From contig JBEKZH010000010.1 of the NCBI GenBank assembly GCA_049510065.1, forward strand, positions 17,653 through 81,652: 64,000 nucleotides of DNA. The letters run 5' to 3'. Of this stretch, positions 1 through 64,000 are shown in pieces. Source of the stretch: Bryobacteraceae bacterium. GTDB taxonomy: Bacteria > Acidobacteriota > Terriglobia > Bryobacterales > Bryobacteraceae. The notes beneath the pieces are model-generated. The model was not told the origin of the DNA, searched no databases, and saw only the letters and a program-made list of their open reading frames with translations. The position numbers and the translations under genes were made by a program. How positions within the stretch are numbered: position 1 is the first letter of the stretch; every line of letters begins with the position of its first letter.

Positions 1-80
1 AAGCCCAGGTGCAGAATCTGCCTTTGGGAATGCACATTTCGCCGCGACGGAGCGAACGCGGTAGTGACCGGAACTCTCCC

Positions 81-932
81 TTACCTGGGGGGCGGCTGAA
101 ACTTCAACTGCAGGCTGGCGCTGTGCACAGACCTCGCCAAACCGATTCGCTGCAAAAACCGGATCCCCAACCAGCTCATGTCGATCTCGTACCACGCGAG
201 TCCATGTCGGGCCGATGTCGGATACGCGTGATGATTATTGTGCCAGCCCTCGCCGAAACTCAACAGGGCCACCAACCAGTTATTCCGCGAACCGTCCCGA
301 GTGGCAAACCGCCGGCTTCCCCAAAAGTGCGTTAGAGAATTGACCATCCACGTGGCATGCAGCCCCATCGTCACGCGGAAGAACACTCCCCACAGAAGAA
401 AGGGCAGGCCGCCGAATGCCAGCAGCACGATACTCAGGATCACCAACGGCACATAGTGATACTTCGAGAGCCAGACCAGAAACCGATCCTTGCAGATGTC
501 CGGGGCGTAGCGGGAGCACTGGTCGATATTGCAGTGGGTCGCGTCGCCGACCAGCATCCACACGATATGACTCCACCACTTGCCATCTCGCGGTGTGTGC
601 GGATCGCCGTCCTTATCAGAGAACTGGTGATGGACGCGGTGCGTCGCAACCCAGAACATGGGGCCACCTTCCAGCGCCAGCGCCCCGCAGGTCGCGAAGA
701 AATATTCGATCCACTTCGGTGCTTTGTAGGAACGATGGGTCAGCAGACGGTGATATCCCATTCCTATGCCCAGGCTCAAGGAAACCCAGTAAAGCGCCAG
801 TGCGGTAAAGAAAGCCGGCCAACTGAAGAAGAAAAGGGCAGCGAGCGCACCAACGTGAAAGACGGTGAAGGCCGTCACCGATGTCCAGTTGATTCCATCT
901 CGCTTAATGAACGGCGCGGCGCCAGTGTCCAT
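81..932 (-). CDS. Acyl-CoA/acyl-lipid delta-9 fatty acid desaturase (membrane, di-iron)
   Basis: 283-aa ORF with the three canonical histidine boxes HRLLTH, HRVHH and HNNHH plus hydrophobic N-terminal segments. The + strand ORFs overlapping it are arginine/proline-rich antisense artefacts. Confidence 0.9.
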   Translation of the reverse strand: MDTGAAPFIKRDGINWTSVTAFTVFHVGALAALFFFSWPAFFTALALYWVSLSLGIGMGYHRLLTHRSYKAPKWIEYFFATCGALALEGGPMFWVATHRVHHQFSDKDGDPHTPRDGKWWSHIVWMLVGDATHCNIDQCSRYAPDICKDRFLVWLSKYHYVPLVILSIVLLAFGGLPFLLWGVFFRVTMGLHATWMVNSLTHFWGSRRFATRDGSRNNWLVALLSFGEGWHNNHHAYPTSARHGLAWYEIDMSWLGIRFLQRIGLARSVHSASLQLKFQPPPR

Positions 933-1130
933 TGGGTCCCTCCCTTTGTCAACCTATCGGACGAGAGCAGGTCTGCGCCTGACTGTCAGAGTTGTGTAAT
1001 TCCGTTGCTCGCGGCGGGGCTGGCGCCCTCGCCCGCGGCCCGACCCCCCGGTCGGGCCTGCCTGAAGCTCTTTCGGAATCCGAAGTTAGCGAGCCACAGC
1101 CGGACGAGGGCGTCCGGCGCGGTCCGGGGG

Positions 1131-1175
1131 GACCGCCCCACGCTGATTGTCAACAATTACGCGGGACAGGACACT
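1131..1175. repeat. Partial (one-end) copy of the palindromic element found complete at 32864-33031
   Basis: GACCGCCCCAC...TTGTCAACAATTACGCGGGACAGGACACTGG aligns by eye (about 24/31 in the terminal part) with the right end ...TTGTTAATTATTAGCTGGGACAGGACACTAG at 33001-33031. I saw no matching left end nearby. Confidence 0.5.
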
Positions 1176-1403
1176 GGCTGCCACAGGCACTCGATCCGAT
1201 CCGAACCAGCCGGTTTCGGATGGCCCGTCACGAGGTCTCATCCCGCTGGGGATTGGGCACCGGATTGCTTGGCTCTCAAGAGGAAGAGGCGGTCGCAGGT
1301 GGTGGACGATGCGAGTATTCGCGTCGAAGAGAGCGCCCACCGTGCCCAGCCTCCATCGGAAATCGCTTTAGTGGAAAATGATTGAAAGAAGAGAGGACAA
1401 CAG

Positions 1404-1583
1404 ATGAAACGTAGCACGAAGGATCAGATCAAAGGCAAGTTTCATGAAGTGAAAGGTAAGGTCAAAGAGAAAGCGGGACAGGCCACGAACAACCCCAGAC
1501 TGACGGCCGAAGGCCAGAGCGAAAACCTCGCCGGCGTAGTCCAGAAGAAAGTCGGCCAGATTGAAAAGGTGTTCAAGAAGTAG
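1404..1583 (+). CDS. CsbD-family general stress protein (59 aa)
   Basis: Below the length cut-off of the ORF track. ATG at 1404 follows AGAGAGGA. Translation is MKRSTKDQIKGKFHEVKGKVKEKAGQATNNPRLTAEGQSENLAGVVQKKVGQIEKVFKK, a typical CsbD repeat pattern (KG..KE..G..T.n..l.aeG). Confidence 0.8.
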   Translation: MKRSTKDQIKGKFHEVKGKVKEKAGQATNNPRLTAEGQSENLAGVVQKKVGQIEKVFKK

Positions 1584-1651
1584 GTGAAACCGTATTTGCG
1601 CAGTGCAGGTTGCTCCGTCACTGCCGGGTACCACCGCCGAAGGAGGCTGCC

Positions 1652-1864
1652 GTGAACAAGGCGCTTGGAATGATCCTGATTGCGCTCGGTCTGTTCGGTC
1701 TTGCGTGGGGAGGTTTTACGTACACGACCAGGGAAAAGGTCGTTGACATGGGACCGATTCACGCTACCCGGGACAAGACACACAATGTACCGCTGCCTCC
1801 GATCGCAGGCGCAGTGGCGCTCATTGGCGGCATTGTGCTCCTGGTAGCACGCAGGAAGGAATAA
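1652..1864 (+). CDS. Small two-TM membrane protein, unknown function
   Basis: Part of ORF 1610-1864. A GTG at 1652 lies 5 nt after AAGGAGG. Two hydrophobic helices (GMILIALGLFGLAWGG and IAGAVALIGGIVLLV). Confidence 0.55.
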   Translation: MNKALGMILIALGLFGLAWGGFTYTTREKVVDMGPIHATRDKTHNVPLPPIAGAVALIGGIVLLVARRKE

Positions 1865-1923
1865 CTTCCGCCCACCCGGCTGTGGGCCAACGTTCAGAAG
1901 ATCAGAAGAAAGGAAGATTCACG

Positions 1924-2082
1924 ATGGTATTGATACTGCTTATCATTTTGTTGTTGGTTCTGGCTGGCGGCGGCGGGTACTATGGCCATAGCCGCTGGGG
2001 CTACGGCGGGGGCGCGGGCATAGGGCTGGGCACCATATTGGTGATTCTCCTGGTAGCCTGGCTGCTGGGCGTTTTCCGCTGA
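1924..2082 (+). CDS. DUF3309-like small membrane protein
   Basis: Internal ATG at 1924 after AAGGAAG. MVLILLIILLLVLAGGGGYYGHSRWGYGGGAGIGLGTILVILLVAWLLGVF matches the DUF3309 layout (TM, glycine-rich Y/W loop, TM). Confidence 0.65.
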   Translation: MVLILLIILLLVLAGGGGYYGHSRWGYGGGAGIGLGTILVILLVAWLLGVFR

Positions 2083-2220
2083 GGTTGCGCCCGCCACCCA
2101 CCACCTCCCCTGCCTGCCTGGCCGTATTGGCGGCGGTTATCGCGCTGGCGTTGTTGGGACGCGTCCACCTTTGGGCGGGCCCCGCAACTCTTTTACTGGA
2201 GAATTGTCAATAGGAAGAAT

Positions 2221-2430
2221 ATGAATTGGGACCAAATTGAAGGCAAGTGGAAGCAGTTCACCGGCTCTGCCCGCGAGCGCTGGGGGAAACTCACCGATAA
2301 TGACTGGGAAACGATCGCCGGCAAGAAGGATCAGTTGGTCGGGCGAATTCAGGAGCGGTATGGGGTGGCGAAAGCGGAGGCCGAAAAACAGGCCGACGAA
2401 TGGTCGCGCGCGCAGGCTGAAAAAGTCTGA
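2221..2430 (+). CDS. CsbD-family general stress protein (69 aa)
   Basis: MNWDQIEGKWKQFTGSARERWGKLTDNDWETIAGKKDQLVGRIQERYG is a textbook CsbD N-terminus. Confidence 0.85.
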   Translation: MNWDQIEGKWKQFTGSARERWGKLTDNDWETIAGKKDQLVGRIQERYGVAKAEAEKQADEWSRAQAEKV

Positions 2431-2502
2431 GCGCGAAAGCCGCTGCCCCATCCGCCTCTAGCGATCACCCGTCCGGATTCGGAGGGCATTCCAGAAGAGA
2501 CG

Positions 2503-2901
2503 ATGAACCTGCCAACGTGCGTGCGAGTTCTCCTTGCGGTCTCATTCTCTATCTCGGGACTCGTGGAGACGCTTGGCGCCACCGGTCTGGTCGTGGAATT
2601 GTCGCCTGCCCACCGCTGGGGACCCGGAGTTCACACCCTGGCCGTCAGCGGCCCTCTGCTGATGGTTGGGGCCGCTCTGCTCGCGTCTGGCCGAAACACA
2701 CGCTGGGTATTGCGCATCCTCGGGTGCTACGTCCTCCTGGTCAGCGTTCTGGGGGATCTGCCGCTCATCTTCAATCCCGATGTTGGCGGAAGTGCGATCG
2801 CCGAACTGTTCATCAATTTGGCGGTCATGGGCGGGATCTTGTTTTGGCTTCACAGCGAGCGGAAACCAGATGCCCACGGGGCAAAACTGCACTTCCAATA
2901 A
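2503..2901 (+). CDS. Hypothetical integral membrane protein (4 predicted TM, DoxX-like topology)
   Basis: 132-aa ORF with four hydrophobic stretches. No diagnostic motif recognised. Confidence 0.5.
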   Translation: MNLPTCVRVLLAVSFSISGLVETLGATGLVVELSPAHRWGPGVHTLAVSGPLLMVGAALLASGRNTRWVLRILGCYVLLVSVLGDLPLIFNPDVGGSAIAELFINLAVMGGILFWLHSERKPDAHGAKLHFQ

Positions 2902-3133
2902 CAAATCCCGCACCGGCTTTGCCGCTCCGGCTGCTGGTTTTCCCGGATTCGCCAGGCCAGGGCGCCGCACCGCCAACAACGCAGCATTTGTAGCAGATCC
3001 TGCATCACCAGCGGCAACAATTGCATGAGTCTGCGATAGATCCGTTCTGAAAGACCGGATTCCGGGGGTTTTTCGCTTTGGCGGCTGATCTGCCTATAGA
3101 CGCGGTGACATCGAAATGGAGATCGATGACTAT

Positions 3134-3952
3134 ATGAAACATTTTCGGAGCATTGCATTCGCAGCCTTCGCCGGTTTGATTGGCGTTGCGCTGCTACCAA
3201 GCCTCCAGGCGGATACCTGGAACAAGAAGACTAACCTGACCGTGAATGAACCGCTTCAAGTGCCATCCTGCTGCACCCCCGGGCACACCGTGACGCTGCA
3301 GCCGGGCGAATATGTCATGGTGCTGGTGGACTCCCTCTCGGACCGGCACATCGTCCGGATCTTCGACAAGGATCAGCAGACCGTCATCACGACGATCCTG
3401 GCGATACCGAACTATCGCCTGCAACCGACCGGCAAAACGGTTTTTGGGTACTGGGAAGTCCCCGCTGGGCAGCCCAGAGCTCTTCGGGCGTGGTTCTACC
3501 CAGGCGACAATTTCGGGCAGGAGTTCGCATATCCGAAACAAACGGCTGCGCAGATTGCGGCCTTTGTGAAGACCCCCGTCCCCGCAATCGCAGTGGAAAC
3601 GAGTGCCGTAGAGGATCTGAAGACGGCGCCCATCGTGGTTGTGGACGAGAGCGGCAAGACCACCGAGTTGGCACAGACAACGCCTGCGCCGGCTCCAGAG
3701 CCTGCCGCACAGCCTGCAGTACAAGAGCCTGCTCCACAGCCTGCGGTGCAAGCTGCCGTACAAGCTGAAGCTGCTCCGGTTCAGCCGCAGACGGCTGATC
3801 GAGCCGTTGAGCCAGAAACCCCCGCGCCAGCGAAGACGTTGCCGCATACCGCCAGCGGCCTTCCGCTACTCGGCCTGGCCGGACTCGTGTCATTGGCCGT
3901 GTTTGCCGCCCTTGGATTTCGCTCCAGGCGCCGGCGTTCCTGTCAGGCCTAA
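3134..3952 (+). CDS. Secreted protein with a sortase-type C-terminal sorting signal (LPHTAS + TM + RRRR)
   Basis: Signal peptide MKHFRSIAFAAFAGLIGVALLPSLQA, a globular domain, then a Pro/Ala/Gln-rich linker. The C-terminus reads KTLPHTASGLPLLGLAGLVSLAVFAALGFRSRRRRSCQA, i.e. LPxTA, a hydrophobic helix and a basic tail. Start taken at the ATG at 3134 inside ORF 3116-3952. Confidence 0.75.
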   Translation: MKHFRSIAFAAFAGLIGVALLPSLQADTWNKKTNLTVNEPLQVPSCCTPGHTVTLQPGEYVMVLVDSLSDRHIVRIFDKDQQTVITTILAIPNYRLQPTGKTVFGYWEVPAGQPRALRAWFYPGDNFGQEFAYPKQTAAQIAAFVKTPVPAIAVETSAVEDLKTAPIVVVDESGKTTELAQTTPAPAPEPAAQPAVQEPAPQPAVQAAVQAEAAPVQPQTADRAVEPETPAPAKTLPHTASGLPLLGLAGLVSLAVFAALGFRSRRRRSCQA

Positions 3953-4014
3953 GCCCGGCTCCTGCAATCGGCCGTGGTCCTTTCAAGGCGGGCCACGGCG
4001 CGTGGGGAGTTACA

Positions 4015-4986
4015 GTGCTAAGAGACCCTCTCATCCTCGTCGTGCTGGCAGCGGCCGTGCTAACACTCCCTGCGCAGGCCCCCGTGGTGGAGGCATCCGA
4101 GCAACCATTCAAGCTCACCGTGACCGCGGAGCTCGTGCTTCTGGATGTAAGCGTCAAAGATGCGGCGGGCGAGCACATCTCGAATCTGAGCAAGGAAGAC
4201 TTCCGGGTTTATGAAGACGGGAAGCTCCAGAAGATAACACAGTTTGGCCACGACGATGTTCCTGTCACTGTTGGCCTGGTAATCGACACAAGCGGAAGCA
4301 TGCAGTCGAAGTACGGGGATGTAGTCACGGCGGCGTTGTCGTTTATTCAGGCGAGCAATCGAAAAGATGAAGTGTTCATCGTGAATTTCGGAGACCGCGT
4401 CAGCTACGGTCTTGCGGACGGCGTTTCGTTCACGGACGACATTCGCCAGCTTCGGGCAGCCCTGTCGTTGGGCGCGCCGGCGGGCCGGACGGCTCTCTAC
4501 GACGCCATTCTGTCCTCATTGCATCATCTTGAGGAGGGCCAGCGCGACAAGAAGACCCTGGTGCTGATCAGCGACGGGGGCGACAACAATAGCGTCCGTG
4601 GGTCCGAAGAGGCCATGCGAATGGTTCGAGAGTCCCGCGCGACGATTTACACGATCGGGATTTTTGACGAGGCCGATCGCGATAAGAACCCGGGGTTGCT
4701 CCGGCGACTCGCCCACGTGAGCGGCGGCGAGGCCTTCTTCCCCGAGCACCTTTCCGAGGTCTCCGGCATCTGCCGGCAGATCGCCAGCGACATTCGCACC
4801 CGGTACACAGTCGGCTACGTTCCGATTCGATCCGGCGAGCAGGGCTCGTTGCGGAAGATCAAAGTGACCGCGTCGACGCCCACCGGGCACAGGCTGGTGG
4901 TACACACGCGCACCAGCTATTCTCTTCCAGACGGACGCCCCACAGTGGATCAGCAGGGCGAGGCCAGCCGGAAGGTGGGCCTGTGA
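4015..4986 (+). CDS. von Willebrand factor A (vWA) domain protein, Acidobacteria VWFA-related type
   Basis: Signal peptide, an N-terminal beta region, then a MIDAS motif (VIDTSGSM = DxSxS) and later LISDGGDN. The layout resembles the TIGR03436-type family. Its stop overlaps the sortase start (GTGA). Confidence 0.8.
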   Translation: MLRDPLILVVLAAAVLTLPAQAPVVEASEQPFKLTVTAELVLLDVSVKDAAGEHISNLSKEDFRVYEDGKLQKITQFGHDDVPVTVGLVIDTSGSMQSKYGDVVTAALSFIQASNRKDEVFIVNFGDRVSYGLADGVSFTDDIRQLRAALSLGAPAGRTALYDAILSSLHHLEEGQRDKKTLVLISDGGDNNSVRGSEEAMRMVRESRATIYTIGIFDEADRDKNPGLLRRLAHVSGGEAFFPEHLSEVSGICRQIASDIRTRYTVGYVPIRSGEQGSLRKIKVTASTPTGHRLVVHTRTSYSLPDGRPTVDQQGEASRKVGL

Positions 4987-5663
4987 GACTTCGCATCATC
5001 CTCTCGGCGGCAACCCATCGGAGCGCGGTCCGATACTTCTTCCTGGCTTTCGCCATCGCCTGCCTCGGGCTTTACAGCTATGCATATCTTGAGCGGGTCG
5101 TGTACCAAACCTATGAAAGCTGGGAATTCGACCGGACGCCGGACCGCGGCACCGCTGCCGTCGCCGCCTCTAACGATCAAGTCACGCAGATTGGCCCCGT
5201 CGTGCGCGCGTCCCGCAGATCCCTGCCATCGTCGAAGTCTCCGTCTCTGGTTGCAATTATCGGACGACTCTCCGTTCCAAGGCTGCATCTGTCTGCAATG
5301 GTGCGTGAAGGCATCGACCGAAATACCTTACAGCTCGCCGTCGGCCACATCCCAGCGACGGCGCTGCCCGGGCAGGCCGGAAACGTCGGCGTGGCGGGTC
5401 ACCGCGATACCTTCTTTCGCGGGCTGAAGGACTTGAGAACCGGAGACGAAATTCAATTCTCAACGCTGCGTGGCGATTTCAAATACGTAGTCGAATCGCT
5501 CATCATCGTGGAGCCGGACAATGTGGGGGTACTTGCTCCCTCTTCCGAGAATGTACTGACCATGGTGACCTGTTATCCCTTTTCCTACATCGGAGCCGCG
5601 CCCAGGCGGTTCGTGGTAAGGGCCCGGCAGGTGTTACCGCAAACGCTGGCAACTGTGGAATGA
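4983..5663 (+). CDS. Sortase family transpeptidase
   Basis: N-terminal TM anchor, catalytic His context AGHRDTFF, the TLxTC-type motif LTMVTCYPF, and a downstream Arg (APRRFVVRA). Translationally coupled to the vWA gene. Confidence 0.8.
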   Translation: MRLRIILSAATHRSAVRYFFLAFAIACLGLYSYAYLERVVYQTYESWEFDRTPDRGTAAVAASNDQVTQIGPVVRASRRSLPSSKSPSLVAIIGRLSVPRLHLSAMVREGIDRNTLQLAVGHIPATALPGQAGNVGVAGHRDTFFRGLKDLRTGDEIQFSTLRGDFKYVVESLIIVEPDNVGVLAPSSENVLTMVTCYPFSYIGAAPRRFVVRARQVLPQTLATVE

Positions 5664-5697
5664 TGAAGAGCGGCCGGCGATGGCTGGCTGATGGGGA

Positions 5698-6141
5698 GTG
5701 AGCTTGAAACACGCGTCGGTTGTTCCCGCAACCCGGATTCTTGTCATTGAAGACAACGGCTCGGACGTCTACCTTCTCGAGCGGGCCCTGCAGAAGCAGG
5801 ATCTCCGATTTGAACTGGTTCACCTGCTAAACGGAGGCGAAGCCCTCGCTTTCATCCGCAGACAGGGGACCTGGGCGGATGCGGCAATTCCAAACCTGAT
5901 CCTGGTGGACTTGAACCTGGCAAGGTATACCGGCGAAGACATCCTGCGCGAGATCCGAAGCGCCAGACACCTCGGTGGCGTTCCAGTGTGCGTGTGGAGT
6001 TCTTCGCGGTCCCCGCGAAACGAAGCTCTGCTCAAGGACCTCGGAGTTTCCCAATTCATCACCAAGCCTTCCGGTCTGGACCAATTCATGGAGATCGGGA
6101 GAATCGTGAAAGATATACTCGCAGGTCCCAAAGCCGCCTGA
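5698..6141 (+). CDS. Stand-alone response regulator receiver (CheY-like)
   Basis: ILVIEDNGSDVYLLERAL ... LILVDLNLARYTGEDIL ... ITKP. Receiver domain only, with no output domain. Confidence 0.85.
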   Translation: MSLKHASVVPATRILVIEDNGSDVYLLERALQKQDLRFELVHLLNGGEALAFIRRQGTWADAAIPNLILVDLNLARYTGEDILREIRSARHLGGVPVCVWSSSRSPRNEALLKDLGVSQFITKPSGLDQFMEIGRIVKDILAGPKAA

Positions 6142-6170
6142 CGGCGGTTGCTGAAGACGGTCTTCTGGCT

Positions 6171-6257
6171 CCACTCTCTAACGTTCGCGGCTCGGTGAGT
6201 GCCGGCAAACACGAGCCAGCGTTTCCGAGCCGCGCACGTCAGTAAGCGGTTTTCGGG
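6171..6257 (+). repeat. REP-like palindromic element, family 'CGCGGCTCGGT...CCGAGCCGCG'
   Basis: CACTCTCTAACGTTCGCGGCTCGGT-(loop)-TTTCCGAGCCGCGCACGTCAGTAAGCGGTTTT. A ~13-bp GC-rich stem. Related copies lie at 11044-11117 and 41719-41790 (inverted), with a half copy at 31923-31962. Confidence 0.7.
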
Positions 6258-6411
6258 CTTGTTCAGCATCCCGCCGTGCCTCCCTGGATCGAGACGGCGT
6301 TACAATTCACTCAGTTGGCTGCGAGAGTGGCACGGCGCGTGCTCTGATGGTCGGCGTTCCCGTTTCTGTGATGACGCCTGTTTGTCCGGGCGAGAAAGGT
6401 AATGATGGCGC

Positions 6412-9400
6412 GTGGCAAAGAAAACCGGTAAGCGTCGGCCAGTTGACTCACCCCCCTCAAAACAACGCACGACCCCGGCTGGGATCGCTGCCACAGCAGC
6501 CGCAGGGCCCGTTTCCGCGTTGGCTATCGGACCGCCAGCCGCCGAGGAACGCGCCGAAGACAGTTCCCCGCCCATTGTTGGCGTAGGAGCCTCCGCCGGC
6601 GGACTGGAGGCATACACGGAGCTGCTCAGCCATCTGCCGGACGATACCGGACTGGCATTCGTGCTGATTCAGCACCTCGATCCGACGCACGAGAGCCATC
6701 TGACCGAGTTGCTTTCTAAAGCAAGCAGAATGCCTGTCTCTGAGGTGAAAGGGGACACTCGCGCCGAGGCCAATCACGTTTACGTAATTCCGCCCCGATG
6801 CAACCTGGGCATTTCCGACGGAGTCCTTCATACCTCACCCCGGCCCGAGACTGGCCGCAACATGCCGATCGACTCTTTTCTCAACGCCCTGGCGGCGGAT
6901 CGCGGCAGGGGGGCCATCGGCGTCGTTCTGTCGGGAACCGCATCGGATGGGACGCTCGGCCTCCAGGCGATCAAGGCCGCGGGCGGTATCACTTTGGCTC
7001 AGGACAAGCGAACCGCGAAGTTCGACGGCATGCCGGGAAGCGCCATCGCCGCCGGTACGGTGGATTTTGTGCTGCCGCCGGCCGGAATCGCGCGGCAACT
7101 GGTGGCCATCGCGCGCGATGCACGTGTCCCGATCGAGCCTCGGAAGGCGGCTGAGCAGCCGGGGGAAGCAGAACTGAAGAAGATATTCCGGCTGGTGCGC
7201 AGCGCCACCGGAATAGATTTCACGTACTACAAGCACAGCACCCTCAAGCGGCGCATCAAGCGGCGCATGGCCCTGCGCGGATTCGACAAGCTGGAAGACT
7301 ACAGCCGGGATCTCGATGGGAACCGCGAGGAAGCAAACGCCTTGTGCGAGAGCTTCTTTATCACCGTCACTGCATTCTTTCGGGAACCAGCGGTCTTCGA
7401 GGAACTGAAGAAGCGGGTGTTCCCCGCGCTGGTTGCGAATAGAAGGCCCGAGGATCCCATTCGGATCTGGGTGCCGGGGTGCTCCACGGGCGAGGAAGCC
7501 TATTCCATCGCCATCTGCCTGATGGAATTCCTGGAGGAGGCGGGAGTAAGCCTTCCGTTCGAGGTCTTCGCCACCGATATCAGCGAAACGGCGATCGAAA
7601 GAGCCCGCGCCGGCACATACACGGACGCCGCGTTGGCCCATGTCTCGCCGCAGCGATTGGCGCGGTTCTTCACCAGAGCGGAACGCGGGCACCAGATCGC
7701 GAAGATCATCCGAGACATGTGCGTTTTTGCAAAGCACAACGTGGCGCAGGATCCGCCTTTCTCCAGGCTGGACCTCATCAGTTGCTGTAACGTGCTGATC
7801 TACCTGGGAGCCGTATTACAACGCAAGGTGTTGTCGATGCTGCATTACGCCCTCAAACCAACAGGCTTCCTGGTACTCGGTCCTTCGGAAGGCATCGGCA
7901 CGCTTTCCGAGTCATTTCATCAAATAGAGAGGACCCACAGAATCTACCGCATGCGGCCGGACGCGAGTACGCCGGCGCCACCCCTGAGCGAAGGCCGCCG
8001 CGCCGAAGGCCGGGTGGATCTCCGGGAGAGAATTGCCGCGGGCCGAGCCGGGCTGGACGTGCAGAGAGAAGCCGACCGGTTGGTGCTGGCGGAACATGGT
8101 CCCCCCGGCGCCATCATTGACGATGATATGAATGTCGTTCAGGTCCGGGGCCACACCGCACCGTACCTTGAGCTTTCGCCGGGCGAGCCGACCCAGAACC
8201 TTCTGAAAATGGCCCGCGAAGGCTTGATTGTGGGTCTGGTTAAGGCGATCCGAGCTGCCAGACAGACCAACGCCATAACCAAAGAAGACGGCTTCCGGAT
8301 CGAAGGCAGTGGCCAACTAAAAGAGGTCGCAATCCAGGTGTTCCCGTTCACGGGCTCGTCCGCTTCCAAAGAACGCTATTTCCTGGTCCTGTTCGAGGAC
8401 ACCGAGCGGAACGGCGACCCGCGGGCGAAGCCCAGGCCCGCGACACACGACGACCCGGGAAGCGCCCGGCTGCGGCGCGAGCTTGCGGCAACCAAAGAGT
8501 ATCTGCAATCGATCATCGACGACAAGGCAACCACGCTGGAAGAGCTGCGAGCGGCGAACGAAGAGGCGCAGGCGGGCAACGAGGAATTGGAGACCGCGCA
8601 GGAAGAGCTGGAATCGGCCAATGAAGAACTAAACACGCTCAACGAAGACCTGAAGATCAGTAACGTGGAATTGAGCCACGTCAACCGCGATCTGACCAAT
8701 CTTCTCGAGAGCATCAGCATACCCCTGGTGATGGTTGGGCGAGATCTGCGCATTCGCCGCTTTACGCGCGCCATGGAACCTATGTTGAATCTGATCGCTT
8801 CCGACGTCGGACGGTCGATCACCGATCTTCAGCCGCAAATGGAATTACCCGACCTGCGGCGGTTGCTGTTGGATGCGATGGAGGGCGGCGATCGGAAACC
8901 GCGCGATATCCGCGACGCGCATGGCCACTGGTATTCGCTACGCATCCTCCCGTCCGTGGGGCCGGATGGCAGAACCGACGGCGCCGTGCTGATGTTGATC
9001 GATATCGATGCCGCCAAGCGCGGTCTTGACTTCGCCGAAGCCATTGTGGAAACGGTGCGGGAGCCCCTGGTGATCCTGGACCAGAACCTGAAAGTCGTGA
9101 AAGCGAACAAGACGTTCTACGAAGCGTTCCAGGCCGCGCGGGAGGAGACGGAGGAGCGTCTTATCTACGATCTCGGGAACGGACAATGGAATATCCCAAG
9201 ACTGCGCGAGCTGCTCGAGAACATTCTCCCCGCGCACGCAACGTTCCGGAATTTCGAGGTGACACACGAATTTGAACATGTCGGACGGAAAGTGATGCTG
9301 CTCAACGCCAGCGAGATCTTCAATCCGAATGCACAGGCTCGGTCGATCCTTCTCGCGATTGAAGACGCGACAGACCGCAAGCAGGCTGAAGAAGCGCTCA

Positions 9401-10107
9401 AGGCGACCAATGCCGACCTGCAGCATTTTGCTTATGCGCTCACGCACGACTTGCAGGAACCTCTGCGGATGGTAGTGAACTTTACCGAGCTGCTGGGACG
9501 GGAGTATAAGGGAAGGCTGGGCGAAGACGCGGACAAGTTCATCTCCTACTCCGTGGAAGGCGCCCTGAGGATAGAGGCCCTGCTGAAGGCCCTGCTTGCG
9601 TACTGGGAGGTTGCCGGGCGGGAACAGGACAGCTTCGCCTCCATCGATTGCGGCGCTGTTCTCTCCACGGTGCTGTTCAACCTCCAGGCGGCTATTGCGC
9701 ATAGTGGCGCCATTGTAACCTCCGATCCACTGCCAACCGTGGTGGCCGAAGAGATTATGCTGCTGCAGCTTTTTCAGAACCTCATTTCCAATTCGATCAA
9801 GTACAAAAGCGAGGAAGCGCCGAGAATCCACGTCTCGGCGGAGAGAGACGCGGAAGGATGGCTGCTTGCCGTGCGGGACAACGGAATCGGTATCGATCCG
9901 CAAGACGCCGGCCGGGTGTTCGGCATGTTCAAACGCCTGCATGGGAGGGAAATCCCCGGCACTGGCATCGGACTTGCTCTGTGTAAGAAAGTTGTCGAGC
10001 GCCAGGGTGGACGAATCTGGGTGGAATCGGAGACAGGGCGGGGCGCTACGTTTAAGTTCACCATTCCCGCAGGCCATAAAGAGGCCGGGCCCCGGCGCGC
10101 GGACTGA
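6412..10107 (+). CDS. Multidomain CheB-methylesterase / CheR-methyltransferase / PAS / histidine kinase
   Basis: 1231 aa. Domains in order: CheB-like (VGVGASAGGLEA...FVLIQHL), CheR-like SAM methyltransferase (IWVPGCSTGEEAYS), a coiled coil (EELRAANEEAQAGNEELETAQEELESANEEL), PAS region(s), HisKA (ALTHDLQEPLR) and HATPase_c (DNGIGI...GTGIGLALCKK). Confidence 0.9.
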   Translation: MAKKTGKRRPVDSPPSKQRTTPAGIAATAAAGPVSALAIGPPAAEERAEDSSPPIVGVGASAGGLEAYTELLSHLPDDTGLAFVLIQHLDPTHESHLTELLSKASRMPVSEVKGDTRAEANHVYVIPPRCNLGISDGVLHTSPRPETGRNMPIDSFLNALAADRGRGAIGVVLSGTASDGTLGLQAIKAAGGITLAQDKRTAKFDGMPGSAIAAGTVDFVLPPAGIARQLVAIARDARVPIEPRKAAEQPGEAELKKIFRLVRSATGIDFTYYKHSTLKRRIKRRMALRGFDKLEDYSRDLDGNREEANALCESFFITVTAFFREPAVFEELKKRVFPALVANRRPEDPIRIWVPGCSTGEEAYSIAICLMEFLEEAGVSLPFEVFATDISETAIERARAGTYTDAALAHVSPQRLARFFTRAERGHQIAKIIRDMCVFAKHNVAQDPPFSRLDLISCCNVLIYLGAVLQRKVLSMLHYALKPTGFLVLGPSEGIGTLSESFHQIERTHRIYRMRPDASTPAPPLSEGRRAEGRVDLRERIAAGRAGLDVQREADRLVLAEHGPPGAIIDDDMNVVQVRGHTAPYLELSPGEPTQNLLKMAREGLIVGLVKAIRAARQTNAITKEDGFRIEGSGQLKEVAIQVFPFTGSSASKERYFLVLFEDTERNGDPRAKPRPATHDDPGSARLRRELAATKEYLQSIIDDKATTLEELRAANEEAQAGNEELETAQEELESANEELNTLNEDLKISNVELSHVNRDLTNLLESISIPLVMVGRDLRIRRFTRAMEPMLNLIASDVGRSITDLQPQMELPDLRRLLLDAMEGGDRKPRDIRDAHGHWYSLRILPSVGPDGRTDGAVLMLIDIDAAKRGLDFAEAIVETVREPLVILDQNLKVVKANKTFYEAFQAAREETEERLIYDLGNGQWNIPRLRELLENILPAHATFRNFEVTHEFEHVGRKVMLLNASEIFNPNAQARSILLAIEDATDRKQAEEALKATNADLQHFAYALTHDLQEPLRMVVNFTELLGREYKGRLGEDADKFISYSVEGALRIEALLKALLAYWEVAGREQDSFASIDCGAVLSTVLFNLQAAIAHSGAIVTSDPLPTVVAEEIMLLQLFQNLISNSIKYKSEEAPRIHVSAERDAEGWLLAVRDNGIGIDPQDAGRVFGMFKRLHGREIPGTGIGLALCKKVVERQGGRIWVESETGRGATFKFTIPAGHKEAGPRRAD

Positions 10108-10109
10108 AT

Positions 10110-10889
10110 ATGGGCAACTCCGGCGAAAACCGCAGGGAAGACGAACTCGAGCGCTTGCGCAAGGCGCTTGACGCGGAAACGCTGCGATGCCTTGACGTGC
10201 AGAGACAGTTGGACCGGGCGAACGCGGACTTTGAAGAGTTTGTCTCTATGGCGGCTCACAACCTCCGCGAGTCTCTCCGGGACGTTGCCTCATTCAGTCA
10301 ACTGATGGCCGAGACCTGCGCCGGCCGCCTGGATTCCGATGCCGGCGTGTTCCTGGAGCGCATCCAGGAGGGGGCGGCAAGAATGCAGTCACTGCTCGCC
10401 GACGTGGTGGACTACTGGGCCGCGGGTACTGGCGACCTGCAGTTCTCCCGGACGGACATGGAAGCGGTCCTTCGCCAGGCGCTCCTCTCGACGGACAAAA
10501 AGATAACAGAACGGAGCGCAGCCGTTACCCACGACCCTTTGCCGCCCGTGCACGGGGACTTCGAATTACTGGCCACGGTCCTGCACCATCTGATCGATAA
10601 TGCCATCGAATACTGCGGCACGCCTTGTCCGCGCGTTCACATTTCATCCAGGCGAGAAGATCTCGAATGGGTATTCTCCGTGCAAGACAATGGCCCCGGC
10701 ATAGACCCCGCATTCCAGAACCGCATATTCGGGGTGTTCAAGCGCCTGCACGGGAAAGAACATCCCGGGAACGGGCTTGGACTCGCATTCTGCAGGAAGG
10801 CCATCGAGTGGCATGGCGGTCGCATGTCGATGGAATCGACACCTGGGGCGGGATCGACATTCTACTTCACTCTGCCTCCGGCCGACTGA
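10110..10889 (+). CDS. Soluble sensor histidine kinase (coiled coil + HisKA + HATPase_c)
   Basis: MAAHNLRESLR H-box, N/G boxes (DNAIEY, DNGPGI, GNGLGLAFCRK), no TM segment. Starts 2 nt after the stop of the preceding kinase. Confidence 0.85.
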   Translation: MGNSGENRREDELERLRKALDAETLRCLDVQRQLDRANADFEEFVSMAAHNLRESLRDVASFSQLMAETCAGRLDSDAGVFLERIQEGAARMQSLLADVVDYWAAGTGDLQFSRTDMEAVLRQALLSTDKKITERSAAVTHDPLPPVHGDFELLATVLHHLIDNAIEYCGTPCPRVHISSRREDLEWVFSVQDNGPGIDPAFQNRIFGVFKRLHGKEHPGNGLGLAFCRKAIEWHGGRMSMESTPGAGSTFYFTLPPAD

Positions 10890-11043
10890 CATTCTCCGGT
10901 CGCCGCCACCGTCCGGCGCCCGTACCGGGGCCTGGCTTGGATTCCAGCCGTGGAGCCGGCAGGTAAAGGAATTGCACTTGAGTGCAGGTTTTGCCGGTGC
11001 CCGCGTAGCCGTCCTGACAGCCCGTGGCAGAACTCTCGAACAA

Positions 11044-11117
11044 CCGCTTGCTAACGCGCGCGGCTCAGTAGAATCAGTGCGTTGCCGAGCCGCGACCGTC
11101 AGGAAGCGGGTTTTGCC
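11044..11117 (+). repeat. REP-like palindromic element, same family as 6171-6257
   Basis: CTAACGCGCGCGGCTCAGTAGAATCAGTGCGTTGCCGAGCCGCGACCGTCAGGAAGCGGGTTTTGCC. Confidence 0.7.
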
Positions 11118-11321
11118 ACGGGCTGCTCCGGCCTGTTACCTGTTTACAGTACGGCAACCCACGTGCATTGCCAAAGCTCGGAGAGTGGTGAAGGTATGAT
11201 CCAACCGGGAAAGGCACATCGCCTCTTACTTACGCTCGTGCTCTGTTGCTTATGGGCAACCAGCGCTTACGGCGGGTCCTCTTCTTCGCTACGTTCATTG
11301 ACGGGACAAACGGGAGAGACT

Positions 11322-11579
11322 ATGTCATTGTTGGCCTGGCTGGCTCTCGGTCTGATTGCAGGGTTCATCGGCAGCAAGATTGTAAACAGTAGAGGTGAGG
11401 GCATCCTGCTCGACATCCTGTTGGGTGTTGTCGGCGCTTTTGTTGGTGGCTGGCTGTTCCACGTCTTTGGTGCCTCCGGTGTAAGCGGACTCAACCTCTA
11501 CAGTCTCTTCGTGGCCGTTATCGGCTCAGTGGTTCTGCTGGTTCTCTATCACGCCCTCAGACGGAGAAGACGGTGGTAG
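11322..11579 (+). CDS. GlsB/YeaQ/YmgE-family (transglycosylase-associated) stress membrane protein
   Basis: ATG at 11322 after GGGAGAG. MSLLAWLALGLIAGFIGSKIVNSRGEGILLDILLGVVGAFVGGWLF is the family signature. The upstream part of ORF 11082-11579 looks non-coding. Confidence 0.8.
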   Translation: MSLLAWLALGLIAGFIGSKIVNSRGEGILLDILLGVVGAFVGGWLFHVFGASGVSGLNLYSLFVAVIGSVVLLVLYHALRRRRRW

Positions 11580-11634
11580 TGCACCAGCCGCTGGATTCGT
11601 TCGCAGTTTGTTACTAAGAAAAGGAGAGCGTGTT

Positions 11635-11931
11635 ATGGTTCTGAAACGATTGATCGGGTTGGTTTTTGCAGGCGCGCTGGCGTTCAGCAGCGTTGCGATG
11701 GCGGAGGTTGTGGTTCGCATCGGGCCACCCCATGCTGCACGCGAGAACCGGGGTCGGCGGCCCAGCCGTGACCATGTGTGGATTTCCGGGTACCATCGTT
11801 GGGATGGCAACGCGTACGCCTGGACCCCGGGAAGGTGGGAACAGCCTCCACGGCGGGGTGCCCGCTGGGAACAGCATCGCTGGGTTCACCGTCACGACGG
11901 CTGGGTTTTCGTGGAGGGGCACTGGCGCTAG
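11635..11931 (+). CDS. Secreted WXXGXW/YXWGXW-repeat protein
   Basis: ATG at 11635 after AAGGAGAG. Signal peptide, then W-rich repeats (HVWISGYHRWDG, YAWTPGRWEQ, RWVHRHDGWVFVEGHW). Confidence 0.7.
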   Translation: MVLKRLIGLVFAGALAFSSVAMAEVVVRIGPPHAARENRGRRPSRDHVWISGYHRWDGNAYAWTPGRWEQPPRRGARWEQHRWVHRHDGWVFVEGHWR

Positions 11932-12026
11932 ATCCGCCTCACAGCAAACTCACATGCCGGTAGACGGCGCTACCGGCATGTGGCCTGATTCCGCCAGCTT
12001 GTCCAGACCCAGGCCGGGCAGCAACA

Positions 12027-12788
12027 ATGATTCGATTTGTATTATCGGCGATGCTGCTCTGCCAGGCGTACGGTTATGCGCAATCAGGACCGCAGCCTCC
12101 ATGCGGAAAGGACCCCGTTCCGCCCTGGCCTGGTCTGGGTAATCCGCCCGACGTGAGGTTCTGGAGCGAGTCTGACCTGGGCCACGACTGGAGACCACCC
12201 GCGTGCACCGGCTGGGCCGCAACGGGCTTTTCCACGTTGGTAACCACAGTCGCGCGATTTCGCTATACCTCGGGAGTTGAGGGCTTGCTTCACCACATCG
12301 GGGCGCCTTCCGAACTCGCGGGCATGCGCTACTGGTCCACCACCCACAAGCAGTGGCAGACACTAATCGTGAACGCCCACGCTTTAGCCGGCTCGCAGCC
12401 AGGTCACCGCCGACAGGATTTCACGCTCGCCGAGATGAAGGAAGGACAGGTTCTCTACTTTGAACAGGTCGACAATCTGTCTGGCACGGCCATCTACAGA
12501 ATGCACATCCAGGAGGCTTCGGACGACCGGCTCGTCTTCGATGTCGAGAATGTCAGCACCGTGCGCTATTTCCTTGTGACACTCTTCCATCCGGGTGAGA
12601 TGCAGTCGATCTACTTTCTGGATCGCGAATCGGACAACGTCTGGCGGTACTACAGCATCGCGCGCACCGGACGGAACGCGAGCCGGCTGGCCACGGGACA
12701 TGAGTCTTCCTCGATCAACCGGGCCGTTGCGTTCTATCGCTCGCTGGCCGGAATCCCCACCGACCAGGAGCCTCCCGCGGTGCGATGA
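12027..12788 (+). CDS. Hypothetical secreted protein
   Basis: 253-aa ORF with a signal peptide (MIRFVLSAMLLCQAYGYAQS) and protein-like composition. No motif that I can name with confidence. Confidence 0.55.
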   Translation: MIRFVLSAMLLCQAYGYAQSGPQPPCGKDPVPPWPGLGNPPDVRFWSESDLGHDWRPPACTGWAATGFSTLVTTVARFRYTSGVEGLLHHIGAPSELAGMRYWSTTHKQWQTLIVNAHALAGSQPGHRRQDFTLAEMKEGQVLYFEQVDNLSGTAIYRMHIQEASDDRLVFDVENVSTVRYFLVTLFHPGEMQSIYFLDRESDNVWRYYSIARTGRNASRLATGHESSSINRAVAFYRSLAGIPTDQEPPAVR

Positions 12789-12814
12789 AGGCAGGAGTCT
12801 GGCGGATGGCCGTG

Positions 12815-14134
12815 CTATCTGGAAAGGGGCGGCCCCGCCGCGGCATCCGCGGGATGCCTCAGGTCCACGTCCACGGACTGCAATTGATCGAGTTCTTCCA
12901 GCACCCTGGCCCAATCCTTGTCGTTAGTCCCGGTCGAACCGGGAGCGCCACGGTCGTGGTAGAAAGCGAGAATATCGCGTCGGAGGTCCTGAGGCGCTTC
13001 CGTGTAGTGGCCCTGCAACTTGTGTAGTAACTGCGAGTAAGCGGCATCCGTCAGTTTATATTTCCCCGCTGCGGTGAACGTTCCCACGTCAAGATTGTCA
13101 TTCGGCAGCTTAAGACCGCCCGCATTCTGCTCCGAAAGCAGTTCACGATAACGGTTAATCGTCGAATTGAAGCTGGCCATGTACATCTTTTCGGTCTCGG
13201 GCGTCAGCTTCTTAAAAGACAGCGCCCGGAACGGGCCTGCCCTTGGCACGAGGCGGAATACAAATGCCAGGATTTTCGACCGGATCCCCGGCCGCTCATA
13301 AGTAGAGCCCCAATTCTTCTCGTAGCTGGAACGAGATAGATTGTAGAGGAACATCTTACGCGTAACGCTCGGGGCCTCTTTCCTGATGTCCTGTTTCCTG
13401 AGTTGCCAGGCCACTCTCGTGATCGCCGGCAGAACCGTCCCGATGGCATGGCGATACGATCCGATGGTGAGATCCACGTTCATGAATACCGTTTCCAGTC
13501 TCATCCCATAGGTATCCTGAAACGCTCGATCGAGCAATGGTTTCGCGACTTCAAAACCGATGAAGCTCTTGTATGCGGCGGAGGCGTAGCGTCCCTTCGC
13601 TGCCTGAAAGACATCGAAAGCGAACTCCGTCTTGTAGTGAGCGGCTGGATCGTCGGCATACGTTACCAGCGTTCCAAACTTCCGGCCCAGCTTCGGGTAG
13701 AACAAGGGAACGGCCCGGTTAACGGCCATTGGGTGACCATCATTATCGGCGGCATAGTGCGACAATGTTCCCAGAGCGAAAGCGTACTCATTAAGGTCCT
13801 GGGAGTCGCGGATCAGGTTGAGGATAAAATCGCCGCTCCGGACGTAATGTGTCAAATCGCTGAAGAACTTGTTGCCGAACGGATAATACCCCAGATCCTG
13901 GATGATGCATCCTCCGTAGGCGTATGCGTGTGCCTGGGTCAACTCGTCCGCGGTGGCGGCCGGGAATCGTTTGAGTAGCAGCGGTCTGATTGCGCTGTCC
14001 CACGTCGAATCGATGATCGCTTCGTGGGTGAGAACGGAATATGAGTAGGCGGCCGGGGCCAGCAACAGCAGCAGCCCAGCAGCGGCCGTGTGCCGAAGCT
14101 TCCAGAGCCGGCGCATTGCCTCATGTTGTGTCAT
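12815..14134 (-). CDS. Zinc-dependent phospholipase C-like family protein
   Basis: Start moved to the ATG at 14134 (AGGAGGG 6 nt upstream). A signal peptide is followed by YSVLTHEAIID, the N-terminal His motif of PLC-like zinc proteins. The longer 518-aa ORF has an arginine-rich, non-protein-like extension. Confidence 0.7.
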   Translation of the reverse strand: MTQHEAMRRLWKLRHTAAAGLLLLLAPAAYSYSVLTHEAIIDSTWDSAIRPLLLKRFPAATADELTQAHAYAYGGCIIQDLGYYPFGNKFFSDLTHYVRSGDFILNLIRDSQDLNEYAFALGTLSHYAADNDGHPMAVNRAVPLFYPKLGRKFGTLVTYADDPAAHYKTEFAFDVFQAAKGRYASAAYKSFIGFEVAKPLLDRAFQDTYGMRLETVFMNVDLTIGSYRHAIGTVLPAITRVAWQLRKQDIRKEAPSVTRKMFLYNLSRSSYEKNWGSTYERPGIRSKILAFVFRLVPRAGPFRALSFKKLTPETEKMYMASFNSTINRYRELLSEQNAGGLKLPNDNLDVGTFTAAGKYKLTDAAYSQLLHKLQGHYTEAPQDLRRDILAFYHDRGAPGSTGTNDKDWARVLEELDQLQSVDVDLRHPADAAAGPPLSR

Positions 14135-14464
14135 AGCTTCCCTCCTGGCGACGTTGCAGCGAGCGCCAGGGCCCGCTTCAGGTGTCGAGGCGGCTGCCGT
14201 GGCGGATCCTGCGCTTGCGGCCGGTTCGGCTGTTCCGGACGGGTGAAGGCACGTTCGTGACCACCGTCGCCTGCGGTACGCTCCGGCACAGGAGCTATAT
14301 GGGCGGTAGCAAATTCCACACCCTGGTGCAGATATTGCACCCCGGCTCCGGCGACTTTCCGCTAACCCCACGCTGGCTCAGCGGCCTCGGCCTCCAACTG
14401 CGAGGGTTCTGTTCTGGACCATCCCGTGCTGGGAGACCATGGACGGCCCGTATGGGCGAAAGGG

Positions 14465-14860
14465 ATGGCCATGAAGATAACACCCACCGGGATGGGCGGG
14501 TTCCAGGAGACCCTCGAACGAAGAGAGGCCGAACTGGTTCGGGTATTGCGAAGGCGGGATGACATTGCCATCGAGAAGAGCGCGGATCAAATGGATGAGA
14601 TTCAGTATGCGTCGGAACGAGATCTGGCGATTCGAAACGTGGACCGTGAATCCAACCTGTTGCGTGACGTGAAAGCCGCATTGCGACGGATTCACGACGG
14701 CAGCTTTGGAACCTGCATTGAGTGCGAATGGGCCATCAGCCCAAAACGCCTCGCGGCCGTGCCCTGGACGTCACGTTGTATCCAGTGCCAGCAAGCTGTC
14801 GATCGGGATCGGCGGGAGAGAACGGAATCTCTCAGCGAGCCTCTCCTCCATGCCGCGTGA
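14465..14860 (+). CDS. DksA/TraR-family C4 zinc-finger protein
   Basis: A coiled-coil N-terminal half and CIECEWAISPKRLAAVPWTSRCIQCQ (CxxC-N17-CxxC). The start is uncertain (ATG 14465 or 14471). Confidence 0.75.
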   Translation: MAMKITPTGMGGFQETLERREAELVRVLRRRDDIAIEKSADQMDEIQYASERDLAIRNVDRESNLLRDVKAALRRIHDGSFGTCIECEWAISPKRLAAVPWTSRCIQCQQAVDRDRRERTESLSEPLLHAA

Positions 14861-14926
14861 ATGAGCGTTTCCGCGCCTCACCCGTCGCTCACCATCGCCG
14901 GTTAAGGAATAAGGTGGGTCCAGGTT

Positions 14927-17224
14927 GTGAACATAGCCTCCAGCATTCGAACTATCGCGTTTCTCGGCGACTACCTGCCGCGCAAATGCGGCATTGCCAC
15001 GTTCACATCCGACCTGCTCGGAGCTGTGGCGGCGCGGCATCCCCGAAGCCGCTGCTTCGCGGTGCCGGTCAATGACATCGAGGGGCGCTATCAGTACCCG
15101 GACGTTGTTCGCTTCGAGATTGAGGAGCAGGATCTGGGGTCTTACCGGCGCGCCGCCGACTTCCTGAACACCAGCGAAGTGGACGTTGTCTCGGTCCAGC
15201 ACGAGTTCGGAATTTTCGGCGGGCCGGCCGGCAGCCACTTACTGGCGCTGCTCGGTGAGTTGAGAGCGCCGGTTGTCACCACGCTTCACACCGTTCTTCG
15301 CAAGCCCAACGCCGACCAGCATCGCGTGATGCAGAGATTGATCGTGCACTCAACCCGGCTGGTGGTCATGACGGAGCGGGGACAAACCATCCTGCAGGAG
15401 GTTTACCAGGCGCCATCGGCCAAAATCGATCTCATCCCGCATGGTATTCCCGACGTACCATTCGTCGCCCCGGATTGTTACAAAGACCAGTTTGGCGTGG
15501 CCGGAAAGAAGGTGTTGCTGACGTTCGGGCTGCTGTCGCCGAACAAGGGGATTGAGCATGTGCTCAACGCTCTCCCGGATATCGTGGCCGAGTTTCCCGA
15601 CGTCGTCTACATCGTGCTGGGCGCCACGCACCCCAACGAGCTGCGCACGCGAGGCGAAACCTACCGCCTCGGCCTCGAAGCCATCGCCAGAAAAAACAAC
15701 ATCGAGAACAACGTCATCTTCCACAACCGCTTTGTGGAACTGCAGGAACTGACCGAGTTCATTGGAGCCGCGGATCTTTACATTACTCCGTATCTGGACG
15801 AGGCCCAGATTACGTCGGGAACGCTGGCTTATGCGTTTGGCGCGGGCAAAGCCGTGATCTCGACGCCGTATTGGCATGCCGCCGAATTGTTGCGGGACCA
15901 GCGTGGCGTTCTGGTGCCATTCGGGGACCCGAGGGCGATCGCGCGCGAGGTGAGCGGGTTGTTGCGCGATGAAACGCGCCGGAACGCCATGAGCGATAAC
16001 GCCTGGAGGCTGGGCCGCAAGATGGTGTGGAGCAACACAGCGGGGGTGTACATGCGCTCCTTCGAAATGGCACGACAGCAGGGAACAGGGGCACCCCGCG
16101 AATCTGTTGCGGTGAACGGGTTCGGCCATCGGCCGCACGAATCGCCGACGATGAATCTGGATCATCTTTACCACATGACCGATTCGACGGGCATTTTCCA
16201 GCACGCGAGCTTCACTGCGCCGAATCTTTCGGAAGGCTACTGCACGGACGACAATGCCCGCGCACTCATTCTGGCGGTGATGCTCGGCCAGTTGGAAGAA
16301 GCTCCGAAGGGCGTCCGGGCGCTCGCCACAACCTACGCCGCGTTCCTGAATGACGCCTTCAATTCAAAAACGACGCGCTTCCACAATTTCCTCAGCGTTG
16401 ACCGCCGTTGGCTCGATGAACGGGGATCCGAGGATTCTCATGGCCGGGCGATCTGGGCGCTGGGCACGGCGGTAGGGCGCTCGCCGCATTGGAGCTTGCA
16501 GATGATGGCCGAACAACTCTTCGCGCAGGCGCTGCCAGCCGTGACCGAGTTCACTTCGCCGCGGGCCTGGGCATTCAGCCTGATTGGCATTCACGAATAC
16601 CTGCGCCGGCAGAACGGCGACCGGCTGGCCAGGGATGTCCGCGAAGAACTGACTCAGCGGCTGGTGGCGATCTTCGACAAAGTCGCGGAGCCCGGCTGGT
16701 CCTGGTTTGAAGAAGGGTTGACATACGACAACGCCAAGCTCGCTCACGCCCTGATTGTCAGCGGATGCGCCACCGGACAAACCAGCGTGTACGAACGAGG
16801 TATCCGCGCTTTGCGCTGGCTGGTGGGCGTACAGACCTCGCAGCTCGGTCAACTGCGGCCCATTGGCAGCAACGGATTCTATAAGCGTAACGGCGCGCGC
16901 GCTGACTTCGACCAGCAGCCCATCGAGGCGCAGACCACGGTCTCGGCCTGCCTGGAAGCGTACCGCGCCACAGCCGACCCGTGGTGGTATGAACAGGCCC
17001 AACGCGCCTTCGACTGGTTCCTCGGCTGGAACGATCTCGGGCTGGAACTCTACTGCGCTCAGACCGGCGGCTGCCGCGATGGATTGCACGCGGACCGGAG
17101 CAACGAAAACCAGGGAGCGGAATCGATGCTCGCCTTTCTCCTGTCGCTTGCGGAAATGCGGCTGGTACAAAACACCGCGCATCGCGTTCAACCAGCCGGT
17201 CTGGCAGTCCCGATCACCCAATGA
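14927..17224 (+). CDS. Large glycosyltransferase family 4 (GT-B) protein with ~350-aa C-terminal extension
   Basis: The N-terminal half has GT4/GT1 features (IAFLGDYLPRKCGIATF..., EFPDVVYIVLGATHP..., ITPYLDEAQITSGTLAYAFGAGKAVISTPY). The C-terminal half has no named motif. Confidence 0.75.
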   Translation: MNIASSIRTIAFLGDYLPRKCGIATFTSDLLGAVAARHPRSRCFAVPVNDIEGRYQYPDVVRFEIEEQDLGSYRRAADFLNTSEVDVVSVQHEFGIFGGPAGSHLLALLGELRAPVVTTLHTVLRKPNADQHRVMQRLIVHSTRLVVMTERGQTILQEVYQAPSAKIDLIPHGIPDVPFVAPDCYKDQFGVAGKKVLLTFGLLSPNKGIEHVLNALPDIVAEFPDVVYIVLGATHPNELRTRGETYRLGLEAIARKNNIENNVIFHNRFVELQELTEFIGAADLYITPYLDEAQITSGTLAYAFGAGKAVISTPYWHAAELLRDQRGVLVPFGDPRAIAREVSGLLRDETRRNAMSDNAWRLGRKMVWSNTAGVYMRSFEMARQQGTGAPRESVAVNGFGHRPHESPTMNLDHLYHMTDSTGIFQHASFTAPNLSEGYCTDDNARALILAVMLGQLEEAPKGVRALATTYAAFLNDAFNSKTTRFHNFLSVDRRWLDERGSEDSHGRAIWALGTAVGRSPHWSLQMMAEQLFAQALPAVTEFTSPRAWAFSLIGIHEYLRRQNGDRLARDVREELTQRLVAIFDKVAEPGWSWFEEGLTYDNAKLAHALIVSGCATGQTSVYERGIRALRWLVGVQTSQLGQLRPIGSNGFYKRNGARADFDQQPIEAQTTVSACLEAYRATADPWWYEQAQRAFDWFLGWNDLGLELYCAQTGGCRDGLHADRSNENQGAESMLAFLLSLAEMRLVQNTAHRVQPAGLAVPITQ

Positions 17225-18678
17225 AACAAATCGACATAAAACGCAGCACCGTCACGTTGGACCCGGACCCCACGCATGTGCTGGCCCGGCCTTTTCGTCT
17301 GATGAGCGACCAGCGTTCCATTAAGATCGCCGCCCGGGTTATGGCTCTTCCCGAAAACGAAGTCCATACCCTTTTGGCGGGGGTTCGAGCCGAATTCGGT
17401 GACCGCCAACTGAAGATCGACGAATTCCTCCGCCGGAGGTTTTACGAGGTCAGCCCCTGGCTGCTCAATGGCCAAACACCGTCCGAAGAACGGAAGTTGT
17501 TGCTGGGAGGGTATTTCACTCACGAGTTCTCGCTCGAAGCCGCTGCCTTGTTCAATCCCTCCATGGTGCCGCACGCGGATCAGTCGGATGTGGCGCCCGG
17601 ATCGTTGCGTTTCATTCTGAGCTTGCGCGCCACGGCCGAGGGGCACGTTTCCTCGATCGCTTTTCGCAGCGGAGTATTGGACGCCAACAGTAATGTCACA
17701 ATGGACGTGCCCTCCCGCTACAGCCTCGAGCCGGCGCAAGTGCCCAACTCGATGTTTGAAAAACCTCTGTTCGAGCGGAAGCTTCAGGAACTCCGTCTCA
17801 TGGGCGACTTCAACCGGGAGGTTCTCAACGGTTTGCCGGACGCATTCACGATGGAAGAACTGCGCGCCAGCATCACTCGCGCGGCACAACAACTCCCGGA
17901 CCGCGAGCGGGAAACGACCAGGGGCGTAGCCAGAGAAACGCTGATGCTGGCCCAATCCAATTACGAAGTACAGTTCGCGCCGGAGTCGGATTTGTCGGAG
18001 CGGGTCTTGTTCCCAGTCACGCCTTCGCAGAGCAATGGGATCGAGGATGCTCGCTTTGTCCTCTTCCACGAGGAAGACGGCACGCAGACTTATTACGCGA
18101 CTTACACCGCGTACGACGGAAAGATGATCCTGCCCCAACTTCTCGAGACGTCCGACTTTCTTCGTTTCAAATTCATCACGTTGAACGGCCCGGCCGTCGA
18201 GAACAAAGGCATGGCGCTCTTCCCCCGCAAGATCAAGGGTCTCTATGCGATGCTTGGCCGGCAGGACGCGGAGAATATCTACCTGATGTTCTCCGATCAT
18301 CTCCACTTCTGGCACACCATGCAGCTCATTCTGGAGCCCGCGTTCCCCTGGGAATTCATCCAGTTAGGCAACTGCGGCTCGCCCATCGAAACCGAAGCCG
18401 GCTGGCTCGTAATCAGCCACGGCGTGGGTCTCATGCGAAAGTACTGCATCGGCGCTTTCCTGCTCGATCGTGACGACCCGACCAAAGTAATCGGCCGCCT
18501 GCCGGAACCGCTGATCAAGCCAAATACAAACGAGCGCGACGGCTACGTGCCCAATGTCGTTTATTCGTGCGGCAGCCTCGTGCATGGCCGGCAGCTCGTC
18601 ATTCCCTATGGCATATCCGACTACGCCACGACGTTCGCGACGATACCGCTCGACCAGGTCCTGGCTGCGATGGAATAG
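17221..18678 (+). CDS. GH130-like glycosidase/phosphorylase (DUF377-type beta-propeller)
   Basis: Overlaps the GT4 stop by 4 nt. The C-terminal half (NGIEDARFV...YYATYTAYDG..., ENKGMALFPRKI..., GSPIETEAGWLVISHGVG..., YCIGAFLLD..., NVVYSCG) fits the GH130/PH1107-related family. Confidence 0.65.
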   Translation: MKQIDIKRSTVTLDPDPTHVLARPFRLMSDQRSIKIAARVMALPENEVHTLLAGVRAEFGDRQLKIDEFLRRRFYEVSPWLLNGQTPSEERKLLLGGYFTHEFSLEAAALFNPSMVPHADQSDVAPGSLRFILSLRATAEGHVSSIAFRSGVLDANSNVTMDVPSRYSLEPAQVPNSMFEKPLFERKLQELRLMGDFNREVLNGLPDAFTMEELRASITRAAQQLPDRERETTRGVARETLMLAQSNYEVQFAPESDLSERVLFPVTPSQSNGIEDARFVLFHEEDGTQTYYATYTAYDGKMILPQLLETSDFLRFKFITLNGPAVENKGMALFPRKIKGLYAMLGRQDAENIYLMFSDHLHFWHTMQLILEPAFPWEFIQLGNCGSPIETEAGWLVISHGVGLMRKYCIGAFLLDRDDPTKVIGRLPEPLIKPNTNERDGYVPNVVYSCGSLVHGRQLVIPYGISDYATTFATIPLDQVLAAME

Positions 18679-18744
18679 CGCCTGCGGGCTCCTAACCCGC
18701 GCACGGCGCCGTTTAGAAACCAGGGCGCGACGAAGCCAGCGCCC

Positions 18745-19575
18745 TTAGAGGCTGCCCCGGAGTTTCCGCCACGCCAAAATGCCCAGCAGACAGCCGAGGC
18801 TCACCAGTCCCGAGGACCCCGGCTCGGGGACGCTGGCGGCGCTGCTGCTGCATCCGCTTACGTTCGTGGTGCCTGCCAGGGTGTTCGCCGTCTCCGCGAA
18901 CACACAGCCGTCGATCGTGCCCGCAAGCACCCCACTTCCCCCCGACGCGGCGGACATGGTGAAGCTTTGTCCCGCCAGGATGTTTCCGTCCCAGGTGATA
19001 GGTGGGGAGCTTCCGACGCTGATCGTGGCGATGGTTCCGACGATCCAGAAGATGTTATCCGCTTGCGCCTGGTGTGTCAGGTTGAATGTTAAAGCACCGT
19101 TCTCGGTGAAGGCCCCGTCAGTCCTGATAACGAAAATCTCATTCGGGTCATCCTGGGCATCGAAGGTCAAAGTAATGCCCGTGGTTGTCGAGATGTTGGT
19201 CTGCGTAAACGTGTACACATTGTTGCCGATGAACGTACGGTCCAACGTTAGATCGGCGTACGACTGCGTGGATGCCATAAGCTCGGCGGCGTTGAACGCG
19301 CTTACGAAGTCGGTGTACGCGTTGTTAGAGAGCGTGTTACCCGGCGTAATAACGCTGCCGCCGACTGTGGTTCCCGTCGGGTTGAAGCCTGAAATCGTGC
19401 CCGCTGCATCTTTGACCCCAACATTGCCGGTGACCACAGAGGTCCCGGTATTCGAAATCGTGCCGCCGAGGAGCCCGAAAGAGCTGGAGGTGTTCAGATT
19501 CACGAAGATCGGACTTCCCAAGGCAGGCACGACAGCCGCTACAGCCATCACCAGCCAAATCAATCTCTCTCGCAT
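18745..19575 (-). CDS. DUF3494 (ice-binding-like fold) protein with PEP-CTERM sorting signal
   Basis: Start at the ATG at 19575 (GGAGGA upstream). Signal peptide, Thr/Gly/Asn-rich beta-solenoid-like repeats, and the C-terminus VPEPGSSGLVSLGCLLGILAWRKLRGSL (PEP motif + TM + basic). Confidence 0.8.
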   Translation of the reverse strand: MRERLIWLVMAVAAVVPALGSPIFVNLNTSSSFGLLGGTISNTGTSVVTGNVGVKDAAGTISGFNPTGTTVGGSVITPGNTLSNNAYTDFVSAFNAAELMASTQSYADLTLDRTFIGNNVYTFTQTNISTTTGITLTFDAQDDPNEIFVIRTDGAFTENGALTFNLTHQAQADNIFWIVGTIATISVGSSPPITWDGNILAGQSFTMSAASGGSGVLAGTIDGCVFAETANTLAGTTNVSGCSSSAASVPEPGSSGLVSLGCLLGILAWRKLRGSL

Positions 19576-20148
19576 TTTTCCTCCGTTCACCCTCAGGGTT
19601 TCCGCTTCGGAACACTGCAAGGATTTCATAGGGATTTCCCACCCACCACCACGAAGCCGTCTTCCCGGCTCCAGCGGTGCGCCTGGCGATCCGGGGATTG
19701 TTGGCACCGAGCGCCGGGACCGGTGCCTCGCCTGGCCAGCGTCAGCATCTCGACCATCCCACTGGCGCACCCGCTGGCCGAAACGGCCAGCCGCAATCTG
19801 GTAGGGTTTCTTTAGCGACTCTCATTGCAATGCCCCAAAAAACATCGCCCAGGGGCTGCCACGCCTCTGGGCGAGAGTCGCAACGATTTCAGTCGGAATC
19901 TTCAGCGCACCCTTGCCGCCGGGGGGCAGAGTGGCTGCTTCCAGGTCATTTGCCGCCTTGCTCCAGGACAGCTTCGATCCGGGATTCGGGCGTTCTCTGC
20001 GCTGAGAGGCCACGAATTACTTCTACCCCCCTCTGGTCAATGAGGGATTTGACAGGGAAACCCTGTGCCCCGTACGACTCCCGGCGGAGTCGCCGTCGCT
20101 TCGCACAGAAATGAACCCGCAATGCTGCCCATCAAACAGGGCAGGATC

Positions 20149-20796
20149 TTACGTCAGTTTCCGCCGGAGCAGCGCGAGGCCCAGGAGGCCGCCGCCCAGC
20201 AGAGCGAACGTGGTCGGCTCCGGTACGTTGGTCTCGGTGAAGCTGCTCGAGATCTTCTGCAACTGGTTGCCAGTTCCGGTCTGCGTGAAGGTTGTGCTCA
20301 CGGTGGTCACAAACGGGATCGTAACCTGGCCGCTAAGACCGGCTGGAGTGAGCCCGTTCACGAGAATCGTGCCACCCGGGCTGTGGGTGAAACTACCGGC
20401 CACTTGATTCGGCGTCGGCGGGGTGAAAATCTGATCCAACGTGTTTACGATCACGCACTGCGGGCAGATCGAGGTGTCAACCGAAGTGATGAAAGTCAAA
20501 ACAACGTTCGTCAAAAGCGAGGGATCGCTATCGCCGAACTGAATCGTCGCGCCATTCGGAATCGCACCGTTGGAGTTGAAAGATACTGTGATGTTCACCG
20601 GCGTATCACTTCCGGAATACGTGAAACCCGAAAAGATCTTGTCCGAGATCTCGCAACCAGCAGCATCCGCCCCCCCGACCAGGAGCATGTCCAGCGTAAC
20701 GGTTCCCAGAGCTGTACAATTTGCCACCGTGGCGGCGTACGACGGTATGATCGCCGCAAACACAACTGCGGCAAGTAGTAGAATCCGCGTCTTCAA
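20149..20796 (-). CDS. PEP-CTERM sorting-domain protein
   Basis: Signal peptide MKTRILLLAAVVFAAIIPSYA and the C-terminus VPEPTTFALLGGGLLGLALLRRKLT. Confidence 0.8.
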   Translation of the reverse strand: MKTRILLLAAVVFAAIIPSYAATVANCTALGTVTLDMLLVGGADAAGCEISDKIFSGFTYSGSDTPVNITVSFNSNGAIPNGATIQFGDSDPSLLTNVVLTFITSVDTSICPQCVIVNTLDQIFTPPTPNQVAGSFTHSPGGTILVNGLTPAGLSGQVTIPFVTTVSTTFTQTGTGNQLQKISSSFTETNVPEPTTFALLGGGLLGLALLRRKLT

Positions 20797-21537
20797 GTCT
20801 GTCCCCCTCTTTGCGTGAGAAGTTCGCTCTTCTCACGACACATCCTTAACACTGCACAACTACAAACGCGCTCGTCCCTGCTTGAGTCTAAGGCCCTAAG
20901 GCCCTTCTACTATACCCCCAGGTCCATCAGGAGTCAACGGATAAGTTTGCACGGTTTGCACGGTTGTCAAGCCTCGTTATAGATGTCCCCATGCTCACCT
21001 CGCGTGGCCCGCTTTGCTGGGAAAAGGCGGCAGAAGAAGAGCATGCGCAGGTCCAAACCGGCCGCAATCGGCGCCTCATCGCTCCCATCCGGCTCACGCC
21101 GTCGGATTCGTTGGGAGCGATTCGTCTGACGAACAGCACCGCTACCCCGCTAAACTGTTGACCGTGAACGGTCACACCACCTGGTAGGTCAACTGGAAGA
21201 CTCGGAACACCGCGCTGTATCCACGCCGAATGGAAGAGTGCGGGGCGTCTTCCTCTTGCCGAAGTGCTGGCGAACAACCGGCCTGCGGGCGGGATGGCGG
21301 GATGCCACGGCAAAACCTGCACTTTCCGTGGCAGAAAGTGCATTTGCCACAGCCGGATCGATGTTCTGCGAGCGTCGCCGGTAGCCCGGCGCGCTGCCGA
21401 AGTCTCTTCACAACTCCCTTTGCCTGCACGGTTGCAGGTTTGGCCCTGGCGGCCTCTCGTCCAGCGGCCGGAGATGGTGCCAACCGTGCACTAGCAAAGC
21501 AGTCGCAACGAATACCCGCGACAGAAGAGGCAAACAA

Positions 21538-22212
21538 ATGAAACTAGTGATCGTGGCCGGTTTGGCCCTCACAACGTCGTTGCTGGCGAGCGACAGGGAG
21601 CCTGCCAAGCGGTTGGGCGAGGCTGCGTCGGTTTTCTCGGAGGTAATGGCCGCACCCGACAAGGGGATTCCGCAGGAACTGCTGGAGAAAGCGCACTGCA
21701 TCGTCATTGTGCCAGGGCTCAAGACGGCGGCTTTCATAGGCGGCGGTAAGTACGGGAAGGGGTATCTGTCCTGCCGCAACAAGGGCGGCTCTGGCTGGTC
21801 GGCGCCCGCCACGGTTCGCATCGAAGGCGGCAGCGTTGGTTTTCAGATCGGTGGCTCTACCACGGATCTGATCATGCTGGTCATGAACGAACGCGGAGTG
21901 GACAAGCTGCTTTCGAGTAAGTTCACTCTGGGTGCCGAAGGCTCGGTTGCAGCCGGTCCCGTTGGACGGACGGCGACAGCCCAGACCGACGCCCAAATGC
22001 ACGCGGAGATTCTTTCGTGGTCGCGGTCCCAGGGCCTGTTTGCCGGTCTTGCTCTGGAAGGAGCCACCCTGCGAGAGGATCTGGATGACAACGCCACACT
22101 CTACGGCAACAGACTGGAGAACCGGGACATAGTGACCGGTGGCAGGCGTGCGCCCAAGTCGGCCGCTCGCCTGATGGATCTGCTCAACAAGTACCCGGCG
22201 CGAGAGCGCTAG
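21538..22212 (+). CDS. SYLF (DUF500/Ysc84-like) lipid-binding domain protein
   Basis: Signal/lipoprotein-like N-terminus. Carries the family hallmarks GIPQELLEKAHCIVIVPGLKTAAFIGGGKYGKG and SVGFQIGG...GAEGSVAAGPVGR. Confidence 0.8.
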   Translation: MKLVIVAGLALTTSLLASDREPAKRLGEAASVFSEVMAAPDKGIPQELLEKAHCIVIVPGLKTAAFIGGGKYGKGYLSCRNKGGSGWSAPATVRIEGGSVGFQIGGSTTDLIMLVMNERGVDKLLSSKFTLGAEGSVAAGPVGRTATAQTDAQMHAEILSWSRSQGLFAGLALEGATLREDLDDNATLYGNRLENRDIVTGGRRAPKSAARLMDLLNKYPARER

Positions 22213-22241
22213 GCGAGTGGGTAAAGAACAGTAAGGACAAG

Positions 22242-24293
22242 ATGAAGCTCATCAGCGCGTTTCTGACGGTATGCGGACTGTTGGCGGCTCAGGCGTCGCA
22301 GGCTCCGAACCCGGTTCAGCACTCAACCGGGAATGCGGCCGGGATGGCCGCTGGCTCGATGCCTGTCTATCACGTCACTGTGATAGCCCGGACCACGAAG
22401 GCAATCAACTACAATCACCGCAGCGGATCCACGAAGATCGATTTCCGCGGAACGGCGCTCTTGCCGGAGGCCCGCGGAGAGGCCACGGTGGAGAGCAAGC
22501 AGGGCGTCATCAAGATCGACGCGCGCATGGAGAAACTGCAGCCAGCCACCAGGTTCGGTCCCGAGTACCTGACCTATGTGATGTGGGCCATCACCCCCGA
22601 GGGTCGTGCCACCAACGTTGGCGAAGTGCTCCTGAATGGCGACAAGACCAAGCTGAATGCCACCACGGAGTTGCAATCGTTCGGCTTGATTGTAACTGCC
22701 GAACCCTATTTCGCGGTGACTCAACCCAGCGACGTCGTGGTCATGGAGAATTTCGTCAGGCACGATACAGTCGGAACGATTGAAGAGGTCGACGCGAAGT
22801 ACGAGCTCTTACAGCGGGGCCAATACACCTTGAACGTGAACCCAGTCGAGATCAAGCCCATGCGGCGGAACTCGAAGGTCCCGTTGGAGCTCTACGAGGC
22901 ACGAAATGCCGTCCGGATTGCACGCTGGACCGGCGCTCAGAGGTATGCCACCGATACGTTCCAAAAGGCCGTCGACGACCTGGCGAATGCTGAGGGCTAT
23001 CTGAAGGGTAAGGCGGGAAGGAAGCCCATTGGCACCGTGGCGCGCGAGGCCGTTCAAATGGCCGAAGATGCCCGCATCATCACGATAAAGAAGATCGATG
23101 CGGAGCAACTGGCCAACGAGCGCCAGGCTGGAGCAGATCGTGAGGCACTCGCCGAAAGCGGACGTGCTGCGGCACAAGCCGACACCGCGCGTGTTGCACG
23201 GGACGCGGAAACGGCGCAGGTTGCCGCGCAGTCTGAAGCGGACCGCTTGAAGCGGGAGAACGCCGCGAAGATGGAGGCTGCTCAGAATGAAGCGGATCGT
23301 GCAAAGCGTGACAACGCAACACAGATGGCCGCTACGCAGACCGAAGCCGATCGCTTGAAACGCGAGAACGACGCCAAAGCGGCCGCCGCTCAGACCGAAG
23401 CGGACCGGCTGAAAAAGGACACTGCAACACAGATCGCCGCTACCCAGACCGAAGCCGATCGCTTGAAACGCGAGAACGACGCCAAAGCGGCCGCCGCTCA
23501 GACCGAAGCGGACCAGCTGAAAAAGGACAACGCGGCACGGATGGCCGCCACGCAGACCGAAGCCGATCGCTTGAAACGCGAGAACGACGCCAAAACGGCC
23601 GCCGCTCAGACCGAAGCGGACCGGCTGAAAAAGGACACTGCGGCACAGATGGCCGCCACGCAGACCGAAGCCGATCGCTTGAAACGCGAGAACGACGCCA
23701 AAACGGCCGCCGCTCGGACCGAAGCGGACCGGCTGAAAAAGGACAACGATGCGCAGACGGCTGCCGCGCAGGGCGAAGCCGATCGTCTGAAACGCGAGAA
23801 CGACGCGCAACGGGCTGGTGCCCAGGCCGACCTTGATCGCGCGGCCGCGGAGAAGGCGGAATTGCGAGCTCAGCTACTGAGCCAGTTCAACGCCATCCTG
23901 CAGACTCGCGACACACCGCGTGGTTTGGTCGTGAACGTGTCGGATGTTCTTTTCGACACGGGCAAGCATTCGTTGCGGCCTCTCGCGCGCGAGAAACTGG
24001 CGAAGGTGGCCGGCATCGTCTCGGGGCATCCCGGTCTGAGGCTGGATGTAGAAGGTCACACTGACAGCGTCGGCGGCGACGAGTACAACCAGCGGCTCTC
24101 CGAACAGCGCGGAGAGACCGTACGGGATTACCTGACCCAGGAGGGAATGGCGGCGAGTTCAGTCACGACGAGAGGCTTCGGCAAGACTCAACCGGTGGCT
24201 TCCAATAACACCGCGGAGGGCCGGCAGCAGAATCGACGGGTGGAACTGGTGATCTCCGGCGAAGTGATCGGCACATCGATCACAGCCAGGTAA
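22242..24293 (+). CDS. OmpA-family protein with long coiled-coil tandem-repeat region
   Basis: Signal peptide, an N-terminal domain, ~200 aa of TEADRLKRENDAKAAAAQ / TEADRLKKDTATQIAATQ repeats, and a C-terminal OmpA_C domain (LFDTGKHSLRP...VEGHTDSVGGDEYNQRLSEQRGETVRDYL...NRRVELV). Confidence 0.9.
   Translation: MKLISAFLTVCGLLAAQASQAPNPVQHSTGNAAGMAAGSMPVYHVTVIARTTKAINYNHRSGSTKIDFRGTALLPEARGEATVESKQGVIKIDARMEKLQPATRFGPEYLTYVMWAITPEGRATNVGEVLLNGDKTKLNATTELQSFGLIVTAEPYFAVTQPSDVVVMENFVRHDTVGTIEEVDAKYELLQRGQYTLNVNPVEIKPMRRNSKVPLELYEARNAVRIARWTGAQRYATDTFQKAVDDLANAEGYLKGKAGRKPIGTVAREAVQMAEDARIITIKKIDAEQLANERQAGADREALAESGRAAAQADTARVARDAETAQVAAQSEADRLKRENAAKMEAAQNEADRAKRDNATQMAATQTEADRLKRENDAKAAAAQTEADRLKKDTATQIAATQTEADRLKRENDAKAAAAQTEADQLKKDNAARMAATQTEADRLKRENDAKTAAAQTEADRLKKDTAAQMAATQTEADRLKRENDAKTAAARTEADRLKKDNDAQTAAAQGEADRLKRENDAQRAGAQADLDRAAAEKAELRAQLLSQFNAILQTRDTPRGLVVNVSDVLFDTGKHSLRPLAREKLAKVAGIVSGHPGLRLDVEGHTDSVGGDEYNQRLSEQRGETVRDYLTQEGMAASSVTTRGFGKTQPVASNNTAEGRQQNRRVELVISGEVIGTSITAR
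23232..23824 (+). repeat. In-frame tandem repeat array (54-nt unit, alternating pair = 108 nt, ~11 units) inside the OmpA gene
   Basis: Near-identical DNA blocks such as CAGACCGAAGCCGATCGCTTGAAACGCGAGAACGACGCCAAA(A/G)CGGCCGCCGCTCAGACCGAAGCGGACC(G/A)GCTGAAAAAGGAC recur along 23.3-23.8 kb. Confidence 0.85.
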
Positions 24294-24364
24294 TCGGAGG
24301 GTGACGCGATGCGAGGGCCGGCGCGCCGCTGGCGGGCCCCCGCAGCCACGGTTTCAGCGGCCTC

Positions 24365-25156
24365 GTGGAGGAATCCCATGATCAACGTGTGGATCATCGT
24401 ACCGGCTGTTCTCGCCCTCTACTTGTTGGCTTCCATCAAATTCTCAGGGAATACGAACGGGGCGTAGTGTTCCGGCTGGGCCGCGTCCTGCCACAGGCCA
24501 AAGGACCGGGCATCGTGCTGGTCTTCGCGCCGATTGACCGGATGGTGCGGATGTCACTGCGCATCGAGGCGTTGGAAGTGCCTGCCCAGGACGTGGTGAC
24601 GCGCGACAACGTGACCGTGAAGGTCAACGCGGTGATTTTCTTTCGTGTAATCGATCCGCGCCTCGCCGTGCTCGAAGTCTCCAATTTCCTGTACGCAACC
24701 TCGCAACTGGCGCAGACCACCCTGCGCAGCGTTTTGGGCGAAGCGGAGCTCGACGAACTATTGAGCCAGCGTGGCAAACTGAATCTGCGCTTGCAGTCGA
24801 TCCTGGATCAGCACACGGCGTCATGGGGCATGAAAGTCACGCTGGTTGAGGTGAAGCAGGTGGAGTTGGCCGAGCAGATGATTCGCGCCATCGCCCGGCA
24901 GGCCGAAGCCGAACGCGAGCGTCGCGCAAAAGTCATCCATGCCGAGGGTGAATACCTGGCCGCGGAGAAACTGGCGATGGCTGCCGCCGTCATCCAGCAG
25001 CAGCCGGCGGCGATCCAGTTGCGTTACCTGCAAACCCTTGTGGAGATCGGATCCGAGCACAACACGACCATTGTCTTTCCGCTCCCGATCGATCTCATCA
25101 CTTCCATGACGCAGATGCTGAATGGCTCGAAGAAGACCGGAGCGACTGTCTCGTAG
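24365..25156 (+). CDS. SPFH/Band-7 (stomatin/slipin-like) protein; N-terminal TM helix lies in a different frame (see findings)
   Basis: [13 protein letters not shown]...[18 protein letters not shown]...[12 protein letters not shown] is typical stomatin. The body frame opens only at GTG 24365. An SD-preceded ATG at 24378 encodes [21 protein letters not shown] in the +1 frame. Confidence 0.8.
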
Positions 25157-25372
25157 CGATTTCTTTGCGCTCTCCGTTCCTTGCCTTCCCAGGCCTGGAA
25201 AGAACTGCCGCGCACTCGCCTGCCCTCGCCCGCCGGAGACTTCCCGATCCTGCTCGACTTGACCGAACCAGTCGGGTTTACCGGCGGTGAGGGTGATCGC
25301 AAAGGACAGCAGGAGAGGTATCAGGTGGTCGGTTTCATGGTCACCTTCTACCATATAACCGCAAAGGTCGCT

Positions 25373-25474
25373 CGGCTAATTCGGGGACGGGCGACGAATT
25401 CCCGCACCGGGATGCCCATTGCAAACAACTCACCGTATGCCGTGGAATTTCGTTGCCCGTCCCCGAATTAGCCG
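25373..25474. repeat. ~101-bp palindromic MITE/RPE-like element, family 'AATTCGGGGACGGG' (copy 1)
   Basis: CGGCTAATTCGGGGACGGGCGACGAATTCC...GGAATTTCGTTGCCCGTCCCCGAATTAGCCG. About 20-bp terminal inverted repeats plus inner complementarity. Located between convergent genes. Confidence 0.8.
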
Positions 25475-25498
25475 CGCAGTTACCTCCGCCCAATAACA

Positions 25499-28315
25499 TC
25501 AACGGGCCAATTGGACCTCCTGTTGCTCGCCCCGGTACGAAACCACCTTGTCCGGGTTGGCCGTAACCTCCACCCCAGCGCCACGGCCTTTCCCCACAAC
25601 GACGACACGAAAAGTCCGCGCCTTCAACATGCCCGGGAAAGTTCCCTTTCTGGCATCGATTCTGAGCTGGCGTTTCGCGTCATCCCAGTGAAACGCAATC
25701 GTTGCATAGACGCCCTTTTCGTAGTTGTAGTTGTCGTTTTCGTCCTCATACAGCGTGAAGCTGCCGTCGGCGCCGGGATAGATGCGCAACTCAATGGGGT
25801 CGGCCGGTTTCTCCGTGGAGTATTGAACGAATGGGCCCATCGGCAGGATGGACCCTGCCTTCACCATGAGCGGCATCTTGTCGATGGGAGCATCCGCGAC
25901 GACGCTCCTGCCGCCGGTGAGCGTTTCTCCCGTCCAGAAATCGATCCACTGATTCCCGGCCGGCAGATAAACCGTTCTTGTTTTCTGCCTTGGCTCGTAA
26001 ACCACCTCCCTGGCGTGAATTTCCGGAGTCTTCCAGTACATCTGAGCCCTGAACGCGCCCAAAACCGCGTTGGAGGTCTCAAACGCGAAGTCATATTCTT
26101 TTCCGGCCTCCAGTTCCACGGGAATGGTCCAGGACTCCATCGAGTCGTAGTTGTGAGGCAGTTCCTTGCCGTCCAGGTACACCCGTCTCGGCCCGAAACT
26201 CTTCATGTTGAAGCGATGTGTTCCGGTTTGCGTCGGAATCAGTTTACCTTCCCATCGCATCGAGAACTTCGGATTAGTAATAAACCTAGGCCAGCCCGTG
26301 TACCAATACAAGTTGATATCCGGCTCCACGCCTTCGTGACACAGCGTCTTGAACTCCGCATCGCAATAGTATCTGGCGGTCAGGCCCGGCTTTCCGTCTT
26401 TCGTCCTGAAGTTCCCGGGCGCAATGGGAATGCTGCCCTCCGGCGGCCGATGGTACATGTACTCGGTCACCGGGGAGACCATGATCGCGGGGCCGAACAT
26501 GAACTGATCGTCGATGGAATACGTCTTCCGGTCGCGCGCGAAATCCATCGGCAGGCCGCGCATGATCGAATACCCATCGTGGGTGACCTGCCAGCCCAGT
26601 GAATAGATGTAGGGCAGCAGCCGGTATCGCAGGTTGTCGAACTTCACGAGCACGTCGCTGTATTCGCCGAACTCCCAAATCTCGCGTGGAGTCTCCGAGC
26701 CATGTGACCGGAAAATGGGAGCGAAAGCCCCAAACTGAAACATCCGGGTGTACAGTTCCTGATACGCCGGATCCTTGCCGCCGTTCATGAAGACTCCGCC
26801 CTGGCACCCCAACGAATAGGCGCCGATGTCGAATGTCCAATAAGGAATGCCGGCCATGCTGTGATTGATGCCGGCGGGTATCTGTTTCCTGAAAACTCCC
26901 CAATCCGCGCCGATGTCTCCCGACCACGTTGTTGCCGCGGCCCGCTGCTGGCCGGCGAAGGTCGACCGTGTGAGAATGTACACGCGCTTCCGATCGGTCT
27001 CCTTCCGCTGGTTCTTATACAGGGCTTCCGTGACTACCAGCGAGTAAGGATTGAGGTATCTGGCGAAAGAGCCGAGATGATTGTTCTCCACCCGCTTCAT
27101 CTCATACTCCTCGGACTCCTTGGTGAGCGCGTTGACGATGTCGGGCTCGGTCGAGTCCATCCACCATGCGTCAATTCCCTTGGAGAATAAGCCCTTGTTC
27201 GCGTATTGCCAATACAAATCGTTCGCCGCCGGATTGTACGCATCGTAATACTTGAAGCCGGCCCAGCCCACCGGCGAATACAAATACCCGCGGCGTTCCA
27301 TATCCTGGTAAATCGGCGAAGCGGGTCCGAGCCCGGCCCAGATGGAAATCATGATGTGGAAATTCTGCTGGTGAAGCAGATCGATCATTTCCTTCGCGCG
27401 GGGGTACGTCTTTTCGTCGAAGAACATACCGCCCCACTTGTCATTCCCGCCCCAGTAATTCCAGTCCTGGACGATGTTGTCGATCGGAATCCGCCGCTTG
27501 CGGTATTCCTGCGCGATGCCCAGCAGTTCGTCGCGGGTCGCGTAATGCTCCTTGCTCTGCCAATAGCCGTAAGCCCACTTTCCGTACATCGGAGCCTGTC
27601 CCGTGAGCTGCCGGTATCCGGCGATGACCTGATCCATCGACGGTCCAAAGACAAAGTAGTAATCGATGTTATCGGCCACTTCGGACCAGAGCGACATCGC
27701 TTCCCGATTGTCGGTGAAAATCGTCTTGGAATAGTTGTCCCAGAAGATGCCATATCCTGCGGTCGAAATCAGGAAAGGTGTGACCGCATCGGTATTGGAC
27801 TGCACCAGCTTCACCGTGCGCCCGCGATAGTTCATGTAACCGGACTGATGCTGCCCAAGCCCGTACACCCCTTCCTCCGGCGTCAGCTTGAAATCCTGCT
27901 GAACGTTGAAGGCGGCCTTTTCATGCTCGATTTGAGCCGGAGCGAAAATGGCCTTCCCCCGCTCTTCGAGAACAGTCCGGTTGTCGCTGGCGAGATACCG
28001 AATCGCCCCATCGCTCTTGCTCACCTGTAGGGCGATCCGGCCTGAACTCAGCGTGATCGCCGCCGCGCTCTCTTGAAAACGCACGCTGAGATCCGGCACA
28101 TCCTTCTGAATAACGGAAAGGCTGGCCTTCTCGGAAATGCCGCCGGCCGGCCACTTCACGACGCGAACCGTGCCCTCCGAATAGAACTGCACTTTGACGT
28201 TCAGATCGCCGGCGGTCAGTTGAACGCCATTCCGGATGCGCCGAATGTCCTGCGCGTTCGGACAGGAGACTAAACAGAGTCCCGTCGCAAGGAGGGCGAG
28301 AGTCGAGAGTTTCAT
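25499..28315 (-). CDS. Glycoside hydrolase family 31 enzyme (alpha-glucosidase/alpha-xylosidase type) with PA14 insertion
   Basis: Start at the ATG at 28315 (lipoprotein-like MKLSTLALLATGLCLVSC). The GH31 catalytic context KGIDAWWMDSTEPD is present, with a PA14-like segment (GLTARYYCDAEF...). The longer ORF extension is not protein-like. Confidence 0.85.
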   Translation of the reverse strand: MKLSTLALLATGLCLVSCPNAQDIRRIRNGVQLTAGDLNVKVQFYSEGTVRVVKWPAGGISEKASLSVIQKDVPDLSVRFQESAAAITLSSGRIALQVSKSDGAIRYLASDNRTVLEERGKAIFAPAQIEHEKAAFNVQQDFKLTPEEGVYGLGQHQSGYMNYRGRTVKLVQSNTDAVTPFLISTAGYGIFWDNYSKTIFTDNREAMSLWSEVADNIDYYFVFGPSMDQVIAGYRQLTGQAPMYGKWAYGYWQSKEHYATRDELLGIAQEYRKRRIPIDNIVQDWNYWGGNDKWGGMFFDEKTYPRAKEMIDLLHQQNFHIMISIWAGLGPASPIYQDMERRGYLYSPVGWAGFKYYDAYNPAANDLYWQYANKGLFSKGIDAWWMDSTEPDIVNALTKESEEYEMKRVENNHLGSFARYLNPYSLVVTEALYKNQRKETDRKRVYILTRSTFAGQQRAAATTWSGDIGADWGVFRKQIPAGINHSMAGIPYWTFDIGAYSLGCQGGVFMNGGKDPAYQELYTRMFQFGAFAPIFRSHGSETPREIWEFGEYSDVLVKFDNLRYRLLPYIYSLGWQVTHDGYSIMRGLPMDFARDRKTYSIDDQFMFGPAIMVSPVTEYMYHRPPEGSIPIAPGNFRTKDGKPGLTARYYCDAEFKTLCHEGVEPDINLYWYTGWPRFITNPKFSMRWEGKLIPTQTGTHRFNMKSFGPRRVYLDGKELPHNYDSMESWTIPVELEAGKEYDFAFETSNAVLGAFRAQMYWKTPEIHAREVVYEPRQKTRTVYLPAGNQWIDFWTGETLTGGRSVVADAPIDKMPLMVKAGSILPMGPFVQYSTEKPADPIELRIYPGADGSFTLYEDENDNYNYEKGVYATIAFHWDDAKRQLRIDARKGTFPGMLKARTFRVVVVGKGRGAGVEVTANPDKVVSYRGEQQEVQLAR

Positions 28316-28347
28316 GGGAACTACAGCCAGTATACCGGTGGCCCGGC

Positions 28348-28971
28348 TCACTTCTCGTCCAGCGGGACCTCGAAGTAGAACAGCTCCTGGCCAGTGGCCG
28401 CTTCCCGGATGCCGGAGAGATACAACTTCGCGCCGGGCACGTGCCGTGTCTGAAAATAGAAAAACCCGCTGGCGCCCTCGCGCGGCGGCAGCATCCTCAC
28501 GGCAAAGGCGCGGCCCTCGATTTCCCATTCGCTCATCGGGTTTTTCTTTGACCCGCCTCCACCGGTGGGGATGGGCAGCGGCACCCCGCCTCCCGGCACG
28601 CGTTTCGGATTCCGTACGCCCCGCAGCCTGCCCAGATCCTGCGGCGGCGTCGGGTCCACGTTGCGGCCGTCGGGCATCTGATAGTGGACCTCGAGATTGG
28701 CGAGGGTCAGTGCCTTGTTCGTGTCATTCTGGAGGATGACCAGCACCGGCAGAATGCCATAGTCGTAGGGGTTGTGCTTGCCGAAGGCCGGGCGCGCCTG
28801 GTCGTCGGTAGTGTACGGCACGGCCGCGATGGTGACATGGTCGATGGTCTGCCGCGTGGGATAAGATAAGGCCGGGCCGGGCGAGAACTTCTTCTCGTCT
28901 TTGTTGTCCGCCATCAGCAGGGCCGAACCCGCTGCGATGAAGACAATCAGATACCTCGAAAACAGGTTCAT
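28348..28971 (-). CDS. Hypothetical secreted protein
   Basis: Signal peptide MNLFSRYLIVFIAAGSALLMA and protein-like composition. No motif recognised. Confidence 0.5.
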   Translation of the reverse strand: MNLFSRYLIVFIAAGSALLMADNKDEKKFSPGPALSYPTRQTIDHVTIAAVPYTTDDQARPAFGKHNPYDYGILPVLVILQNDTNKALTLANLEVHYQMPDGRNVDPTPPQDLGRLRGVRNPKRVPGGGVPLPIPTGGGGSKKNPMSEWEIEGRAFAVRMLPPREGASGFFYFQTRHVPGAKLYLSGIREAATGQELFYFEVPLDEK

Positions 28972-31387
28972 TATTCTTCTCACTCTGGTCCTGCGGACCG
29001 TCGCGTTTCCATTCCTGCTTCTCTATTTTCTGCGGCGCATCGCGCGCGATCGCAACTGGCTGCGCAAACTCGCGGAACGGTTTGGCAGCCTGCCCGCCTC
29101 GTTCTCCCGGACGCCGCCGGGCGCCGTGTGGTTGCATGCCGTTTCGGTGGGCGAGATCCTCTCCGCCGTTGAGCTGTTGAAACAACTTCGCGCCGCGCAG
29201 CCGTACGCACCTCTCTATGTTTCCACAACCACGCTGGCCGGCCGCGCCGTGGCCGACGAGAAGCTGCGCGGTCTCGCCGCCGGGGTGTTCTACCTGCCCA
29301 TCGATTACGGCTTCGCCATCCGCCGCGTGCTGCGCGCCATTCGCCCGAACGTGGTAGTGATCCTCGAAACCGAACTCTGGCCGGTGCTGTTCCGTACGGT
29401 CACCCGCGCCGGCTGCGCGCTGCTGATCGTCAACGGACGGATTTCCGACCGCGCCTGGCCCCGCTATCGCCGCATGCGCTGGTTTTTCCGGCACGTGCTG
29501 GAACTCCCGCGTCTGATTGCCGTGCAGAGCGAGGCCGATCGCCAGCGCTTCCTCGAGTTGGGTGCGCCCGAGCAGAACGTGATGTTGGGGGGCAATTTGA
29601 AATACGATGCCGCGCCCGCTACCGCCCCGCCGCCCTTCGCCGTTCATGCCGATGCAGTCTGGATCGCCGCCAGCACCACGGCCGCCGCGGAGCCGGGCGA
29701 CATCGACGAAGACGACGCCGTGATTGCGGCCTTCCAGCAACTCGCCCCGGACCACCCCGGTCTGCTGCTGATTCTGGTTCCGCGCAAGCCCGAGCGTTTC
29801 GCGGTGGCCGTTGCGAAGTTGACCGCCGCCGGAATCCACTTCCTCAACCGCTCCGAGCTGGGTCGTTCGTCCAATTCGGGGACGGGCGACGACATTCCGC
29901 ACCGCGAAGCCGCTGGAAACGATCCACCGGTCACTGCGGAATCTCGTGGCCCGTCCCCGAATTGGACGCGCACCAACCTCCCCGGCGTGCTCCTGCTGGA
30001 CACTCTGGGCGAGTTGAACAGCATCTTCCCGCTGGCCGACGTCGTGTTCATGGGCGGAACGCTGGCGCGCCGCGGAGGGCACAACATTCTGGAACCGGCC
30101 GCCGCCGGGAAGCCGTTGGTCGTGGGGCCGCACATGGAGAACTTCGCGGCCATCGCCGCCGAGTTCCGCGCCGCCGATGCGGTGGTGGACATTGCCGGAC
30201 CGGCGGACCTGGCCGCCGCCGTTCGGGACTTACTCCACAACCCCGCTCGCCGCGCCGCCCTGGGCTTCCGCGCGCGCGAGCTGGCGCTGGCGAAGCGCGG
30301 AGCCACCGAGCGCGCAGTCCGCGCGATTGTGGAAGCGCGCGATCTGGCCGTGCCCCGCTTCGACGGCCGCGGTGCGGCGTACCCCCTGCTGGCGCCGCTC
30401 GCCCTGCTGTGGAAGGCCGGCAACTGGTGGAGGGAACGGCGCGATTTCGCCCGCGCACGGTCGCTCCGAACGCCCGTAGTGAGCGTAGGCGGCATCGGCA
30501 TGGGCGGCGTTGGCAAGACACCCATCGCGCTGTTCCTCGCCAGACGGCTCTCCGCGGCCGGTCTGCGGCCCGCCATCCTCACGCGCGGCTACGGACGCAA
30601 GTCCTCCTCGCGCGCGGTCATCGTCCCCGCCGGCCGGCGAGTGTCCGTGGATGAGACCGGCGACGAGGCCCAGATCTTCGTTCAGGAGGGTCGCGCCGAC
30701 ACCGGCATCTCCGCCGGCCGCTTCGAAGCGGGCCGAATGCTGGAGGAGTTGACCCGGCCTGGTGTCTTCATCCTCGACGATGGCTTCCAGCATCGCCGGC
30801 TGAAGCGCAAATGCGACATCGTGCTGATTGACGCGCTCGATCCGTTTGCCGGTGGGGCGCTGTTCCCCGCGGGCCGTCTCCGGGAGCCGCTGACGGCGCT
30901 CGCGCGCGCCGATGCGTTCCTCATAACCCGCTCCGAACCGGACCGCGAATACCGCGGCATCCGCCAGGTGCTGGCCCGGTACAATCCGCACGCGCCCGTG
31001 TTTCACTCGCGCGCACAGCCAACCGGCTGGGTCGACCACGCAACCGGCCGTCCTGCCGAAGTCAGGCCCGGCCCGGCCGTCGCCTTCTGCGGAATCGGTA
31101 ACCCCCGTTCTTTCTGGCAGACCCTGCGCGATCTGGGCATCCAGCCGGCCTTCGCCTGGGCGTTCGACGACCACCACAGCTATTCCACGCGCGAACTGCA
31201 ACGTCTGGGGGCCCAGGCTTGCCGCCACGGTGCCCCGGCGCTGCTGACAACCCGTAAGGACTCCTTCAATCTCCCGCCGAATGCCGCAGAGCTGGTTGCT
31301 CCGGCGGCCATTCTCTGGCTCGACATTGAGGCGCAAGTATTTGAAGAAGAGTCACTTATACGGTTAGTTCTAAGTATGAGTGCATAA
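28901..31387 (+). CDS. waaA/lpxK: Fused Kdo transferase (WaaA/KdtA) - tetraacyldisaccharide 4'-kinase (LpxK)
   Basis: One uninterrupted 828-aa frame. The N-terminal part has WaaA motifs (LRKLAERFG, AVWLHAVSVGE, LLLDTLGEL, GGHNILEPAA). The C-terminal part is LpxK with the P-loop VSVGGIGMGGVGKTP, ILTRGYGR and FILDDGFQH. The exact start is uncertain (ATG 28937 is also possible). Confidence 0.85.
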   Translation: MLSAISRAEPAAMKTIRYLENRFIILLTLVLRTVAFPFLLLYFLRRIARDRNWLRKLAERFGSLPASFSRTPPGAVWLHAVSVGEILSAVELLKQLRAAQPYAPLYVSTTTLAGRAVADEKLRGLAAGVFYLPIDYGFAIRRVLRAIRPNVVVILETELWPVLFRTVTRAGCALLIVNGRISDRAWPRYRRMRWFFRHVLELPRLIAVQSEADRQRFLELGAPEQNVMLGGNLKYDAAPATAPPPFAVHADAVWIAASTTAAAEPGDIDEDDAVIAAFQQLAPDHPGLLLILVPRKPERFAVAVAKLTAAGIHFLNRSELGRSSNSGTGDDIPHREAAGNDPPVTAESRGPSPNWTRTNLPGVLLLDTLGELNSIFPLADVVFMGGTLARRGGHNILEPAAAGKPLVVGPHMENFAAIAAEFRAADAVVDIAGPADLAAAVRDLLHNPARRAALGFRARELALAKRGATERAVRAIVEARDLAVPRFDGRGAAYPLLAPLALLWKAGNWWRERRDFARARSLRTPVVSVGGIGMGGVGKTPIALFLARRLSAAGLRPAILTRGYGRKSSSRAVIVPAGRRVSVDETGDEAQIFVQEGRADTGISAGRFEAGRMLEELTRPGVFILDDGFQHRRLKRKCDIVLIDALDPFAGGALFPAGRLREPLTALARADAFLITRSEPDREYRGIRQVLARYNPHAPVFHSRAQPTGWVDHATGRPAEVRPGPAVAFCGIGNPRSFWQTLRDLGIQPAFAWAFDDHHSYSTRELQRLGAQACRHGAPALLTTRKDSFNLPPNAAELVAPAAILWLDIEAQVFEEESLIRLVLSMSA
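29868..29968. repeat. ~101-bp palindromic element, family 'AATTCGGGGACGGG' (copy 2), located inside the waaA-lpxK reading frame
   Basis: CGTCCAATTCGGGGACGGGCGACGACATTCCGCACC...GCGGAATCTCGTGGCCCGTCCCCGAATTGGACG. It is translated in frame as ...RSSNSGTGDDIPHREAAGNDPPVTAESRGPSPNWTR... Confidence 0.8.
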
Positions 31388-31413
31388 CACGCAGATTAGT
31401 TGCGCTAGTGCGG

Positions 31414-31442
31414 TTGACATAAGGTATGGCATGATATATGAT
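31414..31442 (+). promoter_or_regulatory. Putative sigma-70-type promoter of hsp20
   Basis: TTGACA (31414-31419), a 17-nt spacer, then TATGAT (31437-31442), about 40 nt upstream of the hsp20 ATG. Confidence 0.5.
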
Positions 31443-31481
31443 CTTATCAGGATCACATCCTGAGGAGGTTTACAGAATCCC

Positions 31482-31922
31482 ATGCCACTCGTGAAATACA
31501 ACCCTTTCGAAACCGATGACCTGCCGGCCGGTCTCCGGCTCTTCTCCGACACGGTCAACCGTCTGTTGAGCGATGCCCAGGTGCGTCCCTGGACCCCGGC
31601 GGTGGACATCTTCGAGACCGAAAATGAGCTCGTCCTGAAGGCCGACGTTCCCGATGTCGACATGAAGGACATCGATATCCGCATGGAGAACGGCACCCTC
31701 GCTCTCAAGGGCGAGCGGAAGTTCGAGAACGAGAAGAAGGACAAGGGCTTCCATCGCGTGGAGCGCAGCTACGGCACGTTCGCCCGCTACTTCACGCTGC
31801 CGGACACCGTGCAGACCGACAAGGTCCACGCCGACTACAAGAACGGCGTGCTTACCATCACGCTGCCCAAGAAGGAAGTCGCCAAACCGCGCCAGATCAA
31901 GATCGAAGTCAGCAACAGCTAA
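31482..31922 (+). CDS. Hsp20/alpha-crystallin small heat-shock protein
   Basis: WTPAVDIFETENELVLKADVPDV...ENGTLALKGERK...ERSYGTFARYFTLP...ADYKNGVLTITLPK is a canonical ACD. Confidence 0.9.
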   Translation: MPLVKYNPFETDDLPAGLRLFSDTVNRLLSDAQVRPWTPAVDIFETENELVLKADVPDVDMKDIDIRMENGTLALKGERKFENEKKDKGFHRVERSYGTFARYFTLPDTVQTDKVHADYKNGVLTITLPKKEVAKPRQIKIEVSNS

Positions 31923-31962
31923 CCGCGTTTCCGAGCCGTGCGCGTGAGCAAGCGGTAACTCT
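31923..31962 (+). repeat. Half copy (right arm) of the REP-like family seen at 6171-6257
   Basis: CGCGTTTCCGAGCCGTGCGCGTGAGCAAGCGGTAACTC compared with GCGTTTCCGAGCCGCGCACGTCAGTAAGCGGTTTTC. Confidence 0.5.
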
Positions 31963-31982
31963 GGTAAGGTGAGATTTCAGGA

Positions 31983-32013
31983 GGCGGTTCCCGCAGGGGA
32001 CCGCCTTTCCTTT
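31983..32013 (+). terminator. Possible intrinsic terminator/attenuator between hsp20 and htpX
   Basis: GGCGGTTCCC-GCA-GGGGACCGCC (one mismatch), followed by the T-rich tract TTTCCTTT and ending 4 nt before the htpX ATG. Confidence 0.4.
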
Positions 32014-32017
32014 CCCT

Positions 32018-32866
32018 ATGAACGGAATCAGGACAGTCCTGCTGCTGGGAGTTCTCTCGGGCATCCTGCTGTTCGCGGGCGAGCTGATCGGCGGTCGCAA
32101 CGGCTTGTACACGGCGGTCCTGATCGCCATCGCCGTGAACTTCTTCAGCTACTTCTTCTCGGACCGGATGGCCTTGTCCATGTACTCGGCGCAACCGCTC
32201 ACCCAGACCGAGAACCCCGAGATCTACAACCGCCTGTATCCGCTGGTGTGGGGCCTGAGCCAGCGCATGGGCATTCCCATGCCGAAGCTCTGGGTGTTGC
32301 CCGAAGATTCGCCCAACGCGTTCGCCACCGGGCGCAACCCGCAGCATGCTTCGGTGGCGGTCACTGCCGGCATCCTGCGCCTGATGAGCGATCGCGAACT
32401 GGAGGGCGTGCTGGCCCACGAGCTGGGCCACGTGGTGAACCGCGACATTCTCACCAGCTCCATCGCCGCCACCCTGGCCATGGCCATCACGTTCCTGGCC
32501 CGCATGGCCTTCTGGTTCGGCGGCGGCCGCGACGACGAAGACCGCGGCAATCCCGTGGCGGCGCTGGCCATGCTGATTCTCGCGCCCATCGCCGCGCTGC
32601 TGATTCAGATGGCGGTCTCCCGCACGCGCGAGTATGCCGCCGACGCCACTTCGGCCGAGGTTACGCACGACCCCGGCGAGCTGATCTCGGCGCTGGGCAA
32701 GCTGGAAACGTGGTCGAAACGGATCCCCATGGCCGGCGTCAACCCGGCCACCGTGCACCTGTTCATTGTGAAGCCCTTCAGCGGCCGGAGCCTGATGCAG
32801 CTCTTCTCCACACACCCATCCACGGACGACCGCATTCGCCGGCTGGAAGAAATGCGGCGCCAGTAG
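32018..32866 (+). CDS. htpX: Zinc metalloprotease HtpX
   Basis: N-terminal TM segments, HELGHV zinc motif, REYAAD, and the C-terminal STHPSTDDRIRRL. Confidence 0.9.
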   Translation: MNGIRTVLLLGVLSGILLFAGELIGGRNGLYTAVLIAIAVNFFSYFFSDRMALSMYSAQPLTQTENPEIYNRLYPLVWGLSQRMGIPMPKLWVLPEDSPNAFATGRNPQHASVAVTAGILRLMSDRELEGVLAHELGHVVNRDILTSSIAATLAMAITFLARMAFWFGGGRDDEDRGNPVAALAMLILAPIAALLIQMAVSRTREYAADATSAEVTHDPGELISALGKLETWSKRIPMAGVNPATVHLFIVKPFSGRSLMQLFSTHPSTDDRIRRLEEMRRQ

Positions 32867-33031
32867 TGTCCTGTCCCAGTTAACACTTTGCAATCCAGAC
32901 CTCCGAAGTGGGGCAGGCAATTCTGCCTGCATGACCCGCTTTCCAGCGGGTAATGCCGCCTGAAAGGCGGCTGCGGCCAGGATTGGCCGCCCCACAAGTT
33001 GTTGTTAATTATTAGCTGGGACAGGACACTA
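32864..33031. repeat. 168-bp element with 16-bp perfect terminal inverted repeats (TAGTGTCCTGTCCCAG / CTGGGACAGGACACTA) and four internal hairpins
   Basis: Fills the whole htpX-vapC intergenic space. Its outermost TAG/CTA triplets serve as the stop codons of both convergent genes. Internal stems: GGCAG..CTGCC, CCCGC..GCGGG, GCCGCC..GGCGGC, GGCC..GGCC. Confidence 0.75.
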
Positions 33032-33439
33032 GACCAGCGTCACCCCGACCGCCTGCGCGGCTCGCGCGAGTGCCGTATCGACGGTGGCCAGAGGCAGGCC
33101 TTCACGGATGGCCAGGTCCAGGTAGACAGAGTCATAGAAGGAAAGGCGATGCCGACGCGCCAGTCGGATGATCTCCAACAGCCGGCCGGCCAGATCGTCC
33201 GAATCCGTGCGAATGTCGAAAGTCCGCAACAGGTTCAGGGATCGTTCCAGGTCTGTCGAATCGATGCGTCTGCGCCGTTCTCCCGCAAGCAGTCCGTTGG
33301 CGACTTCCGCGTTCCAGATCCGAGGTACGAGCGCAACCGAGTCAGCCAGAATCTGCTGAGCACGGTCCGCGTCGGTGCTGTTCTCGTCTTTGAAGCACCA
33401 TGCGAGCGCCGTTGAGGCGTCGAGTACGAAGCCGCTCAA
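33029..33439 (-). CDS. vapC: Type II toxin VapC (PIN-domain ribonuclease)
   Basis: MSGFVLDASTALAW..., acidic residues spaced as in PIN domains, ...FYDSVYLDLA...LATVD. Confidence 0.85.
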   Translation of the reverse strand: MSGFVLDASTALAWCFKDENSTDADRAQQILADSVALVPRIWNAEVANGLLAGERRRRIDSTDLERSLNLLRTFDIRTDSDDLAGRLLEIIRLARRHRLSFYDSVYLDLAIREGLPLATVDTALARAAQAVGVTLV

Positions 33440-33681
33440 AAGCGCCGTCCATCCTCAATGAGTTCGCGGATGGTCACGCCATTGAGAGGGTGCTTCTCGC
33501 GCAGCCGCTTCAGCTCGGCGATCGCCGCCAGCCTCTTTTCCCGGTCGGAGACCGGCTGCACCGGGACCAGTCGAGCCACGGGAACGCCGTGCTTCGTGAT
33601 GGTGATCTGCTCGCCTTTGGCCACCCGATCCAGGAGGGCAGGAAGGTGAGTCTTGGCCTCGTATGCGCCTACTGTTGCCAT
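33436..33681 (-). CDS. Phd/YefM-family type II antitoxin
   Basis: MATVGAYEAKTHLPALLDRVAKGEQITITKHGVPVARLVP. Overlaps vapC by 4 nt. Confidence 0.85.
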   Translation of the reverse strand: MATVGAYEAKTHLPALLDRVAKGEQITITKHGVPVARLVPVQPVSDREKRLAAIAELKRLREKHPLNGVTIRELIEDGRRF

Positions 33682-33703
33682 AAGACTAGTCTACGACTAG
33701 TCT
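33682..33703 (-). promoter_or_regulatory. Candidate toxin-antitoxin operator: tandem 11-nt repeat, each containing the palindrome AGACTAGTCT/GACTAGTC
   Basis: AAGACTAGTCT ACGACTAGTCT directly abuts the antitoxin start codon. Confidence 0.45.
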
Positions 33704-33880
33704 GAGCTTGGCACAATAGGACCACAGCGGTCTGAAATTCCCTCTAAAGGACCAAAGCGCGGTCCGACATGACTTGCAGGCCGTTGCCCGTTTCCCCTCA
33801 GCACCTTCCCGGGCGGGATTCGGCACTTAGTTTCCACCAGGCTTCACGGACAACGGCTGGTGCTGTATTCCGCCCCGTCC

Positions 33881-34315
33881 CTACGCCTTCACCGGCCGCG
33901 CATTCTCTATGGTCTGCTGTGCGGTGGCCACCCGCGCCTGGGCGTTGCGGTAGCTGACGAGAAGGGCCGTGATGTCAACGTCCGGTGCCGGGTTGACCAG
34001 CCGTTCCTGCGCGCGGAGCAGCTCCTTTTCTGCCTCGGCAAGGTCGATGTCGGAGCCGAGTTCGGCAACGTCGGCCAGCACGCGCACGTGATTGTCGCGC
34101 ACCTCAATAAAGCCCTGGCTTACCAGCACGCTGAAGCGGCGATCCGCATCGGTGACGTACGACAGCGCGCCGATGCCAAGCTGGGCGAACAGCGGCGCAT
34201 GCTCGGGCAACACGCCGATGTACCCGTTTTCGGCGGGAATCTGCGCGCTCACCGCCCGCTCGTGGACAAGCAGCCGTTCGGGAGTGGCGATCTCGAGATC
34301 GAAGGTCGCGGCCAC
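33881..34315 (-). CDS. atpC: F1 ATP synthase epsilon subunit
   Basis: LEIATPERLLVHE...IPAENGYIGVLPEHAPL..., last gene of the atp cluster. Confidence 0.9.
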   Translation of the reverse strand: MAATFDLEIATPERLLVHERAVSAQIPAENGYIGVLPEHAPLFAQLGIGALSYVTDADRRFSVLVSQGFIEVRDNHVRVLADVAELGSDIDLAEAEKELLRAQERLVNPAPDVDITALLVSYRNAQARVATAQQTIENARPVKA

Positions 34316-34316
34316 G

Positions 34317-36627
<2,311 letters not shown>

Positions 36628-36649
36628 ATTCGTCCAGAAAGCACTTTCA

Positions 36650-36730
36650 GCCGCCGATAAACGCCGATAAACGCGGATAACTCATTTCTTTTTAATCTGC
36701 GTTCATCGGCGTTCATCGGTGGCCAATTCT
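36650..36730 (-). repeat. atpA-atpG intercistronic hairpin built from tandem decamers
   Basis: Left arm GCCGATAAAC x2 (+GCGGATAAC), a 15-nt AT-rich loop, right arm GCGTTCATCG x2. A 21-bp stem with two A.C mismatches on the + strand, which become G.U pairs on the - (mRNA) strand. Confidence 0.7.
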
Positions 36731-36744
36731 TTTCGCGCATCATA

Positions 36745-38280
<1,536 letters not shown>

Positions 38281-38281
38281 T

Positions 38282-38839
38282 CTAGATTCCCGTTCCCTGA
38301 GTCAGTTTTCGCCGCATCGTCTGCAGGTGCCCGTGCACGCTGCCGTCGTACACGGTGGACCCGATGCGCGCCGTGGCGCCGCCCACCAGCGCGGGGTTCA
38401 CGTTGTATTGCGCGCGGACGCGCTTGCCGGTGAGCCGTTCCAGCTCCGCTTCCACCGCGCGCGATTGCCGCTCGTCCAGCGGCTCGGCCGAGGTCACGCT
38501 GGCGCGGGCAAAGCCCATTTTCTCGTCGACGAACTCCTCGAAGGCCTCGCGAATCTGCGAAAGGGAGGCGAGGCGGCGATGGTCGGTGATCACAAAAAGG
38601 AAGTTGCGCACCAGCGGCGCCAGACCGAGCGGGACCGCCAGCTTCGCCAGCACCGCTCGTTTCCGCGAGCCCGGAATGGCCGGCGTCTGCAGGACGTGCC
38701 GCAGGTCGGCGCTGGAGGCGACCAGGGCTTCCACGGAGGCGATCTGCGCCGCCACTTCGGCCGGCTGGACGGTGGAGCCGGGTTTCAGCACTACGTCCAG
38801 CAGTGCGTGCGCGTAGCGGCTGGCGGCGGCGGAGATCAT
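38282..38839 (-). CDS. atpH: F1 ATP synthase delta (OSCP) subunit
   Basis: YAHALLDV..., position between b and alpha, 185 aa. Confidence 0.85.
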
Positions 38840-39411
38840 TGCCGCACCTCCGGCCGGGCGTCCCCGAGCTGGCGCGTGAAGGCGTCCAGCAGACGCGATT
38901 GCGCCGGCGGATCCATGCGCGAGCGAATGCGCTCTTCGGCGAGATCCAGAGCGAGCTGCGCCGCGTAAGAGTGCAGGCTTTCACGGGCGGCCTTGCTCAT
39001 GGACTCGATTTCGCGTTCGGTTTGCTGCTGAATGCGCGACAAATGCCGCTCGGTTTCCTGGCGAATGCGCTCGCCTTCCACCGAAAACACGCCTTTCGCT
39101 TCCGCTCGCAACTTCTCGATCTCGGCGCCCAGCGCGGCCAGGCGCCCCTCGATCTCAAGCGCCTTCGCTTCCGCTTCCTCCCTCAGCCGGCCGGATTCGG
39201 CGATGTCCTTCTGAATGCCCGCGGTGCGCGAGCGGAAGAAGGGGCCGGCGTTCTTTCCGATGAGGTAGCCGAGGCCACCAGCCAGGATCAGGAAGTTCGC
39301 CCACTTCCACGGGAGCCATTTCCCCTCGTCTTCGGCTTCGTTCTTGTGCTCCGCGCCGAAGGCAAGGGGAGCCAGCAGGAGCGCGCTCAGCAGGAGCCAG
39401 CGGAATCGCAT
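38836..39411 (-). CDS. atpF: Fo ATP synthase subunit b
   Basis: Start at the ATG at 39411 (ATGA overlap with the upstream gene). An N-terminal TM segment followed by a long charged helix. The 251-aa ORF extension is not protein-like. Confidence 0.8.
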   Translation of the reverse strand: MRFRWLLLSALLLAPLAFGAEHKNEAEDEGKWLPWKWANFLILAGGLGYLIGKNAGPFFRSRTAGIQKDIAESGRLREEAEAKALEIEGRLAALGAEIEKLRAEAKGVFSVEGERIRQETERHLSRIQQQTEREIESMSKAARESLHSYAAQLALDLAEERIRSRMDPPAQSRLLDAFTRQLGDARPEVRQ

Positions 39412-39860
39412 CAGCCTGCTCTCCCTTCCAGAACCAGCCGCGAGATCTGCTCGGCCAGTTCGGCGCTCTGCCCTTCGAGGTCGCGTTTCGCCGTGGCGGC
39501 CTCGGCTTCGATGGAGCCCTTCGCAGCGTGCCGTGTTTCGTGAGAGTGGACGCGCGCTTCTTCGATCAGGCGGGCCTGATCGGCAAGCCACTTTCGCCGC
39601 GCTTCCTCCTGCTCCTTATACATTTCGGCCCGTGCCCGCTGCAACGCCGCCTCGTACTCGGCGGTCTTGTCGGCGGCGCGCTTCGCGCTTGCCTCGGCCG
39701 CTTCTCGCGCCCCCTTCGTCGCCTCGTGTCTCTGCTTCAGGACGTTCTTCAACGGCCCGAAGAACATGGCCTTCAAATAGAAGTGCAGCAGGATGACCAG
39801 GAGGAGAGTGGGGATCGCTCGCAGCAAGATCCCGCCCAGCGCGTGCAGAGTTGCTTCCAT
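39411..39860 (-). CDS. Fo ATP synthase subunit b' (second b-type stalk subunit)
   Basis: A TM segment (AIPTLLLVILLHFYLKAMFFGPL), then KNVLKQRHEATKGAREAAE... as a charged coiled coil. Lies immediately upstream of atpF. Confidence 0.75.
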   Translation of the reverse strand: MEATLHALGGILLRAIPTLLLVILLHFYLKAMFFGPLKNVLKQRHEATKGAREAAEASAKRAADKTAEYEAALQRARAEMYKEQEEARRKWLADQARLIEEARVHSHETRHAAKGSIEAEAATAKRDLEGQSAELAEQISRLVLEGRAG

Positions 39861-39979
39861 TGGTTATGAGGGAACCAGAACTCAGGGAAGTCCAGAGGAA
39901 GACTGCGTTCGAGGAGTACCCTGAAGCCACTATCCTCGCACATGTCGCGGACGGTGTTCAACGAGGTAGAATCGGAGTC

Positions 39980-40264
39980 ATGGCAGACGAGTCTCCGGCA
40001 ACCAAACAGGACATCCAGGATCTGAAGGCTGCCGTTGGACAGGACATCCAGGATCTGAAGGCCGCCATGGGACAGAACGTCCAGGACCTGAAGGCCGCCA
40101 TGGAGAAGGTCGAGACGACGTTGCTTTCCGAGTTCTGGAAGTGGGCTCGCACGAACGACGTCAAAATTCGCTCGGTCACCAGCCGTTCCAACGACTTCGA
40201 CGAGCGGCTGCTACTCATCGAAGAGCGGGTTTCCGAACTGGAGCGCAAGCGGAAGGCTTCCTGA
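39980..40264 (+). CDS. Hypothetical coiled-coil protein with 3 x 11-aa tandem repeat (QDIQDLKAAVG)
   Basis: ATG at 39980 after GGAG. A 33-nt DNA repeat x3 at 40007-40105. The region is AT-richer than its surroundings. Confidence 0.5.
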   Translation: MADESPATKQDIQDLKAAVGQDIQDLKAAMGQNVQDLKAAMEKVETTLLSEFWKWARTNDVKIRSVTSRSNDFDERLLLIEERVSELERKRKAS

Positions 40265-40331
40265 CTGAGGCGCGTTTGGGCCGCCGGCATGCTGACGGCC
40301 CGTATCCCCGTTGAAGTTAGATAAATTACGG

Positions 40332-40607
40332 TTACCTGTGCCGGTTAGCGGCTTCGGCAGCCTCTTTCAGTTCTCTGTTGACCTGTTCCAGTAGCTCTTT
40401 AGCCTTCTGAGCGTGACCATCCATGTCCCACTCATTGGCCTGCTGCGCCGCAATGATTTTGTCAAAGGCCTGCTGGCTCAGTCGTTGTGCCGCGGCGAGA
40501 TTCGGGTGACGGTGGTGGGAGATGTCGCGCTCGGGCTGGGCCACGGCGGCAACTCCAACAATGAGAAGCAATCCAACTACAACCGCAAGAAGTCGGGTTT
40601 TGAGCAT
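40332..40607 (-). CDS. Small secreted helical protein, unknown function
   Basis: Start at the ATG at 40607. Signal peptide MLKTRLLAVVVGLLLIVGVAAVA, then helical charged sequence. Confidence 0.5.
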   Translation of the reverse strand: MLKTRLLAVVVGLLLIVGVAAVAQPERDISHHRHPNLAAAQRLSQQAFDKIIAAQQANEWDMDGHAQKAKELLEQVNRELKEAAEAANRHR

Positions 40608-40714
40608 AGCTGCGATTCTAGCCTCCATCGGTGGCGGCGCGCAAGAGGAATTTTCCAGGATGTTTCCGGGAGGGGCTGCTTGCATCCGGACGAGAACCAG
40701 CGGAGAATACGGCG

Positions 40715-41722
40715 ATGCACCCACGAAGAAGTTTCCTGCGTTTCGCCTCTCTCCTGCTGCTGTCGATCGCTGCGGCGGCCGCCCAGGCGCCGAGGTACGA
40801 GATCGTCGATGGCCACCTGCACTTCCTGAACTTTGTCCAGGACACCGCCGGGATGGACGCGTTCTTCAAGGCAATGGACGACACCGGGGTAGTGGAGTCG
40901 GCTGTGATCGGCATGCCCGTCGTGAAGAAGTGGGACGAGGGAGACGAGAAGCGGCCCACCTACTACCTGGACAACGACGCCCGTACCTATTGGTACAGCG
41001 CGACCGATTTCCTGGTGGCGCGGGCCGTGCTCGACCTGCCGAAGGATAAGCAGGCCCGTCTGCATCCGTTCATCTGCGGCTTCAACAGCGCGGATCGAAA
41101 CGCGGTGGATCATGTCGCGCGCATGCTGGCGCTCTACCCCAACTTCTGGCAGGGCATCGGCGAAGTGTTCCTGCGTCACGACGACCTGACCGCGCTCACC
41201 TACGGCGACACCCCGCGCGCCACCACCAGCGCGTTTGGCCGGCTGCTGGACCTGGCCGCGGCACGCGACCTGCCCGTGCTGGTCCACAGCAACATCGGGC
41301 CGGCCTGGCTGGAGCAACCCAACTACCTCGGCGAAATCGAGTCGGCCATTCGGGCGCATCCGAAGACTCGAGTGATCTGGGCGCACGCCGGCATCAGCCG
41401 CCGCATCGTCATCGCCGATCACACCGACATCCTGCGCCGTATGCTGGGCCAGTATCCGAATCTCACGGTCGACTTGTCGTGGGTCATCTTCGAACAGGAG
41501 ATCGCGCCCGGCGGCGTGCTGGACCGGAGATGGGTGACGCTGCTCGAAGAGTATCCCGGCCGCTTCGTGATCGGTTCGGACAGCGTGGGCTTTTTTGACC
41601 AGTACAAGCCGACCCTGCAGCGCTACTACCTGCTGCTGGATGCGCTCAAGCCGGAGACCGCGCGAAAAGTGGCGCACGACAACTTCCTGGCCCTGCTTCC
41701 CGCGCGCCGGACCACTCCCTGA
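40715..41722 (+). CDS. Amidohydrolase-superfamily (TIM-barrel metal hydrolase) protein, secreted
   Basis: Start at the ATG at 40715 (signal peptide MHPRRSFLRFASLLLLSIAAAAAQA). VDGHLHF HxH motif, later VLVHSN and IWAHAG. Confidence 0.7.
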   Translation: MHPRRSFLRFASLLLLSIAAAAAQAPRYEIVDGHLHFLNFVQDTAGMDAFFKAMDDTGVVESAVIGMPVVKKWDEGDEKRPTYYLDNDARTYWYSATDFLVARAVLDLPKDKQARLHPFICGFNSADRNAVDHVARMLALYPNFWQGIGEVFLRHDDLTALTYGDTPRATTSAFGRLLDLAAARDLPVLVHSNIGPAWLEQPNYLGEIESAIRAHPKTRVIWAHAGISRRIVIADHTDILRRMLGQYPNLTVDLSWVIFEQEIAPGGVLDRRWVTLLEEYPGRFVIGSDSVGFFDQYKPTLQRYYLLLDALKPETARKVAHDNFLALLPARRTTP

Positions 41723-41790
41723 CGGTCGCGGCTCAGTAATGATCGTTCGCGTTTGTTGGCGGTTACCGAGCCACGAACGTGAGAGAGTGG
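41719..41790 (-). repeat. REP-like palindromic element, same family as 6171-6257 (inverted orientation)
   Basis: The reverse complement reads CCACTCTCTCACGTTCGTGGCTCGGTAACC...ACTGAGCCGCGACCGTCAG. Confidence 0.7.
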
Positions 41791-42083
41791 TTGCGACAGA
41801 ATAAGATGTGGGGTTCGGTTTGTGGATCGACGGCGAGGAACGGCTGGCATGGGCCCGGGGCACCCATGAGTACCGCCCCATGGGCGCGGCCGTGGTGGCG
41901 GTAACGGACCAGTTCCGCCACCGCGACTTCCATGGTAGCCATTGCCTGCCCGCGCACCTGCGGAATTCGTTCGCCGGGTTCTTCGGCTCGCTGGAAGACT
42001 TGAACGAGCACCTGCGGCGTCGCGCGCGCCGTTCCGCGGCACGGCTGCAGCCTCTGCGCCCGACGCCGTTGCACGTGCGCTGA

Positions 42084-43166
42084 TTACCCCAGCCTGGGAG
42101 GCAGGTCCCGCATGGGGCCCATCCACTGCAGTTCGCGGTCGATGTCGTTGTGAAGCCTGTATTTCTTCCGCACCGTGGCCAGATTCTCGCCGGCGATGTC
42201 GATCCGCTTGAGATCGTACTGGCCCACGCCGGCCTGCCAGCAGAACAGCAGATAGCCCGGCCAGCGCGCGTCGATGCCCATCGCCTCCAGGCCCACGCGA
42301 TCGGCGGCAATGTAGTCGGTGGACGCGATGGCCACCCGCGAAGGCACGGGCGTGCCGGCGCCGGGTCCGTTCCCCTCCATGCCCTCGTAGCCGTCAATGA
42401 GCGTGGCTCCCCAGAAGGGCCGCATCTTCTGGGCGGTCAGGAACATGTCGTAGTGGGTCTGGCGGATGCCGCCGTGGTACTTGCGTTTGTCGTTCCAGCG
42501 CGACGTCTCACCCGGAGCGAAGTGCAGCGGAGCGCCCAGCGTCATGTTCTTCACCGAAAGCGTCGCCACCACTGTGTTATGCGTCTTCAGAATGGCCGAG
42601 CAGAGGATGAAGGCATCCGGATCCAGCAGGCGCGCGGCCAGGCGCACTGGTGTCAGGTGCAGATCGAAATCCAGAACGGGCAGGATCTCGTACTTCGCTT
42701 CCTTGTTCAGATCGAGCAGCTTCACCTGGAGCGATTTGTATTCGCCGGGCAGCCGCGGGTAGTGGAAATTCTCGAAGCCCGCCATGGTGTCGTCGGCGGC
42801 CGCTTCGGCGATGTACACCGGGCCTTTGTAGCGCTCGGCGAGATAGTCGAGAATGCCGCGCAGCGTGTCGGCGTGCGTGCTGGCGAGCTGATTCTCGGAA
42901 GAAACATTATTCGGCTTTATCAGGACGTACTTCTTCTTCTTCAGTTCGGGTGCGATGCGCGCGTCGATTGCCTTGAGGGCGGCGTAGGCGTTCGCTCGCC
43001 GGCCTTCTCCATGCACCAGCGAAACCAGCGAGCGCGCATCGTTCGGAAGCAGGGGAGAGGGCAGGGGAGCGGGCGCCTGAGCCACAGCGCGTCTTGCGGC
43101 GGCGGCGAGCGTCAGGACACCCGCTCCGGCCTGCAACAGCTCCCGCCGGGAGAACCTGTCAGTCAT
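42084..43166 (-). CDS. DUF362 domain protein with twin-arginine (Tat) signal
   Basis: MTDRFSRRELLQAGAGVLTLAAAARRAVA. The body is typical of DUF362 (LIKPNNVS..., ATLIDGYEGMEGNGP). Confidence 0.75.
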   Translation of the reverse strand: MTDRFSRRELLQAGAGVLTLAAAARRAVAQAPAPLPSPLLPNDARSLVSLVHGEGRRANAYAALKAIDARIAPELKKKKYVLIKPNNVSSENQLASTHADTLRGILDYLAERYKGPVYIAEAAADDTMAGFENFHYPRLPGEYKSLQVKLLDLNKEAKYEILPVLDFDLHLTPVRLAARLLDPDAFILCSAILKTHNTVVATLSVKNMTLGAPLHFAPGETSRWNDKRKYHGGIRQTHYDMFLTAQKMRPFWGATLIDGYEGMEGNGPGAGTPVPSRVAIASTDYIAADRVGLEAMGIDARWPGYLLFCWQAGVGQYDLKRIDIAGENLATVRKKYRLHNDIDRELQWMGPMRDLPPRLG

Positions 43167-43235
43167 CGGCGGTCTCCTTCGCAGTGTGATAGTTTGAAGT
43201 CACCTTATTTATATCTCAGTTCTCAGGAGCAATTC

Positions 43236-44417
43236 ATGAGCGAGGACTCCTCCCGAAGAAAGTTCCTGGTGGCGAGCATTGGAGCGCCCGCCCTGCTTGC
43301 CGCCAAACCGCAGGCCCCCGCGAAACCGGCCAACGTCGCGGCGTCCCCGTTGCGCGGCGCCCCCAAACTCGACTACCGCGTGCTCGGCAAAACCGGCCTC
43401 AGGGTGACCACCGTCGGCTTTGGCACCATGATCACGTCCGATCAATCGGTGATCGAACGCGCCGCCGACCTCGGCGTCAACTACTTCGACACCGCGCGCG
43501 GCTATCAGAGCGGGAATTGCGAGCGCATGGTGGGCGCGGCACTCAAGACCCGCCGGAACAAGGTTTTTCTCTCCACCAAGAGCGGCGCGAAGACGAAGGA
43601 ACAGGCTCTGGCCGAGCTCGATACCAGCCTTCGCGAGATTGGCACCGATCACGTGGACATCTGGTATCTGCACGGCAAGGCCAAGCCGGAGGATCTCAAG
43701 GACGAGCTTATCGAAGCGCAGCAGATGGCGAAGAAAGCCGGCAAGATCCGCTTCGCCGGCGTGAGCACGCACGGTGGCCAGAAGGAGCTGGTGCCCGCGA
43801 TCGTGGCGCGCAGGGATCACTTCGACGTGCTGCTGACCACGTACAATTTCGCCTTGAATCCGGCCGTCGCCGATTCCATCAGGCTGGCGGCTGACGCGGG
43901 CCTCGGCGTGGTGGCCATGAAGGTGATGGCCGGTGGCGATCGAATGTTGCGGGTCAATCCCGACGGCGACCGGATCAGGGGAATTCTGCACCGCGAGGGC
44001 GCCACGCTGGCCGCGCTGAAATGGGTGCTGCGCAACACCCGCGTCCACACCAGCATCCCCAGCATCACCGACATGGAGCAGCTTGACGAGAACCTCCGGG
44101 CCATGGCGGCGCCCTTCGGCGTCACCGACGAGAAGACCCTGGAATCCCGCCTGGAGCTGCTGCGCCCGCACTACTGCAACATGTGCGGCCAGTGCGACGG
44201 CACGTGCGCGCGCGGGCTGCCGGTGGCCGACGTATTGCGCTTCTACATGTACTCGGCCAACTACGGCGAGTTCGGGCTGGGCCGGGAGAACTTTCGCCAG
44301 CTTCCCGCGCACCTGCAATCCGTGCGTTGTGCCGACTGTCGCGAATGTACGGTGAACTGCCCCCGTGGAGTTCGCGTGGTGGAACGGCTCAGCCGGGCGC
44401 AGGAATGCTTCTGTTGA
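43236..44417 (+). CDS. Aldo/keto reductase with Tat signal and C-terminal 4Fe-4S cysteine clusters
   Basis: ATG at 43236. SRRKFLVASIGAPALLAA, the AKR core (FDTARGYQSGNCE..., IRFAGVSTH), and a C-terminal CNMCGQCDGTC...CADCRECTVNCP. The 5' part of ORF 42150-44417 is antisense to DUF362. Confidence 0.8.
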   Translation: MSEDSSRRKFLVASIGAPALLAAKPQAPAKPANVAASPLRGAPKLDYRVLGKTGLRVTTVGFGTMITSDQSVIERAADLGVNYFDTARGYQSGNCERMVGAALKTRRNKVFLSTKSGAKTKEQALAELDTSLREIGTDHVDIWYLHGKAKPEDLKDELIEAQQMAKKAGKIRFAGVSTHGGQKELVPAIVARRDHFDVLLTTYNFALNPAVADSIRLAADAGLGVVAMKVMAGGDRMLRVNPDGDRIRGILHREGATLAALKWVLRNTRVHTSIPSITDMEQLDENLRAMAAPFGVTDEKTLESRLELLRPHYCNMCGQCDGTCARGLPVADVLRFYMYSANYGEFGLGRENFRQLPAHLQSVRCADCRECTVNCPRGVRVVERLSRAQECFC

Positions 44418-45253
44418 GATCGCGGTTCGGACCGCTGGTGGCACTGCTGGCCGCGGTGATGTCCGTGGCCGGCCAGACTCCCGGGTGCGGCCTGTTCGCG
44501 GGCTGGCAGCAGCGCGGAGCCACTCGCCTGTTTGAGGGCGACAATCTGTTCGAGTACATGGACGGGAACTCGGAAGGGTACCTGGTCTACGGCTTCGTGC
44601 GCATGCGCGGGGTCACCTGTACGAAGGCCGGCGACACGCTGGTTTTCGACATCTCCGAGTTTGCCGATGCCGAATCGGCCTGGGGCATGTTCCTGGCGAA
44701 TCGCGACGTGCAGAAACCCATCGAGCCGATCGGCACGGGCGCCCAGACCGTTCCGCGCAAGGCCATTTTCACGAAGGACAAGTACTACGTCGAACTGGCC
44801 GCCGAGAGCGATCGCGATCACACCGCCGAACTGCGGGAGATGGCGAAAACCGTCGAGGCGCGCATCGGCGGCAGCACCTCCCGGCCCGAGCCGCTCGCCT
44901 GGTTCCCGCAGGAGGGACTGACTGGCGGAACGGCGCGCCTGGCCCCGGAGAGTGTCCTCGGCATTCGCCTCCTGAAACGCGGCTACGTCGGCCAGTACGG
45001 CGATGCGAAGGCGTTTGTGGTGACCGAAGCGTCGGCGGAGGCGGCCAGGGCCACGCTCAGTCAACTGAGGGCGCGATTCGAAGGAGCCGCGCCGGCCGCG
45101 GTGGCAGACGAGGCCTTTCGGGTGAAGGACGAGTATCTCGGCAACATCTGCATGTTTCGCCAGGGGCGCCGCGTGGCCGGTTATGCGAATGTGCCCGATG
45201 GGCAGGACGCGCTGGCCCTGGCCCGGGCGTTCGCCGCGCGCATTCCGGAGTAG
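44405..45253 (+). CDS. Hypothetical secreted protein
   Basis: ATG at 44405 overlapping the upstream stop. Signal peptide MLLLRSRFGPLVALLAAVMSVAG. Contains a LFEYMDGNSEGYLVYGF-type motif that I associate with an uncharacterised DUF. Confidence 0.55.
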   Translation: MLLLRSRFGPLVALLAAVMSVAGQTPGCGLFAGWQQRGATRLFEGDNLFEYMDGNSEGYLVYGFVRMRGVTCTKAGDTLVFDISEFADAESAWGMFLANRDVQKPIEPIGTGAQTVPRKAIFTKDKYYVELAAESDRDHTAELREMAKTVEARIGGSTSRPEPLAWFPQEGLTGGTARLAPESVLGIRLLKRGYVGQYGDAKAFVVTEASAEAARATLSQLRARFEGAAPAAVADEAFRVKDEYLGNICMFRQGRRVAGYANVPDGQDALALARAFAARIPE

Positions 45254-45324
45254 AGCCAGCAGCCTGTGCAAAAGTGGCCGCGCAGTGACTTCTACCACAC
45301 GCTGCCATGCACCGAAAGCAACGG

Positions 45325-45863
45325 TCAGTCCCTGATGACGATCAGTTTTGCCAGGCATGGCTCGTGCTTTGCAATCAGCCGCGCTACCGTCCAGCCGATA
45401 TCGGCGGCCTGCTGCTCCAGAATGTTAATGAATAAATCTGGATTCAAATGATACTGATGCTGCATGAATTCGTCAGCCGTGAGGCACTCCAGATCGAATT
45501 CGGCCAAAAGTTCGCCCGGGAAGTGCTTTTTGTTATTGCTTACTATACAGTTCGCCCCACATCTAACGGCTGCCGCCAACACGTGGCGATCCCCGGGATT
45601 GTTTTTCATGGAACTCAGAAGGTGCTGGTAGCCTTCCACAAGCGCGTCTGGGAATGCGCTCTGCATTTGTTCTATGCGATGCGCGATCTGGTTCTCGGCA
45701 TATCCGAATTTCCGGAGCACTGCCTTAAGCTCTTCGAGATCTCAGCAGACCAGCGGGGAGTGTAGAATGCTGGCTCGCATGCCAGGCGGAGAAGCGTGTC
45801 CGCTACAGGCATGGGGGCCAGCACGCATGTGTCCAATACTGCTACGTATTGGTTAATCCTCAT
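45325..45863 (-). pseudogene. PIN-domain toxin gene interrupted by a 1-nt frameshift
   Basis: The N-terminal 43 codons (MRINQYVAVLDTCVLAPMPVADTLLRLA...RWSAEI) are in one frame. The remainder (LEELKAVLRKFGYAENQ...DRHVLAAAVRCGANCIVSNNKKHF...) is in another. The frames meet at GCTGAGATCTCGAAGAG (~45738-45742). Confidence 0.7.
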
Positions 45864-46338
45864 CCAACACAGCGGGGATTCTGTCGTATAATCCCTCCGC
45901 TGCTTCCCTTTGGGCTAGTTTTCTAAGGACGGCGTGGCGATGTTCGTCGCGCTTTGCTTTGTACCTCAGAAGATCCTGAGCATAGATGCGCCTATGGGTT
46001 CCCACCATGTGGTAGGGAACCTCTTCTTTCTTCAGAAGATTCACAAGGAACTGCCGCGACACCCCTAACACAGCCGCAGCCTCAATCGTCGTAAGTTTAG
46101 CTTGATTCTGGACGATGTACACGGACTTCCCTGCGTTGAGCAGTCCGATCAGCTCAACAAGAAACGAGTAGAGTGAATCGGGAAGTAAGCGAGCTTGCCC
46201 ATCCGGGCTGACGAGCCTGGCCTTGCCCTTGCGGATGGCCTCGTAAAGCTGTTCGATCTCTTTTCGATCAGTGTCGGGTATTGGGACTCGGACCCCCTGC
46301 AACCGGCCCGCGTGCTCTTCGGTTGCTGCTGCTCGCAT
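45853..46338 (-). CDS. Helix-turn-helix (excisionase/MerR-like) DNA-binding protein, presumed antitoxin partner of the PIN gene
   Basis: ATG at 46338 after GGAGGATGGAG. LTTIEAAAVLGVSRQFLVNLLKKEEVPYHMVGTHRRI is an HTH_17-type motif. Overlaps the PIN start. Confidence 0.7.
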   Translation of the reverse strand: MRAAATEEHAGRLQGVRVPIPDTDRKEIEQLYEAIRKGKARLVSPDGQARLLPDSLYSFLVELIGLLNAGKSVYIVQNQAKLTTIEAAAVLGVSRQFLVNLLKKEEVPYHMVGTHRRIYAQDLLRYKAKRDEHRHAVLRKLAQREAAEGLYDRIPAVLDED

Positions 46339-46622
46339 CTTCTTTCTCCATCCTCCTGTCACGTAGACGCTACAAGTGCTATATTCGCTACATGTGATTC
46401 TACTGCTACTCATGATGTTATTGCGGGAAACGCTCGTAGTCAATGGGGCAAGGCAACTTTTCCACAGGCCGCAAAGGTCGAAGCGGTCGTTTTCCACGTC
46501 TTGCCGCTGTTTCTCGATTCCAAAAGGTGCCACGAAATCGGGGACGTGAGCGGCCGATGCCGTGCCGGGGGGCCTCGGTCAGGCTCATTGCGTCACCATA
46601 GCGCCACCGGATTTGAATTGAG

Positions 46623-46700
46623 TGGCGTCCCCAGCGGGATTCGAACCCGCGTTATCGCCGTGAAAGGGCGGTGTCCTAGGCCGGGCTAGACGATGGGGAC
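46623..46700 (-). tRNA. tRNA-Glu(UUC): tRNA-Glu (anticodon UUC), CCA encoded
   Basis: The reverse complement is GTCCCCATCGTCTAGCCCGGCCTAGGACACCGCCCTTTCACGGCGATAACGCGGGTTCGAATCCCGCTGGGGACGCCA. It folds as a cloverleaf with a 7-bp acceptor stem, a CTTTCAC anticodon loop and a GTTCGAATC T-loop, and is very close to E. coli tRNA-Glu. Confidence 0.95.
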
Positions 46701-47165
46701 GGCTGGGAAATCGCGAAAAGACGGGCACCCGAACAGCGCCCGCACCTCTTCAGCGTAGCGACAGCCGGCCACTCCCGTCAAATCTTGCGGGCGCGGTCTC
46801 TCCTATAGCTGCGTGCTCGAGGGGGAGCGATACCCGAGCCGCGCCGCTCCCCGTCCGCCAACCTATCTCCTCCGCGGCGGCGTTCGCAACAACCCGCGCC
46901 AGCCCAAACGCCACATTACACAGCAGTTCCACACATCGCCCCCGGATACCGCGCCCGCCCCGTGCTACCGTCAAGGCGCCATGTCCACTACTGCGCCGCG
47001 ACCTCCGTCAACCCGCAAACGGAAGGCCCAGGCCGCCGGTGATCCTCTGTGACGAAACGAACCCAATTCCCGGGTCGCCCCGGAGGTGGCATTTACACTC
47101 TCATTACCAAACGAAGCCAATTCCACGTGCCCGTTCACCCCAGATCGCTATCATCGAGGGAGTTC

Positions 47166-48959
47166 ATGTCTCTCCTCCTCGGCTGCCAGAGCATCGCCAA
47201 AGCGTGGGACTCGCGCGCGCTGTTCGACAACCTCTGCTTCGGCATCTTCGAGGGCGACCGCATCGGCCTGGTGGGTCCCAACGGCTCCGGCAAATCCACG
47301 CTGCTGCAGATCCTCGCCGGCATCATCCCGCCCGATTCCGGCGTGGTGGCGCCGCGCAAGCTGCTGCGCATCGGCTACGTCGAGCAGGAGTCCGCGTTCC
47401 CGCCCGAGGCCACCATCGGCGACCTCATCCGCGCCGTCCCGCTGGCCGACCATCTCGACGAAACCGAGCTGGCCGCGCGCATCAGCCAGACCCTGGGCCG
47501 CGCCGGGTTCGCCAGCGCCGACGTGCGCGCCGGCACGCTCTCCGGGGGCTGGAAGAAGCGGCTGGCCATCGCGCTCGAGCTGGTGAAGCAACCCGGCCTG
47601 CTGCTGCTCGACGAGCCCACCAACCATCTCGACCTCGAAGGCATCCTCTGGCTGGAGAAGATGCTTCGGTCGGCGGAGTTCGCCTCGCTCACCATCAGCC
47701 ACGACCGTTACTTCCTGGAGAGCACGGCCACGGTGATGATGGAGCTCGACCGCGTCTACCCCGACGGCCTGTTCCGCGCGGCCGGCAACTACAGCGAGTT
47801 CCTGGTGAAGAAGGAGGAGTTCCTGGAAGCGCAGACGCGCCGCCAGGAGATGCTGGAGAACAAGGTCCGCCGCGAGATCGAGTGGCTGCGCCGCGGGGCG
47901 AAGGCGCGCACGTCGAAATCCAAGGCCCGTATCGACGAGGCCGGGCGGCTCATCGGCGAGCTGGGCGACCTGAACGCGCGCACGTCCACCCGGACCGCAC
48001 GGATCGATTTCACCGGCACCGACCGGCGCACGAAGCGGCTCATCGAGGCGCGTCACGTCACCAAGGCGCTCGGCGGCAGAACGCTGTTTCGCGATTTGTC
48101 GTTCGTCCTTTCGCCGGGCGCGCGGCTGGGTCTGCTGGGAGCCAACGGCAGCGGCAAGACCACGCTGCTGCAACTGCTGACGGGCGAGCGCGAGCCGGAT
48201 GCCGGCGAGGTGGCCCGCGCCGAAAACGTCCGCATCGTCTACTACGACCAGGCCCGCGAAAAGCTGGACCCCGCGGCCACGCTCCGCCGCGCGCTCGCGC
48301 CCGAAGGCGACTCGGTGATGTATCGCGGCCGCACCATCCACGTCGCCGGCTGGGCCGCCCGCTTCCTGTTCCGCAACGAGCAGCTCGAACTGCCCGTGGG
48401 CAGGCTCTCCGGCGGTGAGCAGGCGCGGGTGCTGATTGCGCGCATGATGCTGGAGCCCGCCGACGTGCTGCTGCTCGACGAGCCCACCAACAACCTGGAC
48501 ATCCCCACGCTGGAGGTGCTGGAGGACAGCCTGCTCGATTTTCCCGGCGCCATCGCGTTGGTGACGCACGACCGCTATCTGCTGGACCGCGTCTCCACCA
48601 CCATCGTGGGGCTGGATGGCGCGGGCGGCGCCGCCCTCTATGCCGAGTGCGCGCAGTGGGAACAGGAGATGGCCGGCGTCCGCCGCCGCGAGCGCGAGCC
48701 AGCGCCACCCGCCGCCGCGAAATCCGCACCGAAGAAGAAGCTGTCGTATCACGAGAGCCGCGAGTGGGAACAGATGGAGGCGCGCATCCTCGAAGCCGAA
48801 GAAGGGCTGCGGCGCGCGCATGAAGAAATGCAGAACCTGGAGGGGAGCGCCGACGCCGGCGTCGTAACATCGCGCTACGAAGCGCTGCAGGCGGCCCAGC
48901 TCCGCGTCGATCAGTTGTACGAGCGCTGGGCGGAGCTGGAGTCGAGGCTCACCGGCTGA
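47166..48959 (+). CDS. ABC-F family ATPase (Uup-like, two ABC domains + C-terminal coiled coil)
   Basis: ATG at 47166 after GAGGGAG. Two Walker A motifs (GPNGSGKST, GANGSGKTT) and two signature motifs (LSGGWKKR, LSGGEQAR). No TM domain. Confidence 0.9.
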   Translation: MSLLLGCQSIAKAWDSRALFDNLCFGIFEGDRIGLVGPNGSGKSTLLQILAGIIPPDSGVVAPRKLLRIGYVEQESAFPPEATIGDLIRAVPLADHLDETELAARISQTLGRAGFASADVRAGTLSGGWKKRLAIALELVKQPGLLLLDEPTNHLDLEGILWLEKMLRSAEFASLTISHDRYFLESTATVMMELDRVYPDGLFRAAGNYSEFLVKKEEFLEAQTRRQEMLENKVRREIEWLRRGAKARTSKSKARIDEAGRLIGELGDLNARTSTRTARIDFTGTDRRTKRLIEARHVTKALGGRTLFRDLSFVLSPGARLGLLGANGSGKTTLLQLLTGEREPDAGEVARAENVRIVYYDQAREKLDPAATLRRALAPEGDSVMYRGRTIHVAGWAARFLFRNEQLELPVGRLSGGEQARVLIARMMLEPADVLLLDEPTNNLDIPTLEVLEDSLLDFPGAIALVTHDRYLLDRVSTTIVGLDGAGGAALYAECAQWEQEMAGVRRREREPAPPAAAKSAPKKKLSYHESREWEQMEARILEAEEGLRRAHEEMQNLEGSADAGVVTSRYEALQAAQLRVDQLYERWAELESRLTG

Positions 48960-48986
48960 CCCCGGTTTACGATAGTCTGTTCACCA

Positions 48987-49871
48987 ATGGGCTCACTCTC
49001 TCCCGAGGTCGTCGTGGTTCCGGCGGGGCACTGGGTGCGCTTCCTCAACCTGCTGAAGCGCACGTTCGTCGCCGCGTTTGACGACGGCTGCTTCGGCATT
49101 GCCAAGGGCGCGGCCTACTCCGCGCTGCTCGCGTTCTTCCCGGCCATGGCTTCGCTCACCGCGATCCTGGCGCAGGTGCAGGCCGAATCGGTGGCGCGCT
49201 ACATCTCGCGATTTCTGGGGGAACTGGCGCCGCCTGGCTCGCAGCCCGTTGTGCACTTCGTCTTCAGCGAGCGCGGCCAGCGTCCGGTCTGGCTGCTCAT
49301 CGCGGGAACCCTGCTTTCCGTCTGGGCCGCCACCGGCGCCATCATGAGCCTGATGGAAGGGTTCCAGGCGGTCTACAAATTGCCGGGAGGGCGACCGTTT
49401 CTGAAGCAACGCGCCGTGGCGGTGTTGTTGGTCTTCGCCGCGGCCCTTCCGGCGCTGGGCGCCTCCAGCCTCATGCTGTTCGGCTCCCGCTCGGAGCGCG
49501 CCATCATCGAGTGGCTGCATCTGGTGCCGCAGGGCGAGCAATTCCAGTGGTGGGTGGTTGTGGTGGGCCGCACTTTCCGCTATTCCATTGCGCTGGGCGC
49601 GACGGTGCTGGTTACCGGGCTGCTCTACCACTTCGGGCCGAACCGTCCCGCGAAGAGGCTGCGCGACGTGTGGCCGGGCGCGTTCCTGGCCACGGTGCTA
49701 TGGCTGCCCGCGACGGCAGGCTTCGGCTGGTACGTCGGCCATCTGGCCAACTACAACGTACTGTACGGAAGCGTCGCCGCGGGCATTGTGCTGCTGGTGT
49801 GGATGTATCTGCTGGCGGTGATTGCTCTGCTCGGCTGCGAGTTCAATGCCGAGTGCGAGCGGCTGGTGTGA
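48987..49871 (+). CDS. YihY/BrkB-family membrane protein
   Basis: AKGAAYSALLAFFPAM... with six hydrophobic segments and ...NYNVLYGSVAAGIVLLVWMYL as the family-typical C-terminus. Confidence 0.8.
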   Translation: MGSLSPEVVVVPAGHWVRFLNLLKRTFVAAFDDGCFGIAKGAAYSALLAFFPAMASLTAILAQVQAESVARYISRFLGELAPPGSQPVVHFVFSERGQRPVWLLIAGTLLSVWAATGAIMSLMEGFQAVYKLPGGRPFLKQRAVAVLLVFAAALPALGASSLMLFGSRSERAIIEWLHLVPQGEQFQWWVVVVGRTFRYSIALGATVLVTGLLYHFGPNRPAKRLRDVWPGAFLATVLWLPATAGFGWYVGHLANYNVLYGSVAAGIVLLVWMYLLAVIALLGCEFNAECERLV

Positions 49872-50435
49872 TTACTTCTTGTCTTTCTCGGGGTGATCCT
49901 TGCCGTCGTTCTGGATGTCGATGTCCGGGAGCCCAAGGCGGCCGTGCAGCTTCTGCAGATCCTCCAGCTTGAGGACGCCGTCGATGTACACGATGCTCAG
50001 TTCTTTCGGTTCGGCGGCGATGACGGCCAGACCGCCGCCCGCGCCGGTGTTGATGTAGACCTCGTCGATCTCGCGGAGCGACCCGTCGTCGTTCTTCTCT
50101 TTGGACTCGACGATCTTCGACCAGCCGAGCGCGTGGATCTGCTTGCGGATCGGCTCGATGTCGGCCATCGAGTACTGGTCCTTTGACGAGAACTCGAAGT
50201 TGCGCACGTATACGGCTTTCAACCCGCCGATCAGCGCCTTCGCGGCCTGCTGGTCCTTGTCGTGATCGTTCAGGAATCCCGCTGCCAACTTCAGCATGCC
50301 CTGATCGAGCGTGACGATGTTGGACTCCTTCGCCTTGTCGCCGAGTTTGTCCAGGCTGGACAAATCGAGCGCCTGGCCCCACGCCGCCCCCGTTACGGCG
50401 GCGCATATGATTACCCCCACCCATGTCGTTTTCAT
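49872..50435 (-). CDS. DUF4252 domain protein (secreted)
   Basis: Signal peptide, ...LKAVYVRNFEF... pattern, and its position downstream of an ECF sigma/anti-sigma pair, as is usual for DUF4252. Confidence 0.65.
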   Translation of the reverse strand: MKTTWVGVIICAAVTGAAWGQALDLSSLDKLGDKAKESNIVTLDQGMLKLAAGFLNDHDKDQQAAKALIGGLKAVYVRNFEFSSKDQYSMADIEPIRKQIHALGWSKIVESKEKNDDGSLREIDEVYINTGAGGGLAVIAAEPKELSIVYIDGVLKLEDLQKLHGRLGLPDIDIQNDGKDHPEKDKK

Positions 50436-50776
50436 AATTCTCCTTTCACCTCATCCCGGTCGACCTTCATCACGGCCGACGAGTTTTGAACCCGGTGCTG
50501 CACCCGCTCGATCTTCTTGGCCATGAGCTGCAGCGCGTAGATCAGTTGGCGGTTGGCCGCCTCCGCCCGCCGCGCGCGTTCCACCTGGCGGTGGTATTCG
50601 AACAGCGCCGCGGAGAACATCACCAGCAGCACGGCCGCAATCGCCACCACCGAGCGCCACCGCGTCCACACAGGCGCGCGCCGCGGAGGTACCCGCGCCA
50701 TTACCCGTTCCGCGAACCCAGCCGGCGGATCCGTTCGCTGCAATGCTCCTCGAAGCCGATCTTCAAAGTCGTTCAT
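50432..50776 (-). CDS. Putative anti-sigma factor (single TM)
   Basis: ATG at 50776 overlapping the sigma gene stop. MNDFEDRLRGAL... with one TM (WRSVVAIAAVLLVMFSAALF). Confidence 0.6.
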   Translation of the reverse strand: MNDFEDRLRGALQRTDPPAGFAERVMARVPPRRAPVWTRWRSVVAIAAVLLVMFSAALFEYHRQVERARRAEAANRQLIYALQLMAKKIERVQHRVQNSSAVMKVDRDEVKGEL

Positions 50777-51312
50777 GATTCTCGTTCCAACTTCCCGCGC
50801 AATAACGCCAGCACGCGGTGCAGTTTGCTCTTCACCGTATTCACCGGCATCTCCAGAACCGCCGCGATCTCGGTGGGGTCCAGGTCTTCCTGATACCGCA
50901 GGATCACGATGGCCCGCTGCGTTTCGGGCAGCGAGGCGATCAGGCGGCGCAAACGGTCCGAGGCCATCGGATCGGCGCGAGACGCCGGCGTCGACGGTTC
51001 CGGAGCATCTTCCAGCGATGTCAGCGCCTCGCGCTTCCGCTTGCGCACGCGATCGATACAGCGGTTCACCGTCACCCGGCGCAACCACGAGACCAGGTGC
51101 GCGCCGGATTCGATCTGCCGCAGGTTCCGATACAGTTCCAGAAAAACGTCCTGGGCCAGTTCTTCGGCCAGCGCGGCGTCCCGCAGAAACGACCAGGCCA
51201 CGCTGTACACCATGGACTGGTTCGCCCGGACGATGCCGGCGAAGGCCGAGGTGTCGCCCTGAACCGAGCGGTCCAGCAACGCCCCTACGAACTCGATTGT
51301 CATGCTGGCCAT
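50773..51312 (-). CDS. ECF (sigma-24) RNA polymerase sigma factor
   Basis: Region 2 (AEELAQDVFLELYRNL...SWLRRVTVNRCIDR) and region 4 (LPETQRAIVILRYQEDLDPTEIAAVLEMPVNTVKSKLHR). The start is ATG 51312 or 51303. Confidence 0.9.
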   Translation of the reverse strand: MASMTIEFVGALLDRSVQGDTSAFAGIVRANQSMVYSVAWSFLRDAALAEELAQDVFLELYRNLRQIESGAHLVSWLRRVTVNRCIDRVRKRKREALTSLEDAPEPSTPASRADPMASDRLRRLIASLPETQRAIVILRYQEDLDPTEIAAVLEMPVNTVKSKLHRVLALLRGKLERES

Positions 51313-51365
51313 CTGTCCGATATTACGCTGCGGCCTGGGGTGGAGTTGCAGAATCTGAGGGGGAT

Positions 51366-52163
51366 TCAGCCACGGCTGCGCACGGCATCGCGGGTGGCGG
51401 CCAGCAGGCGGGCGAGCGACTCGGGCGGGAAGGTGCGGATGATGGGGTTGATCAGCCAGCCAAGCCCGAAGGGCGGCGATCGCGTCAGCGAGATGGTCTG
51501 GCACTCCACGTAGACGCCTCCGTCCTTCTCTTCCAGACGCCAGTAGGTGTTCAAGCGCCACAGGAAGCCGTGGTCCTTGCCCGGCTTCGCCTCGTGCTCC
51601 GAGGGCGTGCCGGCATTTCGTATCTCCGCGATCCGTGTGGCGACGGAACGCGTGTGCACGCGCGTCTGGCTCAGGGGATAGAAATTGACCGTCTGGTTGA
51701 CGTCCAGAACAACCGTTACGATCTTGTGCTTCACCAGGCGGTAGCGGAGTTCCCAGTCGTTGCCATCATGACCGACCAGACGGGAATCGACGACCTCGGG
51801 ATGATAGTAGTGCTTGTGGCTGTTGTAGTCCTGGAGGAACGAAACCACGCGGTCGAGTTTCACGCCCGGGATGAAAACGGAGCCGATCCAGTCGTGGATG
51901 ATGGCGTCGCCGATGTCGGAATCGCCCGTTTCATTCCAGGGTTCCACAACCACCTGGCCGCTGCGCACAAGCTGCCAGCGCGCTGGTGACCGCGCCGACC
52001 AAAGATACGTTGCCGATCGCACTTCGTGCTGGATGCGGGCCTCGGTGGCGCGGATGTAGGCTTCGTATTTCGCCCGAGGCTCCGGCTCCAGCGACGTGGC
52101 GCCGTCATCCTCGGCGAAGCCGAGGGCACCCACGATTGCGGCCCCGAGGAGCAGTGTTTTCAT
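51366..52163 (-). CDS. Hypothetical secreted protein (possibly SRPBCC/START-like fold)
   Basis: 265-aa ORF with a signal peptide and protein-like composition. The fold assignment is a guess. Confidence 0.5.
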   Translation of the reverse strand: MKTLLLGAAIVGALGFAEDDGATSLEPEPRAKYEAYIRATEARIQHEVRSATYLWSARSPARWQLVRSGQVVVEPWNETGDSDIGDAIIHDWIGSVFIPGVKLDRVVSFLQDYNSHKHYYHPEVVDSRLVGHDGNDWELRYRLVKHKIVTVVLDVNQTVNFYPLSQTRVHTRSVATRIAEIRNAGTPSEHEAKPGKDHGFLWRLNTYWRLEEKDGGVYVECQTISLTRSPPFGLGWLINPIIRTFPPESLARLLAATRDAVRSRG

Positions 52164-52173
52164 CGGCGCTGTC

Positions 52174-54057
52174 TCAGATTCTGTGGAAGCTGCGGAGAAT
52201 CTCGCGCGTAGAATAGCGTAGCGCGATAGGCCGGCCGTGTGGGCAGCTCATCGGGCATTCGGTCTCGGACAGCGCCTTCAGCAGCCACTGCATCTTGGTC
52301 TGATCGAGCCTCATGTTCACCTTGATGGCCGCCCGGCAGGCGATGGACGCCGCCATGCCGCGCCGCAAATCGCTGACCGACGCTTTGCGCAACTCCGTCT
52401 CGGCGATCTCCAGAATCTCCTGGATGATCTTCTCCACATCGCCCGGGCCCACGTCCGCCGGCGCCGCTTTCACCGCGATGGTGCGCGTGCCGAACGGCTC
52501 GGATTCGAATCCCGTGCGGGCCAGCTCGTCGGCGATGCGCGCGTACTCAATCTGCTGCGACGCGGTCAGCTCAATCAGGATGGGCATCAACAGTTGCTGC
52601 TTCTCCACGCGGCCGTGAGCCTGCTCTCGCAGCACCTTCTCGAAGAGGATGCGTTCGTGCGCCACATGCTGGTCTATGATCCAGAGGCCGTCGCGGCCGG
52701 CGGCCACGATGAAGCTGTCGTGGATCTGGCCGAGCGGGCGAAGCTCGGGCAGCGTGGCCAGGCTTTGCGGGACCTCGGTGTATTCGACGCCGGCGGGCAG
52801 GCCCGCGTGGGTTTCGGGCACGGGCAGGTGGGCGGAGGGGGCGTCGTCCTGAAAGTCGAAGCGCTGCCCCAGCGTGAACACGGGCAGGTCCTCGACGCGT
52901 TCCATTGGCGCCAGCGCGTCGGGCACGGGCTCGAACTGCTGGTTTTCGATACGCTGGGTGAAATCGGAGAAGGGCAGATCGGCCCCGTGCTGCGGCGCGG
53001 TCCATGCTGGCGAGAGCGTGGCGGCGGGGCGCGTGGCGACGAGCCGGTCGCGAATGGAGTCGCGCACGAAATCGTGCACGAAGGTGCCGTGACGGAAACG
53101 CACCTCGGTCTTCGACGGGTGCACGTTCACGTCCACCTCTTCGCAATCGCAGTCGAGGAAGAGCAGCGCGAACGGGTAGCAGGCCGGGGGCATCAGGTTG
53201 TGATACGCCGAGGAGAGCGCGTGCAGCAGCAGCTTGTCGCGAATCAGCCGGCCGTTCACGAACAGGAAGATGGAGTTGCGATTCAGCTTCTGCACCTGTG
53301 GCCCGGAAACGAAGCCGCGCACCAGGAAGACGCGCGAAGCCGGCTCGTCGCCTTCCATGATGTCGAGTTCGCGCTCCACCGCGCCGAGGTCGATCAGGTC
53401 GTCCAGCACCTTGCCGCCGAACACCTGGTAGACGCGCTCGCGCAGCGTTTCCACCGGGGTGACGTCCAACAGCGAGTTGGCGCCGTTGCGCAGCTCGAAG
53501 GCCTTGTCCGGATGCGCCAGGCTGTAGTGGGTGACCAGCGAGGCGATGTGCGCCAGCTCGGTTTGTTCGGAGCGCAGGAATTTCTTGCGCGCGGGGACGT
53601 TGAAGAACAGATCGCGCACGGTGATCGCGGCGCCGCGCGGCGTGGTGAATTCGTCGCACTTGAGCAGCTTGCCGCCGGCGATCTCCACGCGCGTGCCGGC
53701 GTGTTCGTCGGCGGAGCGGGTCTCCAGCACGAGCCGCGAAACCGAGGCGATGGAGGGTAGCGCCTCGCCGCGGAAGCCGAGCGTGGCGATGGCCAGCAGA
53801 TCCTTCACGTCGCTGAGTTTGCTGGTGGCGTGGCGTTCGAAGGCCAGCAGGGCGTCGTCCCGCAGCATGCCGCTGCCGTTGTCGGTGACGCGGATGAGTT
53901 GCCGCCCGCCGGCTTCGACGTCGATGCGCAGTTCGGTGGCGCCCGCGTCGAGTGAGTTCTCCAGCAGCTCTTTGACAACGGAGGCCGGCCGCTCCACCAC
54001 TTCGCCCGCCGCGATCTTGTTTGCTACCGCATCCGAGAGGACACGAATCCTGCCCAT
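52174..54057 (-). CDS. mutL: DNA mismatch repair protein MutL
   Basis: MGRIRVLSDAVANKIAAGEVVERPASVVKELLENSLDAGAT...DNGSGM (GHKL ATPase) and the C-terminal dimerisation/endonuclease region. Confidence 0.95.
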   Translation of the reverse strand: MGRIRVLSDAVANKIAAGEVVERPASVVKELLENSLDAGATELRIDVEAGGRQLIRVTDNGSGMLRDDALLAFERHATSKLSDVKDLLAIATLGFRGEALPSIASVSRLVLETRSADEHAGTRVEIAGGKLLKCDEFTTPRGAAITVRDLFFNVPARKKFLRSEQTELAHIASLVTHYSLAHPDKAFELRNGANSLLDVTPVETLRERVYQVFGGKVLDDLIDLGAVERELDIMEGDEPASRVFLVRGFVSGPQVQKLNRNSIFLFVNGRLIRDKLLLHALSSAYHNLMPPACYPFALLFLDCDCEEVDVNVHPSKTEVRFRHGTFVHDFVRDSIRDRLVATRPAATLSPAWTAPQHGADLPFSDFTQRIENQQFEPVPDALAPMERVEDLPVFTLGQRFDFQDDAPSAHLPVPETHAGLPAGVEYTEVPQSLATLPELRPLGQIHDSFIVAAGRDGLWIIDQHVAHERILFEKVLREQAHGRVEKQQLLMPILIELTASQQIEYARIADELARTGFESEPFGTRTIAVKAAPADVGPGDVEKIIQEILEIAETELRKASVSDLRRGMAASIACRAAIKVNMRLDQTKMQWLLKALSETECPMSCPHGRPIALRYSTREILRSFHRI

Positions 54058-54128
54058 CCTTTCAGGCTACTCGACCGGGCCCGTCTCCGCTCTAACGGCA
54101 TACCCGGCACAAACCCGGCACAAAACGA

Positions 54129-54157
54129 TTGCCAGTTCGACCGAAACAGACTATCAT
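54129..54157 (+). promoter_or_regulatory. Putative sigma-70-type promoter of the orphan gene 54220-55098
   Basis: TTGCCA, a 17-nt spacer, then TATCAT. Preceded by the direct repeat ACCCGGCACAAA x2 and followed by the strong SD GAGGAGGAG before the ATG. Confidence 0.45.
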
Positions 54158-54219
54158 CAGCGATACCAGCGTCTTGCCAACTCACTCGTGGGAGACGCCT
54201 GAATCGGCGAGGAGGAGAA

Positions 54220-55098
54220 ATGGGGACAGACTACTACGGTGGCGACGGCCCGGCGAAAGTCACGCCGGATCAGATTCCATACGTGTTCCGGAAGCAGACC
54301 ACCATTGGCAGGACGGTGGCCGGGATGAACAATGTATTCATGGACTACTACCGCGCCTACCATGCTCTGGACCAGGCGACGATCCACGCCTCCGGGACAA
54401 AAACTTACAAGGCGCTGAGCGATCTGCAGGGCAAGATTCGTGCCGACCTGAGAGATGCGGCCAGCGAGAAGTCGATGATCAACCTCAAGGTGCCGTTCAC
54501 TGACATCCGGATGGGCGGCGCGGGGCAGAGCCTGTATGACGTCTTCCACGACCTGTCGGAACACGGCGGCGTCCTGAAGTGCGACGACACCGCCGGGAAC
54601 AACGTCTTCTTAGCGCCGCCCGGGGTGTTTGCCTTTCAGGATCAGATGATTGCCAGAGGCACCGAGATTGCCACGTGCCAGGGGGAGTTTAACCGCTGGC
54701 AGGCGAACATGAAAGTCTGGAAGGGTAAACAGGCCTGGGACGGCCTGGGCACGAACCTGGACATGGGGCAGAAGGTGATCGACAAAGTGGGATACAAGAT
54801 GTGGGCCTGCATAGGATTCCCAGACAAGAACGCGACCGCCTTCAACGTGTCCGTGGTGAAATGGTGGAGCTACGGCGCGAAGGTGAAGAGCCTGATGGAT
54901 TCCTATATCGCCGTGAAGTCGTCGACCAACGGCCAGGCGCAACTGGTTGCCGAGGTGGCGGGGTTCGTGGTGGACTTCCTGCCGGTTTTCGGGAGCGCGT
55001 ATGGGGGAGTGATTCGGGCGATACCGCAGGCGATGAAGTTCTTCCAGGACCGCGCAGACTTAACGAATCAGTACGTTAATATGGCATCCGGGCGCTGA
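54220..55098 (+). CDS. Orphan hypothetical protein (292 aa), no recognisable domain
   Basis: Strong SD, protein-like and visibly AT-richer composition, no signal peptide, and a hydrophobic C-terminal segment LVAEVAGFVVDFLPVFGSAYGGVIRAI. Confidence 0.6.
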   Translation: MGTDYYGGDGPAKVTPDQIPYVFRKQTTIGRTVAGMNNVFMDYYRAYHALDQATIHASGTKTYKALSDLQGKIRADLRDAASEKSMINLKVPFTDIRMGGAGQSLYDVFHDLSEHGGVLKCDDTAGNNVFLAPPGVFAFQDQMIARGTEIATCQGEFNRWQANMKVWKGKQAWDGLGTNLDMGQKVIDKVGYKMWACIGFPDKNATAFNVSVVKWWSYGAKVKSLMDSYIAVKSSTNGQAQLVAEVAGFVVDFLPVFGSAYGGVIRAIPQAMKFFQDRADLTNQYVNMASGR

Positions 55099-55477
55099 GC
55101 GGACGCCGACCCGGTCGACGTTGCCCTGCGCCAACCAGCACGGTGCCAGGTCGAGGCCAGGAACAGGAAGGCCCGGTTTCGTTTCAAGCCTCCGGCACCG
55201 ACTGCAACGTGTCTTCCCGATTTGAGGAGCGCTCGCGAGCCGCTTGATTAACCCTCACGGCGAAGAGACCGCTTGTGACCCGTAACGGCGTGGGACCGGT
55301 GACGTACCGGCGGACGCCCGTCGCTCGCAACGTCGCGCAGGGGTGCCCAGGATTTCTTCCACGCCGCGTGGATGGCGGGGACCAGCATGCCCCACCAGTA
55401 CTCCCAACCGGATTGACCCCGCCTGGTACTAAAGTGTGATGCTTTCGCTGCGGCCCAGGAATTACGATGGGGCTCTT

Positions 55478-56182
55478 ATGGGACACCTCTCCAAATCGAT
55501 CTGCAAGTTGCTGGTTTCACTCGGCGCCGTTGCCCTGTTCGCGCCGCTTGCGTCCGCCACCATCGTCACGTATTCGAGCTCGGCGGCTTTCGAGGCAGCA
55601 ACCAACATCAATCTGTTGGAGAACTATGGGACTTTGACGGACAGCCAACTCATAGGCTCGGGTTCCACGGTGGATGGGGTCGCGTATTCCGGGTTTGTCC
55701 TGACCAACGGCGCAACAAATCTCGAAATTACGAATCAGTTCCAGTCCATCAGCGGCCTCGACCTTGGCGCGAATCACACCGTCTCGGGCCCGCAGTACGC
55801 CTACTTCCTGAGTGGCGAGGGCGCCACGATTGGCTTCTCCGCCCCAGTGACCGCGTTCGGCATCTTCTTCGACATGGATATCAGCCAATCCGCCAGCTAC
55901 GGCATCACGAATTCGAACGGGGACTCCTTTTCCGTCGGAGGGTCCAGCTATGATACGAAGACCTTCGCGTTCGCGGGGCTGACGTCCACGAAGCCGTTCA
56001 CGTCCGTGAAGTTCTTCAGCAGCGGAAGCGGGGCTAACTACGCCATCCCGGAGTTTGAAGCAAAGAGTTCGGTTCCCGAACCAGCCTCGGCGCAGTTGCT
56101 CCTGGCCGGCGTCGCGCTGCTGGGCGCCGGGCTTTTCGCTCGCCGCCGGAGCTGCAAACGGCCGCCGGTGAACGCGGATTAA
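55478..56182 (+). CDS. PEP-CTERM sorting-domain protein
   Basis: Start at the ATG at 55478. Signal peptide ...LVSLGAVALFAPLASA and the C-terminus VPEPASAQLLLAGVALLGAGLFARRR. Confidence 0.8.
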   Translation: MGHLSKSICKLLVSLGAVALFAPLASATIVTYSSSAAFEAATNINLLENYGTLTDSQLIGSGSTVDGVAYSGFVLTNGATNLEITNQFQSISGLDLGANHTVSGPQYAYFLSGEGATIGFSAPVTAFGIFFDMDISQSASYGITNSNGDSFSVGGSSYDTKTFAFAGLTSTKPFTSVKFFSSGSGANYAIPEFEAKSSVPEPASAQLLLAGVALLGAGLFARRRSCKRPPVNAD

Positions 56183-56562
56183 CGCGGATCCGGCAGCGCA
56201 AAGTCCAGATTCACTGCACCGGTGGGATCGCCGGCGTACAATTCTTTTGCCGGTAACCGAGGACCGGCGACGGGCCCCGAGATCATATCCGTCGCTTTTG
56301 CTTTCTCGCCGATGATCTCGATTCCTTCGACCTCCAGGGTGACGTGCTCAGATAGCACTTCAGCAACGCTTCGTGTTACACTCATTTTCGGCTCCGGTAT
56401 GACTCCGATCCTTCGGGATCGACTGCCGCTTCGGCGGCCTAAATTATCGGCGAGAGCTGCCTGCAGTTCTCCACTGTCGACCGGAGCCATCTCTCGGATT
56501 ATGCGCGATGCTCAGGCGTAAGGGGAATACATCTCGTCGGTCTGAGGCGCAGCCTCGTTAGT

Positions 56563-56597
56563 AATTGGCCACGGATGAACACAGATGAACGCCGATT
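56563..56597 (+). repeat. Partial copy of the decamer-repeat element seen in the atpA-atpG spacer
   Basis: AATTGGCCACGGATGAACACAGATGAACGCCGATT compared with the reverse complement of 36694-36728, AATTGGCCACCGATGAACGCCGATGAACGCAGATT. Confidence 0.6.
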
Positions 56598-56604
56598 CCG
56601 AACT

Positions 56605-57237
56605 TCATTTTACGGGTTCGAACTCGAAATATGCGAGGTTGTTGTTGGCGTTGTAGTGCAGCGTCAACAGGTGCAGGCCGGACTTCGGGATTGTGATTTC
56701 GCCGCAATTCATGGCTTTGTTCCATGTGTGCCAGTCGCCGGTGTCGATGGGGAGCTTGCAGGAGGCGGCGGGCTGGTTGTCCAGTGAAAACTGCACTGTG
56801 TTGGCGGCCTTGCTGTACAGGGTGTTGATCCGGTATGTCCCGGCCTTTTTCACCTTGACCGTGTAGTTGGTCCATTCGCCGTCCGCTTCCCAGCCGATAT
56901 AGAGCTGGCGCTTCGGCGGATCGAACAGGTTGGGGTGGCTGAAATCGGCGAAACTCTTCGTGTAAGAGATGTCCACGCCTTCCTTTTCGCGGAAATAGCA
57001 GATGGATTCGGGCGTGCCCGGTTCGCAGTGGCCGGGGGTGCGGTTCAGTTCGCCGCTGCCGTGGTTGATGGCGTCGGTATCGTGATAGGCGACGCCTTCG
57101 CCACCGAGATCGTAGAGCGCGGCCTGGACGATGCCAGGGATTGCCTGCGGCCTTTGATACGGCTTGCCTTTGTAGTCGCGCGGGAGGCCCGAGGCGAGGG
57201 CGAGGAGGGGGAACAGTATGAAAGCGGCGAGTCTCAT
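56605..57237 (-). CDS. Secreted carbohydrate-binding-module-like protein (CBM6/35-like)
   Basis: Signal peptide. AALYDLGGEGVAYHD...GEWTNYTVKVKKAGTYRI...TGDWHTWN...LTLHY is a typical CBM6-like pattern. Confidence 0.6.
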   Translation of the reverse strand: MRLAAFILFPLLALASGLPRDYKGKPYQRPQAIPGIVQAALYDLGGEGVAYHDTDAINHGSGELNRTPGHCEPGTPESICYFREKEGVDISYTKSFADFSHPNLFDPPKRQLYIGWEADGEWTNYTVKVKKAGTYRINTLYSKAANTVQFSLDNQPAASCKLPIDTGDWHTWNKAMNCGEITIPKSGLHLLTLHYNANNNLAYFEFEPVK

Positions 57238-57257
57238 CGCTCGCTATGCTATCAGAG

Positions 57258-57737
57258 ATGGCGGTGATCGTCTCTCTGCTGCGCGGCGTCAATATCGGCG
57301 GCCACCACAAGGTCGGGATGGAGGCGCTGCGGGCGCTCTACGAGTCCCTCGGACTGCGTGATGTACAAACCTGCCTGCAGAGCGGCAACGTCGTTTTCCG
57401 CACCAGCGCGCGGGACCTGGGCGCTCTCACGAAGCGCATTGAGAAGGGGATCGAGGAGACGTTTGGGTTTCACTCGTCCGTCTTCCTGCGCACTACGGCG
57501 GAGCTGCGGGACGTGATTGCGCAGTGTCCGTTCACCTCACGGGATGGTCTGGATCCGGCCAAACTTGCGGTCACGTTTCTGGCGGGCGACGTCCTGTACA
57601 ACTACTTTCCCGAGGGCTTCGGGCAGACGAAGGTCCGGCTGCCGACCGCGGGGACGAGCCGGAACTGGAACACGGTCAGGAGGCTGCTGGATCTGGCGGA
57701 AGAGATGGAAGCCAGAACGGCTCGGGCGCGGGGATGA
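57258..57737 (+). CDS. DUF1697 domain protein
   Basis: MAVIVSLLRGVNIGGHHKVGMEALRALYESLGLRDVQTCLQSGNVVF and a C-terminal SRNWNTVRRL. Confidence 0.75.
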   Translation: MAVIVSLLRGVNIGGHHKVGMEALRALYESLGLRDVQTCLQSGNVVFRTSARDLGALTKRIEKGIEETFGFHSSVFLRTTAELRDVIAQCPFTSRDGLDPAKLAVTFLAGDVLYNYFPEGFGQTKVRLPTAGTSRNWNTVRRLLDLAEEMEARTARARG

Positions 57738-58551
57738 ACTGGACGGGCACCTCGGTGACGAACGACTTCAGCCATTCCGCGCAGTACCGCATGCCCGATT
57801 GCTCCGACACCACGTGGCCCATCACGATGAGCGCCTTCTTCTGGCCCGCCGCGATGGCGTCCTGCGCGTACTCCACCACTTCCCACTCGCGCGTTTCGCC
57901 GCAGATGGCGACGTCGACGTCGGGGCGGGCGAGCAGTTGGATGCCGGGGTCGCGGCTCAGGTAGCCCCAGCTTGTGGCGACGCGGTGGACGGGCAGCGCG
58001 GGGTCGCCCACTACGCGCATGGTGCGGATGTGCAGGCGCTCGGCGATTTGTTGGGCGAAGCGGACGAGGGGCGTGGCGGGGAAGGTGAACTCGCGCGGGT
58101 CGGCGGGGTCGACGACGTTGCGCTCCCAGCCGAGGTCGCGCGACATCCCCAGGGCGATGCCGTCGGGGTGGTGGGCGTGCCAGTGGTCGTGGAAGCGGAA
58201 GATGACCATGTCGTGCTGGCGGATGAAGTCGAGCTTGAATTTGTAGACGGGGTTGTTGGCGAGGGTGGCGGTTTCGTCCTGGTGCAGGTAGAAGGTGGGC
58301 TCGTGGGTGATCACCAGGTTGTGGCCGGCGGTGGCTGCGCGCTGGAGAACGTCGAGGGTGGCCATCATGGTGGTGGCGATGCCGCGGACGGGGGTGTCCG
58401 GGTTGCCCGCGATGACGTTGTCCACGGTTTGGGCGCGCCAGGGGACGCCTACGTTTTTGCGGATGCGGTCGATGATCTGGGCGGCGGTGGGGGTTGGCGC
58501 CGGGGCGGCGGCGAGGGCGGTCCCGGCGATCAGGAAAGTGCGGCGGTCCAT
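57676..58551 (-). CDS. NIF3-family (dinuclear metal centre) protein with Tat-like signal
   Basis: MDRRTFLIAGTALAAAPAP..., then GIATTMMATLDVLQRAATAGHNLVITHEPTFY and ...AICGETREWE. Confidence 0.7.
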   Translation of the reverse strand: MDRRTFLIAGTALAAAPAPTPTAAQIIDRIRKNVGVPWRAQTVDNVIAGNPDTPVRGIATTMMATLDVLQRAATAGHNLVITHEPTFYLHQDETATLANNPVYKFKLDFIRQHDMVIFRFHDHWHAHHPDGIALGMSRDLGWERNVVDPADPREFTFPATPLVRFAQQIAERLHIRTMRVVGDPALPVHRVATSWGYLSRDPGIQLLARPDVDVAICGETREWEVVEYAQDAIAAGQKKALIVMGHVVSEQSGMRYCAEWLKSFVTEVPVQFIPAPEPFWLPSLPPDPAAS

Positions 58552-58595
58552 GGCTGGTGAGGATCTTATCACGGGAACGCGTATCCTGATGATCA

Positions 58596-59036
58596 GTGCG
58601 CCTGTTCGCCTTTGCCGCTGTCGTGTTTCTCGCCGGTTGCGTGCCTCCGCCCGCGCCGCCTAAGACCGATCCGACACGGGAGGCCTGGTACGGCGAGACC
58701 GTTCAACAACTGGCCGCACTGGACCGCGATGCGGAGCGCTTGCTCGCCAGCGGCAACTCGGACAAAGCAGCCGCGGCCATCATGAAAGGACTGCCGCTGG
58801 AGAAACGCCTCCTCTCCGTTTCGCGGCCCACGCTCGCCGCCACCGTCGCCGTTTCCGATCTGGATCGGCTCTATGGGCGGATGCTGCTGTCCAATCGCCA
58901 TTACGGGTGGGCTCGACTCACCTTTCAGAAGAACCTGGCCCGGTGGAGGAACTGGACGCCGGAGACTCCCGAATCCGCCCGGCGGTTGCAGCAGGCGCGG
59001 GACGACATTGCCGAGTGCGACCGGGGTATGCAGTAG
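58596..59036 (+). CDS. Hypothetical lipoprotein
   Basis: Lipobox in MRLFAFAAVVFLAGC, then a helical TPR-like body. Confidence 0.55.
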   Translation: MRLFAFAAVVFLAGCVPPPAPPKTDPTREAWYGETVQQLAALDRDAERLLASGNSDKAAAAIMKGLPLEKRLLSVSRPTLAATVAVSDLDRLYGRMLLSNRHYGWARLTFQKNLARWRNWTPETPESARRLQQARDDIAECDRGMQ

Positions 59037-59047
59037 GGGATGGTGGT

Positions 59048-59148
59048 CGGCTAATTCGGGGACGGGGCACGAAGTTTCCGCAGTGACCAGCCGGCTGGTT
59101 TCAGAGCCTTTATGGTGCGGAAATTCGGCCCCGTCCCCGAATTAGCCG
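59048..59148. repeat. ~101-bp palindromic element, family 'AATTCGGGGACGGG' (copy 3)
   Basis: CGGCTAATTCGGGGACGGGGCACGAAGTTTCCGCA...TGCGGAAATTCGGCCCCGTCCCCGAATTAGCCG, 12 nt after the lipoprotein stop. Confidence 0.8.
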
Positions 59149-59272
59149 AACGGCCTGTCACGTGAACCCCACGTGGCCCTGGCTGCATCCAACCCAGTAG
59201 GAGACCTGCGGATCACCCCTTTGTTGACAGGCATTGAGTAGTTTTGCCTAAAATATAGAACGTAAGGTCTTT

Positions 59273-60220
59273 ATGTCACTTGCCCCGGTACTGTCGCCGA
59301 TCACCCCGCGCGCAACTTCGCTGCTGGCGCAGATTGGCGGCACGCCCTTGTTGCGGCTGGATCGCATTGCCGCGGACCTGCCGGGCGTCGAGCTCTACGG
59401 CAAGGCTGAGTACTTCAACCCGGGCGGATCCGTGAAGGACCGCGCCGCGCTCAACATGATCCTGGATGGCGAGCGCAGCGGGCGGCTGCGGCCGGACCGC
59501 ATCATCCTGGACGCCACCAGCGGGAACACCGGCATTGCCTATGCCATGATCGCGGCGGCGCGCGGGTACAGGGTTCGATTGTGCCTGCCGGCGAACGCGT
59601 CGGAAGAGCGCAAGCGCATGCTGCGGGCCTACGGCGCGGAGATGATTCTCACCGATCCGGCCGAGGGCTCCGACGGGGCGATCCGCAAATGCCGCGCGAT
59701 CTACGAAGCCGACCCGGACATCTATTTCTACCCGGACCAGTACGGCAACCCGGCCAACTGGAAAGCCCACTTCGAGACGACCGGTGCGGAGATCGTCGAG
59801 CAGACCGGCGGGCGCATCACGCATTTCGTGACGTCCATGGGCACCAGCGGCACTTTCATGGGCGTTTCGCGGCGTCTCAAGCGCGACATCGCCGGCGTGG
59901 AGTGCATCTCCGCGCAGCCGTCCTCGGGCTTCCACGGGCTGGAGGGGCTGAAGCACATGCCCACGGCCATCGTGCCGGCCATCTACGATCCCGAACTGGC
60001 CGACGACAACGTCTGGGTGGAGACCGAGGACGCCTACGCCATGGTGCGGCGGATGGCGCGCGAAGAGGGCATCCTGGTGGGGATTTCGTCGGGCGCGAAC
60101 CTGGTGGCGGCGCGTGCGGTGGCGCGGCGAGTGGTGGAGCGCGGCGAAGAGGCCGTGATCGTCACCATGATTTGCGACAATGCCGACAAGTATCTGAGCG
60201 AACCGTTCTGGAATGATTAG
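59273..60220 (+). CDS. cysM: PLP-dependent cysteine synthase (CysM/CysK family)
   Basis: NPGGSVKDRAAL (PLP lysine), SGNTGIAYA, TSGTFMG. Gene context matches the CysO-dependent CysM of mycobacteria. Confidence 0.85.
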   Translation: MSLAPVLSPITPRATSLLAQIGGTPLLRLDRIAADLPGVELYGKAEYFNPGGSVKDRAALNMILDGERSGRLRPDRIILDATSGNTGIAYAMIAAARGYRVRLCLPANASEERKRMLRAYGAEMILTDPAEGSDGAIRKCRAIYEADPDIYFYPDQYGNPANWKAHFETTGAEIVEQTGGRITHFVTSMGTSGTFMGVSRRLKRDIAGVECISAQPSSGFHGLEGLKHMPTAIVPAIYDPELADDNVWVETEDAYAMVRRMAREEGILVGISSGANLVAARAVARRVVERGEEAVIVTMICDNADKYLSEPFWND

Positions 60221-60641
60221 AATCGGATGATCAGGATTGACGCGGAGGCGTGGGGCGCCATGGTGGCGCACGCCGAAAAAACCTATCCGGACGAGTGCTG
60301 CGGCGCGATGATCGGCGAGATCGGCGACGACGGCGGGAAGACCGTGCGGCTGGCCGTGCCCATGCGCAACTCGTATCGGGGGTCGCAGGAAGACCGCTAC
60401 GAGCTGAACCCGGAAGATTTGCTCGAAGCCGACCGCCAGGCGCGCGCGCGAGGGCTCGATTTGATTGGCATTTTCCACTCGCATCCGGATTGCGATGCGT
60501 ATTTCTCGCAAACCGACTTGAAGAACTCGTGCCCGTGGTATTCGTTCGTGGTCCTTTCCGTGCAGAAAGGGCGGTTCCATCACGCCAACAGCTTTCTGCC
60601 CGACGTGGACCAGACCGTGGCCGAAAAGGAAGAACTCGTTT

Positions 60642-62078
<1,437 letters not shown>

Positions 62079-62080
62079 GA

Positions 62081-62299
62081 TTGGGCATGGGAAGCGTTTT
62101 CGATCTGAGCCCGGCTGAGAAGCTCCAACTGGTCGAAGATCTTTGGGACGATCTTGCCGCCGCGCCAGACGCCGTGCCGGTTCACGACTGGCAGAAGCAG
62201 GAACTGGCACGCCGAAAAGCCAATCTTCAGAGAAACCCCGCATCGGCAGTGCCTTGGGAAGAAGTAAAGCAAAGGGTACGCGCGCGGTATGGACGTTAG
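62081..62299 (+). CDS. Addiction-module antitoxin (TIGR02574-like)
   Basis: LSPAEKLQLVEDLWDDL...VPVHDWQKQELARR is the signature of this antitoxin family. Overlaps the toxin start. Confidence 0.75.
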   Translation: MGMGSVFDLSPAEKLQLVEDLWDDLAAAPDAVPVHDWQKQELARRKANLQRNPASAVPWEEVKQRVRARYGR

Positions 62300-62588
62300 G
62301 CTGGTCCTTGCGCCGGACGCTGAACTCGATATTGCCGAAGCCTATGTCTGGTACGAAACCCGCCGGGTCGGGCTGGGCGAAGAGTTCCTCAATTCGGTAG
62401 ATGCCTGTATGGAGCGGATTCGCCGTCAGCCGGCGATCTATCCTGTCGTTCATGAGGCGTACCGCCGTGCCCTGATACGACGATTTCCGTATGCCGTCTT
62501 CTTCGAGTACGCGGAAACAACGGCGACAGTCTACGCCGTATTTCACACTTCCCGCGACCCGGAGAAGTGGCGCCAGCGCTTGCCGTGA
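62289..62588 (+). CDS. RelE/ParE-family type II toxin
   Basis: AELDIAEAYVWYE...RRFPYAVFFEY...TVYAVFHTSRDP is the ParE/RelE pattern. Confidence 0.8.
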   Translation: MDVRLVLAPDAELDIAEAYVWYETRRVGLGEEFLNSVDACMERIRRQPAIYPVVHEAYRRALIRRFPYAVFFEYAETTATVYAVFHTSRDPEKWRQRLP

Positions 62589-62685
62589 GTCGCACTTAAG
62601 GCCACGGCCGCGCGACGACTACACGGCGCCGTCGCCTGAGATCGAACCATCCGGGTTGTGGGCCCGGGTGTTAGGCTGGACAACA

Positions 62686-63309
62686 ATGAGACTCCCACAG
62701 TTCGATGACCTTCCTTTCAATTCCCGGCCCGATCTCACACCTTACCTGATTCACCTGACCAAGAATACAAGAGTCGACGATGATTATTCTGCTCTGCAGA
62801 ATCTGATTGAAATTCTCCAGGCCGGTGAGATCTGGGGAAGCGACACCTCAAAAGGTTTCATCAAGGGACCGCATACCGCCGCATGTTTCATGGACGTTCC
62901 TTTTCAAGCGCTCAAGTACGTGCTGACACCTGAGAACTCCGACCCGCAAAAGCCACGGTACGAACCATATGGCATCGTTGTTACAAAGAAGTGCGGTTAC
63001 GAGCACGGGTGCCGTCCGGTTCTGTATCTCTCGAACGAAGAGACGGTGAATCTCCGCATTCCTGCTGACGAGCTGTGGCGGGTGGTGCGTTTCGAGGTAA
63101 CGGCGGAGGGATGGATCAGTTGGCAGCATGAGAGGGAGTGGCGATGCCGAGGGAACTTCAAACTTCCGGTGAAGATTCCGGCTGTTCTGGTGAGGACATC
63201 AGCTGAGGCGGCGGACCTGTTGGAGCGGCTGGCGGGGGACCCGCCGTACCGGTGTAAACCTCGGTCCGTTATCCCTCTCAATGTGATTTGCCAGGGATTG
63301 CTAAGCTGA
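62686..63309 (+). CDS. Hypothetical protein, AbiGi-like/DUF2971-like candidate abortive-infection protein
   Basis: ATG at 62686. Ordered motifs YLIHLTK, ACFMDVPF, YGIVVTKKCGYEHGCRPVLY and HEREWR match, as I recall it, the layout of AbiGi-type proteins. AT-richer codon usage. Confidence 0.5.
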   Translation: MRLPQFDDLPFNSRPDLTPYLIHLTKNTRVDDDYSALQNLIEILQAGEIWGSDTSKGFIKGPHTAACFMDVPFQALKYVLTPENSDPQKPRYEPYGIVVTKKCGYEHGCRPVLYLSNEETVNLRIPADELWRVVRFEVTAEGWISWQHEREWRCRGNFKLPVKIPAVLVRTSAEAADLLERLAGDPPYRCKPRSVIPLNVICQGLLS

Positions 63310-63411
63310 AACTGCGTTCTGCGGGCACGAGATGAAGACTGGCGTAGCAAATGCGTAGCAGTCTCCGCGCAAATGCGATCGAGATTCAACGCCCTCTTAA
63401 CGTGGGGCGGT

Positions 63412-63733
63412 GGACACCAGCGATATCGACCCGGTTGAGGTGAAGGCGAAGTTGGACCGGCGGGACGCGTTCGTGCTGCTGGACGTGCGCGAGCCGCACG
63501 AGTACCAGATTTGCCGCATTCCGGGGTCGATCCTGATCCCGCTGGGCGATTTGCCGAAGAGGGTGGCCGAGCTGGACGCGTCCAGCGAGATTGTGGCCCA
63601 TTGCAAGATGGGCGGACGCAGCGCGAAGGCGGTGGAGTTCCTGCGCTAGGCCGGCTTCCGCAAGGTGCGGAATATGAAGGGCGGGATTCTGGCCTTTGGC
63701 GACAAGGTGGACGCGAGCGTTCCGAAGTACTGA
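63412..63733 (+). pseudogene. Degenerate duplicate of the moeZ rhodanese-domain 3' end
   Basis: Colinear with 61758-62078, with no indels and roughly 85-90% identity by eye. It has no upstream E1 domain. An in-frame TAG (63646-63648) replaces the CAG codon, and W->F and other substitutions follow. Confidence 0.8.
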
Positions 63734-64000
63734 GATCCACAGGTGGTCAGGAACCTCGGCGCAGGCGCAGGCCGCGCGCTTCGCGCACGCGCCGCGCTGG
63801 AGGGGCGGACTATCGGCGACCTCCTTAACACGAGCAATTAGAGACTACGAAGTGGGATCTTAGAGCGGTGGATCGCTATGTTCACCCACGGACTTCCTGG
63901 CGGGGCGGGCGGACCTTCGAGGCGCAATGTCTGATGAACATCTCTAGCGTTCGCTCGGTGAGCTTGTGATCCAATGCAGGCCCTAACCACACCTCGTTGA

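Follow-up and report, generated by a model that had tools for sequence, protein, structure and literature searches.

The 64-kb stretch of DNA analysed here (the window) contains a fusion of waaA, which encodes the GT30 family Kdo transferase, and lpxK, which encodes the tetraacyldisaccharide 4′-kinase, in one ORF (Table 1). Pfam assigns residues 56–237 to the Kdo transferase N-terminal domain (PF04413) and residues 495–825 to LpxK (PF02606), PDB sequence matches are to 4ehx (LpxK) and 2xci (WaaA), and the folds of the AlphaFold2 model (mean pLDDT 89.6, pTM 0.88) agree with both enzymes. The ORF is unbroken, gene order is conserved, invariant residues of the catalytic region are retained, and comparison with close orthologues indicates purifying selection (dN/dS 0.17–0.23). 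Within waaA, the frame runs through a palindromic repeat. The ORF and the hairpin core lie as the initial annotation described them; the ~101-bp extent given there holds for the hairpin core, and the full element runs further, from GGTCGTTCGTCC (29861) to at least GGACGCGCA (to at least 29972), flanks that are common to copies at unrelated loci. The last 5 nt of the coding segment (29973–29977) are of uncertain origin.

Table 1. The waaA-lpxK fusion, the repeat within it, and the other two copies in the window
Feature	Position	Strand	Evidence or content
waaA-lpxK fusion ORF, 828 aa	28901..31387	+	ORF list, Pfam, PDB sequence matches, AF2 model
Element-derived coding segment, codons 321–359 (GRSSNSGTGDDIPHREAAGNDPPVTAESRGPSPNWTRTN)	29861..29977	+	filled/empty alignments, nhmmer profile
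Hairpin core of the waaA copy	29868..29968	.	arms 29868–29901 and 29935–29968, 33-nt loop
Left 14-nt core AATTCGGGGACGGG	29873..29886	+	exact motif match; encodes N-S-G-T-G
Right 14-nt core CCCGTCCCCGAATT, reverse complement of left	29950..29963	-	encodes P-S-P-N
Copy c1, intergenic between convergent genes	25366..25481	+	motif, inverted repeat, nhmmer profile
Copy c3, intergenic, opposite orientation	59041..59155	-	motif, inverted repeat, nhmmer profile

The core AATTCGGGGACGGG has exactly six exact matches in the window, which form three inverted pairs (25378/25456, 29873/29950, and 59053/59130). When up to 2 mismatches are allowed, 8 matches are found in the 64-kb window against 0.70 expected by chance, a number reached in 0 of 100 shuffles. 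An nhmmer profile trained solely on copies from other loci matches the window at exactly these three copies, 29862–29972 in waaA (E=6.4e-31, envelope 29861–29975), 25367–25480 (c1), and 59045–59154 on the minus strand (c3), and the similarity among the three is significant. All three share the core variant GGGGACGG. The 34-nt arms of the waaA copy are 94% complementary by inverted-repeat search, with 63 nt between its two inverted cores, and its RNA minimum free energy is −75.1 kcal/mol (z −9.4), or −81.0 on the opposite strand; c1 and c3 reach −71.5 (z −9.1) and −80.1 kcal/mol (z −8.8), respectively. Copy c1 sits 22 nt past the stop of a GH31 gene (25499..28528, minus) and 214 nt past a plus-strand gene ending at 25156, and c3 follows the stop of the gene at 58596..59036 (+) by 11 nt and precedes the start of that at 59273..60220 (+) by 124 nt, with coding frames around both copies judged by codon-position GC.

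In the protein, the insert stands in place of the 7–8-residue linker RPDSTLP(L) of empty alleles and adds 32–33 residues by orthologue alignment, in agreement with the ~32–34 first read from the continuing frame. At the DNA level, filled alleles are 96–99 nt longer than empty ones (78 nt in L002). The segment is present in 3 of the 60 closest orthologues, P0002 (identical fragment), P0001 (85% identity), and P0003 (73%). The other 57, including ones 75–90% identical, have 7–8 residues there and no homologous ~33-aa segment, as the proposed insertion predicts, and the close relatives L154 (P0011) and L007 are both empty alleles. Five independent assemblies carry the insert (the window, the P0002 contig, L001, L153, and L002), although gene prediction in L002 gives two ORFs (677 and 190 aa). 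The junctions with host sequence are ragged: the ~21 nt of host linker are unrecognisable in filled alleles, and no direct target repeats are recognisable at the waaA copy or at a second in-frame copy, in imuB. We rejected a single clean insertion passed on vertically, for which the gene tree gives no support, with the carriers monophyletic in 0 of 200 bootstraps and the empty alleles L007 and L154 nested among them. Since simple loss cannot restore the RPDSTLPL linker from a filled allele, and the gene tree does not support one vertical insertion, the distribution points to recombination or lineage sorting, or to recurrent insertion. A target site resembling the element end was also considered and set aside: the empty site CCCGATTCGACGC resembles CCCGAATTGGACGC, yet it ranks only 59–136 of ~800 windows from the same genes.

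The AlphaFold2 model of WaaA-LpxK falls below a pLDDT of 50 only at residues 1–5 and at residues 326–354, the element peptide, and PDB sequence alignments to WaaA are interrupted at the insert. Between the surface-loop and core positions contemplated by the initial annotation, the model favors the former, with residues 326–354 predicted to form a disordered surface loop. The model puts this loop where helix passes to strand, along the N-terminal edge of the C-terminal Rossmann-like sheet and away from the substrate-binding edge. In three comparisons the dN/dS of the insert is 1.1, 0.67, and 0.52, against 0.17 for the gene, and its dN is 2.7 times that of the gene, rates that suggest roughly near-neutral evolution of the peptide. 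Judging from the intact frame, the insert is probably translated as part of WaaA-LpxK.

Beyond the window, inverted doublets of the 14-nt core AATTCGGGGAC(G/A)GG, spaced by ~63 nt, turn up in no fewer than six phyla (Acidobacteriota, Hydrogenedentes, Actinomycetota (Collinsella), Deltaproteobacteria, Verrucomicrobiota, and Betaproteobacteria) and are abundant in soil and peat metagenomes; the family is thus not peculiar to one lineage. At least 157 non-nested copies at genome and metagenome loci share the doublet geometry, most often with a core of 87 nt, and at least 20 lie in one Hydrogenedentes MAG. The copies are dispersed and mostly intergenic, close past gene 3′ ends. L001, L002, L110, L087, and the majority of copies in the subfamily carry GGGGACAG, the most frequent variant of the core; GTAG adjoins the core only in the Hydrogenedentes subfamily, and CGTC, CGTG, or CGTT does so in the Bryobacteraceae subfamily.

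The hairpins of family copies have folding energies between −61 and −81 kcal/mol (z −4.4 to −10.3), and their arms are better conserved than the spacer. The arms covary: 68 cells are changed on both sides, compared with 19.8 ± 4.3 in shuffles and with 0 of 500 shuffles reaching 68, the double changes fall at seven stem pairs, and 96.2% of cells are paired as against 28.6–52.5% with slid partners. The invariant core columns are imposed by the search pattern, and the covarying outer stem is not. At one stem pair the counts are A-T 25, G-T 18, G-C 9, and A-C 0. An arm-internal inverted repeat of ≥6 bp occurs in 66 of 312 arms versus 6 of 312 shuffled controls; ~30% of arms have a small palindrome of their own, and ~70% are without an internal inverted repeat of ≥5 bp. 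A strand-specific hairpin was rejected, as the sense orientation folds no better (mean −64.6 vs −66.6 kcal/mol; 21 vs 31 of 52 oriented copies). Rfam at gathering thresholds returned nothing but a tRNA, and a known RNA family was dismissed after a permissive scan gave only far-sub-threshold hairpins (mir-8521, 32.5 bits vs 80). A full-text literature search for the core retrieved only unrelated primer strings.

The family is linked to REP-associated tyrosine transposases (RAYTs). Three homologues occur in the 828 kb searched, and each abuts such hairpins. The gene at L032:1816-2499 matches NF047646 (79.8 bits, E 1.8e-22) and has the sister variant AATTAGGGACAGTCACC on both sides; in L110 an exact-motif element ends ~19 nt upstream of the transposase start codon, and in L087 one lies ~20 nt past the 3′ end of the transposase gene. 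Further PF01797 relatives with flanking GGGAC(A/T)G hairpins are found in L155, L156/L158, and L159, and an Acidobacteria MAG (L160) has AATTCGGTGACAGGCTAC, with one mismatch, ~60 nt upstream of another. All Y1-transposase homologues inspected are bracketed by GGGAC(A/T)G-motif hairpins. Because none lies within the 64-kb window, the RAYT link would hold for this copy by family. The flanked transposase genes tend to occur on ~1-kb contigs because the repeats break assemblies. In L020, an ORF that separates an unpaired arm from a complete element was first suspected to be a transposase, but by eye it resembles a nitroreductase.

A second, independent in-frame copy lies in a variable linker of imuB (L106), and is read in the same element frame as the waaA copy; more than 45 orthologues lack it. 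These two, waaA-lpxK and imuB, are the verified independent intragenic events among the ~150 copies listed. Seven candidates with a spanning ORF (L018, L028, L045, L071, L086, L139, and L141) were rejected as intergenic copies, since the element in each shortly precedes the real start, in a frame without stops. In L024 (Methylacidiphilales) the element lies downstream of an exosortase domain, and its standing as intragenic is ambiguous.

In our view the feature is probably one copy of a RAYT-associated, REPIN-like mobile repeat that inserted in frame in waaA. The REPIN-type doublet, the adjacency to RAYT genes, and the in-frame imuB copy together argue for a REPIN-like element that behaves like Rickettsia palindromic elements (RPEs). 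A RAYT-type HUH/Y1 tyrosine transposase would act on the single-stranded DNA hairpin and mobilise the repeats, and one copy would have entered the short waaA linker before the β-strand that bears the conserved LLLDxxGEL motif, swapping ~21 nt for ~117 nt. Indirect signs of such movement are the filled and empty orthologous sites and a nested insertion in L020. The net gain (96–99 nt) is a multiple of three and no stop falls in frame, so the gene would have stayed intact; the ribosome would read through the hairpin, and the 32–33 extra residues would become a disordered loop. Rather than serving as a functional module, the insert is most probably a near-neutral passenger that is tolerated.

The arms, first described as TIRs, fit the REP-like arms of a REPIN-type doublet better than the ends of a DDE-type MITE. 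We regard as unlikely a classical MITE, derived by deletion from a DDE insertion sequence and moved as double-stranded DNA via TIRs with target-site duplication, in which case the RAYT adjacency would be incidental or RAYT genes would be preferred landing sites. Many relatives do take a ~150-nt long form whose outer ends, AGCCTGTGGC/GCCACAGGCT, are inverted repeats; several of these relatives lie between ~5-bp direct repeats (CCATC/CCATC in L040, CTATG/CTATG in L146, and TTAAG/TTAAG in L079; also L045), which are absent or imperfect at others. One element is nested inside another in L020, and L020, L026, and L033 have tandem duplications of terminal 14-mers, features that also favor a MITE. 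However, the conserved part of the long form is internal rather than terminal, and among copies of the family in one genome the outermost bases vary yet stay complementary, which is atypical of transposase-cleaved ends. No autonomous element with such ends, sought as long-distance motif pairs, was found in 155 sequences (828 kb), plasmid BLAST gave no match to the element, and no viral contigs with the element pattern were found. The hairpins that bracket every inspected Y1-transposase homologue likewise speak against a MITE.

Co-option of the intragenic copy, kept by selection for a translational pause, mRNA stability, or a protein or membrane contact, for example, seems to us quite improbable. 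The hairpin does survive in three orthologues whose proteins are only 73–85% identical (−75, −67, and −61 kcal/mol), with compensatory differences on both arms (GACGGG/CCCGTC vs GACAGG/CCTGTC; TTCCGCA/TGCGGAA vs TTCCGCG/CGCGGAA), and synonymous divergence between the window and L001 is lower in the insert (0.21) than in the remaining gene (0.50). Yet this synonymous signal rests on 5–13 changes and is reversed in the L002 comparisons, the closest relatives L154 and L007 manage without the insert, the peptide is predicted to be disordered and evolves at a dN/dS of 0.5–1.1, and the folding lacks a strand asymmetry that would point to a function in RNA. Gene conversion by other genomic copies could equally yield the compensatory differences: all three window copies share the G-C state at a position that is A-T or G-T in most metagenomic relatives. 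The split of the L002 gene, possibly by a frameshift, could be taken to indicate a decaying or non-functional gene copy or an assembly artefact, but five independent assemblies carry the insert, the ORF is intact with a dN/dS of 0.17, and no second waaA or lpxK was seen within the 64-kb window, which makes this reading highly improbable. A bolder extension of the REPIN-like reading would treat AATTCGGGGAC(G/A)GG as one REPIN-RAYT lineage spread horizontally over at least six phyla, against the species-specific vertical picture, with intragenic hairpins selected or re-homogenised and with the patchiness arising from continued site-specific insertion into an essential gene and precise excision from it; we hold this to be doubtful.

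A REPIN-like passenger in waaA would widen the range of selfish DNA within protein genes, beyond reduced intracellular genomes and a few proteobacteria, to Acidobacteriota that live free in soil. With an essential lipid A/Kdo enzyme as its host, it suggests how permissive a helix-to-strand surface linker of a GT-B glycosyltransferase is. Metagenomic length outliers in the WaaA-LpxK and ImuB families may be repeat insertions and not new domains, and the conserved core can be used to probe simply for a widespread REPIN-like family together with its transposases. The patchy presence in close relatives may provide a natural system in which to examine whether such elements enter and leave coding DNA precisely.

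As in REPIN/REP-RAYT systems, the present repeat is an inverted doublet with a spacer that folds, as single-stranded DNA or RNA, into one hairpin with arms conserved above the spacer, it has many copies per genome, mostly extragenic, and it brackets HUH/Y1 (PF01797) RAYT genes. REP sequences tend to be species-specific, and vertical inheritance is described for REPIN-RAYT pairs, whereas the 14-nt core here spans at least six phyla. A classical REP has its own imperfect palindrome and a GTAG/CGTC head; here a minority of arms has a palindrome. REPs lie just past stop codons (PMC3733652), a placement comparable to that of c1 and c3. The same paper describes TIRtrons, in which TIRYT (RAYT-like) genes stand between long inverted repeats that bear the motif GGGGWSAS; one group of them comes from Acidobacteria (Di Nocera et al. 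2013, PMC3733652). Compared by published motif only, GGGGACAG fits GGGGWSAS exactly and the window's GGGGACGG is one base off. The transposases here also belong to PF01797/NF047646, several of them from Acidobacteriota, and their flanking repeats are also dispersed, often as dimers; unlike the TIRtron families, described as 'moderately abundant' in PMC3733652, the present family appears much more abundant.

The likeness to RPEs, which the initial annotation aptly drew for in-frame carriage, extends to waaA-lpxK and imuB alike and is one of behavior; membership is not claimed. No dedicated transposase is known for RPEs. As summarized in PMC3733652 (Ogata et al. 2000, 2002), RPEs are likewise palindromic repeats in frame in unrelated protein genes, add ~30–45 loop residues while the host protein stays under selection, and vary in presence among related species. 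Their hosts belong to another phylum and have reduced intracellular genomes, in contrast to free-living soil Acidobacteriota with large ones, and RPE-1 is frequently intragenic, unlike the present family (2 events among ~150 copies listed). No report of waaA/kdtA or lpxK as host of a palindromic element was found in the literature searched. Genes with REPs or REP dimers in frame had already been catalogued for several non-rickettsial phyla in 2013 (PMC3733652), and novelty is therefore below what was first assumed. The catalogue lists intragenic GTAG/CGTC REPs in Opitutus terrae, Thauera, Xanthomonas, Stenotrophomonas, and others, with dimers that encode 20–30 residues in genes of known function. 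The repeat here would belong with the GGGGWSAS-motif group and not with the GTAG-1/CGTC-1 families. Intragenic REPs are reported to be in excess in DNA-repair genes, including the error-prone polymerase dnaE2 (PMC3733652); the second host found here, imuB, is the operon partner of dnaE2.

In the window, the palindromic hairpin element lies inside the 828-aa waaA-lpxK ORF at 29868-29968, as the initial annotation had written, while the ~101 nt given there proves slightly too narrow, the profile match covering 29862-29972 (E=6.4e-31). That profile, made solely from related copies at other loci, had three matches in the window and no others. Exact occurrences of the 14-mer AATTCGGGGACGGG number six and form three inverted pairs (25378/25456, 29873/29950 and 59053/59130); at up to 2 mismatches there are eight, compared with 0.70 expected from dinucleotide-preserving shuffles of the window (n=100), none of which reached eight. 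The three copies are significantly alike, aligning over their full length in one relative orientation. The waaA copy has 34-nt arms, 94% complementary, around a 33-nt loop, and the two intergenic copies share with published REPs their placement just past gene ends (PMC3733652).

The host ORF matches solved LpxK and WaaA structures by sequence and by fold. All 120 best homologues, many labelled Bryobacteraceae, are the same fusion, combining PF04413 with PF02606 in a single protein of ~780-830 aa; the fusion is not peculiar to the source genome. The insert segment is present in three of the 60 closest homologues (P0002, an identical fragment; P0001, 85% identity; P0003, 73%), and in the remaining 57 a stretch of 7-8 residues separates ...RSE(L) from (L)PGVLLLDxxGEL. 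No homologous ~33-aa segment appears in these repeat-free orthologues, so neither of the outcomes that the initial annotation named as refuting was observed. Gene order around waaA-lpxK is conserved, so the compared genes are orthologues. By DNA alignment, filled alleles exceed empty ones by 96-99 nt, except that of L002, a relative's locus, where the excess is only 78 nt and the insert shows symmetric in-frame trimming at both edges. At L002:506-3101, gene calling splits the gene into ORFs of 677 aa and 190 aa, with the LpxK Pfam match in the shorter one; this reflects either a frameshift or a sequencing/assembly error, and raises the apparent divergence of this carrier.

AlphaFold2 modelling of the full WaaA-LpxK protein from 104 sequences (mean pLDDT 89.6, pTM 0.88) predicts that the element-encoded peptide, residues 326-354, is the sole internal stretch with pLDDT <50, placed between strand 314-316/helix 318-324 and strand 363-365. 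Sequence alignments to WaaA structures end before the insert and pick up again after it. Judging from Rossmann-type topology, this helix-to-strand connection would lie at one edge of the sheet, with the substrate-binding edge on the opposite side; the invariant residues D367, G370 and E371, and the GGHNxLEP stretch, come after their strands. A dN/dS of 0.17 between the window and L001, a second carrier, shows that waaA-lpxK is functional, and the 39 insert codons (dN/dS 1.1, 0.67 and 0.52 in three carrier comparisons, with dN exceeding the gene's by a factor of 2.7) suggest that the element peptide is unconstrained.

One shallow clade unites the carriers with two empty alleles (L007, L154); within it, carrier monophyly was recovered in 0 of 200 bootstraps using all shared codons and in 25 of 200 within 100 codons of the site. 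The ancestral RPDSTLPL linker is kept in the empty alleles and gone from the filled ones; simple deletion is therefore ruled out as the source of the empty alleles. We prefer a single insertion origin, with allele exchange or lineage sorting thereafter. The remaining options are recurrent insertion at one waaA site, or precise transposase-mediated excision that preceded remodelling of the junction. Orthologous intragenic hairpins remain strong (-75, -67 and -61 kcal/mol), and the differences among these copies involve both arms. All three window copies have the same state, which makes conversion from other copies in the genome as good an explanation as selection.

An exact match to both arms, with unchanged spacing, was found in species representatives of distant phyla, including a Hydrogenedentes MAG with at least 20 copies, several Collinsella genomes, Deltaproteobacteria MAGs, Vicinamibacteria, Thiobacillaceae and Methylacidiphilales. 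Among the matches listed, it is very common in soil and peat metagenomes; a search of viral contigs found none. The modal core length is 87 nt across 157 non-nested copies among the matches listed, of which ~50 show full-length identity of 75-88% to the window copies. Beyond the invariant core, the stem varies between copies yet stays complementary: 68 cells are altered on both sides (19.8 +/- 4.3 shuffled; 0 of 500 shuffles as high), and pairing of 96% falls to 29-53% when partners are slid. Many relatives run outward to ~150 nt, with ends AGCCTGTGGC/GCCACAGGCT and, in some, ~5-bp direct repeats. At L020:2780-2970 one element is nested in another's loop, and in L020, L033 (2600-2640) and L026 (805-840) the terminal 14-15-mer (AATTCGGGGACGGG x2) is tandemly duplicated at element ends. 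At L051:623-729, a copy without its left outer arm is flanked by a perfect 17-nt inverted host repeat (CACGAATAAACACGGAT / ATCCGTGTTTATTCGTG), as if it had landed in the middle of a pre-existing hairpin. A Methylacidiphilales pattern match (L024:2812-2896) with an atypical interior (GGGACGGGCCTAGGCCCG repeated) falls within a stop-free, coding-like frame 3' of an exosortase EpsH domain and may be intragenic.

Screening for stop-free frames spanning copies, with a codon-position GC filter and then inspection, yielded two intragenic events, independent of each other, in about 150 copies: waaA-lpxK (window, L001, L153 and L002) and, at L106, the variable linker of ImuB. The ImuB insert is read in the same element frame as the waaA insert (NSGTGDDIPHQNVTGNHSQADAESRCLSPNW) and is absent from >45 orthologues. 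Both copies begin exactly at GGTCG, and therefore represent a shorter form of the element. Intragenic REPs are reported to occur preferentially in DNA-repair genes, among them dnaE2, which shares an operon with imuB (PMC3733652). Two ImuB orthologues (P0121, P0124) have a different ~20-residue extra segment (…GAGLTRGEVAMVTLSADKV…) in the same linker, which seems to have accepted insertions repeatedly.

RAYT-like tyrosine transposase genes between long inverted repeats have been described by Di Nocera et al. (2013) as 'TIRtrons', whose repeats have the common motif GGGGWSAS and of which one sharply defined transposase group is that of Acidobacteria (PMC3733652). The commonest core variant, GGGGACAG, fits this motif. 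Three transposase homologues were found in 828 kb searched, each adjoining hairpins of the element architecture. That of L032 (NCBIfam REP-associated tyrosine transposase, 79.8 bits where the cutoff is 80, E 1.8e-22) has on either side a sister variant, AATTAGGGACAGTCACC..., whose terminal repeats are in tandem; exact-motif elements end ~19 nt upstream of the start codon at L110 and start ~20 nt past the 3' end at L087. Protein searches added PF01797 relatives flanked by GGGAC(A/T)G hairpins (L155, L156/L158, L159) and an Acidobacteria MAG transposase (L160) with AATTCGGTGACAGGCTAC ~60 nt upstream. Most relatives of the element-associated transposase (P0241-P0335) lie on ~1-kb contigs, which we infer to be assemblies broken at flanking high-copy repeats. 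No transposase was found in the 64-kb window. The core is probably what a single transposase clade recognises, which would explain its cross-phylum conservation. Because transposase genes abut such hairpins across the family and the commonest core variant fits GGGGWSAS, we file the element as REPIN-like, with the caveats that only ~30% of arms contain a small palindrome of their own and that the long form has MITE-like ends.

The source genome has at least two REPIN-like families. Two of the GGGACAGGACACT arms are inverted, 108 nt apart, directly downstream of an M48 peptidase (htpX-like) gene; their motif resembles the sister variant beside the L032 transposase. The 54-nt tandem run is probably a repetitive protein-coding region, and the 300-nt direct repeat possibly represents adjacent paralogous genes.

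Host gene, intergenic element copies and other repeats in the window
Feature	Position	Strand	Description
waaA-lpxK ORF	28901..31387	+	PF04413 (Kdo transferase N-terminal domain) and PF02606 (LpxK)
Intergenic element copies c1/c3			22 and 11 nt 3' of stop codons; neighbouring genes convergent at one copy, co-directional at the other
Second hairpin repeat family, unrelated (ACCGCTTGCTAACGCGCGCGGCTCAGTA ... TTGCCGAGCCGCGACCGTCAGGAAGCGG)	6170-6250, 11043-11110, 41711-41791		intergenic
Half-copy of second hairpin family	31925-31956		just past Hsp20 gene
Arms with motif GGGACAGGACACT	1145-1175, 32864-32895, 33002-33031		AATTA-rich sequence before each
Tandem run	23115-23884		at least 10 units, 54-nt period, 60-86% identity
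Three tandem 33-nt units	40006-40104		79-91% identity
300-nt direct repeat	61755-62054 and 63410-63709		86% identity, start-to-start 1655 nt

Literature searches found no report of a palindromic element in waaA/kdtA, no report containing the core sequence, and no Acidobacteria-specific description beyond the TIRtron transposase group. That the element belongs to an already known kind of repeat is well supported; what merits following up is the core shared across phyla and the element's patchy occurrence in an essential gene. In behaviour, the element resembles Rickettsia palindromic elements as well as the intragenic REP dimers listed for several phyla (PMC3733652); by type, its closest counterparts are REPINs and the 'TIRtron' repeats with GGGGWSAS.
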